A DNA stretch of 59,947 bases, counting the filler. It is 8 parts of 8 records of this genome, joined end to end, with 100 filler letters (N's around TTAATTAATTAA, not from the genome) between each part and the next. Parts side by side here need not be neighbours in the genome. Positions count along the whole stretch, not along the records: positions 44,901 to 51,257 come from SRR31147125_79098; 7 more parts are not named here. One strand, written 5' to 3'. A model generated the notes under the pieces. That model was not told where the DNA came from, made no database searches, and worked only from the letters and a program-made list of their open reading frames with translations. Below, piece after piece: positions 1 through 59,947 of the stretch. The translations under genes were made by a program, and so were the position numbers. Position 1 is the stretch's first letter. Each line of letters starts with the position of its first letter.

Positions 1-15
1 GGCTCCGGTGAATAT

Positions 16-1397
16 ATGTCCAGGTACTTAGTTGGGAAAAAAGTGTTGAAGTCAAATGATATTAAAATATCGCTCGAGAGTCAGGGCCGCTTTGATCCTA
101 TGGAAATTGCAAAAGGGCTTACATGGCTTATTTCATTTCGAGTGATATTTTCTATTGTTTTAGCATTTTCAACATTGGTATTTTCAACAAACGAGCAACT
201 GCCTACGGATTCAAGACCCTTTGTGGCGCTTTATCTGCTCTCTTTGATTTTGCTTTTTTTATCCGTACTTTACGGACTTCTTTATAAGCTATTATGCAAG
301 CGAGTTCTTTTTGGGTACTTTCAGCTATTACTGGATGCGTGTGCGGTTACGGCCATTATATATATTACAGGGAGTTTTAATAGTATATTTACCTTCCTTT
401 ATCTTGTGGTGATCATCGCTTCGAGTATGCTGCTGCTCCGAAAGGGAAGTATGATCATCGCAACGGTTTGCAGCCTTCAATACGGGATTTTAATAGACCT
501 GGAATATTATGGGATTATTTCCCCCTTCTTGTCGATGTCCCTCTTTCTCAACAAGTTGCCTGGACACATATTATTTACCGAATCGCCATCATCATGGTGT
601 CCTGTTTTGCCGTAGCGATTCTCAGCGGATTTCTTGCATTTCAAGCCAGAAAAGCAAAAAAAGAATTGAAGATGATGCAAGATCACGTCAAGCGAGTGGA
701 GCGAATGGCAGCCATGGGGGAAATAGCAGCCGGGATGGCCCATGAAATCAAAAACCCTCTGGCTTCCTTGTCCGGTGCCATTCAGATGCTGAAAGAGGAC
801 TCCGCACCCGGCACATCGAACTTTCGGCTCATGCAAATTGTCTTGAGGGAAACAGAGCGGTTAAGTCGAATCGTGACCGATTTTTTGCTTTTCGCGAAAC
901 CGAGAGCCGCAGAAATGAAGTGTGTATCCATGGCAAATGAGATCAAAGAAACCGTTGAAATCTTCAGACAAGACAGATCCTATAACGATCGCGTCCATAT
1001 TGCTTTGGCCCTTGATCCTGAAATCACCATTTTCATAGACCCGGATCATCTGAGACAGATTCTATGGAATCTCTTGAAAAATGCCGCCGAGGCAATTGAC
1101 GGAGAAGGGCAAATTGATATCGAGCTGAGGAAAAATCGCTCTGATCGGATATTCTTGATTATTTCAGATAGTGGGTGTGGTATTCCCGAGCACGATTTGG
1201 AGTTGATATTCAATCCCTTTTTTACCACAAAATCCAATGGTACTGGGTTGGGGCTTTCCATCATTCACCGGATGATTGATTTTTACCAGGGCCTTGTGGA
1301 TGTTGATAGTCAGCCTGAAGTCGGAACAACCGTGACCGTGATATTCAAGAAAATAGCTGAAAAACGTGAGCCCTCCATGAGTTCAACTCCGGAATAA
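16..1397 (+). CDS. PilS-like sensor histidine kinase; split by a frameshift near 520-545 (ORFs 16..615 and 468..1397)
   Basis: Multi-TM N-terminus (FRVIFS, DACAVTAIIYITG, SIFTFLY), H-box AHEIKNPL, QILWNLLKNA, G-boxes DSGCGI/GTGLGL; frames overlap at TTTCCCCCTT. Confidence 0.85.
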
Positions 1398-1530
1398 AAT
1401 ATTTGACACCTGGAGTTGAAATGGGATAACTATACATCTTTTTGAAGATACGGAAATAAAAACAATCTGCAATGCATCTAAAAACAATGCAATAGACTGC
1501 ATCAATTGAGAGTTAAAGAAAGAAATAGCA

Positions 1531-3033
1531 ATGGAAGAATCAAGCACGCTTCTAAACGTTAGAAAAGAGAAAATGGAAGAACTGAAACAAAATGGAGCTA
1601 ATTTATATCCCAATGACTTCAGGATTTCCAATACCATATCCGAACTCAAAGAGTTAACGGAAACCAAACCGGAATCCCTTGGGGAAGATAGCCCTGAATT
1701 TGCCGTTGCCGGTAGGATGATGGCAATCAATAAATTCGGAAAATCTTCATTTATTCGATTCAAGGACAGAACCGGCCAGATGCAGGCTTATTTGCAGAAA
1801 AACAAATTGGGTGATGAGAACTACGCACTTTTCAAAAAACTCGATGTCGGGGATTTTGTCGGACTCAAGGGGACTCTGTTTCAAACCAAAACCGGAGAGT
1901 GGACACTGCTTGCCGGTGAGTTCAGACTACTTTCCAAAGCCGTCCGTCCCCTACCGGAAAAATACCATGGCATCAAAGATCCTGAAAAAAGATACCGTCA
2001 ACGATATTTAGATCTTGTCATGAATGATGATGCCAGGGGGATCTTCATCAAGCGAAGCAAAATTGTGAGCGTTATGAGGCGTTTCTTTGAAGAGAGGGAT
2101 TACATGGAGGTGGAAACCCCCATGATGCAGCCCCTCCCCGGCGGTGCGGAAGCGACGCCCTTTAAAACCTGGCATAATGCGTTGGGTATGGAGCTTTACC
2201 TTCGGATTGCTCCGGAACTTTATTTAAAGCGCCTGGTCGTTGGTGGATTTGAAAAGGTGTTCGAGATCAATCGGAATTTCAGAAATGAAGGGGTCTCCAC
2301 GCGCCACAATCCTGAGTTTACCATGGTGGAATTTTACCAGGCTTATGCAACCTATGAAGATTTGATGACTCTGACGGAAGAGATGTTCCGGACCATTTCC
2401 GTTGAAGTCAACGGGTCTGAACAGATCGAATATCAAGGGAATGTGATCGATTTCGGTAAAAAGTGGGCCCGTATTCCCATGATCGAATCTCTGACCACCA
2501 TCGGGGGGATGGATCCTGAAATCATCAACGATACTGAAAGACTGCTTGCATTTGCAGATGAAAAAGGGATCAAGATCACGAAAAAAGAGCGGTATGGCAA
2601 AATTATTACCAAGCTTTTCGATGCCCTGGTTGAGCCCAATCTTATTCAACCCACATTTATCACCGGATATCCGGTGGAAGTCTCCCCGCTTTCCCGTAAA
2701 AGTGACACCCATCCTGAGTTGACGGACCGGTTCGAACTTTTCATCGCCGGTAGAGAAATTGCCAACGGCTTTTCCGAGATTAACGATCCTGCCGATCAAT
2801 ATGATCGTTTCCTCATGCAGGTGGAACAGCGTGAAGAGGGGGATTCCGAAGCCCACATCATGGATGCCGATTATGTGGAAGCCCTTGAATACGGTATGCC
2901 TCCCACCGCCGGGCAGGGAATCGGCATTGATCGATTGGTTATGCTGATGACCGACGCCCCCTCCATCCGGGAAGTGATATTGTTCCCCCATATGAAAAAA
3001 GTGACCGTTCCCGGAGAAAAAGAGAGCGAATAA
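1531..3033 (+). CDS. lysS: Lysine--tRNA ligase (class II)
   Basis: RYRQRYLDL, LRIAPELYLKRL, FRNEG, YGMPPTAGQGIGIDRL motifs. Confidence 0.98.
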   Translation: MEESSTLLNVRKEKMEELKQNGANLYPNDFRISNTISELKELTETKPESLGEDSPEFAVAGRMMAINKFGKSSFIRFKDRTGQMQAYLQKNKLGDENYALFKKLDVGDFVGLKGTLFQTKTGEWTLLAGEFRLLSKAVRPLPEKYHGIKDPEKRYRQRYLDLVMNDDARGIFIKRSKIVSVMRRFFEERDYMEVETPMMQPLPGGAEATPFKTWHNALGMELYLRIAPELYLKRLVVGGFEKVFEINRNFRNEGVSTRHNPEFTMVEFYQAYATYEDLMTLTEEMFRTISVEVNGSEQIEYQGNVIDFGKKWARIPMIESLTTIGGMDPEIINDTERLLAFADEKGIKITKKERYGKIITKLFDALVEPNLIQPTFITGYPVEVSPLSRKSDTHPELTDRFELFIAGREIANGFSEINDPADQYDRFLMQVEQREEGDSEAHIMDADYVEALEYGMPPTAGQGIGIDRLVMLMTDAPSIREVILFPHMKKVTVPGEKESE

Positions 3034-3068
3034 AACCATTGTCCAGCCATCGTCCTTTCCAGCGACTC

Positions 3069-4361
3069 ATGTCACTAGAGCTGTTCATTGCCGGACGTTA
3101 TCTTCGCGCAAAGAGAAAAGAGGGGTTTATCTCTCTCATCTCGATGCTCTCTGTTGCCGGTGTGATGGTCGGGGTGATGGCGCTGGTCATTGTTATTGCC
3201 GTCATGAGCGGGGCGGAAACGGAATTCAGAAGTCGGATTCTCGGCGTAGAGCCGCATATTTTAGTGATGGAATATTCCGGTCGATTCAATTCCTATTCTG
3301 AAGTAAAAAAACAGATTTCAGAGGTTACAACGGATCAACATTCCACCACCCGTGCCATTACCGCCGTTTCTCCCCTTGTGTTTGGTCAAAGTATGATCCG
3401 CACATCCTCCGGACTCTCCGGTGCCGTCATTCGTGGCATTGATCCTTCATCCAACGTCTCCATGATCAAAGGCTATACGCCTGAAAAAATTCAAACCCTT
3501 CTCTCAGCAGGTCGAAATGCAACCCGAAGTGCGACAGATGGTGCATCCGGTGCAGATGAGGGAACGAAAATCTATCCAGGCATTATTTTGGGAAAGGAAC
3601 TTGCTCGAAATGTAGGCGTCTCGTCAGGTGATAAAATTATTTTGATGTCCACCGGCGGCTTGCTTTCTCCAGTGGGACAAATGCCGTCGATGACGCGCTT
3701 TATAGTGGCAGACCTTTTTGAATCGGGCATGTATGAGTACGACAGCTCCCTTGCCTACGTTCACTTGGAAGATGCACAAAAGCTCATGGGAATGGGAAAG
3801 CGCATTTCTGCCATGGGCGTATGGGTGGAAGATATCTTCGAAGCGTCAACGATCAAAGATCGAATTGTTGAAACGCTTGAGTACCCTTATTACGGCAGAG
3901 ATTGGATGGAGATCAATCAAAGTCTTTTTTCCGCGTTGAAACTTGAAAAATCAGCCATGTTTTTCATTCTCACACTGATTATTCTGGTCGCTGCATTCAA
4001 TATTGCCAGCGCATTGATTATGATGGTTATGGAGAAAACAAAGGATATTGCCGTTTTTAAAGCCATGGGGGCCACAGATCGGATGGTGCGCAAGATTTTT
4101 ATGCTCCAAGGGATGATCATCGGCCTTTTCGGCACACTCATGGGCACTGTTGCCGGCGTGTTCATCTGTTCACTATTAGAGAAATATCATTTTATCGAAT
4201 TGCCCGCAGCCTATCCGTTTTCTACCCTTCCAATCCAACTTGAAGGGGCGGATGTCGTCATGATTGCCGTTGCTTCGGTTGTCATCTGCTTCTTCTCCAC
4301 ACTCTACCCGTCCCATAAAGCTTCAAAAATGAATCCGGTTGAGGCGCTTCGTTATGGCTAA
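3069..4361 (+). CDS. Lipoprotein-releasing ABC transporter permease LolC/E
   Basis: IAGRYLRAKRKEGFISLIS N-terminus, [31 protein letters not shown]-terminus; precedes lolD; ATG at 3069 preferred over TTG at 3039. Confidence 0.93.
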   Translation: MSLELFIAGRYLRAKRKEGFISLISMLSVAGVMVGVMALVIVIAVMSGAETEFRSRILGVEPHILVMEYSGRFNSYSEVKKQISEVTTDQHSTTRAITAVSPLVFGQSMIRTSSGLSGAVIRGIDPSSNVSMIKGYTPEKIQTLLSAGRNATRSATDGASGADEGTKIYPGIILGKELARNVGVSSGDKIILMSTGGLLSPVGQMPSMTRFIVADLFESGMYEYDSSLAYVHLEDAQKLMGMGKRISAMGVWVEDIFEASTIKDRIVETLEYPYYGRDWMEINQSLFSALKLEKSAMFFILTLIILVAAFNIASALIMMVMEKTKDIAVFKAMGATDRMVRKIFMLQGMIIGLFGTLMGTVAGVFICSLLEKYHFIELPAAYPFSTLPIQLEGADVVMIAVASVVICFFSTLYPSHKASKMNPVEALRYG

Positions 4362-5049
4362 CCCCATGATTTCATTGAAAGGTATTTCGAAACGGTATGT
4401 TTCTGCAACTTCTGATATTGAAGTGCTGAAATCGGTAAACTTCGATATGGGTGATGGCCAGAGCATTGCGGTGGTGGGTGCCTCCGGCAGTGGAAAATCC
4501 ACTCTGCTTCACATTTTAGGAACGTTGGATCGGCCCGATTCCGGAACATTGATGTTTCGAGATCAAAACTTATTGACCATGGGAAGTGATGCATTAGCCC
4601 ATTTCCGGAATGAAAAGATCGGTTTTGTTTTTCAGTTTCATCATCTTTTGCAGGGCTTCACAGCAATGGAAAATGTCGGAATTCCCTGTCGAATTAGTAA
4701 AATGACCGCCAAGGCATGTGAAAAAGCATCCGAGGAAATCCTTGAACGGGTAGGATTGAAAGAACGACTGTACAACCGAGCAGAGGATCTATCCGGTGGA
4801 GAACAGCAGCGGGTCGCTTTGGCTCGGGCATTGGTCCTGAAGCCGGATATTCTTCTTGCCGATGAACCGACGGGTAATCTGGATATGAAAAACAGTGATC
4901 AGGTACATCGGCTGCTGGTGGAATTGAATCAAGAGTTGAACATGACAATGATGGTGGTGACTCACAACAATGCCCTTGCAGACTTGATGCAAAAAAGGGT
5001 GACGATAAAAGACGCTCGATTGGTTGAGTTAGGCGTGGATTACCATTGA
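4354..5049 (+). CDS. lolD: Lipoprotein-releasing ABC transporter ATPase
   Basis: Walker [37 protein letters not shown]. Confidence 0.92.
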
Positions 5050-7799
5050 AGTTAGAACGTGATGCTGGAGCTTTTCAAATGATAAATAGATCGGATGATG
5101 GTAATAAAAGTAAAACTGAAATACACGGTTGTTTCCCTCAATGTCCATGGATGAGATGTATCGCGATCATAGCGATCATGTTAGTAATGGTCGCGCCTTT
5201 CTGTAGTCGCGTTTTTGCTGTTGAGAAAAAAGTGAAAATTGCGACATTTCCTTTTGTTATCAATGCACCATCGAGTATGGGTTACCTGAAACAGAGCCTT
5301 CCGACCATGATCGGAGACCATCTATCCCTTGCCGGCGCTGATGTGGTTCAACTCTCCGATAATGCATTGAATGGATCCGGAGGAACACCTGAAAACATTG
5401 ATAGTAAAAAATTACAAAACCTGGGGTTGGAGAAGGGGCTTGATTATCTGATTTGGGGAAGCCTTTTTACAACCGGAGGAGAGATCAGTCTCGATATCCG
5501 ACTGTTCAATGTGTTGACTTTGCAAGACCCAGTCCCTTTTTTCGGTAAGGCTGCTGCTATTGAAAACTTGTTTTCCACTGTGTCGGCAATAGGTAAAGAG
5601 ATCGGCAGCCATGTATTTGAGCGAGAGGTCATTTCGTCGGTGCTTGTCAAAGGAAATCGAAGGATCGAAGCCGATGCGATCCTAAAAGTGGTGGATGTCG
5701 AATCCGGGGATGCATTTAAGCCGTCAAATCTCTCCAAGGATTTGAAAAAAATCTTTGAGATGGGCTATTTCGAGGATGTTCGTATTGAGAGAGAACCAAA
5801 TGAAAAGGGCATCGGGCTGGTTTTTCTTGTGGAAGAAAAACCAAGTGTTCGTAAGATCAAGTATCAGGGAAACCGCATTTACGAAGATGAAGAGATTGCT
5901 GAAGTCGTACAAACCGGTACCGGCTCCATCCTAAATATCTATAAAATCAATGAAGATATTGCGCGAATCAAGGCGCTATATACGGAAAAAAACTATCACA
6001 ACTGTGAAGTGGCGTATCAGGCAGAATCCTTGGAGAACAATCAGGCCGATATCGCCTTTGTTATTGAAGAGGGTGAGAAACTGAAAGTTGAGCAGATTCT
6101 CTTTGAAGGGAACAAGAGCTTTTCGGACGATGATATCAAGGATATCATGGAGACCGATGAAAAGGGCTTTTTTTCCTGGATTACGTCATCGGGAGATCTG
6201 GACGGAAATCAGCTGGATCAGGACGTCTATCGCATAGAGGCGTTGTATAAAAACAATGGATTTATAGACGCAAGAATTTCAGATCCGGAAGTGATTTTTG
6301 AAGAAAATCATATTGTCGTCAAATTCAAAATTCAGGAAGGTGATCAGTATAAAGTTGGAACCGTTGCATTTGAAGGCGACTTGATTGTTTCTGAAGCGCG
6401 TCTTCAAGAGACACTGGAGATGAAAACAGGAGATCTCTACAGCAGAGAGAAGCTTCGGACCAACGTCTTTGCCGTAACGGATATCTACATGAACCGGGGG
6501 TTTGCAAATGCCGACATCGCCCCGGGAATCCAAAAGGATGAGAATGAAAAACGTGTGGATATCACTTTCAGAATCGATAAAGGGAATCCGGTCTATCTTG
6601 AGAGGATTTTGATCAGCGGTAATACCAAGACAAGAGACAAAGTGATCCGTCGCCAGATTGTGGCCTATGAGCAGGACCTATACTCCATGGCCAAAGTGCA
6701 GCGAAGTATGAAAAATCTTCAACGGATCGACTACTTTGAAAACGTGGACATTAAAACCACACCGGGAAGTAAAAAAGATACGTTAAATTTAAATGTTGAG
6801 ATCGTAGAAAAATCAACCGGCGCTTTCAGTTTCGGTGGCGGCTACAGTAGTGAAGACAATCTTTTTGGTATGGTTTCCGTATCAGAACGAAATTTCATGG
6901 GAAAAGGTCAGGTGCTTTCTACAAAAGCGGAAGTATCCAGCAGTACGACAAGATTCACCATTAGTTTTACCGAACCATGGCTGTTTGATATCCCCCTCTC
7001 ACTCGGTGTTGATATTTTTAACTGGGATAAAGAGTACGATTATTACGACAGAGATAGTAAAGGGGGGAGTATTCGTTTGGGGTATCGTGTATTTGATTAC
7101 ACCACAGCCGGTTTCAAATATGGCTATGAGGATTTTACAATTGAAATTGATGAGGGGGATGAAGAGTATACGACAGTCGATGAAGGGCATTATGTGACCA
7201 GCAGTGTCACTTTTTCTTTGAAGTATGATTCCAGAAATAAACCCTTTAACCCGACCGAAGGTTCTCAACATAGCGTATCCGTGGAGTATGCCGGAGGGTT
7301 TCTCGGGGGAGAGATTGATTTTACAAAATATATTGTAGAAACCGGATGGTATTGTCCGTTATTCTGGAAATTGACAGGGTTTCTCCATGGAAAGGCCGGC
7401 TTTCTAGATGATAGATCCCCTGATGACATCGAAATTGATTATGAACGATTTTATCTGGGAGGTATCAACTCGGTGAGGGGATATGATTGGCAGGATATCA
7501 ATGCGACTCCGGAGGGTGAAACTGAAGAGCGGGGTGGTGAAAAATTTCTCCAGTTCAATGCTGAAGTTGTGTTTCCCATTGTCGAAGATCTCAATCTATC
7601 CGGTGTTGTCTTTTTTGATATGGGGGATACATACCTGAAGGATGAAGATGTGGAGTTGGAAGATCTCTACTCAAGCTATGGCGCAGGTTTCAGATGGTAT
7701 TCCCCCATGGGACCGATTCGCATCGAATATGGTAAAATTTTGAACGGAAATGAATACAGCGGCGGACGATGGGAGTTCTCCATGGGCGCTGCGTTTTAA
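5046..7799 (+). CDS. bamA: Outer membrane protein assembly factor BamA with an extra N-terminal domain; true start probably ATG 5149
   Basis: POTRA repeats (GNRRIE, GNKSFSDD, GNTKTRDKVIRR), FYLGGINSVRGY, WYSPMGPIRIEYG, C-terminal Phe. Confidence 0.96.
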   Translation: MKLERDAGAFQMINRSDDGNKSKTEIHGCFPQCPWMRCIAIIAIMLVMVAPFCSRVFAVEKKVKIATFPFVINAPSSMGYLKQSLPTMIGDHLSLAGADVVQLSDNALNGSGGTPENIDSKKLQNLGLEKGLDYLIWGSLFTTGGEISLDIRLFNVLTLQDPVPFFGKAAAIENLFSTVSAIGKEIGSHVFEREVISSVLVKGNRRIEADAILKVVDVESGDAFKPSNLSKDLKKIFEMGYFEDVRIEREPNEKGIGLVFLVEEKPSVRKIKYQGNRIYEDEEIAEVVQTGTGSILNIYKINEDIARIKALYTEKNYHNCEVAYQAESLENNQADIAFVIEEGEKLKVEQILFEGNKSFSDDDIKDIMETDEKGFFSWITSSGDLDGNQLDQDVYRIEALYKNNGFIDARISDPEVIFEENHIVVKFKIQEGDQYKVGTVAFEGDLIVSEARLQETLEMKTGDLYSREKLRTNVFAVTDIYMNRGFANADIAPGIQKDENEKRVDITFRIDKGNPVYLERILISGNTKTRDKVIRRQIVAYEQDLYSMAKVQRSMKNLQRIDYFENVDIKTTPGSKKDTLNLNVEIVEKSTGAFSFGGGYSSEDNLFGMVSVSERNFMGKGQVLSTKAEVSSSTTRFTISFTEPWLFDIPLSLGVDIFNWDKEYDYYDRDSKGGSIRLGYRVFDYTTAGFKYGYEDFTIEIDEGDEEYTTVDEGHYVTSSVTFSLKYDSRNKPFNPTEGSQHSVSVEYAGGFLGGEIDFTKYIVETGWYCPLFWKLTGFLHGKAGFLDDRSPDDIEIDYERFYLGGINSVRGYDWQDINATPEGETEERGGEKFLQFNAEVVFPIVEDLNLSGVVFFDMGDTYLKDEDVELEDLYSSYGAGFRWYSPMGPIRIEYGKILNGNEYSGGRWEFSMGAAF

Positions 7800-8083
7800 T
7801 CTAATAGTGCTTCAAATTTAAAATGTCGGGTTTGGCGAATAACTTCCCCAGTCCTCTTCTCCATGATCGAGAGGGGGGAGAATGTCTACTCGACAGGTAA
7901 ATTTTGAACGAATTACCGGCATGTTTCATAACTACCGCACACTTTCTGAAGCCAAGTTCCGATTTTCAGAGTCTTTTCGAAAAAAGTGTAAAGTACTTTT
8001 GTGGAGATGTGTAAGGATGCCGAATTACTTAGTCTTTATTTGTATTGAGAAACGATCTTTAATGAAAATGGGTTAACAAGGAG

Positions 8084-8623
8084 ATGATGATGAAAAAGTC
8101 TACTTTGGGTGTACTGGCGTTTGCTATCTGTTTTGCCTTCTCTTTTTCCATGGCTGAGGCCGCTGGAAAATTGAAAGTGGGTATCGTTGATTTTCAGAAA
8201 ATTCTGACATCTTCCAGCCCCGGCAAGCTTGCCACCGAAGAGATGAATAAAAAGGGCAAAGAGATGGAAAACAATGTTAAAAGCAAAGAGGCGGAACTGC
8301 TGGAGCTGCAAAAAAAGCTGGAGCGTGAATCACTTGTCATGGGTAAAGAGAAAAGCGAAGAGAAACAGCGTGAACTTAGGATAAAAGTTAATGATTTCAA
8401 GAGCTTGAAGGCTGGCTATGTAAAGAGGTTCAAACAGATTCAGGCACAGCATTTTAACAAAATCAAAAATGAAGTGCTGGAGCTGACCACCGAGATGGGA
8501 AAAAAAGAGGGGTACAGTATCATTCTCGAACGTAACGAAGCCGGCATCATGTATTTTGACGATGCGGTGGATATCACGGATAAAGTGATTGATCTGTATA
8601 ATAAAACTGCGGTTTCCAAATAA
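8084..8623 (+). CDS. skp: OmpH/Skp periplasmic chaperone
   Basis: Signal peptide, KVGIVDFQKIL, coiled coil, VDITDKVI; located between bamA and lpxD. Confidence 0.92.
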   Translation: MMMKKSTLGVLAFAICFAFSFSMAEAAGKLKVGIVDFQKILTSSSPGKLATEEMNKKGKEMENNVKSKEAELLELQKKLERESLVMGKEKSEEKQRELRIKVNDFKSLKAGYVKRFKQIQAQHFNKIKNEVLELTTEMGKKEGYSIILERNEAGIMYFDDAVDITDKVIDLYNKTAVSK

Positions 8624-8651
8624 AAAGTCATATCAATTCAGATGAGTTCAA

Positions 8652-9754
8652 ATGAAGAAATTGACGCTGAAAGAGATTGCGGATAAGATTGACGGCAAGG
8701 TGGTCGGAAACGAAGACGTTGTCATTCAAGGAGTTGCTGCCTTTAACGACGCGAATCCCCGTGAGATCACCTTTGCCTCTGATGTCAAATTTTTGAAAGC
8801 TATTGGCGGCTCCAAAGCCGGCGCTGTCATTGTACCATTGGATTTCGACTATTCGTGTTTTGAACAACAATCAAATGCAGACGCAGCTCATACATCCAAG
8901 CAAAGCAATCTCCCCCATTGATATTGGTAGATAATCCCAAACGAAAATTTTTCAGAATTCTTCCATTTTTTCATCCAGCAATCCAACCGTCTGAAACCGT
9001 TGCCTCCGGTGCTGTCATCGGTAAAAATTTTGTAGCCGGAACTGCATTGACTATTGATCTTAATGTGACTATCGGAAAAGGTGTCAAAGTGGGGGATCGG
9101 GTGCATATTATGCCGGGAGCTTACATCGGTGATGCGGTGGAGCTGGGAGATGATGTGTTGATCAAACCCAATGTGACCATCATGGAGCGGAGTAAAATCG
9201 GATCCAGGGTGGTTATCCACTCGGGAAGCGTCATTGGGAGTGACGGCTTTGGGTTTACCCCGGATATTGAGAGCGGGCATGAGAAAATTCCCCATGCCGG
9301 TTTTGTTGAAATTGGAGATGATGTGGAGATCGGCGCCTGCAACACCATTGATCGGGGGACGTTTGGGCGTACCCGAATCGGCAACGGCGTCAAGACGGAC
9401 AACCTTGTTCATATTGCCCATAACGTGATCATCGGAGACCGCTCATTGATTGTGGCACAGGTGGGGATTGCCGGAAGTACTACCGTCGGTAACGGGGTGA
9501 TTCTGGCTGGAAAAGCAGGTGTGTCCGGACATTTGAAAATCGGAGACGGTGCCATTGTCGGGCCTGCGGCAGGGGTGCTGAGTGACGTTCCTCCGGGAAC
9601 CATTGTTTCCGGTGCTCCGGAAATGCCGCACAAAACCTGGCTCAAAGTGGGTAAGATTTTGCCGAGACTTCCGGATTTGAGAAAACGGTTGATCGCCCTT
9701 GAAAAGAAACTTGCCACCCTTTCCCCTGGGCAGAACCGACAAAACGACGAATAA
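8652..9754 (+). CDS. lpxD: UDP-3-O-(3-hydroxymyristoyl)glucosamine N-acyltransferase; split by a frameshift near 8910-8920
   Basis: LpxD N-domain (8652..8921) plus hexapeptide repeats with [21 protein letters not shown] (8918..9754); break at a C-run. Confidence 0.93.
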
Positions 9755-9824
9755 ATAAAAATCGGGGAAGCAAATAAAAGCTATCCCCAAAGCATGGTAA
9801 GAATAGTAGAGGATTTGAAGAAGA

Positions 9825-10196
9825 ATGATTCACCCCACAGCAATTATTGACCCGAAGGCCGAGATCGGCGATAACGTTACCATTGGACCGTATGCAATCA
9901 TAAAAGCGGATGTTCAGATCGGATCCGGAACTGAAATCGGCCCCTATACCACTATCGATCAGTACGTCACAGTCGGTCAGGATTGCCGAATTTTTCAATA
10001 TGCATCCATCGGAGCTGCCCCTCAGGATTTGAAGTTTCATGGAGAGAAAACCTACCTGAAGATCGGAAGAGGGACCATCATTCGTGAGTTTGTCACCATT
10101 AACCGAGGGACGGCCTTTGGCGGAGGGTATACCGAAGTGGGGGAAGAAAACTATCTCATGGCCTACACCCATATCGCCCATGATTGTAAAACCGGA
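9825..10196 (+). CDS. lpxA: UDP-N-acetylglucosamine O-acyltransferase, 3'-truncated by the contig end
   Basis: [35 protein letters not shown]. Confidence 0.95.
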
Positions 10197-10296
10197 NNNN
10201 NNNNNNNNNNNNNNNNNNNNNNNNNNNNNNNNNNNNNNNNTTAATTAATTAANNNNNNNNNNNNNNNNNNNNNNNNNNNNNNNNNNNNNNNNNNNN
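10197..10296. other. Artificial contig spacer
   Basis: 100 nt of N with central TTAATTAATTAA. Confidence 0.99.
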
Positions 10297-13200
10297 TTTT
10301 TCTTTCTTCGGTAGATTCTGAAGCTGTCTCTATTTTTCCGGGACCAACTGCTGCGCCATATTCTCATATGTTATCTCAGTCAGATGTTTGGATCGATCGT
10401 TTAAAGACGCTCTATAGAATAGAGAATGAAGATGCGCCGCTGATAATTGCTCCGATTGATGCTCTTTTGAGGAAGGTTCCACCAAGAGATCTTTTTTATA
10501 AGCATGTAGAACTAGTGTCAACTGATCAGAAGCTTGACCGGGACGAGTTTTTGGAAAGACTTGTTGCTTGTGGGTATTCCAATTCACCGCTAGTGGAAGA
10601 TCAGGGAGACTTTGCTGTTCGTGGTTATCTGATAGATATCTGGTCACCTGTCTCAGATAGACCTGTTCGAATAGAGCTTGATGGTGATCTTGTTGCATCT
10701 ATTAGAAGTTTTGATCCTTCAACTCAGAGAACCTCATTTTCAGTAAATAGCATTCCGATTATTCCAGTTCGAAGTGTTATTATCGATTCAGATATTGTTA
10801 AGAAGGGTTTGGTCAATCTAAAGAAAAAAGTAGATGCCTCAGATGTCTCTGCGGTTGAAAGAAGAGAATATGCAGATTCTGTTAAGTCGGGAATATATCC
10901 TGCACATACAGAGACGCTTCTTCCAATCTTTCATCCCGATTCTGTTTTTCTTTGGGATTACCTTGAAGACGATTCAACTATAATTGTTAAAGATCCAAAA
11001 GATGTAAGTGATAGCTACTTAAAGTTTTGGAGTGAAATTCAAGATAACTATAATGAAGCAAAGCATATCGAAAAGGCTGTAATTCCGGATTCGCTCTATC
11101 TAAAAAGTGATAAGTGGAACGATGTTCTTGAAACAAAAAATCATATTTTAGTTAATCATCTAGAATTGATTTCTAAGAAAAAAATATCCTCTATAAAAGT
11201 TGATGCTGGGAATGCGGTCTCACCAGTTGGTCGTTGGGTTGATGGTAGTTCTGAAAAATCGCTAGAGATTTTTGTCAAATCGATTAATGAATGGCAGGCT
11301 GGTAGTCAAAATGTTGTAATTGTTTGTCACTCGGAGATTCAGGCAGACCGTGTTGTTGACCTTCTTCGTTGGCAGGGCCTAAGCCCAAAGCAGATGGAAG
11401 GATCTTTTAATGATTTGAAAGAGAGTCTTACGCCTCAGCTGCTTATTACAATAGGTGATCTCTCCGAAGGTTTTGCCTGGTCTGATGAAAAGTTAGTGGT
11501 TCTTACAGAGAAGGAGATTTTCGGAAAAAGAAGAAGGCGAGTCTCTCCGATTCATGCACTGCCAACTGAGGCCTTTACTTCATATCAAGAGCTAACAGAT
11601 GGCGATCTTATAGTTCACATTCTTCACGGTGTTGGAAGATATCGCGGTATGAATCAGATGACGTTCGGTGAGATGACAAACGACTTTCTGCTGGTTGAAT
11701 ATCTTGGCGGCGATAAACTTTATATTCCCGCCTATAGATTGAATCAGATTCAAAAGTATGTTGGTGCAGGTGAAGGTTCTCCAATGCTAGATAAGCTCGG
11801 GGGGACCAGGTGGCAAAAAGCTAAAGTTAAGGCGAATAGATCTGTCAGGAGGATGGCTGCAGAGCTTCTAAAGCTCTACGCTATGAGAAAGGTTAAGAAA
11901 GGCTTTGCTTTTTCCGGAAGAGACCATCTGATGGAGGAATTTGAGGGAGCTTTTCCATATGATGAGACCCCTGATCAGATGCTTGCTATAGATGACGTAT
12001 TGAAGGATATGCAGGAGGAGTTCCCATCAGATAGATTGATTTGTGGTGATGTTGGATATGGAAAGACAGAGGTTGCAATGCGTGGGGCGTATAAGGCAGT
12101 TATGGATGGAAAGCAGGTTGCGCTTCTTGTTCCAACCACAGTACTCGCTTTTCAGCATTATGAAACCCTTGTGGAACGCTTCAAGGATTCACCTGTAAAT
12201 ATTGAATATTTAAACAGATTTAAGACAGGAAAAGAGCAGGCTAAGGTCTTGGAGGATCTTAAGGCTGGTAGACTCGATGTAGTTGTCGGAACTCATAGGC
12301 TCATACAAAAAGACATCAAATTTAAAGATCTAGGCCTCCTTATAATAGATGAAGAGCATCGTTTTGGAGTGAAGCAGAAAGAGGCCATTAAGCAATTTAG
12401 GGCCACGGTTGATGTTATATCCATGAGTGCAACGCCGATACCTAGAAGCCTGCATATCTCTCTAGTTGGTGCGCGAGACATCAGTGTGATCAATACACCT
12501 CCCGCAGATAGACGTTCGATCAGAACTTATGTTGCTGAGTTTGATGAGGGATTGATTAGGGGAGCGATCTTAAAAGAGATCAATAGAGGCGGTCAGGTTT
12601 TCTTTGTTCATAACCGCGTTCAGACGATTGAATCGATGAAGGATCGACTTTCAAAGCTTGTTCCAGAGGCAAAGATCAGAGTCGGTCACGGTCAGATGAA
12701 GGAGCACGAACTTGAAAAAGTTATGGTTGGTTTCTTAAAGAAGGATTTCAATGTCTTTCTAACGACGACAATTATTGAATCTGGTTTGGATATTCCTTCT
12801 GCAAATACGATGATTATTAATAGAGCCGATACTTTTGGTTTGGCTCAGTTGTACCAGCTTCGAGGCAGAGTAGGCAGGTCAAGTCTTCAGGCCTATGCAT
12901 ATCTCTTAATCCCTGATGAGACATCGATTACGCCTCTTGCAACCAAGAGGCTTGCTGCACTCCAGAAGTATACGGAGCTTGGATCGGGTTTTCAGATTGC
13001 AATGCACGATCTTGAAATTAGGGGCTCAGGAAATATTCTTGGTGCGGAACAGTCCGGCCATATAAGCGCTATTGGTTATGAACTCTACACAGAGCTTTTG
13101 GAAAAAGAGATTAGGAAGCTTAAGGGTGAAGGTGAAGAGACAGAGATAGATACAGAGATTCAGTTTCCTCTCGAAGCATACATTCCAGCTGATTATATAG

Positions 13201-13592
13201 ATGATAATGGTACGAGAATTGTCACCTATAAGAGGATTTCATCTGTAGGTCATGATGATGACATAGAAGATCTAAATAGAGAGCTTAGAGATAGATTTGG
13301 TGAGCTTCCAGAGCCTGTTAGTAATTTATTTAAGATTATGGCTGTTAAGATTATTGCTTCACAGCTTGGAATTGAAACTATTCAAGTCTCAAAAGGTATC
13401 TTTGTCTATAAGTTTGCCGATTCAACATCTATTCCAGTGAGTAGAATGTTAGATTATGTGAAGAAGAGCAAAGATAAAGTCTCTCTAAAGCCAAGTTCAA
13501 CACTTGTAGTCAGTGAAGATGTAGCCTCCAAGAATGATATCTTTAGATTTGCAAGAAAACACCTAGAAGATTTTCAGAAACTATCGGTTTAG
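10297..13592 (+). CDS. mfd: Transcription-repair coupling factor, 5'-truncated (frame open to the contig edge)
   Basis: UvrB-like N-terminus (GDFAVRG), CarD/RID domain (HGVGRY), [33 protein letters not shown]-terminus. Confidence 0.97.
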
Positions 13593-13664
13593 TATTTAGC
13601 CTGTTTGCTACTAATGTCATATTTAGGGAAAATCTGAGCTATCAAGAAGTAACGATTGAAAAAT

Positions 13665-13738
13665 CTGTCATCCTCGGGCTTGACCCTGGGATCTCCTTCG
13701 TGTCAGCGAGATCTTCGGATCAAGTCCGAAAATGACAG
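13665..13738. repeat. Palindromic intergenic element (REP/RPE-like)
   Basis: 31-nt imperfect inverted arms CTGTCATCCTCGGGCTTGACCCTGGGATCTC / GAGATCTTCGGATCAAGTCCGAAAATGACAG, each arm internally palindromic. Confidence 0.8.
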
Positions 13739-13811
13739 GGGCTACAATGTGGTTTTGCCTGTTGTTTTTTTCTCTAAATAATCGTATTATAAAGGTTCTC
13801 AAGGGGGAGAG

Positions 13812-14990
13812 ATGGCAAGGTATAAGCCGCCTGATGACCAGAAAATTACGAGAATCGATCGTGATTCATCAAAATCGTCGGCCGTTGATAAAATCAAAAG
13901 ATATTATGACCAGCAGATTCAAAAGACACCTGTCAGACGTCCTGCGCAGAAGCCCGCTGAGAGGGGTGCTGGTGATAAGTTCCATATGAACAATCTTGTC
14001 CCAAAATTCTTAAAATCTGTTCAAAAGAGGCTCGAAAGCGGCTGGATATATAGAAGTTTTAAACTCCCAGGAACTAATTACCTTGTTAGAGATCTAAGAG
14101 ATCAAAAAGATGTTGGTCAGGAACAAGCAGACGCAAAGAGGGGGTTCGAACTTAAAGATGGCCAGCTTGCTGAGGCAAAAAAGAGGACATATGAAAATTA
14201 TCTAGGCGAGAGACAGTTTCCTCAGGCCAAGGTTTCAAAGGATGCAGCAAAACAGATTAATCGTCTCCTGTCTGAGTTTGAAAAAACATTAGTTGAACGT
14301 TTCGAGAAGGGGAAGACTCTTGAACAACAGCTTAAGGATGGAAAACCTGTCTTTAAATTGAAAAGTGATGGAGAGTGGAAGGCTTTCTTTGCAAAATTTC
14401 TCAAGCGATCTGTCTGGAAACAATCTGATATTAAACTTTTAAAGTCGTTTATATTTCGTGGTGCTCTTTCACTTAAAAAGGGTGATGGAAAATTTGCAAT
14501 GTTGATCGGTGATATGGCTATGCAAAATGGTCAAGTACAGAAGTTTACGCGTCTGAAGGTGTTATCGACGATGCTCGAAATGCTTGCAAACATGGAGCCG
14601 GGTTCAAGTCTTGAAGCAGATCAGTTGAAAGAGGGTCTTGACGCAGAGGCTTTTAGGTATCTTGCGTTGGCTTCCAAGCATAGTGAAAAGGCAATTAAGA
14701 CAGGAATGCAAACGTCTAAGGGCGTCTTTGGCGAATTGAAAACTGAAGAAGAAATTGCAGAAAAGCTAGGGCTTAGAAAGAAAAAGGGTGGAGGTAAAGG
14801 TTATGGTGGCCCTATAAAATGGGGCGAAGAAGGTGGAAGTTCTGAAGAACCTCACTCATTTGTTCCTTGGGGTTTTTGGAATAGAGATGATAGTAAAAAG
14901 CGCCCGAGCTTACTCAAGTTTATAATTATTTCTCTTCTAACTATATTAGTTCTTACAGGTATGATTGCTCTATTTTCTTCCCTTTTTTAG
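13812..14990 (+). CDS. Hypothetical Lys-rich protein with a single C-terminal TM helix
   Basis: 392-aa ORF with a strong SD (AAGGGGAG); C-terminal FIIISLLTILVLTGMIALF; no motif recognised. Confidence 0.75.
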   Translation: MARYKPPDDQKITRIDRDSSKSSAVDKIKRYYDQQIQKTPVRRPAQKPAERGAGDKFHMNNLVPKFLKSVQKRLESGWIYRSFKLPGTNYLVRDLRDQKDVGQEQADAKRGFELKDGQLAEAKKRTYENYLGERQFPQAKVSKDAAKQINRLLSEFEKTLVERFEKGKTLEQQLKDGKPVFKLKSDGEWKAFFAKFLKRSVWKQSDIKLLKSFIFRGALSLKKGDGKFAMLIGDMAMQNGQVQKFTRLKVLSTMLEMLANMEPGSSLEADQLKEGLDAEAFRYLALASKHSEKAIKTGMQTSKGVFGELKTEEEIAEKLGLRKKKGGGKGYGGPIKWGEEGGSSEEPHSFVPWGFWNRDDSKKRPSLLKFIIISLLTILVLTGMIALFSSLF

Positions 14991-16520
14991 AAGAAGTTTT
15001 GTGAATAGGGGCATTCCTTTTATCTTGTTCCAAACATTTCCAGTCATCAAGCGAGAGAGTTTCTTAAAACCATTATATAATTCTGCGGAGTAGTTGTACC
15101 ACCAGACGTCTTTAAAGAGAGTACATCTATTGATGTGGATGTGGTGAGTTGAGACCATCTCTTTTAGGCCGACTTTCCCATGAGTCCTCCCAAAACCGCT
15201 AGCTCCAACTCCTCCCCATGGTGTTTGAGGAAGGGCATGTGTATAGACGCATTCGTTTATTGCAACTGTTCCACATCTAAGTCTCTTTGCTATCAATTTA
15301 GCATTTTTAATATTCTTTGACCAAATATATGCATTTAATCCGTAGGGTGTGTCGTTGGCTAAGTGAATAACCTGTTGTTCGCTTTCGAACTCCATAATTG
15401 GCATTAGAGGACCAAAGGTTTCTTCATGAACACAACTAAATGAGTGGTCCACATTTGTTAGAATTGTTGGTTGAAAAAAGTTGCCATTTAGGGAGTCTAT
15501 TCTCTTTCCCCCGACAGGTATAGATGCTCCTCTTTTCTTTGCATCTTTGACTTGGTTCTCAACTATCTTCAATTGGTCTTCTGTTGTAAGAGGCCCCACG
15601 TCAACATCATGGTTCATTCCATTTCCAACTCTTAAACTCTTAGCTCTTTGAATCACCATGTTTGTAAATTTCAATGCAATGTCTTTGTGTGCGTAAACTC
15701 TTTCAACTGAAGCACAACATTGTCCGGCATTAGTGAAAGCTCCCCAAACTGCGGCGTTTGCGGCGTGGTTTAGGTCTGCATCCGGCATGACTATCATTGG
15801 GTCTTTTCCACCTAGTTCTAGATTGCATGGTGTTAGATTCCTAGAGCAGACGTTCATTATATGATGTCCAACATGAGTACTTCCTGTGAACAAAATTTTG
15901 TTAACATTAGATTCGATTAAGGCTTCACCAGTTCTTGATGTTCCTGGTAGATGAATAAATGTATATTCAGGAAGATCTGCGGCCCTAAAAAGCTCCTCGA
16001 TTTTTTGCCCAACAAATGCCGTTGATGATGACGGCTTTAGTAAGACACAGTTGCCAGCCATAAGAGCCATGACTGCGGAACCGACTGGAATTGAAAAAGG
16101 ATAATTCCAGGGAGATATTATGCCTACAACTCCCAAAGGTTGTGACGAAAGAGTCGATTTCCTTCCCATCAATTTCCAAATGCTAATAGGGATGTTTTCA
16201 GTCTTTAGTAATTTTTCTGCGTTGTGGGCAAAATAATATATCAAGTCAGCTATTGGATAGATCTCTGCTGTCAGGGACTCAGTTAGTGGTTTGCCATTGT
16301 CGGTTGTTATCGCTTCAGCAAAACTATCGATATTGTCGAGCAGATATTCTCTTGCCCTGAGTAGGTATTTAGCTCGGTCTGAATAGGACATCCTTGCCCA
16401 AACAGGATGTGCAGCGCGAGCCTTAGTCACAAGCTCTTTTACCTTTGATGGTTCAACAGTTTCTATTGTTGCAAATTCTTCCAGCGTTGCTGGATTGATT
16501 GATGAAATATGATTTGCCAT
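14970..16520 (-). CDS. Aldehyde dehydrogenase family protein
   Basis: IISPWNYP, FTGSTHVG, LELGGKDP, NAGQCCAS, EETFGP. Confidence 0.95.
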   Translation of the reverse strand: MANHISSINPATLEEFATIETVEPSKVKELVTKARAAHPVWARMSYSDRAKYLLRAREYLLDNIDSFAEAITTDNGKPLTESLTAEIYPIADLIYYFAHNAEKLLKTENIPISIWKLMGRKSTLSSQPLGVVGIISPWNYPFSIPVGSAVMALMAGNCVLLKPSSSTAFVGQKIEELFRAADLPEYTFIHLPGTSRTGEALIESNVNKILFTGSTHVGHHIMNVCSRNLTPCNLELGGKDPMIVMPDADLNHAANAAVWGAFTNAGQCCASVERVYAHKDIALKFTNMVIQRAKSLRVGNGMNHDVDVGPLTTEDQLKIVENQVKDAKKRGASIPVGGKRIDSLNGNFFQPTILTNVDHSFSCVHEETFGPLMPIMEFESEQQVIHLANDTPYGLNAYIWSKNIKNAKLIAKRLRCGTVAINECVYTHALPQTPWGGVGASGFGRTHGKVGLKEMVSTHHIHINRCTLFKDVWWYNYSAELYNGFKKLSRLMTGNVWNKIKGMPLFTKLLLKKGRK

Positions 16521-16537
16521 AGTATACCTGAATAGAT

Positions 16538-16885
16538 TTAGCGACTAACCATTGGTCCCAAAGGTTTACCGCCGATTAAATGAACATGAATATGAAAGAC
16601 CTCTTGGCCTGCATGTTTATTCACATTTGTAATTACTCGATAACCGCTTTGATCGACCCCAAGTTTCTTTGCTGTTTTCTTCACTGCGTCCATAAGTTCT
16701 GCGTAAACTGTAAGTTCGTCTTCGCTCATATCGTTTAGAGTAGGGTAGTGTTTTCTTGGAATGAATAGAACATGAACAGGGGCAACAGGTTTGATGTCTT
16801 TAAACGCCACCACATTTTCAGATTCATAAATGAACTCGGTTTGGATTTCTCCAGTTGCGATTTTACAAAAGATACAGTCGTCCAT
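16538..16885 (-). CDS. Histidine triad nucleotide-binding protein (HinT family)
   Basis: DCIFCKI N-terminus and GQEVFHIHVHLIGG triad. Confidence 0.95.
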   Translation of the reverse strand: MDDCIFCKIATGEIQTEFIYESENVVAFKDIKPVAPVHVLFIPRKHYPTLNDMSEDELTVYAELMDAVKKTAKKLGVDQSGYRVITNVNKHAGQEVFHIHVHLIGGKPLGPMVSR

Positions 16886-16896
16886 AATTTCTCCAA

Positions 16897-17649
16897 TTAC
16901 GGTATTAAGGTTGGTTCGTCTAACCCAACTGAACCAGTCTCTTTAGCATGAGTGATTAGTGTCGCTATGTCTGTGTTTCCGGAATACATAGATTTTCCAA
17001 TAACTGTTCCAAGAATCTTTTGAGAAGCAAGCCCTAAGACTAACTCTAGTTCATTTTTTGAATTTACGTCAGTTGCATGCATGACTGGAAGAGGAGATTG
17101 ATTAAGAAATGTACTGACTCTGGTTATGTCAGCTGGAGTTAAAATACCCTCTTCGTCGACATCAGAATAAAAAATGGTTCCCACACCGGCTTCAGTGAAT
17201 TGTTCTGCATAATCTAAGGCTGTCTTTTTTGCAGCAACGGTCCAGCCTCTAATAACAACCTTTCCACCGCGAACTTCTATGTGTACTCCAATCTTTCTTG
17301 GAAATTTGTTGCAGATATCTTTGAGAAAATCTGGTTTCTGGTATGCAATGGTTCCAGGGACAACTGTTTCAACACCAGCGCTAAAATATCTCTCTACAAC
17401 ATCTGCAGATTTGATGTGCCCCGACAGTTGTATTTTAAGATTTGTTTCATCAATAATTTGCTTGATGATGTCGATATGTTGAGGATGCCCAGCTGGCGGA
17501 GTGTTCAAGTCTACTAGGTAGATGATTTCCGCACCTGCTAGGGATAATTTTTTGGCCATTTCGACAGGATTTGAATCGTAGATAGATCCACCCTGAGCCA
17601 ATGCGACTGTTTGATTATCTCTAATGTAGAGTGATGGTATTATGTACAT
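16897..17649 (-). CDS. HisA/HisF-family TIM-barrel protein with non-canonical catalytic residues
   Basis: MYIIPSL start, IYLVDL, GTIAYQKP, VVIRGW, YSDV, IGKSMY align to HisA; the key Asp residues are substituted. Confidence 0.8.
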   Translation of the reverse strand: MYIIPSLYIRDNQTVALAQGGSIYDSNPVEMAKKLSLAGAEIIYLVDLNTPPAGHPQHIDIIKQIIDETNLKIQLSGHIKSADVVERYFSAGVETVVPGTIAYQKPDFLKDICNKFPRKIGVHIEVRGGKVVIRGWTVAAKKTALDYAEQFTEAGVGTIFYSDVDEEGILTPADITRVSTFLNQSPLPVMHATDVNSKNELELVLGLASQKILGTVIGKSMYSGNTDIATLITHAKETGSVGLDEPTLIP

Positions 17650-17672
17650 TAATTCCCCCGTTTTGAGAGTGT

Positions 17673-17701
17673 AACATACTTAAATTAAGTAGGGGAGTCA
17701 A
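17673..17701 (-). promoter_or_regulatory. Putative sigma70 promoter for the hisA-like/HIT/ALDH unit
   Basis: TTGACT-N17-TATGTT about 24 nt upstream of the ATG. Confidence 0.55.
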
Positions 17702-17850
17702 GGCTAAGGTATTATTTGTATTAAGGAATTCGATGAGGCTGTTGCTTTGTAGCTCCGAGCTTGATTTGGGATCCAATGGGTTTGATTGTTGGCTTTTGTT
17801 GTCTGATTTAATTAAAAAACACAAGATTTCGTCATTGCGAACCCTTTAGG

Positions 17851-17950
17851 NNNNNNNNNNNNNNNNNNNNNNNNNNNNNNNNNNNNNNNNNNNNTTAATT
17901 AATTAANNNNNNNNNNNNNNNNNNNNNNNNNNNNNNNNNNNNNNNNNNNN
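17851..17950. other. Artificial contig spacer
   Basis: N run with TTAATTAATTAA. Confidence 0.99.
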
Positions 17951-18128
17951 AGGGTCTGACCCAGCGATAGCGAGGTCATCGCAATGACTATCTACCCAGA
18001 AAGTTTAGGATCCAACGTGAAACTTTACAAAGTATAGATTATTTTTAGTGAAAAATCAAAAGAAAAAAATTTTCCTTCTTGACTTTAAAATCCTTTAAAA
18101 TTGCCGTCATTACCTTTTAATATCTAAG

Positions 18129-19022
18129 TCATACTTGCTCAATAATCACAATAGTATTCTTATCACTATTAAATTTCGAGATATTCATTTCACCTGGAAC
18201 CCATTGGATAAGACGCGTTCCTTCATCTGTTTGCACTATACCTTTTATTCTAAGCACAAAGTTATCAGATTTTTCTGTGATCTCTTCAATTATTTCAGTT
18301 ATTTTGCTGATAGCCATTTCACCAGAAAAATCCCTTGTATACGTAATAAATCCATTATCCAAATGACTGTGATTATGGCACGTTTCATCGTCATTCGCAT
18401 CATGATTATGCTCTGTACCACAATGAATACACTGTTGTTCTCTTTTTTTACTATTCGCTGAGCCTAAAAAATCCTGAGAAATTTTAGTTATTATTTTCGC
18501 CTTAGACATCAGAGCTAAATCAGATAAAGCATCGGTGATAATTTTCTCATCTGTATCGTCAGTTCTGCTTAAATAAATGACATCACTGTTTTCAATTTGA
18601 TTTTGATAGCACATACCTAAATTACGGCTAAAGTTAACATGAAAGAAAGGATTAACAACCACAACAGAAACACCGCAGCCTGCAATTTCTCTTAATAATT
18701 TTGTGTCTATCACACTTTGAATATCAGATAATTTTGCAATCCCAGAAGGTTCTATAACAATACGATCAAATCTTCGTAAATCAACTAGGTGCTTTATCGC
18801 CTCTATAAGACCTGATCTTATTGTACAACAAGCACATCCATTTGTCATTTCTGTAACACTTATATCATTTGGCAATAGATCAACATCAATATTGATATCG
18901 CCAAATTCATTTTCAATAATCGCAATCTTTTTATCCTTATATACAGATTGCAACATTTCATTCAATAAAGTTGTTTTACCTGCACCCAAAAATCCTGAAA
19001 TTATATCTATTGGCGTTTTCAT
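18129..19022 (-). CDS. CobW/COG0523 family metallochaperone GTPase
   Basis: GFLGAGKTT, IENEFG, GCACC (CxCC), EPSG, His-rich linker, RIKG C-domain. Confidence 0.92.
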   Translation of the reverse strand: MKTPIDIISGFLGAGKTTLLNEMLQSVYKDKKIAIIENEFGDINIDVDLLPNDISVTEMTNGCACCTIRSGLIEAIKHLVDLRRFDRIVIEPSGIAKLSDIQSVIDTKLLREIAGCGVSVVVVNPFFHVNFSRNLGMCYQNQIENSDVIYLSRTDDTDEKIITDALSDLALMSKAKIITKISQDFLGSANSKKREQQCIHCGTEHNHDANDDETCHNHSHLDNGFITYTRDFSGEMAISKITEIIEEITEKSDNFVLRIKGIVQTDEGTRLIQWVPGEMNISKFNSDKNTIVIIEQV

Positions 19023-19089
19023 AAGCTTCCATCCTCTATCTTTAACTCTAACATATTTTTTAAGTACAAGTGCTCTCTTTTTAAAAACT

Positions 19090-20109
19090 TTATTTGTCTG
19101 GTGAAACCATCACAATCTTAACAGCAGTCTCCTTATCATCTCTTGCCTTAATCATATACTCTGGTGTTTCTTCCAATTTAAATGTATGAGAAACCAATTG
19201 CTTCAAATCTATCACGCCCGATTTCACCATCTCAACACATCTTGGGAACCAAAGTGCAGGTGCTGCGTGCGATGCTCTTAGCTGGAGCTTTTTAAAATGA
19301 AAATCGTTTGCATCAAATGTAATTTTACCACCTTCACCATACTCTATACCAATAAAACCTATTGTTGCGCCAGTATTAGCTATTTTTAACGCTGAAGGTA
19401 TGGTTCTTGGCGGAGCAGTGACCATAATTTTATCAACGCCACCTCTTGGGAAATCATATTTTTCAATTCCACCTTTGTCCGCATAAATGATATCAGTTAC
19501 ACCGAGTTTCTTTGCTAATTCTATCCTTGCTTTAGATCTTGAGTTACTAACTCCATATACATTTCTAGCACCAGCATTAATAGCAAACTTCATCGCCATC
19601 AATCCAATAGGCCCTAGCCCGATCACAACCACATCATCATTTATTTCGATATCTGTTGTATAAAACAAATCAAGTGCAACTCCCATCGGCTCAATCAAGG
19701 TCGCTTCTGCAAACCCCATACCATCAAAAGGAACAAGACATTCCTTTGGTGCAACAATATATTCAGCAAAACCCATATATTCATTATCTATTATATTTGG
19801 TGCTCCATTGCACAAATCTACTCTTCCGTTTCTGCAAAGATCACATGTCCTGCAAAACGAACCGCTTTCCAGTAAGACCTTATCCCCCACCTTTGCCTCA
19901 ACTACGTTTGATCCTATTTTTTCAACAACACCACTTATCTCATGTCCAAAACTTTCAAAATTCTCTGCCTCAGTTTTAGCTGTATGCAAGTCTGTCCCAC
20001 ATATCCCACAAGCTTTTACATTTATCAGTGCTTGATTCTCGTTGATGTCAGGAATATCAACTTCTCTGATTTCAAACTCATAACCTTTTTTCACAAAAAC
20101 AACTTTCAT
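19090..20109 (-). CDS. Zinc-dependent (sugar/polyol) alcohol dehydrogenase
   Basis: CGICGTD, GHE, CRTCDLC..C structural Zn site, GLGPIG. Confidence 0.92.
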   Translation of the reverse strand: MKVVFVKKGYEFEIREVDIPDINENQALINVKACGICGTDLHTAKTEAENFESFGHEISGVVEKIGSNVVEAKVGDKVLLESGSFCRTCDLCRNGRVDLCNGAPNIIDNEYMGFAEYIVAPKECLVPFDGMGFAEATLIEPMGVALDLFYTTDIEINDDVVVIGLGPIGLMAMKFAINAGARNVYGVSNSRSKARIELAKKLGVTDIIYADKGGIEKYDFPRGGVDKIMVTAPPRTIPSALKIANTGATIGFIGIEYGEGGKITFDANDFHFKKLQLRASHAAPALWFPRCVEMVKSGVIDLKQLVSHTFKLEETPEYMIKARDDKETAVKIVMVSPDK

Positions 20110-20230
20110 ATCAATTCCTTTCTGAATTTATTCGTTATCTTCCTTTTCCATTAATGCTTCACCTGTACCAAAAAAACTTTTTCAAATTCACCCCATCACA
20201 CTACTTACTAACCCATTGTTATCTCAATTT

Positions 20231-21401
20231 TTATTTAGTTTCTTTTGCAATATCATTATATTTTTCAACAATGCGCTTAATAACTGTTTTTTCAGTATCC
20301 ATACCCCACATCTGTTTCATACAACTTTCAACACTTGTAGATTGTATCGTATTTTTAATTTTCATCGCGGCCTCATCATCAGCATTATCATAGCGCAAAC
20401 CAGCTACAACACCCTCTATAATACTATCTGATTCAACACCCTGACTTTCACAATATAACATAGCACCAACAAGCCTATCATTTACACCAAGTTTTCTAAT
20501 TGGGTCTTTTCCTACCCTAGCAACTGTGTCACCCAAAATTTCATTGCCAAATCTCTCTATTAAATCATATACATTAGCATTAATTTTTTCAATATCAATG
20601 TCGTATTGAACGTTTAATGCCTTAGCACTTTCTTTCATTGCTGCTTCCACTTGCTTCTTTATTTCATCATCGGCAATGCATTCATGTATATATTTATATC
20701 CTTTTTTCCAGCCAAGATAAGCGCACATCGCATGCCCCATATTGTGGATAAACAACTTTCTTTTTAATATAAAAACCAAACGGTGAAAAAGGCACTATAT
20801 TATTCAACTTAGGAATATCTCCGACAAATCCATCCTTATCTAATGGCAATTCATCATATGGTTCTACCCAACTCTTTAGGATATTCCCCTCTTTCATTTC
20901 TTCCGTCATAACAGGAACCATTCTACCAATAGAGGCTTCAACTAATCCCAGATTTTCATCCAACCAACTCTTATAATCGTTTCCCATTTCTTTCTCAATT
21001 AAATCCCGTAAATACTTATCCGCATCCAAAAGATTCTCACAAATAATGATATTTAACGGTCTATTATTTTGCTCGATTCTTTTTTTTATACCAGCACATA
21101 TTGGCTTTACAATACGCCCAAGCACATTAACACCAACAGCTGTTGCCATTATATCGGCATTACAGATTTCATCAGCTACTTTTTCTATATCCATACCATT
21201 AACAGCATAAACATTTTTAACAATAACCTCTTTTTGGTAAGCATTACAAACAATCTTTACTGGATATTGCTTTTCTGAATTTAGTTTTTGAACAACGTCT
21301 TTTGCTACGTCAACAAAGCAAACCTCATAGCCAGATTCACTAAACACTTTACCAATAAAACCTCTACCGATATTTCCAGCACCATACATAACTGCTTTCA
21401 T
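20231..21401 (-). CDS. Mannitol-1-phosphate 5-dehydrogenase-like protein; split by a frameshift near 20760
   Basis: YGAGNIGRGFIG, ATAVG, IICEN, RKLFIHNMGHA, RVGKDPIRKL; one extra A in ATTAAAAAGAAAG. Confidence 0.88.
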
Positions 21402-21458
21402 AATCTCTCCTTAAAAAAGTCACAGGAGCTATGCTCCTATGACTTTTATACACACTTA

Positions 21459-22148
21459 CTATTTTGTATACAGTTTTTCATACTCATTACAGAGCGGTAA
21501 ATCAGCTTCTTCATCTTCAACAATGTCGCCATATCTTGGCATTTTTGGATTAAATCTATTGTCAACGTTATCATCATTTACAGAAGATACTTCTCCACAA
21601 ACCAAATCACCTTTACCTTCTAACGCCCAAAAGTTATGGTACATGTAAGGAGTCAATGTAATAGATGATCCAACTTCAACAGTTACAACTTCACCTGGTT
21701 TAACCACGCTCTTAATACCGTCCATATATACAACTACATCATTTTCATAGTCGATACTTTCATCTTCTAATACGTTATATAGCTTTAATGCCAAAACACC
21801 ACCAGCACGATTAATTATATCTTCTGTCTTAGAATAATGAAAATGTGTTGGTAACCCTTGACCATCTGCTAAAAGTATATACTTTTCTGCATAAGGCACA
21901 CCTATACTGCTATCTTTTTGATCACCATTTCTTACCGTAAACAGTACACCGCCAACTTTTTCGTAATTGTCAAGCCCATAGTCCGTTACGTCCCAGCCCT
22001 GCATAGTCTTTCGAATCATATCAACTTGATCTTCATTATCCAACCATTCCTGCATTGACCAGTATGCAAAAATAGGTAATTTTATATTTTCTTTTTTAAG
22101 CAGTGCTTTTGCCCACTTAATCTCTTTATTAACTTCACTTCTTTTCAT
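21459..22148 (-). CDS. D-lyxose/D-mannose ketol-isomerase family (cupin)
   Basis: MKRSEVN start, GWDVTDYG, LFTVRNG, YAEK, HFHYSKTEDIINR, GEVSSVNDD. Confidence 0.9.
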   Translation of the reverse strand: MKRSEVNKEIKWAKALLKKENIKLPIFAYWSMQEWLDNEDQVDMIRKTMQGWDVTDYGLDNYEKVGGVLFTVRNGDQKDSSIGVPYAEKYILLADGQGLPTHFHYSKTEDIINRAGGVLALKLYNVLEDESIDYENDVVVYMDGIKSVVKPGEVVTVEVGSSITLTPYMYHNFWALEGKGDLVCGEVSSVNDDNVDNRFNPKMPRYGDIVEDEEADLPLCNEYEKLYTK

Positions 22149-22166
22149 GCTCTTCTCCTTAAGTAA

Positions 22167-23177
22167 CTACGCTTTTGCTTTTGCTTGATATGTTGAAATA
22201 AGAACAGCTGTAAACATCAATGCAGCACGCAATACAAATTGAACATATACACTAACATCAAGAATTGTCATACCATTGATCATAACACCAATGAATATAA
22301 CACCCATCAAAGTACCCCATGCTTTACCAATACCACCTGTCATAGCTGCACCACCGATAACAACAGATGAGATAACATCTAACTCCCAGCCACGTCCAAA
22401 ACTAAATGATCCAGAAATAACTTGTGCACTGTTCATAAGACCTGCTAAAACACACATAACTTGAACAGATGCAAATGCAATTATTCTTGTCTTAAGTACA
22501 TTGATACCACTTAGTCTAGCTGATTCAACATTGCCTCCAACAGCGTAAATAGATCTACCTGTTGTAGTATACCTCATAACAAAAAGAAGCAGGATAAACA
22601 TAACAAACAAAATCAGTGCAGGAATCGGAACACCTTTAATCCCACCGATTCTTCCTGTACCCAAAACTCTAAACCAATCTGGGAAAGTATTTGCAATAGG
22701 AAAACCTTCACAAAGAATGCCAGATAATCCATATATCAAGTTCAATGATGCCAACGAAATAATGAAAGAAGGCATACCAAACTTATGTCTTACAAGTGCA
22801 TGACCAATACCAATAACCATTGCAAATACAAGTGCAATCATTATTCCTATAATACACGCAACTGTTACTGAAACACCCAAAAGATCCGGAAGATCTCTAC
22901 AACTTCTCGCAACCACAACACCAGAAAGTGCAACAGTAGAACCAATCGACAAATCGATTTCTCCTAAAATGATGACCATTGTCATAGCTAGAGCAATTAC
23001 ACCTTTTAGAGAAACATTTCTAAAAATATTCATCCAGTTCATCCAAGTCATAAAAGCTTCTGTTCCAACCCAAAGCCCTATAACCAAACCGACTAGCATG
23101 ATTTCAATTACATGATCTAGTAAAAAATTTACTACTTTTTTTCTATTAATACTCATTATCGTTAATCTCCCATACAA
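22167..23177 (-). CDS. Monosaccharide ABC transporter permease (RbsC-like)
   Basis: GEIDLSIG, GRSIYAVGGNVESARLSGI, ELDVISSVVIGG. Confidence 0.93.
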   Translation of the reverse strand: MYGRLTIMSINRKKVVNFLLDHVIEIMLVGLVIGLWVGTEAFMTWMNWMNIFRNVSLKGVIALAMTMVIILGEIDLSIGSTVALSGVVVARSCRDLPDLLGVSVTVACIIGIMIALVFAMVIGIGHALVRHKFGMPSFIISLASLNLIYGLSGILCEGFPIANTFPDWFRVLGTGRIGGIKGVPIPALILFVMFILLLFVMRYTTTGRSIYAVGGNVESARLSGINVLKTRIIAFASVQVMCVLAGLMNSAQVISGSFSFGRGWELDVISSVVIGGAAMTGGIGKAWGTLMGVIFIGVMINGMTILDVSVYVQFVLRAALMFTAVLISTYQAKAKA

Positions 23178-24643
23178 ACAGTATATAAATCTTCTATCTC
23201 AGTCGACGCTGGGCCAACCTCCCCAACAATCTTTCCTTCGCGCATAATTAAAATTCTGTGACAAACTTCCAAAAGCTCTTCCAGTTCGGAAGATACAAAA
23301 AGTGTAGAAATACCTTTTCTAGATTGCTCCCACATAATTTCAAATATCTGCTGCTTAGCTTTAACATCAATGCCTCTAGACGGTTCATCATAGAACATAA
23401 TTTGTGGTTGAGAATTTAGCCAGCTGCCTACAACAACTTTTTGCTGATTACCACCAGAAAGTGAACTTACAGGCGCATTGATATCAGGAATTTTAATTTG
23501 CAAACCCTCTATCTGTTTTTCTGCAACCACTTTTCTCAATTTATGATCTTCCAACCATCCATTTGATGTTTTGTCTACGCTTGCATAGCAAAGGTTATCT
23601 AAAATAGAATGAATCAGTATTAATCCTTCATGCTTCCTGTCTTCCGGTGTTAATGCTAACCCATGTTTTTTTCCAATCATTGGAGATCCATGTTTTGGTA
23701 ACTTTCCACCGTTAACATAAACTTCTCCTGCGTCATAAGGATCTGCTCCAAATATCGATTTTAAAAGCTCCGTTCTTCCAGCACCCAACATTCCAGCAAT
23801 GCCTAAAACTTCACCCTTTTTCAGTTCAAAACTTACATCTTCAAATTTGTGTTTTCTTGAAAGATTCTTAACTTCCAAAACAGTTTCATCACTAACTGCC
23901 AAATCTGTCGGTCTTTCTTTAATTTCAACATCACCAAACATCATGTGAATAATACCTTTTTTATCAGTATCATCATTGTTTACACAATCAATCAGCAATC
24001 CATCTCTTAAAACTGTAACAGTATCAGAAATCTGTGGTATTTCATTTAATTTATGTGAAATATATACGATTATAACGTCTTGTTTCTTTAATTCTCGAAT
24101 TGCGTTGAATAAACTTTCAACCTCGTGTGTTGCAAGTGCAGAAGTCGGTTCATCAAGGAAAAGCACTTTGGGATTAAAGCTTAACGCTTTAGTAATCTCG
24201 ACAACTTGGCATTGCCACATGCTCAATCTGGATACAATCTCTTTTGGGTTTATATCCACATTCATTCTCTTAAGCAGCACTTTCGCATCTTTATGTGCAG
24301 TTTTCCAATCAATTATCTTACCTTTTTTAGGCATCCGCCCAAGAAAAATATTCTCCGTAACACTTAACCATGGAACCAAACTCATTTCTTGATATACAAC
24401 ACCAATCCCATGTTTATAAGCTTCTGCTGGGCTTGAAAAATCCAATTTCTCATCATCTAAATAAATCTCGCCACTTGTTTGTTTTACAGCAGCAGCTATA
24501 CATTTAACCAATGTGGATTTTCCAGAGCCATTCTTGCCAAGCAGAGCATTAACTTTTCCACTATGCCACTCAACACTAACATCATCAAGCGCACGGCATC
24601 CTGGATAATCTTTAGTCATATTTTCAACTCTTAATATAGACAT
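23162..24643 (-). CDS. Monosaccharide ABC transporter ATPase (RbsA-like, tandem NBD)
   Basis: GKNGSGKST, LDEPT, PEDRK, LSGGNQQKV, SSELEEL. Confidence 0.95.
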   Translation of the reverse strand: MSILRVENMTKDYPGCRALDDVSVEWHSGKVNALLGKNGSGKSTLVKCIAAAVKQTSGEIYLDDEKLDFSSPAEAYKHGIGVVYQEMSLVPWLSVTENIFLGRMPKKGKIIDWKTAHKDAKVLLKRMNVDINPKEIVSRLSMWQCQVVEITKALSFNPKVLFLDEPTSALATHEVESLFNAIRELKKQDVIIVYISHKLNEIPQISDTVTVLRDGLLIDCVNNDDTDKKGIIHMMFGDVEIKERPTDLAVSDETVLEVKNLSRKHKFEDVSFELKKGEVLGIAGMLGAGRTELLKSIFGADPYDAGEVYVNGGKLPKHGSPMIGKKHGLALTPEDRKHEGLILIHSILDNLCYASVDKTSNGWLEDHKLRKVVAEKQIEGLQIKIPDINAPVSSLSGGNQQKVVVGSWLNSQPQIMFYDEPSRGIDVKAKQQIFEIMWEQSRKGISTLFVSSELEELLEVCHRILIMREGKIVGEVGPASTEIEDLYTVCMGD

Positions 24644-24698
24644 CTGAAATAACCTTTCATAATTTTAATTTAACTCCATCTAGTATAGTAATAAAAAA

Positions 24699-24798
24699 NN
24701 NNNNNNNNNNNNNNNNNNNNNNNNNNNNNNNNNNNNNNNNNNTTAATTAATTAANNNNNNNNNNNNNNNNNNNNNNNNNNNNNNNNNNNNNNNNNNNN
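24699..24798. other. Artificial contig spacer
   Basis: N run with TTAATTAATTAA. Confidence 0.99.
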
Positions 24799-26265
24799 AT
24801 GGAAAATAGCCTCTTGTTTATCTTTGGGAATTCCAATTCCGGTATCTGCAATTATAAAGTCTGCATAATTCTTATCTATAGTATAATTCACGCTGACAGA
24901 ACCCTCGTTAGTGAATTTTATAGCATTTTTTATGATGTTGGTTAAAATTGAATTTATCTTATAACCATCAGTGAAAAAATCGTGATTCGATTCGGGGAGG
25001 TTATCTGAAAAAAATAATTCTATTCCCTTGGAGTCTGCCTCGGCTTTAAAGAAATTATGGAGTTCCGTAAGAATTTGTTTAATATCTATTTGTTCAATCT
25101 TAGAATTCTCAGCTCCCGATTCTATTTTCGAAATATCAATTATATTATTAATCGTGGTAAGCATCCTGTCGCCACTCTGCAAAATGATATCGATAAACTG
25201 AAGTTGTTCTTCGCGCCCAAATTCCTGGGTTTTTAGAAGTTCGGCAAAGCCAAGTATCCCGTTCATCGGTGTCCTTATTTCGTGGCTCATATTGGCCAGA
25301 AATGCCGACTTCATTCTGTCGCTTTCTATGGCTTTAAACTTCTGCTGCTCGAGTTCTTCCATAATAACAGAGTTTATTTCGAGCTGTTGCTGAAGATCTT
25401 TTGTCTTTTTCCGCACTCTGTCGTGAAGAAATTGGTTAAATACTAACAGAATGAGTATAATAATTGAAGCAAGTAATCCGGCGATTAATATATACTTAAA
25501 ATATCTGCCCGGATCTTTGTATTCTTCATTGTAAGGTTCAATCCATTTTTCGTATATCTTCTGATACTCTCCATTTGCCATTATAATTTCAAGCCCGTTA
25601 TTCAGAATAGTTGCCAATTCTGGCGAGGCATTTGATATTTTAAATCCCATATTGCGCTCAAGCATTTTATGGGGAGAAACGTGAATATCTTCTATTCCAA
25701 ACTGTTCTACATAATACATTGCAGTTACTTTTGGAGCAATTATGCATAGTACATCTTCGTTTTCAAGGGCTCCAATTAACTGGTCGTAATTATTGGCAAA
25801 TAGGAATCGGGTTGATGGATTTATGGATAAAACATAATGTATTAAAACGTCGTTATGCCATAATGCAACTACTGGTTCTTTTTCTATACGAAGCTTTTCC
25901 GACGAAAATGTTTTAGTTTGGTTCTTGTTGTATATAAAACTATGTTCTGTATTAATAACCGAGCGTGTATATATGTAACTGTTATCAATGGTTCCCGGGT
26001 AATGTGCTCCAGCAATACCATCAATCTCATTGTTGTTAAGTTTTGTGTTTATTTTTTCCCACGAGTCGCCATTTAATTCAATCTCTATTTGGTAGAGTTC
26101 TTTAATGGTATTAATCAAATCAATATTAAACCCTACCAGTTCTCCGTCTGCATTTTTGAAATTATAAGGTGGGTAATTGTCACTAAACATTACCTTATAT
26201 TGAGCCGAGCTTTGGCTGTAAAACAACAACAAAAATGTAATGATAATAATAGTGTAGATCCTCAT
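24799..26265 (-). CDS. Sensor histidine kinase with a periplasmic family-3 solute-binding domain, 3'-truncated
   Basis: Signal-like MRIYTIIII, DNYPPYNF..GFNIDL, TM, FLANMSHEIRTPMNGI, NAIKFT, DTGIGI. Confidence 0.88.
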
Positions 26266-26427
26266 GAAAATGTGTGTCTTTTTATCAGTAACAAAGCTAA
26301 AAAAGTTTTTAACATATTTAATGGTACTATTCCGCAAATTATAGGTTAGAAAAGATAAAAAAAAGGGCTGTATTATTGATTTTTTTTGAGAGTGACTACT
26401 TTTATGTACACCATATTTGAAAATGGA

Positions 26428-27311
26428 ATGATTCAAAAAGTTATTGCCGAAGTTGAGGCTAAAATGACAAGCGTTTTAGGGAAAGAGGTACAGGTGATTT
26501 CGTACGGAGATATTGGAGGCGGTTGTATAAATAATGCCTCGAAAATTAGAACAACAGAGGGTGAGTTTTTTTGAAATGGAATGCCAATTGTGCCCGGGAT
26601 ATGTTTTTGCGCGAAGCAGAAAGTTTGAAAGAATTAAAAAAAGCTGCGGATAATAATTTGCTGGTACCTAATGTTGTTTGTGAAAAAGAAGTGGACGAAA
26701 TTCCCGGATTTCTTGTGATGGACTATTTCGAGACAGGGGCTTCATCCGGGGATTGCGATGTGCAATTAGGACGAGGATTGGCACTGTTACATGGCTATAC
26801 AAACGAAAAATTCGGATTCTATACCAATAATTATTGTGGCGCAACAATTCAGAATAATACGTGGACTGAAAGTTGGGTTGATTTTTTTCGAGACAAACGT
26901 TTAGGCTTTCTTTTAGCGTTAATTGACAGAGACAGGCCAATCGGAATTTCAGAAAGAAAACTGTTCGATAAATTGTTGAATAAAATTGACAGTTTAATTC
27001 CTGCAAAGCGCGAGGCAGTTTTAATACATGGCGATTTATGGTCGGGAAACTACATGTTTACAAAACATGGCCCCGCGTTAATCGATCCGGCCGCTTATTA
27101 TGCCGACCGCGAGATGGAATTTGCCATTATTACAATGTTTGGAGGCTTTTCTACGCGCTTTTTTGATGCGTATAACGAAACTTGCCCTCTTGATAAGGAA
27201 TGGCGCGAAAGAAACAAGTTGTACCAATTATACCACATTTTAAATCATTACTATTTGTTTGGCGGCTCTTATATTGCTCAGGCAGTGGGGGTGGCCCGTA
27301 GTTATTTATAA
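26428..27311 (+). CDS. Fructosamine kinase family protein; split at a T7 run (26566-26572)
   Basis: GGGCIN, F(L)KWN, LIHGDLWSGN, IDPAAYYADREME, LYQLYHILNH. Confidence 0.9.
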
Positions 27312-27413
27312 ATAGGTATTCGTTAATAATACAACTGTAAAAGATGAGTAATTACATTGTAAGATGGAGCCCGAACATTTACCTTTACAAACTAAACCAA
27401 ATTCCGCAAATCG

Positions 27414-28559
27414 ATGATATCAAATAAAGCAAAAGAAATTACACCGTTTATCGTTATGGAGGTGCTTGAAAAAGCAGCAGAAATGGAACAACGTGGAATT
27501 AATGTTATTCATCTTGAGGTTGGAGAGCCCGACTTCGATGTTCCCAAATGTGTTTCAATGGCTGTGCAAGAAGCATTCGATGAAGGACGTACACATTATA
27601 CGCACAGTTTGGGCGATCCTGAATTGCGCGAGCAAATTTCGAAAAAATACCGCGAAGAATATGAAGTTTCGGTAGCACCCGAACAAATTATTGTAACATC
27701 GGGTAGTTCCCCTGCAATTCTGTTAACTCTAGGTGTACTGTGCGAAGCTGGCGACGAAGTGATTATCTCTGACCCGGGATATGCCTGTTACGCAAATTTT
27801 ATTCGTTTTATTGGAGCTAAAGCTGTGCCTATACCTGTTTACGAGGAAGATGGTTTTCAATACAGAGCTGAAAATATTGCAGCAAAGATTACTCCGCGTA
27901 CCAAAGCCATAATGATAAACAGCCCGATGAATCCGACCGGGAATTTGTTGTCGGCAGAAGTGATGCAACAATTGGCAGAGTTTAATATTCCTATTATCTC
28001 CGATGAAATATATCATGGTTTGGTTTACGAACAGCGGGCGCATTCTGTTTTGGAAGTAACTAAAAACGCTTTTGTGCTGAATGGTTTTTCTAAATTGTAT
28101 GCAATGACCGGTTTACGTTTAGGCTTTGTTATTGCACCAAAGGAGTATGTTCGTTGTATGCAAAAAATTCAACAGAACTTGTTTATTTGTGCCAGTTCTA
28201 CGGCTCAAAGGGCCGGAATTGAGGCTTTGAAATCTGCAGGAGATGAAGTTGAACAAATGAGAATAACCTATGGGAAAAGAAGGGCCTATTTGATTAAGCG
28301 GCTAAAAGCTATGGGATTTGACATTAAAGTTGAACCAACCGGAGCCTTTTATGTATTTGTTAATGTTAAACATTTAAGTAACGACAGCTATCAACTGGCG
28401 TTCGATATACTGGGAAAAGCACACGTAGGAGTTACTCCGGGTATTGATTTTGGCGACAATGGCGAAGGTTTTATTCGCTTTTCGTATGCCAATTCCATAG
28501 AGAATATAGAAATTGGAATGGATCGTTTAGAAAAGTATTTAAACGATAACTTTAAATAA
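27414..28559 (+). CDS. PLP-dependent aminotransferase class I/II
   Basis: LEVGEPDF, NSPMNPTG, SDEIY, NGFSKLYAMTGLRLG, IRFSYA. Confidence 0.95.
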   Translation: MISNKAKEITPFIVMEVLEKAAEMEQRGINVIHLEVGEPDFDVPKCVSMAVQEAFDEGRTHYTHSLGDPELREQISKKYREEYEVSVAPEQIIVTSGSSPAILLTLGVLCEAGDEVIISDPGYACYANFIRFIGAKAVPIPVYEEDGFQYRAENIAAKITPRTKAIMINSPMNPTGNLLSAEVMQQLAEFNIPIISDEIYHGLVYEQRAHSVLEVTKNAFVLNGFSKLYAMTGLRLGFVIAPKEYVRCMQKIQQNLFICASSTAQRAGIEALKSAGDEVEQMRITYGKRRAYLIKRLKAMGFDIKVEPTGAFYVFVNVKHLSNDSYQLAFDILGKAHVGVTPGIDFGDNGEGFIRFSYANSIENIEIGMDRLEKYLNDNFK

Positions 28560-29077
28560 ATTCCTTCCCATATTCGTCAAGAGAAACAATATCTGTTAAC
28601 GGTTTTCTTTTTTTGCAGTCACTTCAGTATCCGGATATCCAAGAGGAATTAAAGCAATGGGTTCCAGGTTATTGGGCAATTTTAAAATATCGGCACATTT
28701 GTATGTGTCAAAATTACAAACCCAGCAGGTACCAAGTTCTAGTTCGGCAGCCATTAAAGTAATGTGGTCAATTGCAATTGCTGCGTCAATATCTGCTGAA
28801 TCTTTGCCATCAGAACCTCGTTTCCACGATTGCGAATGGTCGGCACATACTACAATTATTATTGGCGCTGTTTTAAACCAATCGCGTTGGTATACCGAAT
28901 GTATTTCTTTTTCTTTTCTCCAGAGGAAACAACAACAAAATGCCGGGGCTGAAAATTAACAGCAGATGGAGCCATTTGTCCGGCTTCTAATACTTTCAGT
29001 AACTTTTCTTTATCAACAGGAGTATTCTTGTATTTACGAACTGAGAATCTTTTGTTAACTAACTGAGCTAAATTCAT
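28552..29077 (-). CDS. Nitroreductase family protein; split at an A-run near 28910
   Basis: RFSVRKY, APSAVNFQP; the second frame reads DIDAAIAIDHITLMAAELELGTCWV..PIALIPLGYP to a stop at 28552 (read by hand). Confidence 0.85.
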
Positions 29078-29344
29078 AATGCGAGTGTGTTTTTTTATCA
29101 TTTTAAAATTGAAAGTAAAATAAGCGATTTGTTTTAAAATTTTATCATTTGCTATCGTTTAAATTTAAATTGTATTCGAAAAAAATAACAAGTTGCTAAA
29201 GTCTGTCATTTTCAATAGTTTGCGGTTTTGTAAAACGTGTTATAAAGCAGATTGTAAAGATGTAACAATATTGTAATTTATGCGTCATTTGCATACAAAT
29301 TAAATGAATCAGAAACGATTGTTAAACCTTAAAATTTAAATGTC

Positions 29345-29815
29345 ATGAAGAATATAAATTATGTAACATTATTTGTTGTTCTTTTCTTTTTAGCTTCTAC
29401 AGTTGCAAACGCTACAGGTGTTCGCACTGAATTTAAAAAGTATGAAATAACTCCGGTAGAAGATCTTCACATGGGTAAAAGAGTAAAGGCGATTTGGACT
29501 GTAAGTTACAGTAATTCTGAAGAACCTGTTACTATTGTAAAACGCAAAACAGCCGAAGGTGTAGAATATGTTGTTCAGTCGGAATATTTTGCAGTTAGCT
29601 ATTTAGCAACATCTAACGGTTTTGGCGCAAAAGAGGTTCGTAATGCCTGGAGCAGTGTTCCTAAAAAGATTAATAATGCTGTTATTTGTCCAAAAGCAAT
29701 GGCAAACCAGAAGCTTATTACTCCTAAACAGGTTAACGATGAAAGAGCATTAGGATTAATTGCAAGTTATTTGCCTGACCTTATTAACGATGGGTATACT
29801 CATTTATTGAATTAA
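29345..29815 (+). CDS. Hypothetical secreted protein
   Basis: Signal peptide (MKNINYVTLFVVLFFLASTVANA), own terminator; no family recognised. Confidence 0.75.
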   Translation: MKNINYVTLFVVLFFLASTVANATGVRTEFKKYEITPVEDLHMGKRVKAIWTVSYSNSEEPVTIVKRKTAEGVEYVVQSEYFAVSYLATSNGFGAKEVRNAWSSVPKKINNAVICPKAMANQKLITPKQVNDERALGLIASYLPDLINDGYTHLLN

Positions 29816-29843
29816 GCAAACTTACAAATAGAAAAAATGAATT

Positions 29844-29868
29844 AACCGCGGGCAACTGCGGTTTTTTT
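29844..29868 (+). terminator. Rho-independent terminator
   Basis: AACCGCGG-GCAA-CTGCGGTT followed by a T-tract. Confidence 0.75.
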
Positions 29869-29940
29869 GTGCTTATTTGTAAGCAAAAAAATCCCCGCAA
29901 ACACGTATGCGAGGTTTTTATATATCATTTAAATTGTATT

Positions 29941-30589
29941 TTAACGCAGTTCGCGAGGTTTTAAAAACAATTTATCAGCAGTCGAAATTTCGATAAACGA
30001 CGCTCCTGAATCTTCTCCGAAACGCCCACCTACATAAATAATTAAATCGTCTAAATTAATAATGCCTTCGTGTACTAATTCCTGAATAGCAGCTTTCTGG
30101 ATTTTCATCTTATTTTTCTTGGTCTCAAGGAACGATGGATGAACACCAAACGAGAGTGCTAGTTCGCGAACAACACGGTGCGAGTGACATTTAATATGTA
30201 CCGGGAAGAACGAACGATGAGCAGCCAGGTAACGCCCGGTTTTTCCTGTGGTAGTTGTAGTAACAATACCATCGGGTTTTAATTCGCGTGCTGCTCTAAT
30301 TGCCGATTGCGCCAGATAAGCAGGAATATCGGTTTTTAAAGGTATCAGCAATTCGCGTTTGTCGCGGTCTGGTTCAACCTCTTCAGCAATGTTATTCATA
30401 ACAGAAACAGCTTCTACAGGGTATTTACCGTATGCCGTTTCACCACTAAGCATTATTGCATCGGCTCCCATGTATATTGCACTTGCCACATCGCTAACCT
30501 CTGCACGAGTCGGACGCGGATGTTCAATCATAGTATGCAACATTTGAGTAGCAATAATAACCGGTTTTTGGTGAAGTATGGCTTTTCTT
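29941..30589 (-). CDS. pyk: Pyruvate kinase, C-terminal part (5'-truncated)
   Basis: [34 protein letters not shown]. Confidence 0.95.
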
Positions 30590-30689
30590 NNNNNNNNNNN
30601 NNNNNNNNNNNNNNNNNNNNNNNNNNNNNNNNNTTAATTAATTAANNNNNNNNNNNNNNNNNNNNNNNNNNNNNNNNNNNNNNNNNNNN
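30590..30689. other. Artificial contig spacer
   Basis: N run with TTAATTAATTAA. Confidence 0.99.
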
Positions 30690-31101
30690 AGTAAAAAAAA
30701 TAAGCAATCCAAATATCCATTATGCGACGCTCATACACCCATCTGTAATCATAGGAAAACGTAAATATGTCTCGATTGGAGAAGGCAGTATTGTCTGCGC
30801 CGGTACAATAATCACGACAAACATAAAAATTGGTCGGCATGTGATTTTGAATCTGGCCTGTACCATTGGTCACAACACATCCATCGGAGATTTTTCGGCC
30901 TTTATGCCCTCATGTAATATCTCCGGGGAGGTCACGATTGGCGAATCCACCTACTGGGGCACGGGAGCAAAGATCATCAACCGATGCTATGTGGGCGATC
31001 GTACAATTATTGGGGCCGGGACCGTGGTAATTCGAGATCTTCCAGCGGACGTTACCGCTGTTGGTGTTCCGGCTAGGATCATTAAAAATAACAATCCTTG
31101 A
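30690..31101 (+). CDS. Sugar O-acetyltransferase (NeuD/PglD-like hexapeptide), 5'-truncated
   Basis: TLIHPS, GEGSIVCAG, LNLACTIGH, AVGVPARII. Confidence 0.85.
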
Positions 31102-31271
31102 TGAGATATGTGCGAGGGATTCAGTTCTGGCGTTCTCTATCGGAGGCCGGATACTTTTCCTTGCATAAAATGCTCTGATTGAATCTATCGAGTAATCGGT
31201 GCATGGGCTTTTTCCGAATTCCGCCTGGCAATCCCGATGGATTTCCCGATGTTCAAGATAATTTTTCTCCA

Positions 31272-31880
31272 ATGAAAAGACTGTTTGATCTTGTGTTAAC
31301 GGCTCCGGCATTCGTACTGCTCAGCCCGTTCTTGCTTATTATCGCAGCCGGTGTCAGGTTGGCCATTGGTAGCACGATCCTTTTCAGCCAAACCCGGCCG
31401 GGTTTGAATGGGAAGCCTTTCAAACTTTTTAAATTTCGAACAATGACCAATGCCCGGGATGAAGGAGGGAACTTGCTGCCCGATGCTGAGCGACTGACGC
31501 CGTTGGGACGGTTTCTGAGGTCAGCATCCCTGGATGAGTTGCCTGAATTAATCAATATCCTGGCAGGTGACATGGGCATCGTGGGGCCGCGGCCATTATT
31601 AATGCAATACCTGGATCGCTACACGCCGGAACAGGCCCGGCGGCATGAAGTTAAGCCGGGATTGACTGGCTGGGCCCAGATCAATGGGCGGAACGCCATT
31701 TCCTGGGAAGAGAAGTTTGAACTGGATGTGTGGTATGTGGATAACTGGTCTTTGTGGCTGGATTTTAAGATTATCGGGTTGACGGTATTGAAGGTTCTGC
31801 GGCGGGAGGGGATATCGGCCGAAGGGGAGGCTACTATGACTGAGTTCAATCCACAGATTACGCGGATTAACGCAGATTAG
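31272..31880 (+). CDS. Bacterial sugar transferase (PglC/EpsL-like priming phosphoglycosyltransferase)
   Basis: MKRLFDL, KFRTM, SLDELPEL, VGPRP, KPGLTGWAQINGRN, LDVWYVDN. Confidence 0.93.
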   Translation: MKRLFDLVLTAPAFVLLSPFLLIIAAGVRLAIGSTILFSQTRPGLNGKPFKLFKFRTMTNARDEGGNLLPDAERLTPLGRFLRSASLDELPELINILAGDMGIVGPRPLLMQYLDRYTPEQARRHEVKPGLTGWAQINGRNAISWEEKFELDVWYVDNWSLWLDFKIIGLTVLKVLRREGISAEGEATMTEFNPQITRINAD

Positions 31881-32052
31881 AATGGGGTATGAATATCTAA
31901 TGGCCGGAATTTGTGCAAACTATGCAAATTTGAATGCTGTATTTAAATTTGAGAAGATCCGAAGAGATGGAATGCAGAATAACCGATGCATTGAGTTTGA
32001 GGACCGTAGAATAATCCGTGAAAATCTGCGGAATCTGTGGGCTGATTGTTAA

Positions 32053-32331
32053 TCAAGCGAATACTTTAACATGTATTTTATCGGCCTGTTTCATCGCCTG
32101 AGCTAAATCATACTGTGCCTGCTGGGTAATCCAACTTTCTGGACTGCTCCCGAAGGCTTTTGAAAGCCGAATCGCCATTTCTGCAGAGATTCCAAAGCGG
32201 CCGTTGAGCAGTGCTGAAAGAGTTTTTCTTGATACACCAAGACCTTTGGCCGCTTCAGTCACGGTCAATCCCAAAGGCACAATGCACAATTCTCTGATAA
32301 GCTTTCCAGGATGGGGGTCATACATAACCAT
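32053..32331 (-). CDS. higA: HigA family antitoxin
   Basis: [37 protein letters not shown]. Confidence 0.92.
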
Positions 32332-32342
32332 TTTAGCCCTCC

Positions 32343-32621
32343 TTAATGGTAACCGATGTAATCCACATCATAAGCATGATTGTTTTCAAAGCGAAAGATG
32401 ACACGCCAGTTACCTGAAACAGTGACAGCCCAAAAATCTTTGTATTTACTTTTTAGTGGGTGTAATTTTAGACCCGGTAGGTTCATATCTTGCGGGCTAA
32501 TACTGGCGTCAAGCCTGGCGAGAATCAGTCTCAGACGGTTTGTTTGGTCCGGATTGACACCTTGCCAGCTTCCCGCTTCATATAGTTTTTTAAGCCCTTT
32601 ATGTTTAAAGCTGCGTATCAT
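32343..32621 (-). CDS. higB: HigB (RelE-family, plasmid maintenance killer) toxin
   Basis: [37 protein letters not shown]; toxin-first order. Confidence 0.92.
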
Positions 32622-32675
32622 GTGAAACTTGGGTTGTTACAATAATTTCAATCGTTGACTTGTTCAATGTATTTA

Positions 32676-32704
32676 ACTGTAACCTGGTTATGGTCAGGTG
32701 TCAA
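32676..32704 (-). promoter_or_regulatory. higBA sigma70 promoter with an overlapping palindromic operator
   Basis: TTGACA-N17-TACAGT; inverted repeat TGTAACCTG-N8-CAGGTGTCA spans it. Confidence 0.65.
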
Positions 32705-32850
32705 TGGCAGAAAACAATCCACAGATTACGCAGATTCGGACAGATGGACGACTGAACTGAATATGATCAAGAGAAGACGCGAAGGGCGTTAATAAAACAG
32801 GTCTCAACCTGGCGGGCTTTGGGGCTTGAGCGTAGCGGGCGAGAGTTAAA

Positions 32851-33996
32851 TTAATCAACCTGGAAATCGCCCAACGGCATCACCATTATCTGATCGGCGA
32901 TGGGATAGGATGAGTCAACTGGAGCGATTACAACAGTTTTGTCCGGAGAGATGTCGTCAATGCAATTCCAAAAATTTTTTTTAAGTTTTGGGCTTGTTGA
33001 CGATTTGATTTCAACTGCGATTTTCTTCATACCTTTGGTTAATACGAGATCGATTTCCGCTCCGTTTGAAGTTCGATAAAAAGACATCTCCCAGCGTGGC
33101 AACCGGGAGACGATATTTTCTATGACATAGCCTTCGAAAGATGAGCCGTAAACCGGGTGGGCGAAAAGATCTTCCATGTCTTCAATATTCAGCAATGCAT
33201 GCAGGATTCCTGAATCACGAATATATACTTTGGGGGATTTGATCAGGCGTTTTTTTACATTTCCTGAATAAGGCACCAGCGTGCGCAACATGAATGTTTG
33301 TTCCAAAAGATCGATATATTTTCTGATCGTATGTGAACTGACACCCATGGATCCCGCCAATTGGGATGCGTTGAGAACTTGACCGTGACTATGCGCAATC
33401 ATACGCCAAAATCGTCCGATCGTGTTTGCGGGCAGTTGAAAACCGAGTTGCGGAATATCTCTTTCCAGAAAAGTTCGAATGTAATCTTCTCGCCACTGAA
33501 AACTGGAATCAATGTTTTCCGTTAATATACTCCGTGGGTAGCCGCCTTGGAGCCAGTGGGCTGCTGGATCCACAAAGGAAGCTTCTTTATAGTTAAACGG
33601 TGTGATTTCAATATATGATATTCGGCCGGCCAAGGACTCAGCGCTTTGTCTGATTAAATCCCTGGAGGCAGAACCAAGAATGAGAAACTGGCCGTTTTTT
33701 CGGTTTCGATCGATTATGCCTCTTAAAGTTGGAAAAATATCTGGTAATCGCTGAATTTCATCTAAACATATCAGATGATTGTTGAACTGGAAAAAGAAGG
33801 CTTCCGGATCAGTCAGTTTGTTCAAATCTGCAGGACGTTCCAAGTCCAAATGAATCGCCTTTGGAAATTGGTCGATCACAATGCTTGCAATTGTAGTCTT
33901 ACCCACTTGACGTGCACCAAGCAGAGCGACTGCAGGAAAGTTTCTTAACCGGCCGTTCACCGTTTCGATTATTTCTCTGGGAACAATATCATGCAT
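32851..33996 (-). CDS. AAA_14/DUF4143 family ATP-binding protein
   Basis: GARQVGKTT, LDEIQ, LGSAS, ESLAGRI, GGYP, KSPKVYIRDSG, EIDL..EIK. Confidence 0.9.
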   Translation of the reverse strand: MHDIVPREIIETVNGRLRNFPAVALLGARQVGKTTIASIVIDQFPKAIHLDLERPADLNKLTDPEAFFFQFNNHLICLDEIQRLPDIFPTLRGIIDRNRKNGQFLILGSASRDLIRQSAESLAGRISYIEITPFNYKEASFVDPAAHWLQGGYPRSILTENIDSSFQWREDYIRTFLERDIPQLGFQLPANTIGRFWRMIAHSHGQVLNASQLAGSMGVSSHTIRKYIDLLEQTFMLRTLVPYSGNVKKRLIKSPKVYIRDSGILHALLNIEDMEDLFAHPVYGSSFEGYVIENIVSRLPRWEMSFYRTSNGAEIDLVLTKGMKKIAVEIKSSTSPKLKKNFWNCIDDISPDKTVVIAPVDSSYPIADQIMVMPLGDFQVD

Positions 33997-34139
33997 ATTG
34001 GAATCCTAAGTTCAAATTTACATAGTGTCAGGCATGAAAAAATAAACAGATTTGAAGAACAAAGTAGAAAATAATTTGCGTAACGTTGTCAGGGCGTAGC
34101 TCTTTGCAAAGGCCGATCTGCGGATCGGAAACAGTGTGC

Positions 34140-34470
34140 TCAAAGATTAAGATGGATTTTCAACGCTTTTTCAATAAGCGTAACCCGGTCTTCATCCAAC
34201 ATACCGATCCGTTTGACAATGCGGCGTTTGTCAATGGTTCGGATTTGATCCGCTTTAACTTTGGAGTCCTTAGGAAGATTGGCCGCCCCTTTTCTTAGTT
34301 TTACCTCGAAAGGATAAATTTTAACCGATTTTTGCGATGTGATCGGAAGGATGGTAATCGTTCCCGAATATTTGTTGCTGATATTGTTCGATATAATGAC
34401 AACCGGCCTTGTTTTAGCCATTTTTCGACCAACAGTCGGATCTAATGAAGCCAAATGAATTTCGCCTCAT
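34140..34470 (-). pseudogene. MazF/PemK family toxin with a damaged 5' end and no antitoxin
   Basis: GEIHLASLDPTVGR..KTRPVVIISN..SKVKADQIRTIDKRR; ATG at 34470 is out of frame with GEI and has no SD. Confidence 0.75.
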
Positions 34471-34650
34471 ACACAGGGGGCAAAAAAGAGCTTGCTTGGG
34501 TGATAGGTTGAAAAATGAAGTTGGGAAGAGCAGAAGAGATGAGGATCGGTGATGGGTAATTAGTGAAGGGTGAACGGGTGAAGATCGGAAGATACGAAAA
34601 GCGACAGAATAGAAGCTATGGAAAACGGTAGGTTTAGGCCATGATCCAAT

Positions 34651-34936
34651 CCTGCTGAAAAGCGGTATTCTTTGGTTGACCAAATTAGGCGCTAATCAAG
34701 ATTTGCATGTGCAAACTTGGCAGAAGGATGGCGAAAAAGGAAATACGAGGCAGTTTTCAGAAACAAACTTACCGACTCAATGCAGGAAGCATCAGAAACA
34801 CAATGTTGGTTGGAGTTCAGCCTTGCCTGTGGATATATATGAAAAGAATTGTTTGAAACACTTGATGAGGAATACCAGCGAATTATTCGCCATGCTGAAC
34901 GGAATCGAAAGACAAGCGGAAAAATTCTGTTTTTGA
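34651..34936 (+). pseudogene. Four-helix-bundle (23S rRNA IVP-like) protein pseudogene
   Basis: Hand translation PAEKRYSLVDQIRR*SRFACANLAEGWRKRKYEAVFRNKLTDSMQEASETQCWLEFSLACGYI, with an internal TAA, frameshifts and a missing N-terminus. Confidence 0.8.
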
Positions 34937-34965
34937 GTTTTGCTTTTCCCATATCCGAGCACACT

Positions 34966-36278
34966 TTGTACAAAAACATTTTAATATATATCTTATTCTA
35001 TACCGTTAGCACCATAATACAGGCTTCCTCCCCGGTTTATGCGAACACAATAAAAACCATTACCCCCAGGCTGACGGTCCGCGAAAGATTTGACGACAAC
35101 CTGGGCTTGAATCCCGACAACAAGGATCGCGACTGGATAACAAGCGTTTTTCCGGGAATCCTGTTTAATCTCAGGGGGGAGAGAATTGATCTGGATCTGG
35201 ATTTTGAGAGCGGTTGGAACTGGTACTTGGATGATTCGTCGCGCGATGACCGGGAATACAGGGGAATCGTCCGCTGGGATCAGCAGCTGACCGAATTCCT
35301 TTCATTCAACCTGAACGACACTTTTACCCAGACAGACGATCCCATCACGGTTTACGACGGCGAGGTGGTGGATGTCCGCGGGGAGATCGCACACAGTACC
35401 GTAACAACGGGCAGGCCAGTCTTTCATATGTGTTCGGAGCAGACGATCGCATAAGCGGTGGTTATCGCAACTCGTACATCGATGATCGGGATGAGATCAA
35501 CGACGACAGGAACAGTCATGTGGGGTTTGCCAGTGTGGACAAGTGGTTCGGCGAGCGTGTCGGCCTTGGTCTGAGCCTGAGCCACACCAACGGAAATTTT
35601 GAAATCCGGGATGATTTCCGCCAGTGGAACATGGGGATCACCAGCTATTATCGCTGGAACCCCTATCGCTTTGCATATGCACGCTACACGCTCCTGGATC
35701 ATAACTACGATGCGGATGCGTTCTATTATCTTGGAGACGACTATCGGGTGCACAAAGGAAGCAAAGACTATCAGGTGCATGAAGGGTTGGTGGGCGTCAA
35801 CCTGGCCCTTTCCGAATTCACCAGTCTGTATATGGATGCCGGCTATTTCAGCCAGAAGTATCGCAGCGACTACAGCGAGGACCAGGAAGGTCCAGCGTTC
35901 AACTTAAGTTTTTCGACCCGCAGGGAACGGATCACCTGGAGCATTAATGCCAGTGGTGGCTATGACGAGGACTATTTTTCCACGGATGATTTCGGCTCTT
36001 CCCGGTTCGCCAAGGGGGTGGCCCGCGTCAATTACCGGCTTACGGAGACCCTTAGCATGGTTGCCACTTTTGACTACCGTTGGGATGACTTCTACGTGGA
36101 AGAGGTCAAGGAGGACCGCATCAGGGCAACCGGCGGGCTGAGCTACAGATTCTGGCGCCGGTACACGGCATCCCTGCAGTACACCTACAACGAGCGGGCA
36201 TCGGAGCGATCGTCACGAAATTATACCAACAATCGGATTCAGGTTCAGTTGCGGTGGGCTTATCCGTATGAGTTTTGA
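34966..36278 (+). CDS. Outer-membrane beta-barrel protein associated with polysaccharide export; split at a G-run near 35380
   Basis: Signal-like segment then ITPRLTVRERFDDN; alternating aromatic strands; C-terminal YTNNRIQVQLRWAYPYEF; the TTG start is a guess. Confidence 0.75.
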
Positions 36279-36450
36279 TGGAGAATTCAAACCTCGCTTA
36301 CCATTACCTTGGGAAACGTTGGTCGAGGATTTCGTTTTCAGGACTAATGGATTATTGCTAACTGTATAATCTTTTCGTTTCAAATATTCTCAACTATCCA
36401 ATATTTAAAAACCAATCAAACAACCCAAACCAACAAAACAAATTATAAAA

Positions 36451-36734
36451 ATGGCTAACCGTATCTTTCTATCTCCGCCCCATATGAACGGGGAAGAGCT
36501 GACGTTTATCCAAGAGGCCTTTGCCAGTAATTACATCGCCCCGGTGGGGCCCATGGTGGATGCATTCGAGCGCGAGTTTGCCGAAGTGGTCGGGATGCGC
36601 CACGCCTTGGCCGTATCCAGCGGCACGGCCGCCATGCACCTGGCCATGCGCAATCTTGGCGTCGGGGCCGGCGATTTTGTCATCGCCTCGACGCTGACCT
36701 TTATTGGCAGCATTTCCCCGGTGGTGTTTCAGGG
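36451..36734 (+). CDS. DegT/DnrJ/EryC1/StrS (PglE-like) aminotransferase, 3'-truncated
   Basis: RIFLSPPHM, NYIAPVGP, VSSGTAAMHLA, STLTFIGS. Confidence 0.9.
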
Positions 36735-36834
36735 NNNNNNNNNNNNNNNNNNNNNNNNNNNNNNNNNNNNNNNNNNNNTTAATTAATTAANNNNNNNNNN
36801 NNNNNNNNNNNNNNNNNNNNNNNNNNNNNNNNNN
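36735..36834. other. Artificial contig spacer
   Basis: N run with TTAATTAATTAA. Confidence 0.99.
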
Positions 36835-36872
36835 TTTTAAAAACGGGCAAGGCGCCCGGAAGGAAAACAACT

Positions 36873-37364
36873 ATGGCAGATACGAAAATTGATTCCGTCA
36901 AGGAATTGAAAAACGCTTTCCCTGACCTGGCAAAAAAGCTTGTTCAGGAAGGTGTGGACTCTGTTGATGTCACAACCGCCGTGAAAGATGCGGTCAAGAC
37001 TGAAACTGACAGGATTCTGGGGCTTGCCTCCATCCAGTTCAAGGATGATGAAGGTAAATTCAAAACACTGGTGGAATCCAATATCACCGTGGACCAGTTG
37101 AAGGCAATCAAGGACCTTGAGCCCGAGACCCAGACCGAAACACCGGCCGGAGATCCCAAGGCAGAGGAAATGCTTGCAGAACTGAAAAAAGCCAATGCCC
37201 AGGATCCGGGCCAGGGTGGAGAAAGCAGCGATGGCCCTAAAACCTTTATGGCAGCCTGGAAAGCAATCAAAAAAGAGGAAGAATGCGACACCAGAACCGC
37301 TATGTCAAAGGCCGCCCGGAAATACCCTGAACTTTATAACGCTCATTCAAAAGGAGGAAAATAA
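36873..37364 (+). CDS. Putative capsid scaffold (possibly the C-terminal part of a head protease)
   Basis: ELKNAFPDL..ETDRILGL, acidic and helical, precedes the decoration and capsid genes; frame open to the contig edge. Confidence 0.55.
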   Translation: MADTKIDSVKELKNAFPDLAKKLVQEGVDSVDVTTAVKDAVKTETDRILGLASIQFKDDEGKFKTLVESNITVDQLKAIKDLEPETQTETPAGDPKAEEMLAELKKANAQDPGQGGESSDGPKTFMAAWKAIKKEEECDTRTAMSKAARKYPELYNAHSKGGK

Positions 37365-37750
37365 TGGCTGAGAGGAAAAGCCCTATCACCTTGGTTTCCG
37401 GTACCGGTGGCGTATCTGCGAAACGCCTTGTAAAACTGTCATCCGGGAAAATGGCCCATAATACAAAAGCTGCGACTGATGACCCCATTGGTGTTGTTGA
37501 CTATTCTGTATCCGCCGGTGATGTCGGGGCGGTAAAACTGTTGTCCGAAAGCGGTACCCTTGAAATCACTGCAGCCGGGGCAATCGCACAGGACGCTGAT
37601 GTTTATGCCGCGGATCATGGCAAAATCAGTGCCCTGCCGGCTACTGCCGGGACCTATCGGAAAATCGGGAAGGCGATGGAAGAGGCCACGGCGGACGGGG
37701 AGATTATTGAAATCCTGCCCTATGACTACCAGGGCACAACCACTGTTTAA
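37364..37750 (+). CDS. Capsid cement/decoration protein (DUF2190-like)
   Basis: PIGVV..AGD..V...G..EITAAGAI....VYA...G..IGKAMEEATADGEIIEIL pattern. Confidence 0.7.
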   Translation: MAERKSPITLVSGTGGVSAKRLVKLSSGKMAHNTKAATDDPIGVVDYSVSAGDVGAVKLLSESGTLEITAAGAIAQDADVYAADHGKISALPATAGTYRKIGKAMEEATADGEIIEILPYDYQGTTTV

Positions 37751-37788
37751 TCAAATCCATATCTTTGAATTTTAAGGAGTAATAAAAA

Positions 37789-38794
37789 ATGCCGCACCCT
37801 ACAAGCGACACAGCAGTACAAAGGCCTGATCTGGGCATTCTGGTCCATGAATACATGGAGAACGAATCCGCTCTTATGGGCTATATCGGTCTTTCCGTGA
37901 TGCCTCTTTTCCCGGTGGCCAAACAGTCCGCCCAGTATCCCGTCATCCCCAAAGAGGTCATGCTCAATGTTGAAAAAACCAAGCGAGCTATGAGGGGTAA
38001 ATATGGCCGGTCAGACTGGGAATATGAAGAGGGTTTTTATGGCACCTCTGAAAACGGCTGGGAAGAACCGGTAGATGACCGTGAGAAGAAACTTTATTCC
38101 AGCAAGTTTGACGCCGAGTCACTGGCAACCCAACGGGCTACCGGTATCATCCTTCGCGGCCAGGAAAAACGGATCGCCGATACCGTTTTCAATGAAGCCA
38201 ACTTTACGGCAAATGCTGTCATCAATGAATGGGACGATGCCGCGAACGCAACCCCCATTGATGACGTAGCAGCCGGGAAGTTGGCCGTACGCGAGGGATG
38301 CGGTTGCTGCCCAATGCCCTGGTAATTGCCTATTCCACCTACCTCAATTTGAAACGGTGCGCCCAGATTATCGACCTTATCAAGTACACCTTCCCTGGCC
38401 TGGACATCAATAAAATGTCCCTGGTACAGCTGGCCCAGGTACTGGATGTTCCCTGTGTAATGGTTGGTGGTGCTGTCTACAATTCCGCTAACAGGGGGAA
38501 GGAAGCTGCCATCTCTGACATCTGGAGCAATGAATATGCCATGTTAACCCGGATCAGTGAAGGCATGGACATTACCACCCCTGCCTCGGCCGGACAGTTC
38601 TTTGGACCGAGGACAGTGGCAGCAACCATGTGGTTGAAACTTACCGTGAAGAACAGTCCCGTGGTGACGTAGTCCGGGTTCGTCATGACACCCAGGAAAC
38701 TATGATCATGTCCAGAGACAAAGACGGCGGTGTTAAGAGCAATATTTCCGCTGCTTGTTCTTACCTCATGAAGAATATCACCACTCCGAAGTAA
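37789..38794 (+). CDS. Major capsid protein (lambda gpE-like), broken by several frameshifts
   Basis: Joined frames read MPHPTSD..GQEKRIA..WDDAANATPIDD..LLPNALVI..IWSNEYAML..DVVRVRHD..YLMKNITTPK*; breaks near 38300 and 38575-38600. Confidence 0.75.
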
Positions 38795-38799
38795 TCACC

Positions 38800-39126
38800 A
38801 TGGGCCTGCTTAAAAACGCCATGGGGCATATGTCCTCTGTATTATATAAGGATGCAGATTCCATTTTTTTAAATAATGTGGAAATCCCTGCCCTTGTATC
38901 TGACCCTGCGGAGTCTCCGGGCCCCGGCTCATTCGGTCCAGTGGAGCCGGGCCTTATCAAAAGGATAGTGTCTGTCCGGAAATCGGAAATCCCCCATGTG
39001 CCCCGGGAAGGTGACCGGATTGAATTGTCCCTGACTCCGGATTCCCCCGGAGATTGCTGGACCGTGGACCGGGTGGTGGACCTCTGGCATGAATACGATA
39101 TTCACCTTGAAAGGTACACGGGATAA
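38800..39126 (+). CDS. Putative head-tail joining protein (gpFII-like)
   Basis: About 108 aa, PREGDRIEL..WTVDRV; position after the capsid gene. Confidence 0.55.
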   Translation: MGLLKNAMGHMSSVLYKDADSIFLNNVEIPALVSDPAESPGPGSFGPVEPGLIKRIVSVRKSEIPHVPREGDRIELSLTPDSPGDCWTVDRVVDLWHEYDIHLERYTG

Positions 39127-39716
39127 TGGAAATCCACCTGACTGGCGATGTCGTTGATAAAATGGAACAGGTCATCAATGCCTTTGGGAAACAGGGGAAA
39201 ATGGCCGTGGCCAGGGCTATCAATCGGGCCGTGGCCGGGGTCAAGACAGACTCTTCCCGGGAGATCCGCGAGGAATACCCCGGGGCAAAGGCCGGGAATA
39301 TCAAAAAGACCTTTTCCGCCCAGCGGGCCAATGCTTCCAATCTCATGGGCATGGCCCGGTCCCGGGGAAGCCGGCAACCCTTGTTCCAGTTCGGGGCCCG
39401 GCCCAATAAACCCGGGGGCCGCCGGCCGCCTATAGGGGCCTCTGTCCGGGTTACCCGGCGCAAGCGGATCAAAGGTGCCTTTGCCGCCAGGATGCCAAAC
39501 GGCCATATCGGCTTGTTTATCCGGTCCGGGGAATATGGCCGGAACAAAAATCCAAACAAAGAGCGGATCCAGGAACTATACACCTTTGCAGTTCCCCAGG
39601 CCGTGGAGTGGATAGAGGAAAACCAGGGGGCCATATCAGACGGCGCCCGGGAAAGATTTACCAAAAACCTGAACCATGAAATGGACCGAATTTTAAAAAG
39701 CCTGGGAGCCAGATAA
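39126..39716 (+). CDS. Phage minor tail protein (lambda gpZ-like)
   Basis: Basic 196 aa; ARAINRA, GAFAARMPNGHIGLFIR, IQELYTFAVPQ, RFTKNLNHEMDRIL. Confidence 0.75.
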   Translation: MEIHLTGDVVDKMEQVINAFGKQGKMAVARAINRAVAGVKTDSSREIREEYPGAKAGNIKKTFSAQRANASNLMGMARSRGSRQPLFQFGARPNKPGGRRPPIGASVRVTRRKRIKGAFAARMPNGHIGLFIRSGEYGRNKNPNKERIQELYTFAVPQAVEWIEENQGAISDGARERFTKNLNHEMDRILKSLGAR

Positions 39717-40218
39717 TGTTTTTACTTTTGACCGAGTTAAAAAAGCTGTTTGAAACCGGATTCCAGGGCGTGAACTTTGCGGTATCAGAGGCCAGACCTG
39801 CCCGGTTCCGCCCCCTGGGGTTCACATTGGGGCCCTTCCAGCCCGGCCGTCCACTGGAGAGAAGGAAGAATACCCCTTTATCGTTCACCGGATCGTTACC
39901 GGACAGGATGACCAAAACTCTGCCGATGCCACCGTCAACACCGTTTGCGGGATCTGGACTCCGGACACTGAGGAAGCCGGGGAAAATGAAATCCTGAACA
40001 TGGTGGCCCGGGGCCGGGGCCTGATCCTGCAAAACCAGACCCTTGATGACACATATCGGCTGGAACTGCCCATGAAATGGACTCTGGGCCTGGTCTCCGA
40101 CCAGTTTGTTCAGCCCCATCCATTTTATGGGGGGATCATCACCACAAAATGGGAGATTCCCACCTATGAAAAAACCTTACTTACGGAGGAATTAGAGTCG
40201 TATGGCTACCTCAGATAA
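39716..40218 (+). CDS. Putative tail terminator/completion protein; frameshift near 39810-39822
   Basis: Joined frames VHIGALP..EEYPFIVHRI..QPHPFYGGIITTKW; located between gpZ and the sheath gene. Confidence 0.5.
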
Positions 40219-40525
40219 TAAAAAATCACCGATAAAAACGCCGGAAACCCTGACCCATGTTGGACCGAAGTTAAAAGAGCCGGCTTCCATCTTGATCTAT
40301 GTGGGGCCGAATATGGGTGGAAACCTTCCCATGTCCCAGTTCACCACCTACCGGGGAGGCCTGCCCGCCCCTGTGGCTGACCGGTTCAATGCTGACCCTG
40401 AATTCAGCCGGCTTTTTTGCCCGGTTGAAGAACTGAACGACGCCAGGGCGGAACTGAAAGACCCGGCATCCGTCCGGGCCAGGGCCTTTGCCTCTGTTTT
40501 GAAAGCAGGAAAGGAGCGTAAATAA
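40202..40525 (+). CDS. Phage hypothetical protein preceding the sheath gene
   Basis: LIYVGPN..QFTTYRGGLP..LFCPVEEL; coupled to the sheath start. Confidence 0.65.
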   Translation: MATSDNKKSPIKTPETLTHVGPKLKEPASILIYVGPNMGGNLPMSQFTTYRGGLPAPVADRFNADPEFSRLFCPVEELNDARAELKDPASVRARAFASVLKAGKERK

Positions 40526-41961
40526 TGAGTTACAAACACGGCGTTCATGTCTATGAGCAGCCCACCAGTATTGTTCCACCGGCCAGAGTTGATGCCGCTA
40601 TGCCTGTGGTGGTCGGTTGTGCGCCTGTCCACCTCTTGGATAAAACAGGCCCGGTAAATAATCCGGTGCTTTGCCATTCCTATAAGGGGGCCGTCACCCA
40701 GCTGGGGTATTCCGATGATTTTTCCAAGTGGAATCTCTGTGAGTTCATGACGGCCATGTTCTCCCTTTTCGCGGTTTCCCCTGTGGTCTTTGTCAATGTA
40801 TTCGACCCTGCCACCCATAAAACGTCCGTGGCATCCGAAGCCATCACCCTGGCCGGGGATAAGGCATCTGTGGCCAATCCGGGCATGATTGCAGGTACAA
40901 TTGTGGTTAAGAACAAGGCCGGGGACACCACTCACGTGGCTGACACGGATTATATTGTTGACCGGGCGGCCGGGACCATTACCCGGATCAAAACCGGGGC
41001 CATTGCCGCCAATGCAGAATTGACCATTTCCTATGATTACGGTGATCCCTCCAAAGTCACCACGGCGGATATCATCGGCGGCATTGATGCTGGGACCGGT
41101 AAGACCACGGGCCTGGAACTGATCAATTCCGTTTTCCCCATGTTCGGCATGGTCCCGGGCCAGATTGTGGCCCCCGGGTATTCCATTGATTCCGGGGTGG
41201 CTGCCGTCATGCATGCAAAGGCTGGGAACATCAACGGGCATTTCAAGGCTGTGGCTGTGGTTGACATCGATTCCGGAACCGTCACCAAATACACGGATGT
41301 GTCCGCGGCCAAGAACACCAATAATTTGACCGATGAACAGCTTGTGGTTTGCTGGCCTAAGGTTTCCCTGGGTGGGGTCGAATACTGGCTTTCCTCCCAG
41401 GTGGCCGCTCTGATCTGCCAGGTTGACGGGGCCAATGAAGGTATCCCCTATGTTTCCCCCTCCAACAAGGGTCTGCAGATGGATTCTGCCGTGGCCAACG
41501 GGGAGCCGGTATGGCTGGGTCCGGACCAGGCCGCCTATCTCAACAGCCAGGGTATTGTCACGGCTCTAAATTTCATCGGTGGGTGGAAATGCTGGGGGAA
41601 CCGGACGGGCTGTTATCCCGGGATAACGGACGTAAAAGACGCCTTTATTCCCATTCGGCGCATGTTTAACTGGATCGGCAATACCCTCACTCTCACTTAC
41701 TGGCAAAAGGTGGATTTCCCCACCAACCGGCGCTTGATTGAAACCACTCTTGATTCGGTCAACATGTGGCTCAATGGCTTGGCAGGCCGTGGTTTCATCC
41801 TTGGGGGTCGTGTGGACTTCCAGGAGGACATGAATCCCACCACGGATCTGATCGACGGGATTATTAAATTCCATGTCCGGGTTACCCCGCCGACCCCGGC
41901 CCTGGAGATTGATTTTATTCTGGAATACGACCCGGCATACGTCAAAACCCTTTTTGGGTAA
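40525..41961 (+). CDS. Phage tail sheath protein (P2 FI-like)
   Basis: YKHGVHVYE, SPSNK, LNSQGIVT, WGNRT, FIPIRRMFNW, PPTPALEIDF. Confidence 0.93.
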   Translation: MSYKHGVHVYEQPTSIVPPARVDAAMPVVVGCAPVHLLDKTGPVNNPVLCHSYKGAVTQLGYSDDFSKWNLCEFMTAMFSLFAVSPVVFVNVFDPATHKTSVASEAITLAGDKASVANPGMIAGTIVVKNKAGDTTHVADTDYIVDRAAGTITRIKTGAIAANAELTISYDYGDPSKVTTADIIGGIDAGTGKTTGLELINSVFPMFGMVPGQIVAPGYSIDSGVAAVMHAKAGNINGHFKAVAVVDIDSGTVTKYTDVSAAKNTNNLTDEQLVVCWPKVSLGGVEYWLSSQVAALICQVDGANEGIPYVSPSNKGLQMDSAVANGEPVWLGPDQAAYLNSQGIVTALNFIGGWKCWGNRTGCYPGITDVKDAFIPIRRMFNWIGNTLTLTYWQKVDFPTNRRLIETTLDSVNMWLNGLAGRGFILGGRVDFQEDMNPTTDLIDGIIKFHVRVTPPTPALEIDFILEYDPAYVKTLFG

Positions 41962-42016
41962 TTCATTGATTCCGGGCGGATGAAAATTCCGCCCCTATAT
42001 ATAAGGTGTAAAATCT

Positions 42017-42538
42017 ATGTCCAATAAAATAAATGAACTGGTGACCAATTTCCGGGTGTACCTGGACGGCAAAGACCTTTTGGGCACAGCCGACGTGGAC
42101 CTGCCCGACATCGAGGCCATGACCGAAACCGTCAAGGGCGCCGGGATTGCCGGTGAACTGGAGAGCCCCATCCTTGGCCATTACGGTGCCATGAATCTGA
42201 CCATCAACTGGCGGACCATCACCGGCAACACCCTGACCCTGGCCAAACCCATGACCCATCACCTGGAATTGCGGGGATCTGTCCAGGTCAAGGATGCCGG
42301 TACCGGTAAATATTCCATCCAGGCCCAGAAGATCGTGGTCCAGGCCATCCCGAAAAAAACAGGCCTGGGCAAGCTGGATGTGGGTGCCAGACAGGATACC
42401 AGTTCCGAATTTGAATGCTCTTACATCAAAATTTTTATTGACGGGAAAGAGCAGCTTGAAATCGACAAGCCCAACTTCATCTGCGTGATCGATGGTGAAG
42501 ACTTTTTGGCTGAAACACGTACTGCACTGGGGATTTAA
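42017..42538 (+). CDS. Phage major tail tube protein (P2 FII-like)
   Basis: VDLPDI..ETVKGAGIAGE, YIKIFIDGKEQLEIDKPN..IDGEDFLAETRTALG. Confidence 0.92.
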   Translation: MSNKINELVTNFRVYLDGKDLLGTADVDLPDIEAMTETVKGAGIAGELESPILGHYGAMNLTINWRTITGNTLTLAKPMTHHLELRGSVQVKDAGTGKYSIQAQKIVVQAIPKKTGLGKLDVGARQDTSSEFECSYIKIFIDGKEQLEIDKPNFICVIDGEDFLAETRTALGI

Positions 42539-42541
42539 TCC

Positions 42542-42941
42542 ATGGAAAAAGAAGAAATCAAACTGAAACGCCCCTTCGAATTTGAAGGCAAAACCATTGA
42601 TGCCGTTGAATTTAAATCCAGGTTAAAGGCAAAAGACATCCTGGCCAGTGAAGCGGAAATGAAAGCCAGGGGAGTTACTGATTCCGGATCCCTTTCCCAA
42701 ACCTTTTATCTGGTTTGCCGGGCTACGGGGTTGTCCCCGAAGCTTTGGAAGAAATGGATTTGAGTGATTACCTGGTGCTTGCCGACAGGTCAAGCTCTTT
42801 TTTGTAGCAGGGGGAACAGTGCGGGAAACCTGCCTTTTGTTGTCACGGTTAAGCCGGACCGGTGTTGAATTCTGGCTTGAACAATCCTTGGATGAATTGG
42901 AATTGTGGATGAATTCTATGAACAAGGTGCTTAAGGCTTAG
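42542..42941 (+). CDS. Tail assembly chaperone gpE (42542..42807) and -1 frameshift extension gpE+E' (to 42941); one C appears missing near 42735
   Basis: IKLKRPFEFEG..RLKAKDI..PEALEEMDLSDY..FL*; slippery T TTT TTG at 42798-42804; the -1 frame encodes FWLEQSLDELELWM. Confidence 0.8.
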
Positions 42942-43164
42942 CCGGGTGGGTTTCCTTACTGATATGCCGGGAAAAAGCGGCTGCGATTTTGGCGGGAACA
43001 GTGGCGATCCAAGAGAAAATGGCTCCCATCATAAGGCCGTAAATAATTCTTTCGCTTTGTGTTTCGAATACTGCCACAGGCATTCCGGCATTTTTTAATA
43101 ATCCCCATATGACAAAAGCAAATATCAAAGTCCAAAAGAACTTGCTGGATAAAACCTTAACCAT
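42931..43164 (-). CDS. Small two-TM membrane protein antisense to the tail operon (moron-like)
   Basis: 77 aa MVKVLSSKFFWTLIFAFVIWGLL..IIYGLMMGAIFSWIATVPA; fills the gap between gpE' and the tape-measure gene; AAAGGG upstream. Confidence 0.6.
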   Translation of the reverse strand: MVKVLSSKFFWTLIFAFVIWGLLKNAGMPVAVFETQSERIIYGLMMGAIFSWIATVPAKIAAAFSRHISKETHPAKP

Positions 43165-43183
43165 TTTTGAATAGACCCTTTCT

Positions 43184-44800
43184 ATGTCACATAGTTTTGA
43201 AGTTGCTTTTACCCTTGGCGCTGCTCTACAGGCAGGCTTTAAAGCCAGTATAGGCCAGGCCATTTCCCAAGTCAATAAACTTGGGGAAGAGGTAAAATCC
43301 GTTGGAGCAAATAAGCGCAGTGTTGAGCAATTCCAGGCCATGACATCCAAAATCGAAGAAACTCGGTTGGAAATGGTCAAAGCCAGGGAGCGGGCCAGGG
43401 AATTAAAAAGGGAATTTGCAGCCACGGCCAAGCCCACCCAGGCGTTGACCCGGCAGATGGAGGCCGCAAAGAAAAAATCCCAGCAGCTTAAGGCCAAGTG
43501 GAAAGAACAAAAAACGTCCCTTCAAACGCTAAAGGTTGAAATTGAAAACGCCGGGATAAGGACAAGCAACCTGGCAAGAGAACAGGGAAGACTTGCCCAA
43601 GCATATGATAAAGCCAAGGCAGCAAAGGAAAGACTGTCCAAGGCTGTAATGAAGCACGAAGGAATTCAGAATCGCCGGGAAAGCCTGCGCGGAAAAATGA
43701 TTGATGCGGTTGCTCCGGTTGCTGCCCTGACAGTCCCCGTGAAGGCGGCCATTGATTTTGAATCTGTCATGGCGGATGTAGGCAAGGTGGTTTCTCCGGA
43801 GGCGTTGAAGGGAATGGATAAGGATATCCTGAACCTTTCCACAAAAATCCCCATGGCAGCAGACGGTATCGCGTCAATTGTGGCCTCTGCCGGGCAGGCC
43901 GGTATTGCGAAAAGCCGGGAGGAATTGGTTGACTTTGCTAAAACTGCAGCCACCATGGGAGTGGCGTTTGACATGGGCGGAGCCGAATCCGGCAAGATGA
44001 TGGCGGATTGGCGGTCGGGTATGAAGCTATCCCAGGCCCGGGCCGTTGACCTGGCCAATGCGGTCAATCACCTATCCAACAACATGAATGCTCAGGCCAA
44101 GGATCTGGGGGAGGTACTCCAGCGACAAGGGGCTGTCGCCATGTCCGCCGGCCTTACTGAAACCCAGGTAGCCTCATTGAGTGCGGCCTTTCTTTCTGGA
44201 GGGGCGGCCCCCGAAATGGCGGCTACGGCTTTGAAAAACTTTACCGGTGCCCTGACCAAAGGCAAAGCCGCCACCAAATCCCAGCGTGAAGCCTTTAGCG
44301 CCCTTGGTCTGGAGGCTGAAGATATGGCGGCCAGGATGCAGGAAAATGCGCCGGCAGCCATCAAAAGCGTATTTCAGGCACTTAAGGATGCCCCCATAGA
44401 AGAGCAAAATGCTTTAGTCTCTCAGTTGTTCGGGGAAGAGTCAAAAGGTGCCATAATGCCCCTACTCAAAAATATGGAGAACCTGAAGAATGCCTTTGAC
44501 TTAACATCAGACAAACTCAAATACATGGGGTCTATGCAAAAGGAGTATGATGTCAGGTCGCAGACAACGGCTAACAGACTTGCCTTGCTCAGGAACCAGG
44601 GGAATCGGTTGGGTGTTTCATTGGGCACTGTTCTTTTGCCCGGGATCAATTCACTAATGGCCCCTATTGGGGCGGTGCTCGATAAAGCAGCATGGCTGGC
44701 CGAAACCTTCCCCACATTGACAACTGCTGTTGTCGGAACCGGTGCCGGGCTTGCGGTAATGGGGCTTGCGATTAATGCGGGCGCCTATGCATTCACTTTT
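43184..44800 (+). CDS. Phage tail tape measure protein (TP901 family), 3'-truncated
   Basis: AAIDFESVMADVGKV, ASAGQAGI, MGVAFDM, AVNHLSNN, LFGEE, GSMQKEY. Confidence 0.92.
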
Positions 44801-44900
44801 NNNNNNNNNNNNNNNNNNNNNNNNNNNNNNNNNNNNNNNNNNNNTTAATTAATTAANNNNNNNNNNNNNNNNNNNNNNNNNNNNNNNNNNNNNNNNNNNN
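44801..44900. other. Artificial contig spacer
   Basis: N run with TTAATTAATTAA. Confidence 0.99.
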
Positions 44901-44945
44901 TTTTTGTCTTGCATGTATTCCATCCTTGCTTTTGTAATATTTTCA

Positions 44946-46298
44946 TTATGATTGCGCTGCTTGAGCTGTCAGCGCGGTTAGTGCCGAACGATAGCTTGCT
45001 TTGACCTGCTCGCTCTGCGGCGATGGTGTCATCGAATCAACAACGCTCAGGCTGTACTGAATATCCGCAGTTTTCACACGCCATGCAAGCGCGTTACTGC
45101 GCACGCCATCAAGGTAAGCAGAGAAATCCTCCCCTTGCCTCACCGTCATTACAGCCACGGCACAACATATCTCATCATCAAAACCGCGGCGGCGTAATCT
45201 TTGCGGTGTTATTTTACCATTGGCACAAACATCTTGCAGCAATGCCGCCGTCTTTTCTTTGGGATCGTCGAACATATCAGCGACAGCCGTAGCGTGATGT
45301 AAATACGGTTTGCCATCCCAGTCGAAACGCTGTGTCAACAAAAACGACGCAAAACGACGCGCTTTACCGAGTTGCCAATCGGCATGCGGTATATGGGTAA
45401 CCAAGCGATTCTTTCCGGCAAAAAGCAGAATCGCAATTACTGACAAGAATATGATGATATAGACCAGATAGCCGGGTTCACCAACAAAGCTGGTATCTGG
45501 TGCGTCTGAAATAGCGTCTGTATGAATGATGGCGTAATCAATCCCAAGGCCTCCGACGCTTAGATCCGTTACCAATCCACTCGAAAAGTTCCACATCGTG
45601 TGAATGGCGCATGCGCCAAGCAAACTGCCCGTTCGCAATGTGTACAGTGCAAAAAACACTCCAAGAAGAAATAAGGTGAGCATGGACAATACCGATTGAC
45701 CGCCATTTGCTATATGAAGCAGTGCAAAAACAGCGGATGATAGAATCACGCCGCCAAGTGCACCGATTCGCTGCGATATAAACGGCATCATATAGCCACG
45801 AAACAGCACCTCTTCCGCCGATGCTTGTACCACAAACGCAGCAAAATAGACCGCAACCAGCGGGGCGATCCCCACGTACTCAAACGGCTCTGTAAGTAAT
45901 ACGGGTACAATAAATATTGCATTTAACCCTAGCCCAATCAATAAACCCAGAGAATACTCTCCTAGCCATCGCCACTTCGTTATGCCCATGGCGCTGACTT
46001 TTTGCTTTTGCATAAATCGAACAAATATTATTGTCAGCACGGTTATGATCGCATTCGAGAACAGTATTGTAAGTATGAGCTCATGTGAAACAATCGTATC
46101 GAGCATATTGTTCATCATTTGCCCGAACTCGTTATTTAGAGGCACTGACGTTGTCAAATATATAACCAAATAAATGGCGAGCGCAATGCCATAAATAAAA
46201 TATATTAGCAAGCCCGTCATCACCGTTGCAAACGCGTTCGGGGCATATCTTCCGCTCGGCATCATCGCCTGTGGATACCGTAGTATGGTTTTATTCAT
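44946..46298 (-). CDS. CPBP (CAAX/Abi) intramembrane metalloprotease fused to a degenerate RelA/SpoT-hydrolase-like HD domain
   Basis: EEVLFRG, FALLH, HTMWN; C-terminal GKPYLHH..VA, AALLQDV, GFDDEI..AV, VKTADI; SD GGAGG before ATG 46298. Confidence 0.82.
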   Translation of the reverse strand: MNKTILRYPQAMMPSGRYAPNAFATVMTGLLIYFIYGIALAIYLVIYLTTSVPLNNEFGQMMNNMLDTIVSHELILTILFSNAIITVLTIIFVRFMQKQKVSAMGITKWRWLGEYSLGLLIGLGLNAIFIVPVLLTEPFEYVGIAPLVAVYFAAFVVQASAEEVLFRGYMMPFISQRIGALGGVILSSAVFALLHIANGGQSVLSMLTLFLLGVFFALYTLRTGSLLGACAIHTMWNFSSGLVTDLSVGGLGIDYAIIHTDAISDAPDTSFVGEPGYLVYIIIFLSVIAILLFAGKNRLVTHIPHADWQLGKARRFASFLLTQRFDWDGKPYLHHATAVADMFDDPKEKTAALLQDVCANGKITPQRLRRRGFDDEICCAVAVMTVRQGEDFSAYLDGVRSNALAWRVKTADIQYSLSVVDSMTPSPQSEQVKASYRSALTALTAQAAQS

Positions 46299-46455
46299 GC
46301 TGCCTCCAATAATTATAGTTAACATCCTATATATTACCATACATACGCAAATTTATATACGGCAAATTGTAAATTATCGGGTTATTTTGACACAATTGTA
46401 TACATGTATTTCTAATCGTTATATAATATTTGTATTCTTTTTATGGAGCGAATTC

Positions 46456-46809
46456 ATGACCAAGGTACTTCGACAAGATTATACCGCTATTGTTCGAATC
46501 AAGCTAAGCGCTTTATATTTGCTAAACGTCTCCGATTTGCTTTTTACACTACTTTTACTTTCCACCGGTTGCTTTATAGAGGCGAATCCCCTCATGGCTA
46601 TGTGCATACAAAATGGTTTTGCTTGCGTATTCTATAAGCTCATTACGCCAGCTGTGCTTCTTACAATCGTCGCATTACATTTGTGCACAGCGCCTCCAGC
46701 ACAGCGGTATCGATCGCACCTGCTCATTAACGCATTGCTTGTTGTGTATATCGGGGTAATGGTGGTGCATTTAGTATCGATTGGTGCCTATTGTATATTG
46801 ATTGTTTGA
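46456..46809 (+). CDS. DUF5658-like membrane protein
   Basis: LYLLNVSDLLFT..EANPLM..YKLI, three TM segments; SD GGAG. Confidence 0.7.
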   Translation: MTKVLRQDYTAIVRIKLSALYLLNVSDLLFTLLLLSTGCFIEANPLMAMCIQNGFACVFYKLITPAVLLTIVALHLCTAPPAQRYRSHLLINALLVVYIGVMVVHLVSIGAYCILIV

Positions 46810-46816
46810 TTATATC

Positions 46817-47190
46817 CTATTCAAATTGTTCCATTCGTTTTACCGCTTTACGGTTTGCTAAAAATGCAATGATCAGAAACGTAACATTGATTATCCACAT
46901 CATGACACGTTGCCAATAGGTTGCCACGTAATGTAAGTTCAATGAAATACTAAGAACGGTATGCAGTATTGCCGCAAAAAATGCTATAATGACGGGCATA
47001 GTCTGATTATCAAACCATCTGCAACTGATAGTCCTTGCAGGATGTCATTAGACGCCCTATATTGATGCTTATTTGGATTCGCACAAACGATGATAAGACC
47101 TACTAAAAATGAAAGAAAAAAGCCCGTAAAGTATAGCCCAGCAAAACTGTATCCTTTTTTCCTAGCGATAAAAGCGGGTATCCAGCGCAA
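46817..47190 (-). pseudogene. Fragmented small membrane protein
   Basis: Two overlapping hydrophobic ORFs (IPAFIARKKGYSF.. and IIAFFAAILH..), no clean start. Confidence 0.35.
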
Positions 47191-47319
47191 GACCTGCGTT
47201 TATACCTAAAAATATATAAATAATCAAATTCCTCCACCAAAAATATTATGCATTAGTTATTATATCTATTACATATGTGTTATTTCATTTTTTAATAATG
47301 GATGTCAATAAAATTATAC

Positions 47320-47348
47320 AAAAAAAGAATGCCCGAGCCAAGGCATTC
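47320..47348 (-). terminator. Rho-independent terminator after the Cys-rich peptide gene
   Basis: GAATGCC/GGCATTC stem followed by a T-tract on the minus strand. Confidence 0.7.
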
Positions 47349-47376
47349 AAAGAGGACGTTATTTGAGTCATTAGAT

Positions 47377-47601
47377 TTAGCAGCCGCAGCCTTGATTGCC
47401 GCCGAACCCGCCGCCGAACCCGCCGCCACAGCAACAGCATATCAGCAGTATGGGTAGTATGCAGTCCAGACTGTTGTTCCCCTGATTGCCGCAGCCGCAA
47501 CCGTCATTGCCGCAGCCACATCCCTGATTACCACAGCAACAGCATAGTAAAAGCAAAATGCAAATACAATTGTTTCCTCCAAAGCATCCGTTCATGTACA
47601 T
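47377..47601 (-). CDS. Small Cys/Gly-rich repeat peptide, probably a spore coat/exosporium protein
   Basis: 74 aa with two hydrophobic-CCCCG units and GCGC repeats; strong SD AGGAGGG; promoter and terminator present. Confidence 0.75.
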   Translation of the reverse strand: MYMNGCFGGNNCICILLLLCCCCGNQGCGCGNDGCGCGNQGNNSLDCILPILLICCCCGGGFGGGFGGNQGCGC

Positions 47602-47625
47602 TCCCTCCTAAGCATTTGATACTTT

Positions 47626-47651
47626 ACTATATGCGCATGCGGGAATATGGT
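47626..47651 (-). promoter_or_regulatory. Sigma-K-like sporulation promoter
   Basis: AC-N16-CATATAGT matches the sigma-K consensus AC-N16/17-CATAnnnT. Confidence 0.6.
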
Positions 47652-47718
47652 GCGGCAACTGTACCAAAAATATTTCAATTTAATATAATGATATTAGAAC
47701 GTACAAAAGGGTGATGCT

Positions 47719-48082
47719 ATGGAGCTGCAAACAGTTTTTAAAGCGCTGAGCGACGAAACACGTCTGCGCACACTTGCATTGCTCATGCGCGGTGAGCTTT
47801 GCGTATGCCAAATTGCAAGCGTGTTGGGCTTGTCACAACCCAGCGCATCCAAGCATCTCCACCGTCTGAGCGCTGCCGGTATTATTCGCTGCCGCAAAGT
47901 ATCACAATGGTGCTTCTATTCCATATGCAACGCGTTTAAGGCTGAGTATGCAGACCTACATGCTTTTAAATGCGCAATTTAAAAAGCACCGCGAATATAC
48001 TACCGACAGCGAAATATTAACTCAGATGATTGAGTCGAGCATTTGCTGTCGTGAAGTACTAGACAGAATGAAACCCACATGA
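47719..48082 (+). CDS. ArsR/SmtB transcriptional regulator; frameshift near 47965
   Basis: FKALSDETRLR, GELCVCQI, SQPSASKHL; the second frame continues to ICCREVLDRMKPT*. Confidence 0.85.
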
Positions 48083-48191
48083 TAGTCCCGCCTACCTACC
48101 TTCATGATTCTCTGTAATAAGATGCGATTTCGTGATAGCACCAATAAAAAAGCGCCTAGTTAGCCATGGCGCAAGCTATCTTATACAATTG

Positions 48192-48788
48192 CTATGGTCT
48201 GTCCACTGTCGCTTTGATTTGCGTACATACGCCGCCATTGCAATTGCTTTGCGACACACTGCAGGCAGCAACAAACGCAATCACATCCATACGCGCTCTA
48301 AGGGTCATGCAGTCCCCCGGCTTACTTACGGGCGTTTCGACACTTAGCGAACCTTCAGATTGAATTACCGTGCGCATAAAAACATTGAGCGGTTGAATAG
48401 ACGCATGCTTTCTCAAACCGTGGGCTTGCATTTGTTCGTTGATGTTGTCCAAGCAGTTTGGATGGTAGCCCACATGACCATAGAAGCATGCGAACATCTT
48501 ACAGCTGCAGCAAGGATGAAGTATGTCGTGTTCCCCCACATCGTCTTGCACGATATCAAACATCGCTCGATATCGATTGGAATACAGCACATCCCCCATC
48601 CCCATTTTTATTGAGTCAATGCAGGCAATTGTCGCGCCGGCAGAAAAAAACTCTGAAGAATCGTTTAGGTTTACAGCAAATAAACTGGCGACTTGCTGCC
48701 CTTGAACATCTTCAATCGTAAGGCTGTCGCCGCGCCGCAGAACAAATGAATGCCCCGTTTTAGGCTGAATAAGTACTTGCTCAATCAT
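48192..48788 (-). CDS. DUF1989 (urea carboxylase-associated / YcgI-like) protein
   Basis: DVQGQQVA, LYSNRYRAM, HDILHPCC, HPNCLDN, PLNVFM, SKPGD..LRARMD, AACS. Confidence 0.88.
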   Translation of the reverse strand: MIEQVLIQPKTGHSFVLRRGDSLTIEDVQGQQVASLFAVNLNDSSEFFSAGATIACIDSIKMGMGDVLYSNRYRAMFDIVQDDVGEHDILHPCCSCKMFACFYGHVGYHPNCLDNINEQMQAHGLRKHASIQPLNVFMRTVIQSEGSLSVETPVSKPGDCMTLRARMDVIAFVAACSVSQSNCNGGVCTQIKATVDRP

Positions 48789-48972
48789 AGACTATAACTT
48801 CCTCAAATCTTGTTTCTTTTCGTTTGCTCCAAATACGCATCATCAATGCTCCCGCCAAAGCTCACTATAGAAATAACCCATTATTCAAACGTTCAAACAC
48901 GAATGTATCGCCATCTTATTCTATAGCTTAGACTGCCAACGCGCGATCAGAATGACCTTACGCAACCAAATT

Positions 48973-49004
48973 AGGCGTACAGTCTCTATCAGTACGCCTT
49001 TTTT
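48973..49004 (+). terminator. Rho-independent terminator-like hairpin
   Basis: AGGCGTAC-N11-GTACGCCT followed by TTTTT. Confidence 0.6.
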
Positions 49005-49151
49005 GTATTCTTAAACAATTAGTGGGGCGTCATCACGTTCATCATCTTCCCCATGATCTGCGTCATCACCACAAAAATAGCACCATACCTGCGTATAGCG
49101 CTATTTGGCACCGCTCATGTTAGCGGTCATACATCCAACAATGTTCGATCA

Positions 49152-51257
49152 CTATGCCAGTCTTTTCTTTATGAGCAGGAAGTACAGCGCGACCGTAATC
49201 ACCCCAGCGCCCCCAAAGCCGATTAACAACCAGATAAAACCAGTCATGCCGGATTTGTCGCTGTTCGTCTGAGGGGCAACTTGCACGTCCACCATACCAA
49301 GCGGCGTGCCTTCACTGTCTAGCGCGACAATTTCCATCACACCGTCCGAGTTAAGATCATCTTTTCTGATTTCCAGCTGCACGATACCGTCTTCCCCAAT
49401 CTCAACGATGTCTCCATTGCCCATTTGTACTGACGTTGTCCCCTCTGGCAGGTCGTTCGCGTTGATTCTTACAAGCACTATCTCTGGGTCGGATGACGAC
49501 TGCTCCACTGTCTGCGGCATAATTGACATGGTGTCATCCCCTGCGTCGGGTACGTCCACCGCGTCTTCGACCGCGCTCTGCATCGGTTCTTCTCCATCCG
49601 CGCTTTGTGTGGGCGTTGTGCCGCTCCCATCATCGCCATTGGTATCACCATCGGTTGTACCGCCGCTTGAGCCACCGGTTGTGCCGCCGGTTGAACCAAC
49701 GGTTGTGCCGCCGCTTGTTCCGCCATTATCGTCAGTGTCGTCATCATCAGCAGCTGCTGGCACATCCACCGATATGCCGCACACATCATACGCACCGTCT
49801 GCATCCGCAATAATCACCGTAACGCCTTCGGATACCGCTGTTACTGTGCCATTGTCGTCCACCGTTGCCACGTCGGTATCCGAGCTGCTCCACGATATAT
49901 CCGCTTCACTCGGCGTCAACGTTGCCGATAACGTGGCCGTATTGCCTACAGTCATAGTTTTCGTGCTGTTGCTCATCGTGACAGCCGGGCTCTGCTTTTT
50001 CACAATAACCGCGCCAGAAGCGCTCACCCCGTCTGCCGTCGCCGTGATCAGCGTGACGCCCAGTGCTTTCGCCGTCACCTTGCCTACGCCGTCCACCTCG
50101 GCCACGCTGCTGTCGTTGACCGTCCACGTCACGTGGCTGTATGTTGCGTCCTGCGGTGTTAAGGTCGTGACAAACGTATCCGTCTGACCAACAGTCAGCG
50201 TAGTGGAATCCTTGGACAGTTCGATCTCATCGACACGTACAACTTCTGTCCGGTTTTCATACGTGAGACTGATATATTCCTCATCGCTCAACGTATACTC
50301 GTTCTCTACACACACGTAGATATAGTACGAGCTGGATTGCATTAGGTTATCCCCATCATCTTTGCCGTCCCAAGAAACGCTGTACATTCCAACGGTGTCA
50401 TATGGCTGTTGTTCGATCGTTCGCACAACGTTTTTAGAATCGTCGGTGATACACACCGTTACGATTCCCGGCTGGTCGATCTCATAGCTTATCTCGTGCG
50501 TTTCGCTACCCTCAAGAATATATGAATCTTCGGTATATACAACCACGTTGGGTGCGGCAATCGTGCTGAACGGGATCGAGTTATACTGTGCGTAATCGCT
50601 CGCATGCGAGTTCGCTTGTCCGTAAATGCGTACACTACCAGAGTTCTCAAATGCATTGGTTGCGATGCTGTGTACGCTGCTGAGGATGGTCACACATTCA
50701 AGCAAAGGACACATTGAAAATGCATAGTTATCAATCAACGTAACACATCCTGGTAAAATCACTTTCTCAAGACTGATGCAATCTCTGAACAAGCTTTCGT
50801 CCACAATGGTCAAGCTTTTGGGGAGCGTCACCGTCGTCAGCGAACTGCATTTATAAAACGTGTACCTGCCGATTATCGACACGCTGTTCGGTATGGTCAC
50901 GTTCGCCATCGAAGTGCAATTATAAAACACAAAATCGCCGATGGTCGTCACTCCTTCGGGTATCGTCAGACTGGTAAACCCTGTACACCCACTAAAAGCA
51001 GAATCGCCGATTGATTTCAAGCCGTCCGGCATTGTCACACTTGTAAGCGTATCGCATGCGTAAAACGCGTATTGGCCAAGCGTTGTCACGCTCGCCGGTA
51101 TCGTGTATTCGGTATTACCTAGTCCTTTCGGATATTGTATCAGCTCCGTTTTTTGCTTATTGAACAGAACATTATCCTGCGCAGAAAAGTTTGGATTGTC
51201 GGCGGATACAACGACGCTTACCATGTTGTCACAAGCGTAAAGTGGCGCTGCGCCGAT
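49152..51257 (-). CDS. Cell-surface protein: BspA-type LRRs, FlgD-Ig-like domain, two Big_2 domains, G/T/D-rich linker, C-terminal TM; 5'-truncated
   Basis: LTSVTMPDGLKSIGDSAF repeats, WDGKDD, WSSSDTDVATVD, TM followed by KKRLA. Confidence 0.88.
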   Translation of the reverse strand: MGAAPLYACDNMVSVVVSADNPNFSAQDNVLFNKQKTELIQYPKGLGNTEYTIPASVTTLGQYAFYACDTLTSVTMPDGLKSIGDSAFSGCTGFTSLTIPEGVTTIGDFVFYNCTSMANVTIPNSVSIIGRYTFYKCSSLTTVTLPKSLTIVDESLFRDCISLEKVILPGCVTLIDNYAFSMCPLLECVTILSSVHSIATNAFENSGSVRIYGQANSHASDYAQYNSIPFSTIAAPNVVVYTEDSYILEGSETHEISYEIDQPGIVTVCITDDSKNVVRTIEQQPYDTVGMYSVSWDGKDDGDNLMQSSSYYIYVCVENEYTLSDEEYISLTYENRTEVVRVDEIELSKDSTTLTVGQTDTFVTTLTPQDATYSHVTWTVNDSSVAEVDGVGKVTAKALGVTLITATADGVSASGAVIVKKQSPAVTMSNSTKTMTVGNTATLSATLTPSEADISWSSSDTDVATVDDNGTVTAVSEGVTVIIADADGAYDVCGISVDVPAAADDDDTDDNGGTSGGTTVGSTGGTTGGSSGGTTDGDTNGDDGSGTTPTQSADGEEPMQSAVEDAVDVPDAGDDTMSIMPQTVEQSSSDPEIVLVRINANDLPEGTTSVQMGNGDIVEIGEDGIVQLEIRKDDLNSDGVMEIVALDSEGTPLGMVDVQVAPQTNSDKSGMTGFIWLLIGFGGAGVITVALYFLLIKKRLA

Positions 51258-51357
51258 NNNNNNNNNNNNNNNNNNNNNNNNNNNNNNNNNNNNNNNNNNN
51301 NTTAATTAATTAANNNNNNNNNNNNNNNNNNNNNNNNNNNNNNNNNNNNNNNNNNNN
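51258..51357. other. Artificial contig spacer
   Basis: N run with TTAATTAATTAA. Confidence 0.99.
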
Positions 51358-51582
51358 CCGCTAATATATGTCCTCATAATATTTTTAAACGCTTGAATAA
51401 AAAGGATTTTACAATAACAAACCATGCCATCAAGTATGAATTGCGTAAAGGTCATAAACACTGCAAAAATATATAATGCTTGACTTACCCAAATTCAGCA
51501 ACATATAATCTATTTTATATTCTAAAATATCTACGATTTATTTAATTTCTTTGATATTTATACTATAAAAGGAACTAAACTT

Positions 51583-52137
51583 ATGAAGCATATTGGAACA
51601 CAGCAAATAAAAACTGAACGTCTTATATTAAGGCAGTTTTTAATGAGCGATTTAAAATCTTCCTACAATAACTGGGTATCTGATAAGGATGTACAAAACG
51701 GCTACGGCGAACCAGTATATGATACAATAGAAAAAGCTAAAGAATTACTTGGAAAATATATACATAATTATGGTTCAAAAGATTATTATAGATGGGCAAT
51801 TATTGATAAAGAGAGTGATTTATGTATTGGTCAAATAGCGTTTTTTTTGGTTGACACTAAAAATCAATTATGCGAAATTGAATATTGCATTTCAAAAAAA
51901 CATCAAAATAAGGGTCTGACAACCGAAGCTGTAAAATCATTAATAGATTTTGGATTTAATCAAGTGGGATTTAATAGGATACAAATAAGTTGTAGGAATG
52001 TCAATTTACCCTCAAGGCGCGTCATTGAAAAATGTGGATTTTCGTTTGAGGGAAACTTAAGACAATTTTTTAATCATAATGGTGATTTTCAAGATAGATT
52101 ATATTTTTCTATATTAAAGCATGAATATATGAAATAA
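51583..52137 (+). CDS. GNAT acetyltransferase (RimJ/RimL-like)
   Basis: IKTERLILR, EIEYCI, QNKGLTTEA, N..SRRVIEKCGF.FEG. Confidence 0.9.
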   Translation: MKHIGTQQIKTERLILRQFLMSDLKSSYNNWVSDKDVQNGYGEPVYDTIEKAKELLGKYIHNYGSKDYYRWAIIDKESDLCIGQIAFFLVDTKNQLCEIEYCISKKHQNKGLTTEAVKSLIDFGFNQVGFNRIQISCRNVNLPSRRVIEKCGFSFEGNLRQFFNHNGDFQDRLYFSILKHEYMK

Positions 52138-52193
52138 TAATTTAAAAAAATTGTATGAACTTTATATTTAATATCCTTAATATATCTGAGTTT

Positions 52194-52691
52194 TTAATGC
52201 TCCGCTAATTTTTCTAATGCTTCGCCTGTTACTCTATAAATCCTACTGTCATCAATAGCAACTGCACCCATACTTTTGTAAAACGCAATTGACGGCTTAT
52301 TCCAATCAAGACACAGCAAGCTTATCCTACAACAATCTCTTTCCTTTGCGATTCTTGCGATACGTTTAAATATTTCTTTGCCAAGCTTTTTTCCTCTCAT
52401 GTCTGGGCTTACAAAAATATCTTCTATATATATACCAGTTTTACCGGCAAATCCTGAAAAGCCTTGATGAAAAAGTGCGAATCCTACAGGTTTGTTGTTA
52501 TATTCGCCTATCAATACTTCCGCTGATTTTTTATTAAAAAGTGTATCATGTAATATTTCTTCTGTTGCTGTAACTATATCCGAAACACCTTCATATTCTG
52601 CTAAATTCTTAATAAAATCTAATATTGTCTTCACATCGTCCTTCTTTGCGAACCTTATCTTAAACTCATCGATGTTTGTTTCAAATGTCAT
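52194..52691 (-). CDS. GNAT acetyltransferase (diamine/spermidine acetyltransferase-like)
   Basis: IKNLAEYE, GIYIEDIFV..RGKKLG, LDWNKPSIAFYKSMGA. Confidence 0.88.
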   Translation of the reverse strand: MTFETNIDEFKIRFAKKDDVKTILDFIKNLAEYEGVSDIVTATEEILHDTLFNKKSAEVLIGEYNNKPVGFALFHQGFSGFAGKTGIYIEDIFVSPDMRGKKLGKEIFKRIARIAKERDCCRISLLCLDWNKPSIAFYKSMGAVAIDDSRIYRVTGEALEKLAEH

Positions 52692-52859
52692 TTTGTTACC
52701 TCACTTAGTTTTATATGATAGTATTTTTATAAGTATATCACCAGCAAAATAATATTACAAGATTATACTAATATACAATAATAGTCATTTTAGCATATAA
52801 AAAACCATACACATTAAAGCAATATGCATGGTTGTCTTTTAATTATAAAAATTGTGTTT

Positions 52860-53561
52860 TTAACCCAAGTATGCTTCACGAACTTTATCGTCATTTAAAA
52901 GATCAGAAGCCTTACCATCTAAAATAATCTTACCAGTTTCTAAAACATATCCTCTATTAGCAATATGTAATGCTCTATTCGCATTTTGCTCAACAAGCAA
53001 AATAGTTGTACCAGCTTTATTAACCTTTTCAATGATGTCGAATATTTCGTCAACCAAAAGTGGAGCAAGCCCCATAGATGGTTCATCCATAAGCAAAAGC
53101 TCTGGTCTGCTCATCATCGCTCTTCCCATAGCAAGCATCTGTTGCTCTCCACCAGAAAGTGTTCCAGAAATCTGCTTCGCTCTTTCTTTTAGTCTTGGGA
53201 AAGATGCAAAAACATTTTCTAAATCTTCTTCTGTTTGTTTACCAACTTTATGAATATAAGCACCCATTTGAAGGTTTTCAAGTACTGTCATTCTTGAAAA
53301 AACACGTCTGCCTTCTGGCACTTGCGCCATTCCCATTGGCAAAATTTTATGTGCAGGAACTCTTGTAAGCTCCTTATCTTTATAAAGAATTGAACCCTTT
53401 GATGGTGCTAAAATACCAGATAAACTATGTAATATAGTTGTTTTACCAGCACCATTAGCCCCAATCAATGTAACAATTTCACCCTTAGAAACTTCAAAAC
53501 TCAATCCCTTAATAGCTTCTATACTTCCGTATGAAACATATAAATCAGTAACTTTTAACAT
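52860..53561 (-). CDS. livF: Branched-chain amino acid-type ABC ATPase
   Basis: GANGAGKTT, VPEGRRVF, LSGGEQQMLA, MDEPSMGLAP, LVEQNA. Confidence 0.93.
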   Translation of the reverse strand: MLKVTDLYVSYGSIEAIKGLSFEVSKGEIVTLIGANGAGKTTILHSLSGILAPSKGSILYKDKELTRVPAHKILPMGMAQVPEGRRVFSRMTVLENLQMGAYIHKVGKQTEEDLENVFASFPRLKERAKQISGTLSGGEQQMLAMGRAMMSRPELLLMDEPSMGLAPLLVDEIFDIIEKVNKAGTTILLVEQNANRALHIANRGYVLETGKIILDGKASDLLNDDKVREAYLG

Positions 53562-53573
53562 AACTTTTTCTCC

Positions 53574-54332
53574 TTACTCACCCAAGTATGCTTTAATAAC
53601 TTCAGGATTCTTTTTAATTTCATCAGGCAAACCTTTAGCAATTGTTTTACCATAATCTATAACAATAATTCTTTCACAGATATTCATAACAAAATGCATA
53701 TCATGTTCGATAAGTAAAATTGCGATATCAAATTCCTTTTTAACAAACTTGATGGTCTCCATCAATTCAATAGTTTCATTTGGGTTCATACCAGCAGCAG
53801 GTTCATCTAAAAGCAAAACTTTTGGATCAGTTGCTAGTGCTCTTGCAATTTCAAGCTTTCTTTGTTGTCCATATGGTAAGCTATTTGCTTTCCAATCAGC
53901 ATATTGATCCAAATCAAAAACCGATAAAAGCTCCATACACTTTTTGTTTGCCTCTTCTTCTTCTTTCCAATATTTTGGAAAACGAAGAATTCCAGAAAGA
54001 ATTGAATAGCTTTGTGATCCGTTGTACGCGATCTTAATATTATCAAGAACAGTCATATCGTTAAAAAGACGAATGTTTTGGAATGTTCTTGAAGCACCCA
54101 TTTCAACAATATCATATGGCTTTTTGCCAACAATGCTTTTTCCATCAATAGTAATATCCCCATCAGTTGGTAGATATACACCAGTTAACATATTAAAGAC
54201 AGTTGTTTTACCTGCCCCATTTGGTCCAATTAGCCCAACGAGTTCGTTTTTTTCCAATGATAGGTCGAAGTCACTAACAGCAACAAGACCACCGAATTGT
54301 ATGGTTAAATCTTTCACGTCAAGTAATGCCAT
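53574..54332 (-). CDS. livG: Branched-chain amino acid-type ABC ATPase
   Basis: FGGLVAV, GPNGAGKTT, RTFQNIRLF, LPYGQQRKLEIARA, IEHDM; own SD (GAAGGGGG) and ATG at 54332. Confidence 0.9.
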   Translation of the reverse strand: MALLDVKDLTIQFGGLVAVSDFDLSLEKNELVGLIGPNGAGKTTVFNMLTGVYLPTDGDITIDGKSIVGKKPYDIVEMGASRTFQNIRLFNDMTVLDNIKIAYNGSQSYSILSGILRFPKYWKEEEEANKKCMELLSVFDLDQYADWKANSLPYGQQRKLEIARALATDPKVLLLDEPAAGMNPNETIELMETIKFVKKEFDIAILLIEHDMHFVMNICERIIVIDYGKTIAKGLPDEIKKNPEVIKAYLGE

Positions 54333-55814
54333 TATTTTTTCGCCCCCTTCTTTCGTATCATTAGCTTCTTTTTCAGGTCGGTTTTTCAATATTTCTCTTA
54401 TCTTTTTAAAACTAATTTCATGCGCGCCGAAAAGTCCCTGTGGACGAACAATCATCATGACAATCAAAAGAACCGCATAAGCAATCATTCTATATTCAGC
54501 AAAATCACGAAGTGCTTCTGGTAACCATGTAAAGACACCAGCAGCCAAAATAGAACCAGTCATGGATCCCATACCACCTAGAACAACCATAACCAAGATA
54601 TCAACAGACTTCATAAAGCCGAACAAGGTTGGCTGTAAAAAGCCCATTTGAAATGCGTACAGACCACCACCAATACCGCCAATCATTGCAGAAAGAGCAA
54701 GTCCAGTAACCTTATATCTTGTTGAATTAATACCCACAGCTTCAGATGCTATTTCATTTTCCTTGATGGATATAATTGCTCTACCATGTCTAGACCGTGC
54801 CAGCAAGACTAAAAATGCCACGCACGCAATCATGAAGAAATATACATATGTAAAGTTCATGAGTCTTGGAATACCAGGTAGTCCTTGTGCACCGCCTGTG
54901 AAGCGAAGGTTGTTAATCACGATTCTGACAATTTCACCGAATGCCAAAGTCATAATAGCAAGGTAGTCGCCACGCAATCTTAATGCTGGGATACCAATAA
55001 TAATACCAGAAAGAGCTGCTAATAGGCCACCGCTCAAAACACTGATGATAATAGTTAGCAACACTGGCATACCAATATCCGTAAGAACCATACCGATCAG
55101 AGCCGCAGTGTATGCACCTATCGCCATAAAACCTGCATGTCCTAAAACAAGCTGTCCCAAAAAACCAGTTGAGAAGTTTAGCGATGTTGCCATAATTATA
55201 TTTATCGCAATAAATGTTATCAAACTTGCCCAATATCGATTGAGCACTTCGTAAGATATCAATAAATAAATTATATAGAAAATCACCAATATTCCGCCAA
55301 AATTCATCAGATAAGCGACCAATGTCTTTGATGCTTTTTTAAATGAAGCAACGGTAAACGCAGCAAACGTAATATATCCGACAACTAAAAGTATCAAAGG
55401 AATCAATTCTTGATAATAGAAATAATATAATTCAATGCAAAGAAGTAAAACACCTATATATTTTAGGATTGATTTTAATTTGCTTGATAACAGTGTATCA
55501 TTTACCAGCGTAAAGCAGATGATAGTAAGTACTCCTGCGATATAAAACCATAGTGGAATCATCTCTTGGTAATAAAAGAAGTAGAGTTCAACGCATAGAA
55601 GTAAAGCAGCTAAGTATTTAAACAATGTCCTAAATTGCTCGGAAACTTTCTTATAATATACAGCTACATAAAGTGCAATAATAACGACACCAATAATGTA
55701 AAACCACAATGGAATTAACTCTTGGTAATATGGAATATAGAGTAATATTGCCAATATCAACGTTATAGCATACCCAATAATATTAGAAAAGAATGATTTT
55801 ATTTGATTAGACAT
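54332..55814 (-). CDS. livM: Branched-chain amino acid-type ABC permease with a triplicated N-terminal extension
   Basis: GQLVLGHAGFMAIGAY, LRLRGDYLAI.TLAFGEI, VVLGGMGS, RPQGL; runs in-frame into livG, probably through a one-A insertion. Confidence 0.88.
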
Positions 55815-55817
55815 ATA

Positions 55818-56696
55818 TTACACCTTATCCTTTCTATTTTTACCAAGCAAGCCAGCTGGTTTTATCAGCAAGACAATAATCAGAATTAAAAATACAATCC
55901 CGTCAGCCCAAGTAGATGATATGTAACCTTTTGTAAAGGTTTCAACCAAACCAATTAGGAATCCACCCAGCATCGCACCTGGCATTATACCAATACCGCC
56001 AAGCACAGCAGCAACGAAAGCTTTTAGTCCTGGCATAATACCCATAGTTGGGTAAACTTGAGTAAATGCAATACTATATAAAATACCACCCAGTGCACCA
56101 AGCGCAGAGCCAATCGCAAATGTCAGCGATATGACACCGTTAACATTGATGCCCATAAGTGCCGCTGCATCTTTATCCTCAGATACCGCGCGCATCGCTT
56201 TACCTGGTTTTGTATTTTTGACAAATAGTTGTAAAATTATCATAAACAGTACAGATAGCCCTACTGTAATTATCGTAATTGAATCAATTTTAACCGAACC
56301 GATTTCAAATGGTTGCATACTAATCAGCTCCGGCATTCTCTTTGGTTCGGAACCAAAGATGAGTAACATTAAGTTTTGAAGCAAGAAACTCATTCCAATT
56401 GCTGTAATCAGCGCAGATAGCCTCGGTGCTTTTCTTAGTGGCGAATAAGCCACTTTCTCGATGATAATACCTAATATAGCTGTTAAAATCATCGAAACTG
56501 GTAGAATAACTAAAAATGGTAATGGTGAAAAAACCGCAAGTAAATATGCAAAGTATGAGCCAAAAACCATGATTTCCCCATGAGCAAAGTTAATCAAACG
56601 AACGATACCATATACCATAGTATAACCAATCGCGATAACAGCATATATGCTCCCTATTCTAAGGGTGTTAACAAGTTGTTGCAAAAAGAAATCCAA
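55818..56696 (-). CDS. livH: Branched-chain amino acid-type ABC permease
   Basis: GYTMVYGIVRLINFAHG, GKAMRAVSED, GLKAFVAAVLGGIG. Confidence 0.93.
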   Translation of the reverse strand: MDFFLQQLVNTLRIGSIYAVIAIGYTMVYGIVRLINFAHGEIMVFGSYFAYLLAVFSPLPFLVILPVSMILTAILGIIIEKVAYSPLRKAPRLSALITAIGMSFLLQNLMLLIFGSEPKRMPELISMQPFEIGSVKIDSITIITVGLSVLFMIILQLFVKNTKPGKAMRAVSEDKDAAALMGINVNGVISLTFAIGSALGALGGILYSIAFTQVYPTMGIMPGLKAFVAAVLGGIGIMPGAMLGGFLIGLVETFTKGYISSTWADGIVFLILIIVLLIKPAGLLGKNRKDKV

Positions 56697-56780
56697 TCGT
56701 ATTCCCCTCCCTCAATTAATTAAAAGAGCATAGCAAAGCGTTGCCTTGATATGCCCACATGTTTTTAAACTTTATAAATC

Positions 56781-56806
56781 CAAGCACCCAATATACATTG
56801 GGTGCT
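56781..56806 (-). other. Intercistronic stem-loop after the binding-protein gene
   Basis: AAGCACCCAAT-N4-ATTGGGTGCTT perfect inverted repeat; a second hairpin with a T-tract lies at about 56722-56756. Confidence 0.6.
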
Positions 56807-56828
56807 TTAAGATTGTGTATTAGTTTAA

Positions 56829-58037
56829 TTATTTTGCAGCAACTTTAGAGTCAAGTTTTAACATACCGTCTTTAACTGTAATCATAGCAACGCTCTTAAT
56901 TGGGTCACCATTTTCATCGAAAGAGATATCGCCAGTAACACCAGAAACTGATGATGCAGCTAGAGCAGCAATAACTGCTTCTGAATCAGTTGATCCAGCA
57001 GATTCCATTGCAGCAGCCATGATGTAAACTGCGTCATAAGCAAGTGCACCTAGTGCATTTGGAGTTTCAGCAAATTTTTCTTCGTATGCAGCTATGAAGC
57101 CTTGAACGATTTCTGATTCGTCGTCTGTAGCATAGTGGTTTGCAAAGTAGAAACCTTCTGCTTCAGCAGAGTAATCTTTTTCAATTCCATCCCATCCGTC
57201 TCCGCCTAAGCAAGGAACGTCTAATCCAGCATTTTGGATTTGAGATAAGATTGGTCCAACAACGTTTGCATAGTCTGGGATAAAGATAGAGTCAACACCA
57301 GCATCTTGCAACTTAGTGATTTGTGCAGCTAAGTCTTTGTTTTCTGCTGTATATCCTTCTTCTACGTATTCAATACCAGCTGCTTCGCAAGTCATAGCAA
57401 AGTTATCTGCAAGACCTTCAGCATATGCATTACCAATTCCTCTTAGGATACCAGGTTTTGTTGAACCTAAGCTATCTAGAGCAAATGTAGCCGCAACTGC
57501 ACCTTGATAAGCATCTGTGTAACATGCTCTGAACATGTTAGGAGCTTCTAAAGTAACCTCTGGATTTGTAGCTGTTGGTGTAAGAACAGGCATTCCATCA
57601 GCAACTGCTAGATCTTTAAATCCAAGTGTTGCACCAGAATATGTACCACCAACGATAGCAACAACTTCGTCTTGATCTCTTAATCTGTTGTAAGCATTAA
57701 CTGCTTCTGCAGCATCACCTTTTGTGTCATAATGGTAAAGCTCAATCATGCTTCCATTAATTCCACCAGCAGCGTTGATTTCTTCTGCAGCAAGCTCAGC
57801 AGCTTGTTTAACAGGTGTTCCGTGAACAGATGGATCGCCAGAAATTGGAGAAAGAACACCAATCTTGATTGGCTCACCGCTCACTTCAGCTTCTTCAGCT
57901 TCTTCAGCTTCCTCAGCAGGAGCTTCTTCTTCAGCTACCTCTTCTGCAGGTGCAGCTTCTTGTACATCCGATTTAGTACATGCGCCTAGTGTAAATACTA
58001 GTGCTAGAATTAATACTAAAACAATAATTTTTTTCAT
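56829..58037 (-). CDS. LivJ/K-family substrate-binding lipoprotein
   Basis: Lipobox LGAC, acidic linker, IKIGVLSPISG, EINAAGGING, AYDAV, GVTGDISFDENGD. Confidence 0.92.
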   Translation of the reverse strand: MKKIIVLVLILALVFTLGACTKSDVQEAAPAEEVAEEEAPAEEAEEAEEAEVSGEPIKIGVLSPISGDPSVHGTPVKQAAELAAEEINAAGGINGSMIELYHYDTKGDAAEAVNAYNRLRDQDEVVAIVGGTYSGATLGFKDLAVADGMPVLTPTATNPEVTLEAPNMFRACYTDAYQGAVAATFALDSLGSTKPGILRGIGNAYAEGLADNFAMTCEAAGIEYVEEGYTAENKDLAAQITKLQDAGVDSIFIPDYANVVGPILSQIQNAGLDVPCLGGDGWDGIEKDYSAEAEGFYFANHYATDDESEIVQGFIAAYEEKFAETPNALGALAYDAVYIMAAAMESAGSTDSEAVIAALAASSVSGVTGDISFDENGDPIKSVAMITVKDGMLKLDSKVAAK

Positions 58038-58174
58038 TTCTAAATTTCCTCCTATTTTAATATAAGTTTATAATAATGCATTTGCATATTAACAAAAACA
58101 GTCTGTATAAACTATATAAATTCCATTATATACCTTATACATTTAAGTTACAATATTTTTTTAAGTTTGGGCAT

Positions 58175-58245
58175 AAAAAAAGGATGCCGAAATTTTCCGA
58201 CACCGTTGTCTAAAAAAATATATCATAAACGAACAATAAAATCAA
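58175..58245 (-). promoter_or_regulatory. Putative promoter and attenuating leader: ANTAR-like hairpin overlapping an intrinsic terminator
   Basis: TTGATT-N17-TATATT; GAC-AACGGT-GTC hairpin (58199-58210); terminator GGTGTCGGAA/TTTCGGCATC followed by T7. Confidence 0.55.
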
Positions 58246-58667
58246 GAATATTTTGTTGATATAACGTTTATAACGATTATTCTTTAATACTTAAAGTAAT
58301 CAATACTTAAAACTTTATTTATTTAACCAACACTATAGTTCAGTTAATTTGTAAAAATATATTTACTAATTTTTTATCTTAAAACCAATTCAAAAGCATA
58401 TATATTAACTTTTTGTATAAAACAAACCATAAAAATGTTTACTACATACACACAGAATTAAAGCATCTATTAGCTATATAAATTTTAGTAAACTATTTAT
58501 CTAATTTTTATTGACAAATATTTAATATAAATAGTTGACAATTCCTACCCCATCTTATACCCTTAATTTGCTTTGCTTTGTCGCAAGTGTTAATAAAAAC
58601 AGTTTTTATGATAAAAGATACTATTTAAATAATGAAAACTAATATAAATGAAAGCTAGTAAAAAATT

Positions 58668-59947
58668 ATGAATAAAAACATTGAAAAATTAAGATCTATG
58701 GACATGAAAAAATTAGTAATACAAATGTCATTACCAGCCGTTGTCTCTATGCTTGTACAGGCTCTTTACAACATTGTAGATAGTATATTTGTATCAAAAA
58801 TTAACGAACAAGCTCTTACTGCTGTATCGCTTGCTTTCCCTATTCAGCTTATAGTTATAGCAATGTGTGTTGGTCTAGGTATTGGTCTGAATTCTGTAAT
58901 ATCAAGAAAACTAGGCGAGCAGGATATGGATACAGCAATAAACACAGCTGAACATGGTTTCTTTTTAGGCATAATACTGTGGATAATATTGGCTGTTCTT
59001 TCCATATTCTTACCAAGATATTTTGCTTCATTCTTTACAGATGATCCAGTCATAATTGAATACACAGTAGATTATATCACCATTATTCTATTGTTTTCAT
59101 TTGGTAGAATTTTTTCGCAAGTATGCATGAGCATTTTACAAGCCTCAGGAAATATGATTGCTTCAATGAAAATACAACTAATAGGTGCAATAACAAATAT
59201 TATATTAGATCCTATACTGATTTTTGGTCTTTTGTTTTTTAATCCAATGGAAGTAAAAGGTGCCGCCATTGCTACAGTACTTGGACAAATTTTATCTATG
59301 GCGTATGCGTTGGTTCTTGTTCTTAAAAGCAAAAGCGGATTAAAGCTCAACTTAAAAAAATTCCATTTCGATGGCGATATTACTAAAAAAGTTGTTTTTG
59401 TTGGTCTACCTGCTATGCTAATGCAAGGTATTGGTTCTTTGATGATTGGTGGAATGAATTATATCCTTGCTACATTTACCGCAACAGCAATTGCTGTATT
59501 CGGCGCATACTTTAAACTACAATCGTTTATTCTAATGCCTATATTTGGGATATGCCAAGGTACTATGCCAATAATTGGATATAACTTTGGAGCAAAGAAT
59601 AAACAAAGATTACTAAGTGCTGTAAAAATTGGCGTGTTAAGTTGTGTAATAATAGCTTTATCAGGAACTCTGGTTATGCAGATTTTCCCTGCTTATATTC
59701 TATCCTTATTTAATAGTTCTCCGCAAATGACGCAAATAGGTATAAGTGCGCTTAGAATTTTAAGTGCTGGTCTTACCCTAGCTGCCGTTAGCATAATGAT
59801 ATCAAATACATTCCAAGCTTTAGGAGATGCTCATTTGAGTTTGTATATAAGCATACTAAGACAAATTGTTGTTTTATTACCTTGCGCATTCCTTTTAAGC
59901 AGGTCTTTTGGATTATTCGGTGTTTGGGTTTCTTTTCCTATAGCGGA
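58668..59947 (+). CDS. MATE family efflux transporter, truncated by the window end (absent from the ORF track)
   Basis: Hand translation MNKNIEKL..MSLPAVVSMLVQALYNIVDSIFV..ALTAVSLAFP..NIILDPILIFG..GAAIATV..PIIGYNFGA. Confidence 0.93.
   Translation, partial: MNKNIEKLRSMDMKKLVIQMSLPAVVSMLVQALYNIVDSIFVSKINEQALTAVSLAFPIQLIVIAMCVGLGIGLNSVISRKLGEQDMDTAINTAEHGFFLGIILWIILAVLSIFLPRYFASFFTDDPVIIEYTVDYITIILLFSFGRIFSQVCMSILQASGNMIASMKIQLIGAITNIILDPILIFGLLFFNPMEVKGAAIATVLGQILSMAYALVLVLKSKSGLKLNLKKFHFDGDITKKVVFVGLPAMLMQGIGSLMIGGMNYILATFTATAIAVFGAYFKLQSFILMPIFGICQGTMPIIGYNFGAKNKQRLLSAVKIGVLSCVIIALSGTLVMQIFPAYILSLFNSSPQMTQIGISALRILSAGLTLAAVSIMISNTFQALGDAHLSLYISILRQIVVLLPCAFLLSRSFGLFGVWVSFPIA

Follow-up and report, generated by a model that had tools for sequence, protein, structure and literature searches.

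Gene structure at the locus

The window, by which we mean the whole analysed stretch of 59,947 nucleotides, consists of eight contigs with spacers (N44-TTAATTAATTAA-N44) between them, and the true genomic context of the gene described here is a single 6.36-kb contig (44901-51257), from whose edge the end of the gene lies 45 nt away. The open reading frame listed for the locus (44946..46340, minus strand) is uninterrupted, and the ATG at 46298 is the probable start, which gives a product of 450 aa; the in-frame ATG further upstream, at 46340, has no ribosome-binding site of the GGAGG kind. The first-pass annotation had read 44946-46298 on the minus strand as one uninterrupted frame, and we find the frame intact between the same coordinates. 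Scans for promoters and terminators returned sites no more numerous than in shuffled sequences. The gene and its features, as they are used below, are the following.

46303..46307, minus strand: ribosome-binding site GGAGG, 4 nt upstream of the ATG at 46298, read from the sequence
44946..46298, minus strand: whole gene, CPBP protease with an Aph1-derived predicted pseudo-hydrolase, 450 codons plus a TAA stop (44946-44948)
45414..46298, minus strand: N-domain, residues 1-295, eight-TM CPBP/Rce1-like glutamic intramembrane protease (PF02517 E 1.3e-19, hydropathy, model)
45798..45815, minus strand: CPBP motif 1, EEVLFR, E162-R167 (E162-E163-x3-R167), in 10/10 aligned relatives and 14/14 fusion proteins
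45714..45728, minus strand: CPBP motif 2, FALLH, F191-H195, invariant in 10/10 aligned relatives, with H195 in 13/14 fusion proteins
45588..45602, minus strand: CPBP motif 3, HTMWN, H233-N237, invariant in 10/10 aligned relatives, with N237 in 13/14 fusion proteins
45399..45422, minus strand: juxtamembrane junction FAGKNRLV, residues 293-300, directly past TM8, kept in 14/14 fusion proteins (regular expression and alignment)
44949..45398, minus strand: C-domain, residues 301-450 (150 aa), eight-helix Aph1-type small-alarmone-hydrolase fold, degenerate, cytoplasmic
45336..45338, minus strand: L321 where Aph1 has its first conserved His (H19), a position that is H in 93/103 stand-alone homologues
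45219..45236, minus strand: QDVCAN, Q355-N360, replacing the HD..ED catalytic/metal motif (codons CAA GAT GTT TGT GCC AAT)
45051..45065, minus strand: DIQYS, D412-S416, replacing D-L-x-[HD]-N (codons GAT ATT CAG TAC AGC)

A 1603-nt contig from a separate assembly of run X1 spans 44901-46276 with 0 differences and 0 gaps, and neither a stop nor an indel, either of which had been named as grounds against the fusion, is present across the junction in this assembly. X1 is the only DNA run in which the sequence was located, and no RNA data set containing it is listed. The depth of the X1 assembly that backs the window's copy is low (4.6, from one run), and since X1 may be the source sample itself, the agreement with its contig is not independent support.

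The protease domain

The match to PF02517, which together with PF13328 had been named at first pass as a model to search with, covers residues 161-252 and scores 70.7 bits against a cut-off of 22.4; the outcome for the second model is given below. As given in the CflP preprint, from which the residue roles are also taken, CPBP proteins are defined by EExxxR, FxxxH and HxxxB (B = D/N), and the three motifs, described as intact at first pass, are all there in the window's protein and invariant in the 10 aligned relatives. All seven catalytic-motif residues are found in 13 of the 14 fusion proteins that we assembled (see below), the window's among them, and residues 1-295, having the complete catalytic set, are presumably an active protease. 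The domain also carries a conserved N-terminal motif, M-x-K-x-I-x-R-x-P, and the junction motif FAGKNRLV recurs in four CPBP-only relatives.

Hydropathy segments and model helices both give eight TM segments, and with this topology 12 K+R fall in loops on the inner side of the membrane and 0 in loops on the outer side. Both termini are cytoplasmic, which places the C-domain on the side of the membrane that had been suggested for it. The full-length model (pLDDT 92.9, pTM 0.89) speaks for a rigid architecture and has short strands at 3-6 and 300-303, within the two conserved cytoplasmic motifs. Structural matches to this part are weak (Rce1 4cad_L, E 0.033, TMt 0.52; SpdC 6u0o_A, E 0.072, TMt 0.57), and these two entries are the sole membrane-protein Foldseek matches at probability 1.00. 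Among NCBIfam models no curated one reached its threshold, with CPBP models only far below theirs, and PADLOC returned zero matches.

Descent of the C-terminal domain

The C-domain is descended from an Aph1-type (p)ppApp hydrolase. Aph1, the adenosine 3'-pyrophosphohydrolase 1 of Bacteroides caccae (PDB 7SMG; Ahmad et al. 2023, PMC10083569), is the top match when the domain is compared with PDB sequences by phmmer (E 2.7e-6, 110 residues ungapped), and a phmmer search of 1.84 billion representatives gave 3153 matches at E<=1e-3, 97 of them at E<=1e-10. An AlphaFold model of the C-domain (pLDDT 94.8, 8 helices) again places 7SMG on top in Foldseek (E 2e-7, TM 0.84-0.90, rmsd 1.6), with Mesh1, PaSAH and Rel next in rank; since the alignment behind the model consisted of Aph-like homologues, the agreement in fold partly repeats the evidence from sequence and does not stand apart from it. 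The small-alarmone-hydrolase fold that had been recognised at first pass is thus borne out by the Foldseek match, with the correction that the nearest family is that of Aph1 and not Mesh1. The domain shares with Aph1 a compact form of eight helices and lacks, as Aph1 does (PMC10083569), the additional helices present in Mesh1, PaSAH and Rel.

The homology extends to the members of the family in which the domain has changed most. A profile built from the eight most degenerate relatives aligns with an Aph-like profile at 98.7% probability (hhalign, E 2e-16) and also ranks 7SMG first (E 9.6e-5). The Pfam model HD_4 (PF13328) does not reach its threshold on the window's C-domain, scoring 14.3 bits against a cut-off of 27.2 and appearing only with the C-domain scanned alone, so that of the two models suggested earlier only PF02517 recovers its domain. 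None of the 12 other fusion proteins tested reaches the HD_4 threshold either, the highest being the relative P0004 with 18.8 bits. With HD_4 failing on all 13 members tested, architecture databases would show nothing more than a CPBP protease followed by a tail without annotation.

Loss of the active site

We compared residues in Aph1 numbering, with columns counted over 103 stand-alone homologues. Every substitution reported at first pass is there: HD has become QD (H53-D54 to Q355-D356), ED has become AN (E57-D58 to A359-N360), the first His is replaced by Leu, and D..HN reads DIQYS (D110..D/H113-N114 to D412-I-Q-Y415-S416), in which the metal-ligand Asp stays and the Asn is gone. In the stand-alone homologues, H53 is found in 103, D54 in 100, E57 in 101, D58 in 98, N114 in 98 and H19 in 93 of the 103 sequences. 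This near-invariance puts the changes in the window's protein far from chance variation.

The residues reported to form the (p)ppApp signature of Aph1 are D24, R96, D116, R119, K133 and Y134 (PMC10083569). Two of the six survive in the window's protein (D24, Y134), and the other four are lost (R96->G, D116->S, R119->D, K133->S). At the lost basic sites the stand-alone homologues have R in 79/103 (R96), R in 77/103 (R119) and K or R in 91/103 (K133). Changing the HD motif of Aph1 to alanine is reported to abolish protection (PMC10083569). Missing from the window's copy are the histidine of HD, both residues of ED, the Asn and three basic residues that contact the substrate, losses that mark it as a pseudo-hydrolase; judged by these residues, the domain is predicted to be catalytically dead, degrading no alarmones. 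It does retain three of the four metal ligands (H335, D356, D412), together with D326, Y332, the invariant Lys K409, and Y436.

Distribution and history of the fusion

The fusion is not the singleton that would have spoken against it at first pass. We assembled 14 divergent fusion proteins. Of 401 genomes sampled from the order to which a Christensenellaceae MAG belongs, 7 carry the architecture; in a class-level sample it is present in the query genome alone among 399 scored genomes. A GTDB pattern scan gave at least one member of full length (L001); it also gave L002, a gene truncated at the edge of its contig, which was left out of the family because its N-terminal motif is missing. The exact window protein is absent from a collection of 15 billion proteins and from the ESM Atlas, where only CPBP clusters were found (scores 0.81-0.82), and a word-indexed protein search with the C-domain region returned no match at 247-788 aa. 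A scan of JGI metagenomes with a profile of the junction plus C-domain matched 129 pattern stretches, with 0 relatives among them. Two IMG/VR loci were rejected as family members, only 37 residues round the junction matching.

In a quick tree the 14 C-domains fall on one side of a branch from 60 stand-alone homologues (SH-aLRT 94), and the CPBP parts of the fusion proteins form a clade with four CPBP-only relatives (support 99). Judged from the trees and alignments, a single fusion event probably joined the two domains, within a CPBP subfamily found in the Christensenellaceae MAG's order. The four close CPBP relatives stop right past the junction, without the C-domain, and are interspersed among the fusion proteins in the tree, which indicates that the domain is dispensable in some lineages.

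The decay of the active site is graded across the family, with the full site present in 0/14. Nearly the whole site is retained in P0004; at the other end, nine of the 14 members have lost the whole pocket, with HD changed to the non-catalytic pairs YH, HY, YL or CL, D110 to E or Q, and the D24-Y30 loop deleted. After the fusion the hydrolase site thus appears to have been dismantled stepwise, with the window's copy as an apparent intermediate. Conserved C-domain residues specific to the fusion proteins are K349, G361, P365, E390, R398 and P403.

Selection on the C-terminal domain

Selection was measured in relatives; the searches yielded no DNA sequence closely related to the gene in the window itself. 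Mean pairwise identity over 28 pairs of proteins is 0.34 in the C-domain, against 0.38 in the N-domain. For six pairs of relatives, dN/dS in the C-domain is 0.66, 0.26, 0.22, 0.24, 0.53 and 0.36, and in the N-domain 0.35, 0.36, 0.36, 0.18, 0.34 and 0.41; the highest C-domain value (0.66) rests on few changes. Within 90%-identity clusters, the variable sites in the C-domain as against the N-domain number 8/155 vs 23/300, 1/129 vs 5/283 and 1/191 vs 0/282, showing no excess of variable sites in the C-domain. Purifying selection in these relatives holds the C-domain to a pace of change close to that of the protease domain, and we infer the same for the window's lineage. The relaxed selection raised at first pass as an objection is thus not what the relatives show (C-domain dN/dS 0.22-0.66). 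The hydrophobic core columns of the domain are conserved in fusion and stand-alone proteins alike. A conserved core, together with constraint similar to that on the protease, points to a C-domain that is kept for a non-catalytic job.

Gene neighbourhoods

Across seven family loci there is no conserved neighbouring partner, and the neighbourhoods differ between members; neighbours are shared only in near-identical pairs, namely DUF6054/DUF3558 at two loci and an FMN reductase at two loci. We found no alarmone synthetase, toxin or bacteriocin genes near the family loci examined, and no RelA_SpoT synthetase domain among the 41 ORFs of the window. With neighbourhoods that differ and hold no such genes, the context gives no hint of function, and no conserved neighbour points to a substrate for the protease. 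A role as a dual immunity protein, against a bacteriocin and a (p)ppApp toxin, was considered and rejected because the surroundings of the family members contain no genes for toxins, bacteriocins or secretion and because the hydrolase is, by its residues, dead.

Comparison with known systems

Like Aph1, the window's C-domain retains the equivalents of D24, Y30, H33, D54, K107, D110 and Y134. Aph1 is described as a soluble tetramer of single-domain subunits that hydrolyses (p)ppApp fast (PMC10083569); the domain here is the tail of a membrane protease, and it has other residues in place of the His of HD, both residues of ED, the Asn, H19 and four of the six signature residues. Going by these replacements, the domain reads as an Aph1 homologue and not as a functional member of that family.

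With other CPBP proteins (Rce1, 4CAD; MroQ and SpdC of S. aureus; Abx1 and CflP of GBS) the N-domain shares eight TM helices and the motifs EExxxR, FxxxH and HxxxN. The window's protein has an alarmone-hydrolase-fold domain, which is absent from the CPBP proteins as far as they are described in the sources compared, and its subfamily differs from these in having its own MxKxIxRxP N-terminal and FAGKNRLV junction motifs. Several bacterial CPBP proteins are reported to act as regulators or scaffolds of membrane proteins (CflP preprint).

A precedent for a retained dead domain is RelA, whose inactive pseudo-hydrolase domain is reported to regulate its synthetase (Sinha and Winther 2021, PMC8012599). 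In both proteins catalysis is lost, and in RelA the domain is retained because its neighbour domain is regulated; the partner in RelA is a (p)ppGpp synthetase on the ribosome, whereas here it is an intramembrane protease with no visible link to alarmones (PMC8012599 for RelA). Aph-like domains are also joined to other partners, namely a CstA transporter (CstA + HD_4, P0059), an ADP-ribosylglycohydrolase (with HD_4, P0066) and, in P0020, P0074 and P0115, a RelA_SpoT synthetase (with HD_4). The CPBP fusions resemble these in that the Aph-like domain is a mobile module, the CstA partner in P0059 being multi-TM as well. They differ in that P0059, P0066, P0020 and P0003 retain the HD and ED motifs, and in that the other fusions match HD_4 at E 3e-5 to 3e-10 whereas the CPBP fusions stay below threshold. 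Both domain families are known from the literature, in which we found no description of a CPBP protein combined with an alarmone-hydrolase domain; those supplementary files of the Aph1 survey that were searched do not mention CAAX, CPBP, Rce1 or intramembrane.

Interpretation and alternatives

The fusion recurs in a small group of related bacteria and is maintained by selection, and the dead domain is therefore likely to serve the protease as a regulator or scaffold. We consider it probable, with real room for doubt, that the C-domain is a selected non-catalytic cytoplasmic regulatory or scaffold domain on a two-domain inner-membrane CPBP protein. Most likely it would be a rigid module held against the cytoplasmic face of the protease, a docking that is suggested by the high pTM of the model only. 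Such a module could control access of substrates, could recruit a substrate or a partner, or could drive the assembly of the protein into oligomers.

The first-pass annotation had gone further and proposed a sensor of (p)ppGpp or (p)ppApp; its architecture and its dead domain stand, and the sensing role is weakened. A C-domain that binds (p)ppApp, (p)ppGpp or their kin without hydrolysing them, with or without a metal, and whose occupancy switches the CPBP protease on or off, would agree with the retention of H335, D356 and D412 as three of four metal ligands, of D326, the counterpart of the D24 that is described as determining adenine specificity in Aph1 (PMC10083569), and of Y332, K409 and Y436, the last being the pyrophosphate-contacting Tyr (PMC10083569). 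Loss of the ED pair with the pocket kept also resembles engineered trapping mutants that, going by their entry titles, are deposited in the PDB, such as PaSAH E74Q and MESH1 D66K with ligand, and P0004 has nearly the whole site. Four of the six Aph1 signature residues are nevertheless gone, three of them basic (R96->G, R119->D, K133->S), and no alarmone synthetase lies near the family loci or among the window ORFs. Furthermore, nine of 14 members are without a pocket and the domain is still under purifying selection, so the role conserved in the family is not nucleotide binding. Ligand gating is for these reasons a doubtful explanation, even though residual binding of a nucleotide or metal by the window's copy is possible. 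It is likewise unlikely that the window's protein, and P0004 more so, is an alarmone receptor made from a disarmed hydrolase, binding a 3'-pyrophosphorylated nucleotide such as (p)ppApp; in such a receptor the bound C-domain would signal its occupancy to the protease, which would then cut a membrane or membrane-proximal substrate.

The graded decay of the active site, the four close CPBP relatives without the domain that are interspersed among the fusions, and C-terminal tails that differ in length and composition could also describe an Aph fusion that was once useful, perhaps for immunity to a (p)ppApp toxin, and whose domain has lost its function and is drifting towards deletion. We regard such drift as quite unlikely, as none of the 14 proteins has a frameshift or truncation inside the domain, the hydrophobic core columns are conserved, the divergence of the C-domain (0.34) is near that of the protease (0.38), dN/dS in the C-domain is below 1 in 6/6 pairs, and the models stand at pLDDT 93-95. 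That the domain is still an enzyme, with Gln replacing His as metal ligand and a weak phosphohydrolase activity on an alarmone or another substrate, is very improbable. HD-superfamily enzymes are chemically versatile, and the window's copy retains the invariant Lys along with three of its four metal ligands; however, not one of 103 stand-alone homologues departs from H53, while E57, D58 and N114 vary only rarely, all four have changed together, with H19 too, and an HD-to-alanine mutant of Aph1 is reported to be inactive in vivo (PMC10083569). The short contig, its low depth (4.6) and the gene end 45 nt from the contig edge might raise the suspicion that two separate genes, one for a CPBP protein and one for a small hydrolase, were joined by mis-assembly or a sequencing error, but independent assemblies supply 13 further proteins that match the window's protein over the whole length, junction included, and a second assembly of the same run is identical base for base across the junction. 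Recurrence in independent assemblies effectively refutes this last reading.

A selected regulatory or scaffold domain on the protease is therefore the explanation that we carry forward. In this family, nature provides a graded record of how a pseudoenzyme evolves: it begins with a near-intact site (P0004), passes through the window's apparent intermediate and ends in fully degenerate domains, all under selection. To our knowledge, most bacterial CPBP proteases have no known substrate or regulator, and the family offers a handle on their cytoplasmic control. The (p)ppApp signal is poorly understood, and the family also provides a cheap test for a link between that signal and intramembrane proteolysis. 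If the window's protein or P0004 were indeed a receptor, it would be the first (p)ppApp effector protein and the first nucleotide-gated CPBP protease, and the graded family would record the passage from a signal-destroying enzyme to a sensor and then to a ligand-independent scaffold.

An intact intramembrane protease with an Aph1-like tail

The target gene is a single open reading frame on the minus strand (46340 to 44946 in the ORF listing), whose ATG at 46298, with GGAGG 4 nt upstream, gives the 450-aa product proposed in the first-pass annotation. Pfam scores PF02517 (Rce1-like/CPBP) at 70.7 bits in this protein, and the motif triad reported there as intact, EExxxR (residues 162-167), FxxxH (191-195) and HxxxN (233-237), is found unchanged in ten aligned relatives. 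Every sequence test assigns the protein to the CPBP family, and in the window its catalytic set is complete and the gene intact.

The last 150 residues match Aph1, the (p)ppApp hydrolase of Bacteroides caccae (PDB 7SMG), with E 2.7e-6 over 110 ungapped residues, and among 1.84 billion representatives this C-domain has 3153 matches at E<=1e-3 and 97 at E<=1e-10. Its AlphaFold model, built from an alignment of 103 stand-alone homologues, has eight helices and a pLDDT of 94.8; Foldseek ranks four 7SMG chains highest (E 2e-7, TM 0.84-0.90, rmsd 1.6), with Mesh1, PaSAH and Rel hydrolase domains next. Because the alignment consists of family members, the fold match confirms the homology and is not independent proof of it. 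The suggested alarmone-hydrolase fold stands, with 7SMG leading both the sequence and the structure rankings. Pfam's HD_4 model reaches only 14.3 bits on the C-domain against a cut-off of 27.2.

Hydropathy and the model helices indicate eight transmembrane segments. If the N-terminus is cytoplasmic, the loops on that side carry 12 K+R and 3 D+E and those on the opposite side 0 K+R and 9 D+E, a split that places the C-domain in the cytoplasm, as had been predicted. The full-length model (pLDDT 92.9, pTM 0.89) suggests, from its pTM, that the two domains are confidently arranged relative to each other, and it contains short strands at residues 3-6 and 300-303, which fall in the motifs that define the subfamily (N-terminal MxKxIxRxP and junction FAGKNRLV). 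In a Foldseek search with this model the tail again finds 7SMG (TMt 0.91), and the membrane part gives weak matches to Rce1 (4cad_L, TMt 0.52) and SpdC (6u0o_A, TMt 0.57).

A dismantled active site

We compared the active site with that of Aph1 through the ungapped alignment and through column counts in 103 stand-alone homologues (<=200 aa). The substitutions noted in the first pass (HD to QD, ED to AN, loss of the first His, and DIQYS) are all correct.

Active-site positions (Aph1 numbering), residue in the window's copy, and residue in the stand-alone homologues
H19: L; H in 93/103
Y30: Y, kept; Y in 93/103
H33: H, kept; H in 102/103
H53: Q; H in 103/103
D54: D, kept; D in 100/103
E57: A; E in 101/103
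D58: N; D in 98/103
K107: K, kept; K in 103/103
D110: D, kept; D in 102/103
Position 113: Y; H in 52/103, D in 39/103
N114: S; N in 98/103

Mutation of HD to alanine in Aph1 is reported to leave no protection against a (p)ppApp-synthetase toxin (PMC10083569), and the same paper gives a six-residue (p)ppApp signature (D24, R96, D116, R119, K133 and Y134). Of these, only D24 and Y134 survive in the window's protein, where R96 is replaced by G, D116 by S, R119 by D and K133 by S; with R96, R119 and K133 replaced, three positive charges around the substrate are gone. The tail is homologous to Aph1, yet it fails the defining catalytic and signature features of the Aph1 family. It has the Aph1 fold with a dismantled active site and, judging from these residues, presumably does not hydrolyse alarmones.

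Recurrence of the fusion

A separate assembly of the one public run containing the stretch agrees with it over 44901-46276 with 0 differences and 0 gaps at a depth of 4.6, and the stop or indel at the junction that had been raised as an objection is absent across this interval. This run is probably the source sample, so the second assembly shows only that the junction is not one assembler's artefact.

The concern that the fusion might be a singleton can be set aside. Among the 150 best of the 3153 representatives, two proteins carry the CPBP triad, P0004 (455 aa) and P0108 (437 aa), and both align end to end with the window's protein at 36-37% identity. A profile search added P0153, P0155, P0156 and P0157 (412-486 aa), along with P0154, which ends after the junction without a C-domain. 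At least one full-length member (locus L001), from a Christensenellaceae MAG, came out of a GTDB scan. When a profile covering the junction and the C-domain was run over 401 genomes of that MAG's order, seven had the fusion (G347, G377, G120, G001, G256, G239 and G332, the last with two tandem copies). The same search returned some 40 stand-alone Aph-like genes, long Rel proteins and three CPBP-only genes that bear the junction motif. In a class-level sample of 399 scored genomes the fusion occurs in the query genome alone, and the 90%-identity clusters hold 1-4 members each, so the family is small. Fourteen fusion proteins were analysed, the window's copy included and that of G347 left out as a near-copy in the P0156 cluster. 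A CPBP-only gene of the subfamily is present in genome G332 too (locus L120); the tandem paralogues of this genome lie at locus L116:

7745-9202, minus strand, fusion paralogue
9301-10785, minus strand, fusion paralogue

Descent, decay and selection

In a quick maximum-likelihood tree with 60 stand-alone proteins (the first 60 by id, <=170 aa), a single branch (SH-aLRT 94, not starred) separates the 14 fusion C-domains from the rest, with P0004, the window's copy and P0108 nearest to the enzymes. The tree of the CPBP part unites the 14 fusions and four CPBP-only genes in a clade (support 99) apart from 11 other CPBPs, and the CPBP-only genes are interspersed among the fusions, the label requiring two changes. 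From these quick trees with long branches, one fusion event followed by a few losses appears likely.

The active site has decayed by degrees across the family, and none of the 14 fusion proteins keeps the full set. P0004 retains H19, D24, Y30, H33, HD, K107, D110 and HN, with only ED changed (to DG), and the window's copy is intermediate. HD is replaced by NG in P0108 and by AV and AD in the two G332 copies; the nine other members have the non-catalytic pairs YH, HY, YL or CL, with D110 changed to E or Q and the D24-Y30 loop deleted. The seven catalytic-motif residues of the CPBP part are intact in 13 of the 14, the exception being one G332 paralogue (H195 to R, N237 to S), in which the hydrolase site is lost too and both domains are predicted pseudo-enzymes.

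Even when built solely from the eight most degenerate C-domains, a profile still aligns with the Aph-like profile (hhalign 98.7%, E 2e-16, 99 columns), and its best PDB hit is 7SMG (E 9.6e-5). Mean identity over 28 pairs is 0.38 for the protease part and 0.34 for the C-domain. Selection was measured in relatives, as no DNA close to that of the target gene was found: inside each of three 90% clusters the C-domain is no more variable than the N-domain (variable sites 8/155 versus 23/300, 1/129 versus 5/283 and 1/191 versus 0/282), and Nei-Gojobori dN/dS for six pairs of relatives with DNA is 0.66, 0.26, 0.22, 0.24, 0.53 and 0.36 in the C-domain and, in the same order, 0.35, 0.36, 0.36, 0.18, 0.34 and 0.41 in the N-domain. 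The tail is under purifying selection in these relatives. The columns that fusion and stand-alone proteins both conserve belong to the core (A313, A317, V339, A352, L354, A380, Y395, A405, V408), those conserved only in stand-alone proteins are catalytic and substrate-contacting, and K349, G361, P365, E390, R398 and P403 are conserved only in the fusions. A conserved core, lost catalytic columns and dN/dS below 1 indicate a domain retained as a folded unit in a non-catalytic role.

In P0153, P0155, P0157 and both G332 copies the pseudo-hydrolase domain is followed by an extra C-terminal stretch in which four cysteines are conserved (CPxL..., another C, then CxxC) and which has no Pfam match at E<=1. 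It could be a metal-binding site, and it is a hint that the cytoplasmic tail serves as a base to which regulatory parts are added.

Gene neighbourhood and the window

The window's eight contigs are separated by N44-TTAATTAATTAA-N44 spacers (10197-10296, 17851-17950, 24699-24798, 30590-30689, 36735-36834, 44801-44900 and 51258-51357 of 59,947 bases). Genes across a spacer are not neighbours, so the true context of the target is its own 6.36-kb contig (44901-51257), where the gene ends 45 nt from the left edge. Its neighbours there are a divergent DUF5658 membrane protein, two small membrane ORFs, a Cys/Gly-rich ORF, an ArsR regulator, a DUF1989 protein and a BspA-type LRR/Big_2 surface protein.

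46456-46809, plus strand, DUF5658 membrane protein (E 3e-17), 157 nt from the target
47377-47601, minus strand, candidate 74-aa ORF, almost all Cys, Gly, Leu and Asn

The candidate ORF, with CCCC and repeated GCGCGN runs and no Pfam or NCBIfam match, lies between the two small membrane ORFs and the ArsR regulator. No DUF5658 gene stands beside the other family members examined, and at six other family loci the neighbours are unlike the target's and, near-identical genomes excepted, unlike each other's. In the closely related genomes G377 and G120 (L114, 2946-3281, and L115, 8485-8820) the fusion gene is followed by DUF6054 and DUF3558-like proteins, an arrangement not seen at other family loci. 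Alarmone synthetase, toxin, secretion and bacteriocin genes were found neither near any member nor among the 41 ORFs of the window, and PADLOC gave no match.

Elsewhere in the window, the contig at 36835-44800 is phage-like, with a cement protein, tail tube protein FII, a 478-aa ORF without Pfam match and a tape-measure-like ORF that reaches the contig end at 44800. A mannitol dehydrogenase (20234-21401, minus strand) is split into two overlapping ORFs (Rossmann domain 20697-21401, C-terminal domain 20234-20740), which suggests a frameshift or sequencing error. BamA (Omp85) and OmpH, proteins of outer-membrane biogenesis typical of outer-membrane bacteria, are encoded on the first contig, whereas the target's relatives lie in a MAG of the Christensenellaceae and in the order to which it belongs; the contigs vary in GC content (0.33-0.54). 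The bin may be a mixture of organisms.

Proposed role of the tail

The first-pass annotation was right about architecture, pseudo-catalysis and location. Its ligand reading, in which the tail senses an alarmone, could hold for the window's copy and P0004, but it is somewhat weakened in the former by the loss of R96, R119 and K133. For the nine members whose pocket is entirely lost, alarmone sensing cannot be what the domain is conserved for. A role through protein contacts has precedents: bacterial CPBP proteins often act in this way, among them SpdC with SagB (title of PDB entry 6u0o) and Abx1 and CflP with CovS (CflP preprint). The dead hydrolase domain of RelA, for its part, is reported to switch its synthetase (PMC8012599).

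Other Aph-like fusions join the domain to a CstA transporter (P0059, 678 aa), an ADP-ribosylglycohydrolase (P0066, 526 aa) or a RelA_SpoT synthetase (P0020, P0074 and P0115, the last with a RyR domain too). HD and ED are intact in P0059, P0066 and P0020, the three of these whose sequences were read. No description of a CPBP protease joined to an alarmone-hydrolase domain was found in open-access text, and CAAX, CPBP, Rce1 and intramembrane are all unmentioned in six supplementary files of the Aph1 survey. HD_4 stays below the Pfam threshold in 13 of 13 members tested, and standard domain annotation therefore overlooks this architecture.

Both kinds of domain were already known; together they form a small family of intramembrane proteases, kept by selection, whose (p)ppApp-hydrolase tail is disarmed and would serve the protease at the cytoplasmic face as a regulatory, substrate-recruiting or assembly module.
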